Shown: positions 1 through 19,446 of the stretch, piece by piece
How positions within the stretch are numbered: position 1 is the stretch's first letter
How the letters are laid out: the number at the start of each line of letters is the position of its first letter
DNA from: Polyangiaceae bacterium
Lineage (GTDB): Bacteria > Myxococcota_A > Polyangia > Polyangiales > Polyangiaceae
Direction: 5' to 3'
DNA: 19,446 bases
Assembly (NCBI GenBank): GCA_041389705.1
Contig: JAWKRI010000188.1
Coordinates: forward strand, 1-19,446
Position numbers and translations under genes: made by a program
Notes under the pieces: model-generated
Seen by the model: only the letters and a program-made list of their open reading frames with translations
What the model was told of the DNA's origin: nothing
Databases searched by the model: none

Positions 1-8333: not shown

Positions 8334-8399
8334 GGAGGGGAGTGCGTGTGTGCTTTGTTTACTTTGTGTATCCGCGTTCTTGACAGGCTGGCGCTCACG

Positions 8400-9512
8400 T
8401 CAGCCCGGCGCGCGGCCGGAGGGGGCGGCCTCGCGGGCGTAACGGCCGAGCCGGATCACGTCGACGAGGATCTGGGAGCCGCTCGTGCGGACGTATTCCT
8501 CGAAGGCGCTGAGGGCGGGCGTCTTCTTCTTGCGCTGAAAGGCCGTGTCGACGGTCCAGACAGCGACCTCCTTCGACGCGGCGCCGAGGAGGGTCACCAC
8601 CTTCGCGCAGAGCTCGCCGTCGGCGGGCGAGGAGGAGGCGAGCTTGGCGACGCAGCTCGCGCCGAGGAAATAGATGAGCTCGGGATCGCGGGGCACGCTG
8701 GCCTTGCCGGCGGCGAGGGCTTCGAGCGAGGGGGCTTCAAGCGCGCGCCGGGCGAAGGCGGTGAACTCGGCGCCTGCGCGGTCGCCCACGGAGCCGGCGG
8801 CGACGGCGGGCCAGAGGTGCTCTCCGACGGCGTGGAGAGCGTCCGAGAGCATGTGCCAGGCGCGCGGCGTGGGGTACGCGGGGGTCGCGTCGGTCGGTGG
8901 GGGCTCGAAGAGGCGGTCGGGGCGGGCGCGGACGAAGGCGAGGACGAGGGCGTGGACTCCATGGTTGGCGCCCCACGCGAGGAAGGACTCCGCGTCCGGC
9001 GCGAGCGCGACATGGACCATGCGATTGGCGAGCGCGGTGGCCATGGGCCGGACGAGCGCGCGATCCTCGACGCGGTTCCCGGCGCCGACGACCCGCGAGC
9101 CTTCCGGCAGCACGTAGTCGCCGAGGCGTCGATCCAGGATGAGCGAGTAGAACGCCTTCTGCACGTCGGGGACGGCGCTGTTCAGCTCGTCGATGAAGAG
9201 GAGGAACGGATCGGCGCGGAGGATGGCTCGCGGGGGGCAGAACTCGGTGACGAAGGCGTCGCCGTGGGCGCGGATGCGGGGCACGCCGATGAGATCTTCT
9301 GGCGCGATCTGCGTGCCGAGGAGCGTCACGCAGGGCAGCTCCAGCAGATCGGCCGCCTCGCGCACGAGGGCGCTCTTTCCGATCCCGGGAGGTCCCCAGA
9401 TGAACGGGGTCCGCTCGGAAGGGAGCGACAGGAGCAGCTCCACGAGCTCGGTGGGCGTGAGCGACAGCATGAGGCCGGGCGTTATAGCAGCACGCTTGGA
9501 GCCCGTGGACAT
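8400..9512 (-). CDS. MoxR-like AAA+ ATPase (AAA_5; CbbQ/NorQ/GvpN-type)
   Basis: Walker A is 'GPPGIGKS' and Walker B is 'LLFIDELNSA'. Sensor and arginine-finger regions typical of MoxR-class ATPases follow ('YVLPEGSRVVGAGNRVEDRAL...ALANRMVHV'). The listed ORF extends to 9956, but residues upstream of the ATG at 9510-9512 (MSTGSKRAAITPGLMLSLTPTELVELLLSL) are a translation of the intergenic repeat element. A second candidate ATG is at 9470. Confidence 0.85.
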   Translation of the reverse strand: MSTGSKRAAITPGLMLSLTPTELVELLLSLPSERTPFIWGPPGIGKSALVREAADLLELPCVTLLGTQIAPEDLIGVPRIRAHGDAFVTEFCPPRAILRADPFLLFIDELNSAVPDVQKAFYSLILDRRLGDYVLPEGSRVVGAGNRVEDRALVRPMATALANRMVHVALAPDAESFLAWGANHGVHALVLAFVRARPDRLFEPPPTDATPAYPTPRAWHMLSDALHAVGEHLWPAVAAGSVGDRAGAEFTAFARRALEAPSLEALAAGKASVPRDPELIYFLGASCVAKLASSSPADGELCAKVVTLLGAASKEVAVWTVDTAFQRKKKTPALSAFEEYVRTSGSQILVDVIRLGRYAREAAPSGRAPG

Positions 9513-9514
9513 CC

Positions 9515-9640
9515 ACAACGTCGTGCGTAGCCCCGTGCCCGCCTTGGAAATAGCCCCCAGGTGGCGCGGCCCGCCGCCGAGCGGAAAGGCGAAGAGCGTG
9601 GCGTGGCATGCCTTGATCCGAGCCTTCCTTGCTACGCTCC
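9515..9640. repeat. Intergenic repeat element (about 115-125 bp family), single copy in inverted orientation relative to the 12.1-12.4 kb array; it fills the MoxR/HEAT divergent spacer
   Basis: The reverse complement of 9531-9612 reads 'ggcatgccacgccacgctcttcgcctttccgctcggcggcgggccgcgccacctgggggctatttccaaggcgggcacgggg'. This aligns with copy A at 12110-12200 ('ggcatggggcgccacgctcttcgctattccgctcggcggcgggccgcgccactggaaacgtccttccaaggcggggacggtg'). The flanks ('ggatcRaggcatg') are also shared. Confidence 0.8.
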
Positions 9641-9645
9641 GCCGC

Positions 9646-10626
9646 ATGGCTGCCCTGCGCTCCTTCGACGACAAGCACGCTCGGCTGCGCGAGCTCTCGG
9701 GGGAGACCCCGGAGCGGGCGCGGGCGGAGCTGCCGCGGTTCCTCGGCGACAAGAGCGGATTTCTGGTGGGGGAGGCGGCGGACATCGCGAAGCAACACGA
9801 GCTGCGGGGGCTGGGGCCCGAGCTCGTCGCGGCGTTCATGCGGCTGATCGCGGCGGAGCCGAAGGCGGACCCGGCGTGTACGGGCAAGTGCAGGATCGTG
9901 GAGGCGCTGCTCGCGATGGACCTGAATGAGCCGGACGTGTTCCTCGCGGGGCTCAAGCACGTGCAGATCGAGGGGGCCTATCCGCTGCCGGTGGACACGG
10001 CAGGTCCGCTGCGCGGGCTGTGCGCGCACGCGCTGATTCAGGTGCACCACCGGCAAGCGCTGCTGTCGGTGACTCCCCTGCTGTTCGATCCGGATCAGGT
10101 CACGCGGGCCGAGGCGGCGGCGGCGCTGGGGGACTCGGGGCAAGAGGGGGCGGCGGCCGTCCTCCACGCGAAGCTCCTCGGCGGAGAGGGCAAGGCGGAT
10201 GTGCTGGGGGCCATCTACAAGGCGCTTCTCCGGCTCTTTCCGGAGCGGTACCTGCCTGTCGTGAAAGAGGCATTGCTGGGGTCGGTCGAGGTCGACGGGG
10301 CGGTGGAGGCGGCGGCGCTTGCGCTGGGGGAGTCGCGGGTGGAAGGGGCGCTGTCGGCGCTGCGAGAGGGGGTGTCGATCCACTCGCGCGGGCGGGAAGC
10401 GGAGGCGGTCCTGCTCGGGATTGCCCTGCTCCGGACGGACGCCGCCAATGCGTGCTTGCTCGAACGCGTGGAGAGCGCGCCGGAGGCGGCTGCAGGAATG
10501 GCGCTGTCGGCGCTTGCGTTGCACAGGCACGACGCGGGGCTCGTGGCGCGGGCGCGGGCGGTCGTGCTGGCGCGCAAGTCGAAGAAGCTCGCGGCGCTGT
10601 TCGCGGAGAGGTTCGAGAGAGAGTGA
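9646..10626 (+). CDS. HEAT-repeat (PBS-lyase HEAT-like) protein
   Basis: The ATG is at 9646 (MAALRSFDDKHARLRELSG...). It contains repeated Ala/Leu-rich helical-pair units such as 'DQVTRAEAAAALGDSGQEGAAAVLHAKLLG' and 'AVEAAALALGESRVEGALSALREGV'. The stop codon TGA at 10624-10626 overlaps the next ATG (TGATG). The upstream 150 codons of the listed ORF 9193..10626 run through the repeat element and the antisense of MoxR. Confidence 0.7.
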   Translation: MAALRSFDDKHARLRELSGETPERARAELPRFLGDKSGFLVGEAADIAKQHELRGLGPELVAAFMRLIAAEPKADPACTGKCRIVEALLAMDLNEPDVFLAGLKHVQIEGAYPLPVDTAGPLRGLCAHALIQVHHRQALLSVTPLLFDPDQVTRAEAAAALGDSGQEGAAAVLHAKLLGGEGKADVLGAIYKALLRLFPERYLPVVKEALLGSVEVDGAVEAAALALGESRVEGALSALREGVSIHSRGREAEAVLLGIALLRTDAANACLLERVESAPEAAAGMALSALALHRHDAGLVARARAVVLARKSKKLAALFAERFERE

Positions 10627-11981
10627 TGGGCGGCGCGCGGAGAGAGATCCACAGCGCGAGGACGGCGCACGGCGGGGCCGGCCGGCGGGCTGCGCGTGGG
10701 TGGCAAGGCATGCTCGGCCTCGCCGGCGAGCTCTTTTGCGCTCTGCCGCGGAGGGCGTCGGCGCGGAAGTGGGCTCTGGGCATGGCCCACCTCGGGCTGG
10801 CGCTGTCTTCTTCAGCGTGCGACGGCCCCCAAAAAACGGCTCCTCTGGAGGAGACTGCCACTCTCGTGGGCGCGACACTGACCACCTCGGGCTCGGAGCC
10901 TGCTTCTTCCTCTTCTTCGTCCTCGGGCTCCACATCGGCGGCGAGCGCGGCGCCGGCGCCGGTGCGGGAGGCTGTCACGCTCATCGCGGGGGGGGACGTG
11001 TGCATGGGGCGCTCGATGGGGCAGGAGATCCTCAAGGACCCTTCTTACGGGGCGTTCGCCTCGATCGCGAGGGTGCTGTCAGCGGCGGATATCCGGTTCG
11101 TCAACCTGGAGAGCCAGCTCAGCGATCAGAAGGGAGAGACGCAGTCTCCCACGCAGAAGCTCGTGTTCACGGGGCCTCCGGGCGGGGCGGAGGCGCTCGC
11201 GCGCGGGGGGATCGACATCGTGTCTCTGGCCAACAATCACATGTGGGATTATGGGCAGTCGGCGTTCCTGGAGACGCTCGCGAACCTGGAGCGGGCGAAG
11301 GTCAAATACGCAGGGGCGGGGCGGACGCGGGAGCGGGCGTACGGGGCAGAGGTGGTGTCGGTGGAGGGGTTTCAGGTGGCATTTCTGGCGTTCACCGATA
11401 TCTGGAATCAGGGGGCGCTGAGCAGGCACCCGGCGAAGGAGCACGTGGCGGAGGCGCGGAGAGAGGCTGTCGTGGCGGCGATCCGGGGGGCGCGCGCGCT
11501 CGCGGGGGTCACGAAGGTGGTGGTCAGTTATCACGGAGGGGAGGAGTACGTGAACGCGCCTCTCCAGCGGGCGATTGACCTGCACAGGGCGGCGATCGAC
11601 GCGGGGGCAGACGCGGTGATCGGGCATCACCCGCACGTGGCGCAGGGGATCGAGATCTACAAGGGAAAGCCCATCTTCTACAGCCTGGGGAACTTCCTCA
11701 TGCGCACGCACGGGACGGAGACAGCGACCGAGATTGGCCTCCTCGCGCGGATCGAGCTGCGGCGGAGCGGGGGGCCGCGAGCGTGGGTGTGTCCCTTTCG
11801 CATCGCGGGGTATGTGCCGCGGACGATCCCGCTGGCGGGGGACGAGCGGAGAGAGCTTTACGAGCGGGTGGTGCGGCAGAGGCTGCGGGTGATTCAAGGG
11901 TCCATCGCGCGGCCGGCGGTCGTGGGGGACACCGGCGAGGACGGGTGCGCGGAGCTCTCTCCTCCTGTTCCGAAAAAATAG
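10626..11981 (+). CDS. CapA/PgsA-family (poly-gamma-glutamate capsule biosynthesis-like metallophosphatase) protein, probably a lipoprotein or secreted with a Ser-rich tether
   Basis: CapA-family signatures include 'VTLIAGGDVCMGRS', 'IRFVNLESQLS', 'IDIVSLANNHMWDYG', 'VSYHGGEEY' and 'GADAVIGHHPHVAQGIE'. A signal-peptide-like segment 'KWALGMAHLGLALSSSAC' has a Cys followed by an S-rich linker ('SGSEPASSSSSSSGSTSAASAAP'). The start is ambiguous among the ATGs at 10626 (coupled to the upstream stop), 10710 and 10782. Confidence 0.85.
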   Translation: MGGARREIHSARTAHGGAGRRAARGWQGMLGLAGELFCALPRRASARKWALGMAHLGLALSSSACDGPQKTAPLEETATLVGATLTTSGSEPASSSSSSSGSTSAASAAPAPVREAVTLIAGGDVCMGRSMGQEILKDPSYGAFASIARVLSAADIRFVNLESQLSDQKGETQSPTQKLVFTGPPGGAEALARGGIDIVSLANNHMWDYGQSAFLETLANLERAKVKYAGAGRTRERAYGAEVVSVEGFQVAFLAFTDIWNQGALSRHPAKEHVAEARREAVVAAIRGARALAGVTKVVVSYHGGEEYVNAPLQRAIDLHRAAIDAGADAVIGHHPHVAQGIEIYKGKPIFYSLGNFLMRTHGTETATEIGLLARIELRRSGGPRAWVCPFRIAGYVPRTIPLAGDERRELYERVVRQRLRVIQGSIARPAVVGDTGEDGCAELSPPVPKK

Positions 11982-12089
11982 AAAAACTCCGTGAAATTCT
12001 GCTGGGCAGGGGTCCGGCGGCGCTTCCACGCAAAGCGGGCCTCTCGACGGTCTCGCCGATCTCGCGTTTTCGTCTGGCTGCGTGCGCCA

Positions 12090-12430
12090 CGGAACACCTT
12101 GGATCGAGGCATGGGGCGCCACGCTCTTCGCTATTCCGCTCGGCGGCGGGCCGCGCCACTGGAAACGTCCTTCCAAGGCGGGGACGGTGCTTCGCAACAC
12201 GTGGTGGACGCATCTCAGAAGAGAGCGAGAGGCGATACGCTCTTCGCTATTCCGCTCGGCGGCGGGCCGCGCCACGGGAAGCGTCCTTCCAAGGCGGGGA
12301 CGGTGCTTCGCAATACGTGGTGGATGGATCCTCAGAAGAGAGCGGGAGGCGCCACGCTCTTCCGCGCCACGGGAAGCGTCCTTCCAAGGCGGGGACGGTG
12401 CTTCGCAACACGTGGTGGAGAGATCCACAG
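12090..12430. repeat. Three tandem copies (period 116-117 bp) of the intergenic repeat element; the third copy carries a 22-bp internal deletion
   Basis: The anchor 'cgctcttcgc' starts at 12122, 12238 and 12355. Each unit contains '...ccgctcggcggcgggccgcgccac(t/g)gg(a)aa(a/g)cgtccttccaaggcggggacggtgcttcgcaa(c/t)acgtggtgga' followed by the spacer 'tc(c)tcagaagagagcg(a/g)gaggcg'. The array abuts the capA stop (11981) and the REC stop (12435). Confidence 0.85.
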
Positions 12431-12434
12431 GCCA

Positions 12435-12800
12435 TCAGGCGCTGCGGAGGGCGGCTTCGAGGCGCTCGATGTCGGGGGGCTTGGCGAAGTGGCGATCGAA
12501 GCCGGCGGCGCGGGCACGCTCCACGTCCGAGGGCTGCGTGTAGCCCGTGAGGGCGATGAGGTGGATGGACCGGAGCTCGGGATCGGCGCGCATCCCGCGG
12601 GCGACCTCGTAGCCGTCCATCCCGGGGAGGCCGATGTCGCAGATCACGATCTCCGGGCGGCGATCGCGGGCGGCGCGAAGCCCGCTCGGGCCGTCGCGGG
12701 CGATGTCGACCTCGTGGCCCTCCATCTCCAGAAAATCGCGGAGGGCCTCGGCGCCGTCGGGGTTGTCGTCGATGATCAGGACGCGGCGGCCCTTGCCGGG
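12435..12800 (-). pseudogene. Receiver (REC) domain of the hybrid sensor kinase, out of frame with the upstream kinase body (apparent -1 frameshift in the Pro/Glu-rich linker); no independent start codon
   Basis: The frame open upstream of the listed ORF reads '...GASGAGASPGKGRRVLIIDDNPDGAEALRDFLEMEGHEVDIARDGPSGL...ICDIGLPGMDGYEV...LIALTGY...FAKP'. This is a complete CheY-like receiver with acidic pocket DD, phospho-acceptor D, T and K. No ATG, GTG or TTG lies between the upstream stop and 'RRVLIIDD'. The kinase frame stops at 12776-12778, inside the REC coding sequence. Confidence 0.7.
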
Positions 12801-15800
12801 AGAGGCCCCGGCTCCGGAGGCGCCTCGGGCTCGGGGGCCGGCTCGGCGAGCGGGAGGCAGACCTCGAGCTCGCTGCCTTGACCGAGACCCTCGCTGCGCG
12901 CGCGAACGGCGCCCCCGTGGAGATCCACGAGGCGGCGCACCAGCGAGAGGCCGAGGCCGAGGCCGCCCTTGTTGCGGTCCAGCGAGACGTCGGCCTGAAC
13001 GAAGGGCTGGAAGAGGCGCTCCACGGTCTCCCGCGCCATGCCGATGCCGTCGTCCGTCACGGAGAGGAGCGCGCTCGGGCTCGACCCGCAGGGCCCGAAG
13101 CCAGGGCCGCTGCGGACCGAAACCTCGGTCTTGCCGCCCTCGCGGGAGAACTTGACCGCGTTCTGGAGGAGGTTGCCCACCACCTGCGCGATGCGCGCGG
13201 GGTCCACCATCACGAGGACCGGCGACGGCGGCAGCGAGAGACGGAGCTCGACGCCGGCGCGCTCGAAGATGGTGCGGTGATCGTCGGTCGTGCGGCGCGC
13301 GATGGCGCAGAGATCAGCGCGCTCGCGCTGGAGACGGATGCGGTTCTCGGAGATGCGGGTGATGTCGAGGAGGTCGTCGACGAGGCGAGAGAGCTGCTCG
13401 ATCTGGCGGCGGATCACATCCAGTGCGCGGCTCGCCTGATCGGAGCCGGCGTCCACGCGCGCGAGGATCTGGAGGCTCGTGCGGATGGGGGCGAGCGGGT
13501 TCCGCAGCTCGTGCGAGAGGAGGGCGAGGAACTCGCTCTTTCGCCGATTGGCCTCCTGAGAGACCTCCTCGGCGGTGACGAGATCGTGGATGTCCGTGCT
13601 CGTGCCGATCCACTTGACGACGCGGGACTCGTCGTCACGGAGGGGGACCGCGCGGCTGCGGAACCAGCGGTAGGCGCCCTCGGCGCTCTGGAGGCGGAGC
13701 TTGAGGTCGATGGTGTCGCCGGAGGAGACGCCCTGCTTCCAGGCTTCCATCACGGCGGCGCGATCGTCGGGGTGCACCGTCTCCAGCCAGCCGAGGCCCA
13801 GGTTGCGCTCGGCAGGGACGCCCGTGTAGTCGATCCACTGGCGGCTCACGAAGTCCCTCGTTCCGTCGGGCGCGCAGGTCCACACGAGCTGAGGCATGGA
13901 GTCGAGCATCTCGCGGCTGCGGCGCTCGGCCTCGCGCGAGGCGCGCTCCCAGCGGTTGCGCTCGGTGATGTCCTGGAGGATGCCGCTGACCCCGTAGATG
14001 TTTCCGTCCGCGTCGTGGAGAGGGAAGCGGTAGGCGAGGAAGGTGTGCTCGCCGTCGGGGAGCGTGGCGAGATCCTCCAGGACGACGACGTCGCCGCAGT
14101 CGAGCACGCGCTGATCGTGCTCCATGTAGCGCTGCGCGCGGTCGGGCGGGAACACGTCGAACGAGGTCTTGCCGATGACCTCCTCCATCCGCTTGCCGGT
14201 GTGGGCGAGGAACTGCCGGTTGACCTTCACGAAGCGGCCCGACATGTCCTTGAGGAAGATGAGGAGCGGGCTCGCGTCGAGGATGTCCTTGAGGAGGTGC
14301 TCGCTCTCGCGCACCGCCGCCTCCGCGCGCTTGATGCGCGTCACGTCGGTGAAGGTCGCGACGGCTCCGGCGATGACGTCGTCGACGGTGCGGTAAGGCA
14401 GGACGCGCAGCATGAACCAGGCGTCGTCGGTGTGGACCTCCTTCTCGATGGGGATGAGGCTCGCGAGCACGCCCTTCACGTCGGCGATGAGATCGGTGCC
14501 GGCGAAGCGGGGCACGAGGTCCGCGAGGGGGCGGCCGACGTCGGTGTCGATGAGGCTGAAGAGCGAGGTCGCGGCGGGCGTGAAGCGCGTGACGGAGAGC
14601 TCGCGGTTGAGGAAGATGGTGGCGACGGACGTGCTCGCGAGCAGGTTCTGGAGATCGCTGTTCGTGACGCCGAGCTCCTTCACCATCGCGCGCAGCTCGG
14701 CGTTGACGGTCTCGAGCTCCTCGTTCACGGACTGGAGCTCTTCCTTGGAGGTCTGGAGCTCCTCGTTGGCGCTCTGGAGCTCCTCGTTGGTGCTCATGAG
14801 CTCCTCGTTCGAGCTCTTGAGCTCCTGGTTGGTGGACTCGAGCTCGCTGACGGCGGCCTGCAGGTCGGCGCGCGTGGTCGTCAGCTCGCTCTCCAGTTGG
14901 GCGATGAGCGGCTCGTGGGCGCTGAGGTCCTGGAGATCCGCCGTGAGCGCCGTGTCGGGCGCGTGCTCCTCCAGGACGAGCATGCGCAGGCCGGCCGCGG
15001 CGCCGCCCCCCGGCGCGGGGCGCACCGTGAGGCGGAGGTGCTGCACCGCCCCGCTGGCCGAGACGACGACGCGCGGCACGGTGACGGCCTGCGACGACTC
15101 CATCGAGTCCGCGAGCGCCGTGCGCAGCGCGTGCCGGAGCACCCCCTCGGCGTGGTCCAGAATATTGCCTGTATACACCCCGGCGCGCGGGGAGAGGTAG
15201 CGGGAGAAGGGGCCGGCGACGGCGAGGATCTCGGCGCGATCGTCGACCAGCGCGCAGGCGGGGGCGTACTCCTCCAGGATCGTCCGCTCGAACGCGACGG
15301 TCACGGCCTGCTTCGCGCTCCGACTGCCCAGCTCGGAGGCGACGTGGTGCACGCGCGGGGGCGCGGGGCGGTGCTGGATCTGGAAGTCGAAGCTCATGCG
15401 GCCGACCATCTCGCGGCGCTGGAAGATGCGGTGCACCTTGTCGATGGGCACGAACATCTCGCCCTGGCTCGCGGCGTCCTCCGAGGGGCCGAGGAACAGG
15501 TAGCCTCCCCGGCGGAGCGCGTAGTGGAAGAGGGGCATCACGCGGCGCTGCAAGGCGGCGTCGAAGTAGATGAGCACGTTGCGGCACGAGACGAGATCGA
15601 TCTGCGAAAAGGGCGGATCGCGGAGGAGGTTGTGCACCGAGAAGACGCACATCTCACGCAGCTCCTTGGCCACGTGGTAGGCGCCGTGCTGGTGGACGAA
15701 GAAGCGCTGGAGCCTCGCGGGCGACACGTCCTCCGCGATCGCCTCGCTGTAGCGCCCCGCCCGCGCCGTCTGGAGGGCGCCCGCGTCGATGTCGGTGGCG

Positions 15801-19446: not shown

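Follow-up and report, generated by a model that had tools for sequence, protein, structure and literature searches.

A short non-coding intergenic repeat with one inverted solo copy and three tandem copies in a Polyangiaceae contig

Introduction

Several described kinds of short bacterial repeat come close to the element reported here. The MIRUs of mycobacteria are reportedly units of 46-101 bp that stand head to tail in tandem at many intergenic loci; they are found within operons in a single orientation, and short ORFs in them overlap the stop and start codons of the adjacent genes. BOX elements of Streptococcus pneumoniae are modular (boxA-boxB(n)-boxC), with only the 45-nt boxB reiterated, and adopt a stable fold. 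MITEs such as Correia, ERIC, Chunjie and QMITE are non-coding intergenic elements of <500 bp and are typically AT-rich (PMC10969869). REPs are short palindromes usually present in >100 copies and set in alternating orientation in BIMEs (PMC2817692). A survey of 613 prokaryotes found species-specific repeats in 97% of species, with lengths of <200 bp being common; the category is descriptive and does not denote a mechanism (PMC3372372).

Here we describe four copies of a GC-rich (65-69%) element of ~116 bp in a 19,446-bp contig of an uncultured Polyangiaceae bacterium, the whole of which is the window analyzed. One copy lies inverted in the gap of a divergent gene pair (moxR/HEAT) and the other three lie in the gap of a convergent one (capA/kinase-REC). 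We read the element as a lineage-restricted, non-coding interspersed repeat and assign it broadly to the small intergenic repeats that are non-autonomous or "selfish" (MITE-, MIRU- or BOX-like), with a probability of about 0.5; "interspersed" here stands for two loci only, as no copy was found outside two sites 2.5 kb apart in 19.4 kb.

Results

Four copies at two intergenic sites

The solo copy, A, is a 116-nt unit on the minus strand (9504-9619; profile match 9505-9628), flanked on the left by a gene for a MoxR-type AAA_5 ATPase (8400-9470, minus strand) and on the right by a gene for a HEAT-repeat protein (9646-10626, plus strand). Next comes a CapA-like PGA_cap gene (10623-11981, plus strand, start uncertain), whose stop is 109 nt upstream of the array. 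The array consists of copies B (12100-12215, 116 nt), C (12216-12332, 117 nt) and D (12333-12427, 95 nt), head to tail on the plus strand. Copy B shares its left end, GGATCGAGGCATG, with copy A; the 5' part of copy C, CAGAAGAGAGCG...CGCTCTTC, forms a junction hairpin; and copy D, in which the 22 nt GCTATTCCGCTCGGCGGCGGGC are missing, finishes 7 nt short of the stop codon of a receiver-domain (REC) gene on the minus strand (12435-12725), which abuts it. This REC gene is the C-terminal part of a CheB-CheR-PAS histidine kinase, split off by a probable frameshift error in this contig.

Independent methods recovered the same arrangement. A repeat search of the window returned a direct family (12115-12214, 12231-12330 and 12326-12425) and four inverted pairs that tie 9510-9622 to the array, while TRF described the array as 2.1 copies of period 116 with 91% matches. 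A four-copy nhmmer profile scored the copies at 87-129 bits (E 1e-27 to 1e-39), the next match in the window reaching 5 bits, and the core 26-mer TTCCAAGGCGGGNACGGNGCTNCGCA occurs four times in the window against 0.00 expected in shuffles. Copy A is 83-87% identical to B-D (A-B 83%, A-C 85%), a divergence of 13-17%, and B-D differ among themselves by 7-13% (B-C 89% and C-D 93% identical). Three blocks are invariant across the copies: CGCCACGCTCTT, CCGCGCCAC and TTCCAAGGCGGG.ACGG.GCT.CGCA.

A first-pass annotation of this DNA had proposed one inverted and three tandem copies, the last with a 22-bp deletion, and both points hold. Its figure of 453 bp between the capA and REC stops is likewise correct (11982-12434), but the array does not fill that spacer, occupying 12091-12428, or about 75% of it; the first ~109 bp (11982-12090) are unique, and this part showed neither similarity to relatives nor a terminator-like site. 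The MoxR/HEAT spacer, put at 133 bp and said to be spanned essentially whole, measures 175 bp (9471-9645, between the MoxR ATG at 9470 and the HEAT ATG at 9646), of which homology to the element (about 9504-9628) covers roughly 70%.

The element is non-coding and folds much like shuffled sequence

The element is non-coding. The coding-type third-position GC signal is gone across 11940-12420 and weaker across 9480-9640, which marks both sites as truly non-coding. Indels between copies are not multiples of three, and the protein accessions of this contig run from MEZ4314499.1 for MoxR to ...503 for the kinase with HEAT, capA and REC between them, so that neither spacer can hold a called gene. 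A concatenated six-frame translation of the element had no match at E<=10 among 5.8 billion proteins.

The proposal that the copies might be a family of structured small RNAs found no support in these searches. Rfam returned no match at gathering score and none at E<=10, for the whole window or for the two spacers alone, the best sub-threshold scores being 12-21 bits against gathering thresholds of 36-99 bits, and ARAGORN found no tRNA or tmRNA in the window. Copies A, B and C fold like shuffles on both strands (z +1.2 to -1.0), leaving only copy D with z = -2.6. In RNAalifold the covariation term was positive, that is, penalizing, on both strands, and compensated pairs numbered 2/37 and 1/35. 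Hairpins are possible in copy D and at the unit junctions (GAAGAGAGCG...CGCTCTTC and GGAUCCUC...GAGAGAUCC), and a central GGAAG/CUUCC stem keeps its pairing in copy A through G-U, on the sense strand only. A consensus scan of both spacers for promoters and terminators found no terminator-like or sigma-70-like site.

Copy A occupies a site that is empty in relatives

The orthologous HEAT|MoxR pair is kept in two related loci, L013 and L033, where the gap is 53 and 65 bp, respectively, against 175 bp here, and neither gap holds a counterpart of copy A. Since both gaps are so short, copy A is an insertion of ~120 bp: one unit entered the divergent moxR/HEAT gap, in inverted orientation, after the split from these relatives. 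Conservation extends to the flanks on either side of the site, TTATAGCAGC and GCTAC.CTC. The TTATAGCAGC motif (9482-9491, minus strand), which reads GCTGCTATAA in moxR sense and lies 11 nt upstream of the moxR ATG, resembles an extended -10; its TTATA is invariant, and the next two bases nearly so, in the window and six relatives. On the other side, the TAnnnT hexamer TACGCT (9633-9638, plus strand) lies 7 nt upstream of the HEAT ATG and corresponds to TACCCT in L013 and TAATCT in L033. Judged from sequence, the two motifs are putative -10 boxes for this divergent pair; copy A lies between them and interrupts neither. A regulatory effect of the element on either gene would be conjectural.

Both element sites are points at which gene order varies among relatives. 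A sister MAG, which encodes MEZ4293644.1 on a 203,907-bp contig, has the order kinase-REC, capA, HEAT, MoxR found here, as judged from consecutive accession numbers.

No further copies in related loci or sequence collections

Neither profile nor blastn matched the element in twelve related Polyangiaceae loci totaling about 118 kb (L010-L014, L032, L033, L045-L049). An exact-seed scan of species-representative genomes with TTCCAAGGCGGGNACGGNGCT gave nine singletons from unrelated phyla that matched only around the seed (12-20 bits), and a scan of JGI metagenomes with CCGCGCCACN{8,16}TTCCAAGGCGGG gave 17 singletons of <=18 bits. Two seed scans of viral contigs produced chance matches only, and blastn against plasmids and phages produced nothing. 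Self-blast of the relatives' loci uncovered no analogous intergenic repeat family; the only tandem signal between genes, seen in L014, comes from a CRISPR array. A search of a collection of papers for myxobacterial intergenic repeats yielded nothing specific.

Element ends

Copy A is bracketed by two GAGCC direct repeats (9499-9503 and 9620-9624, plus strand), a candidate 5-bp target-site duplication. The pair encloses exactly 116 nt, one tandem period, which suggests that the element is a discrete unit. Since 13% of the contig's control zones show a coincidence of the same kind, the pair as such is not significant, and no matching duplication flanks the array. Terminal inverted repeats are minimal: GGATC/GATCC, within a self-complementary GGATCC motif. 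The best terminal inverted match at the array ends is CCT-TGGATC/GATCCACAGG, and copy A offers only CACGCT.

Discussion

Comparison with described repeat classes

The element is like the MIRUs in being a non-coding unit of ~100 bp that stands head to tail in variable number, with unit-length variants, at more than one intergenic locus. It differs in lying in divergent and convergent gaps with one copy inverted, in having neither ORFs nor a conserved frame (units are spaced 116 and 95 nt apart, and 22 nt are deleted from one of them) and in being known from two loci within 19.4 kb. Like BOX elements it looks modular: copies A and B have a left-end module in common, the core is repeated internally, and the right end (GTGGA..TCCAC) is distinct. 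Unlike them, it repeats almost its entire length and folds no better than chance. CRISPR arrays were ruled out, the entire 116-nt period being repeated with no unique spacers. Integron attC sites, retron ncRNAs, IS200/605 omega-RNAs and bridge RNAs were set aside on anatomy or Rfam alone: the element has none of their motifs, neither an RT nor a transposase is adjacent, and Rfam returned nothing.

The first-pass annotation had pointed to MITE- or REP/BIME-like dispersed elements. The broad idea of a small dispersed or mobile repeat stands, in that the unit is discrete and non-coding and its solo copy is inserted at a site that is empty in relatives; membership of the REP/BIME family does not. 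The element is GC-rich, extragenic and clustered, as REPs are (PMC2817692), but its 116-nt unit is non-palindromic, unlike the 20-40-nt palindrome of a REP, and has no conserved GTAG, and its clustered copies run head to tail and do not alternate. Like MITEs (PMC10969869), the element is <500 bp, non-coding and intergenic, and relatives show the empty site of its insertion; it may have short inverted termini and a 5-bp direct repeat on its flanks; and inverted copies bracket a gene pair, as pairs of MITEs can. Against this, its terminal inverted repeats (about 4-30 bp in MITEs) are only about 5-9 bp and trivially palindromic (GGATCC), the candidate target-site duplication is not significant, and it is GC-rich, forms head-to-tail arrays that are atypical of MITEs and has no known full-length parent IS or related transposase. 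We regard it as improbable that the element is the first known member of a lineage-specific Polyangiaceae mobile family that is GC-rich and MITE-like, built on a 116-nt unit with GGATC termini and a 5-bp target duplication and able to form tandem arrays. If it were, the inverted pair bracketing HEAT-capA could mediate inversion or mobilization of that cassette, or rewire the divergent moxR/HEAT promoters.

The element also resembles the species-specific repeats. It is >85 bp and <200 bp, lacks detectable similarity to other species and has a low known copy number, and its absence from ~118 kb of related loci and from all collections searched agrees with the common <200-bp class (PMC3372372). 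It is a new family, but of a known, common kind.

The proposed interspersed repeat and its alternatives

The interspersed-repeat reading begins with a single unit that would have inserted once and then been amplified locally. Unequal recombination or replication slippage is the probable source of the array's growth, given that C and D (93%) are closer to each other than B and C (89%) or A and B (83%), and one of its units would later have lost 22 nt. The element is probably neutral for the cell. As side effects, copy A may have pushed the putative moxR and HEAT-gene -10 boxes ~120 bp apart and replaced their upstream promoter DNA, and the array may have lengthened the 3' sequence separating convergent capA and kinase-REC by about 340 nt. 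The element looks like an ordinary species-specific "junk" repeat, recently inserted, and not like a known RNA or regulatory element.

A purely local duplication would account for the same copies without mobility or a genome-wide family: template switching or ectopic repair would have placed a single inverted copy of a unit from one site at the other, at a distance of 2.5 kb, and tandem amplification would have followed. The sole known copies do lie within 3 kb of each other, the evidence for terminal inverted repeats and a target-site duplication is weak, and nothing turned up in external collections or in the translated-ORF search, which covers the annotated proteins of both MAGs; most species-specific repeats, moreover, have only two copies (PMC3372372). 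Yet a clean single unit of one tandem period in an otherwise 53-65-bp gap is what element insertion, more than repair patching, typically leaves, and the divergence of A from B-D (13-17%), set beside that within B-D (7-13%), calls for at least three events separated in time, so we consider this account somewhat unlikely. An artifact of short-read metagenome assembly, which would have generated or miscounted the array or copy A, is most implausible. The window is an entire MAG contig, its kinase-REC gene has at least one probable frameshift error, and tandem copy number is hard to assemble, but the 7-17% divergence means that the copies are not collapsed or duplicated reads, both contig ends lie outside the element, and the sister MAG shares the gene order.

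On a functional reading, the unit could be transcribed, in sense to the DNA upstream of moxR and to the capA 3' UTR, and act as a structured leader, a 3'-UTR stabilizer or terminator, or a small RNA family; its UTR-like positions, the possible hairpins with z = -2.6 in D and the G-U pairing retained in copy A agree with this. We nonetheless find such a cis-acting or small RNA quite improbable in view of the Rfam, shuffling, covariation and consensus-scan results above, the tolerated 22-nt deletion in D and the lack of conservation at orthologous sites in any relative compared. An array of binding sites for a protein (a transcription factor, say, or a nucleoid-associated protein) at the moxR/HEAT promoter region and the convergent gene ends might explain the invariant blocks and the position of copy A between two putative -10 boxes. 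These blocks are uninformative, however, because they represent only two independent lineages (A and B-D); the motif is missing from the same promoter region in all relatives compared, no candidate binding protein is known, and this explanation is very unlikely. The interspersed repeat is the reading that we retain.

Significance and genomic surroundings

As it stands, the element is a typical species-specific intergenic repeat and opens no long-standing question. If confirmed genome-wide, it would represent a new family of small repeats in Polyangiaceae, whose large genomes are poorly studied for repeats, a possible strain-typing (VNTR) marker, and a possible source of promoter rewiring and rearrangement beside the major-vault-protein/MoxR/VWA cluster. 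Nothing was found that connects the element functionally to the vault-adjacent genes.

Two further features of the surroundings were observed. The HEAT-capA pair adjoins the bacterial vault (MVP)-MoxR-VWA cluster. Elsewhere on the same contig, a vapBC remnant represents another insertion, within a gap that is short in relatives.

A four-copy non-coding repeat in two intergenic spacers

We find four copies of a GC-rich repeat of about 116 bp, as the first-pass annotation had proposed: direct and inverted repeat families, the TRF period and profile scores all agree. A repeat search of the window returned a three-member direct family (12115-12425) and four inverted pairs tying 9510-9622 to this array, for which TRF gives a 116-nt period with 91% matches. 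A four-copy profile HMM scores the copies at 87-129 bits (E values of 1e-27 to 1e-39) and nothing above 5 bits in the rest of the 19.4-kb window, while four matches to the 26-nt core pattern stand against an expectation of 0.00. In a common register, copy A (9504-9619, minus strand, 116 nt) stands alone and inverted, and copies B (12100-12215, 116 nt), C (12216-12332, 117 nt) and D (12333-12427, 95 nt, with an internal 22-nt deletion) form a head-to-tail array. Pairwise identity is 83% for A-B, 85% for A-C, 89% for B-C and 93% for C-D. Copy A does lie inside the spacer between the divergent moxR and HEAT genes, but this measures 175 bp (9471-9645) rather than the 133 bp first given, and the copy occupies only about 70% of it. 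Likewise, the array lies in the 453-bp spacer between the convergent capA and REC genes but covers about 75% of its length, the initial 109 bp being unique.

Copy A is an insertion relative to related loci

Related Polyangiaceae loci were found via MoxR homologues (83-92% protein identity). Two of them, L013 and L033, retain an orthologous HEAT gene divergent from moxR, with gaps of 53 and 65 bp; the HEAT N-terminus reads MAALRSFDDKHARLREL in the window and VAAPRTFDEKRARLRAL in L013. On the moxR side, the motif TTATAGCAGC (9482-9491 in the window) precedes the moxR start by 9-11 nt in the window and in all six relatives (L010, L011, L013, L014, L032, L033), with an invariant TTATA core. Read in the moxR sense, GCTGCTATAA resembles an extended -10, and this putative -10 looks close enough to the gene for a near-leaderless mRNA. 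The HEAT-side flank is also conserved: GCTAC(G/C)CTC contains a TAnnnT hexamer, located 6-9 nt before the start codon. The window's extra ~120 bp falls between these flank motifs and matches the element; since the relatives have only short gaps here, copy A was inserted after the split from them. It parts two putative core promoters and interrupts neither. A search for sigma-70-like promoters and intrinsic-terminator-like sites found none in either spacer, and the idea that the element carries regulatory signals for moxR/HEAT is unsupported.

The pentamer GAGCC occurs in direct orientation on both sides of copy A (9499-9503 and 9620-9624) and encloses exactly one tandem period, 116 nt, which hints at a target-site duplication, but a similar coincidence turns up in 13% of whole-contig control zones. 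The only terminal inverted repeats are matches of the GGATC/GATCC type.

Both element sites coincide with gene-order differences among relatives: L010 carries Uma2 and P450 genes inside the moxR/HEAT gap, and a different set of genes follows capA in L010, L033 and L046. The gap between the genes for the major vault protein (MVP) homologue and the DUF2201 protein (about 6231-6866) is ~640-680 bp long, against 38-114 bp in relatives, and holds remnants assigned by eye to an antitoxin of the RHH type (…LIREAITEYLGRP…) and to the C-terminal portion of a PIN-like toxin (…IDIVDYLIAGAVRRTGAQLMTLNVKHFPMFPGL…), which together look like a decayed vapBC-like insertion. Such breaks and this putative insertion fit permissive insertion sites, and prove nothing.

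Coding capacity, RNA structure and distribution

Across the array the GC signal at third codon positions is lost, and across copy A it is reduced; accession numbering leaves neither spacer room for a called gene. A protein-coding element was rejected, as the 116- and 95-nt spacings and the 22-nt deletion disrupt every frame; a search of 5.8 billion proteins with all reading frames concatenated returned no match at E<=10. No Rfam family reached its gathering score, and searches of the spacers alone gave none at E<=10 either; tRNA or tmRNA identity was ruled out by search. On neither strand do copies A, B and C fold more stably than dinucleotide shuffles; the exception is copy D (z about -2.5), which owes its stability to a junction hairpin and a closing stem built on GGAUCC. 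The RNAalifold covariation term is positive, that is penalising, on both strands, with 2/37 and 1/35 compensated pairs, in a test that compares only two independent lineages (A against B-D) and has little power either way. With no Rfam family, shuffle-level folding of A-C and penalised covariation, the proposal of a structured small RNA is unsupported, and a functional RNA is improbable.

The element is absent from ~118 kb of related loci, a set that takes in the DNA downstream of the nearest orthologue of kinase-REC (L045, 69% identity). Exact-seed scans of 185,579 species (a single genome for each), JGI metagenomes and IMG/VR gave only isolated matches in unrelated taxa, none extending past the seed, and blastn against plasmids and phages gave no element match. 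These scans demand an exact match at 17-26 specified bases, so diverged relatives may escape; the window's own sequence also went unmatched, which places the source organism outside those collections. As far as can be seen, the family is lineage-restricted. The element is not a CRISPR array, because unique spacers are absent. A CRISPR array unconnected with the element does lie at the end of a related metagenome contig (L014, 10396-10660; repeat GCTTCAATGGGGCCGGCATCTCTCGATGCCGGAGGG, four copies, 73-nt period), which TRF did not report.

A lineage-specific interspersed repeat as the preferred reading

We favor, at a probability of roughly 0.5, a lineage-specific interspersed repeat, small and non-coding, of the sort that MITEs, MIRUs and BOX elements represent. 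The element is a discrete unit, with one inverted solo insertion relative to empty sites and a head-to-tail array of graded divergence. Copies may have been inserted by an element-specific or recombination-based process, and the array would have grown by unequal recombination or slippage; the element itself would be neutral, and any change it brings to promoter geometry or 3' ends incidental. In the main rival reading the unit was duplicated only locally and belongs to no genome-wide family; it keeps some probability because every known copy falls inside 3 kb, and we consider it clearly less likely than the favored one. A protein-binding array finds little support, as does the functional RNA, and is slightly the less probable of the two; an assembly artefact is the least credible.

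MIRUs have an operon context and overlapping ORFs. MIRU-type interspersed minisatellites come closest to the element in arrangement, but it lacks both of these features. The suggested REP/BIME affinity fails on unit type and on the orientation of the copies. Measured against the defining features of MITEs (PMC10969869), the element is a candidate on size, intergenic location and empty sites; its TIR and TSD signals are weak, it is GC-rich, and MITEs do not typically stand in tandem arrays. In one survey, species-specific repeats below 200 bp are very common, occurring in 97% of 613 species, and the element falls, descriptively, in that class (PMC3372372). Its sequence family is new, but its kind is known and common.

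Gene neighborhood and source contig

The window (70% G+C) represents one whole contig (19,446 bp) of an NCBI MAG that carries the label Polyangiaceae bacterium. Pfam identifies a PAS histidine kinase; on the minus strand, a sulfatase-domain protein (longest ORF 1361-4423, 1020 aa), the MVP homologue (3696-6182; MVP_shoulder, 2.4e-30), a DUF2201 VWA/metallopeptidase protein and a MoxR-type AAA_5 ATPase (8400-9470); on the plus strand, a HEAT-repeat protein (9646-10626) and a PGA_cap/CapA protein (ending at 11981); again on the minus strand, a receiver domain (REC, 12435-12725) and a CheB-CheR-PAS histidine kinase (12776-16927); and an amine oxidase-methyltransferase. In a sister MAG, on a 203,907-bp contig, MoxR is identical and the kinase-REC protein near-identical, as an intact 1482-aa fusion; consecutive accession numbers lead us to judge the gene order the same.

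The MVP homologue (MVP_shoulder, Vault_3), DUF2201_N/DUF2201 VWA-metallopeptidase and MoxR AAA_5 genes form a three-gene cluster (3696-9470, minus strand) kept across many Polyangiaceae contigs, including L010, L011, L013, L014 and L047; here a MoxR-VWA pair is the constant partner of a bacterial MVP gene. About 730 nt of the longest sulfatase ORF lie within the MVP gene, on the same strand but in a different frame; since the sulfatase domain starts only at residue 649, the true start must lie downstream of 3696. Relatives carry, adjoining the HEAT gene, an extra 325-347-aa gene with no Pfam match (L010 5672-6649, L013 4538-5524, L033 4591-5634), placed between HEAT and capA in L010 and L033. 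The window lacks it, and there the HEAT stop (10626) overlaps the ORF holding the PGA_cap domain.

The kinase stop (12776) and REC lie in different frames, and REC lacks its first ~20 residues (~12726-12800); the sister-MAG kinase P0241 is an intact fusion (…EPEAPPEPGASPGKGRRVLIIDDNPDG…) with the same C-terminus as the window REC, which identifies a frameshift in the window contig, arising from misassembly or marking a pseudogene. Within the kinase gene, a 21-nt tandem repeat of ~7 copies (14694-14845) encodes heptad-like ELxSxNEEL, a pattern that points to a putative coiled-coil linker joining the CheR and PAS parts.
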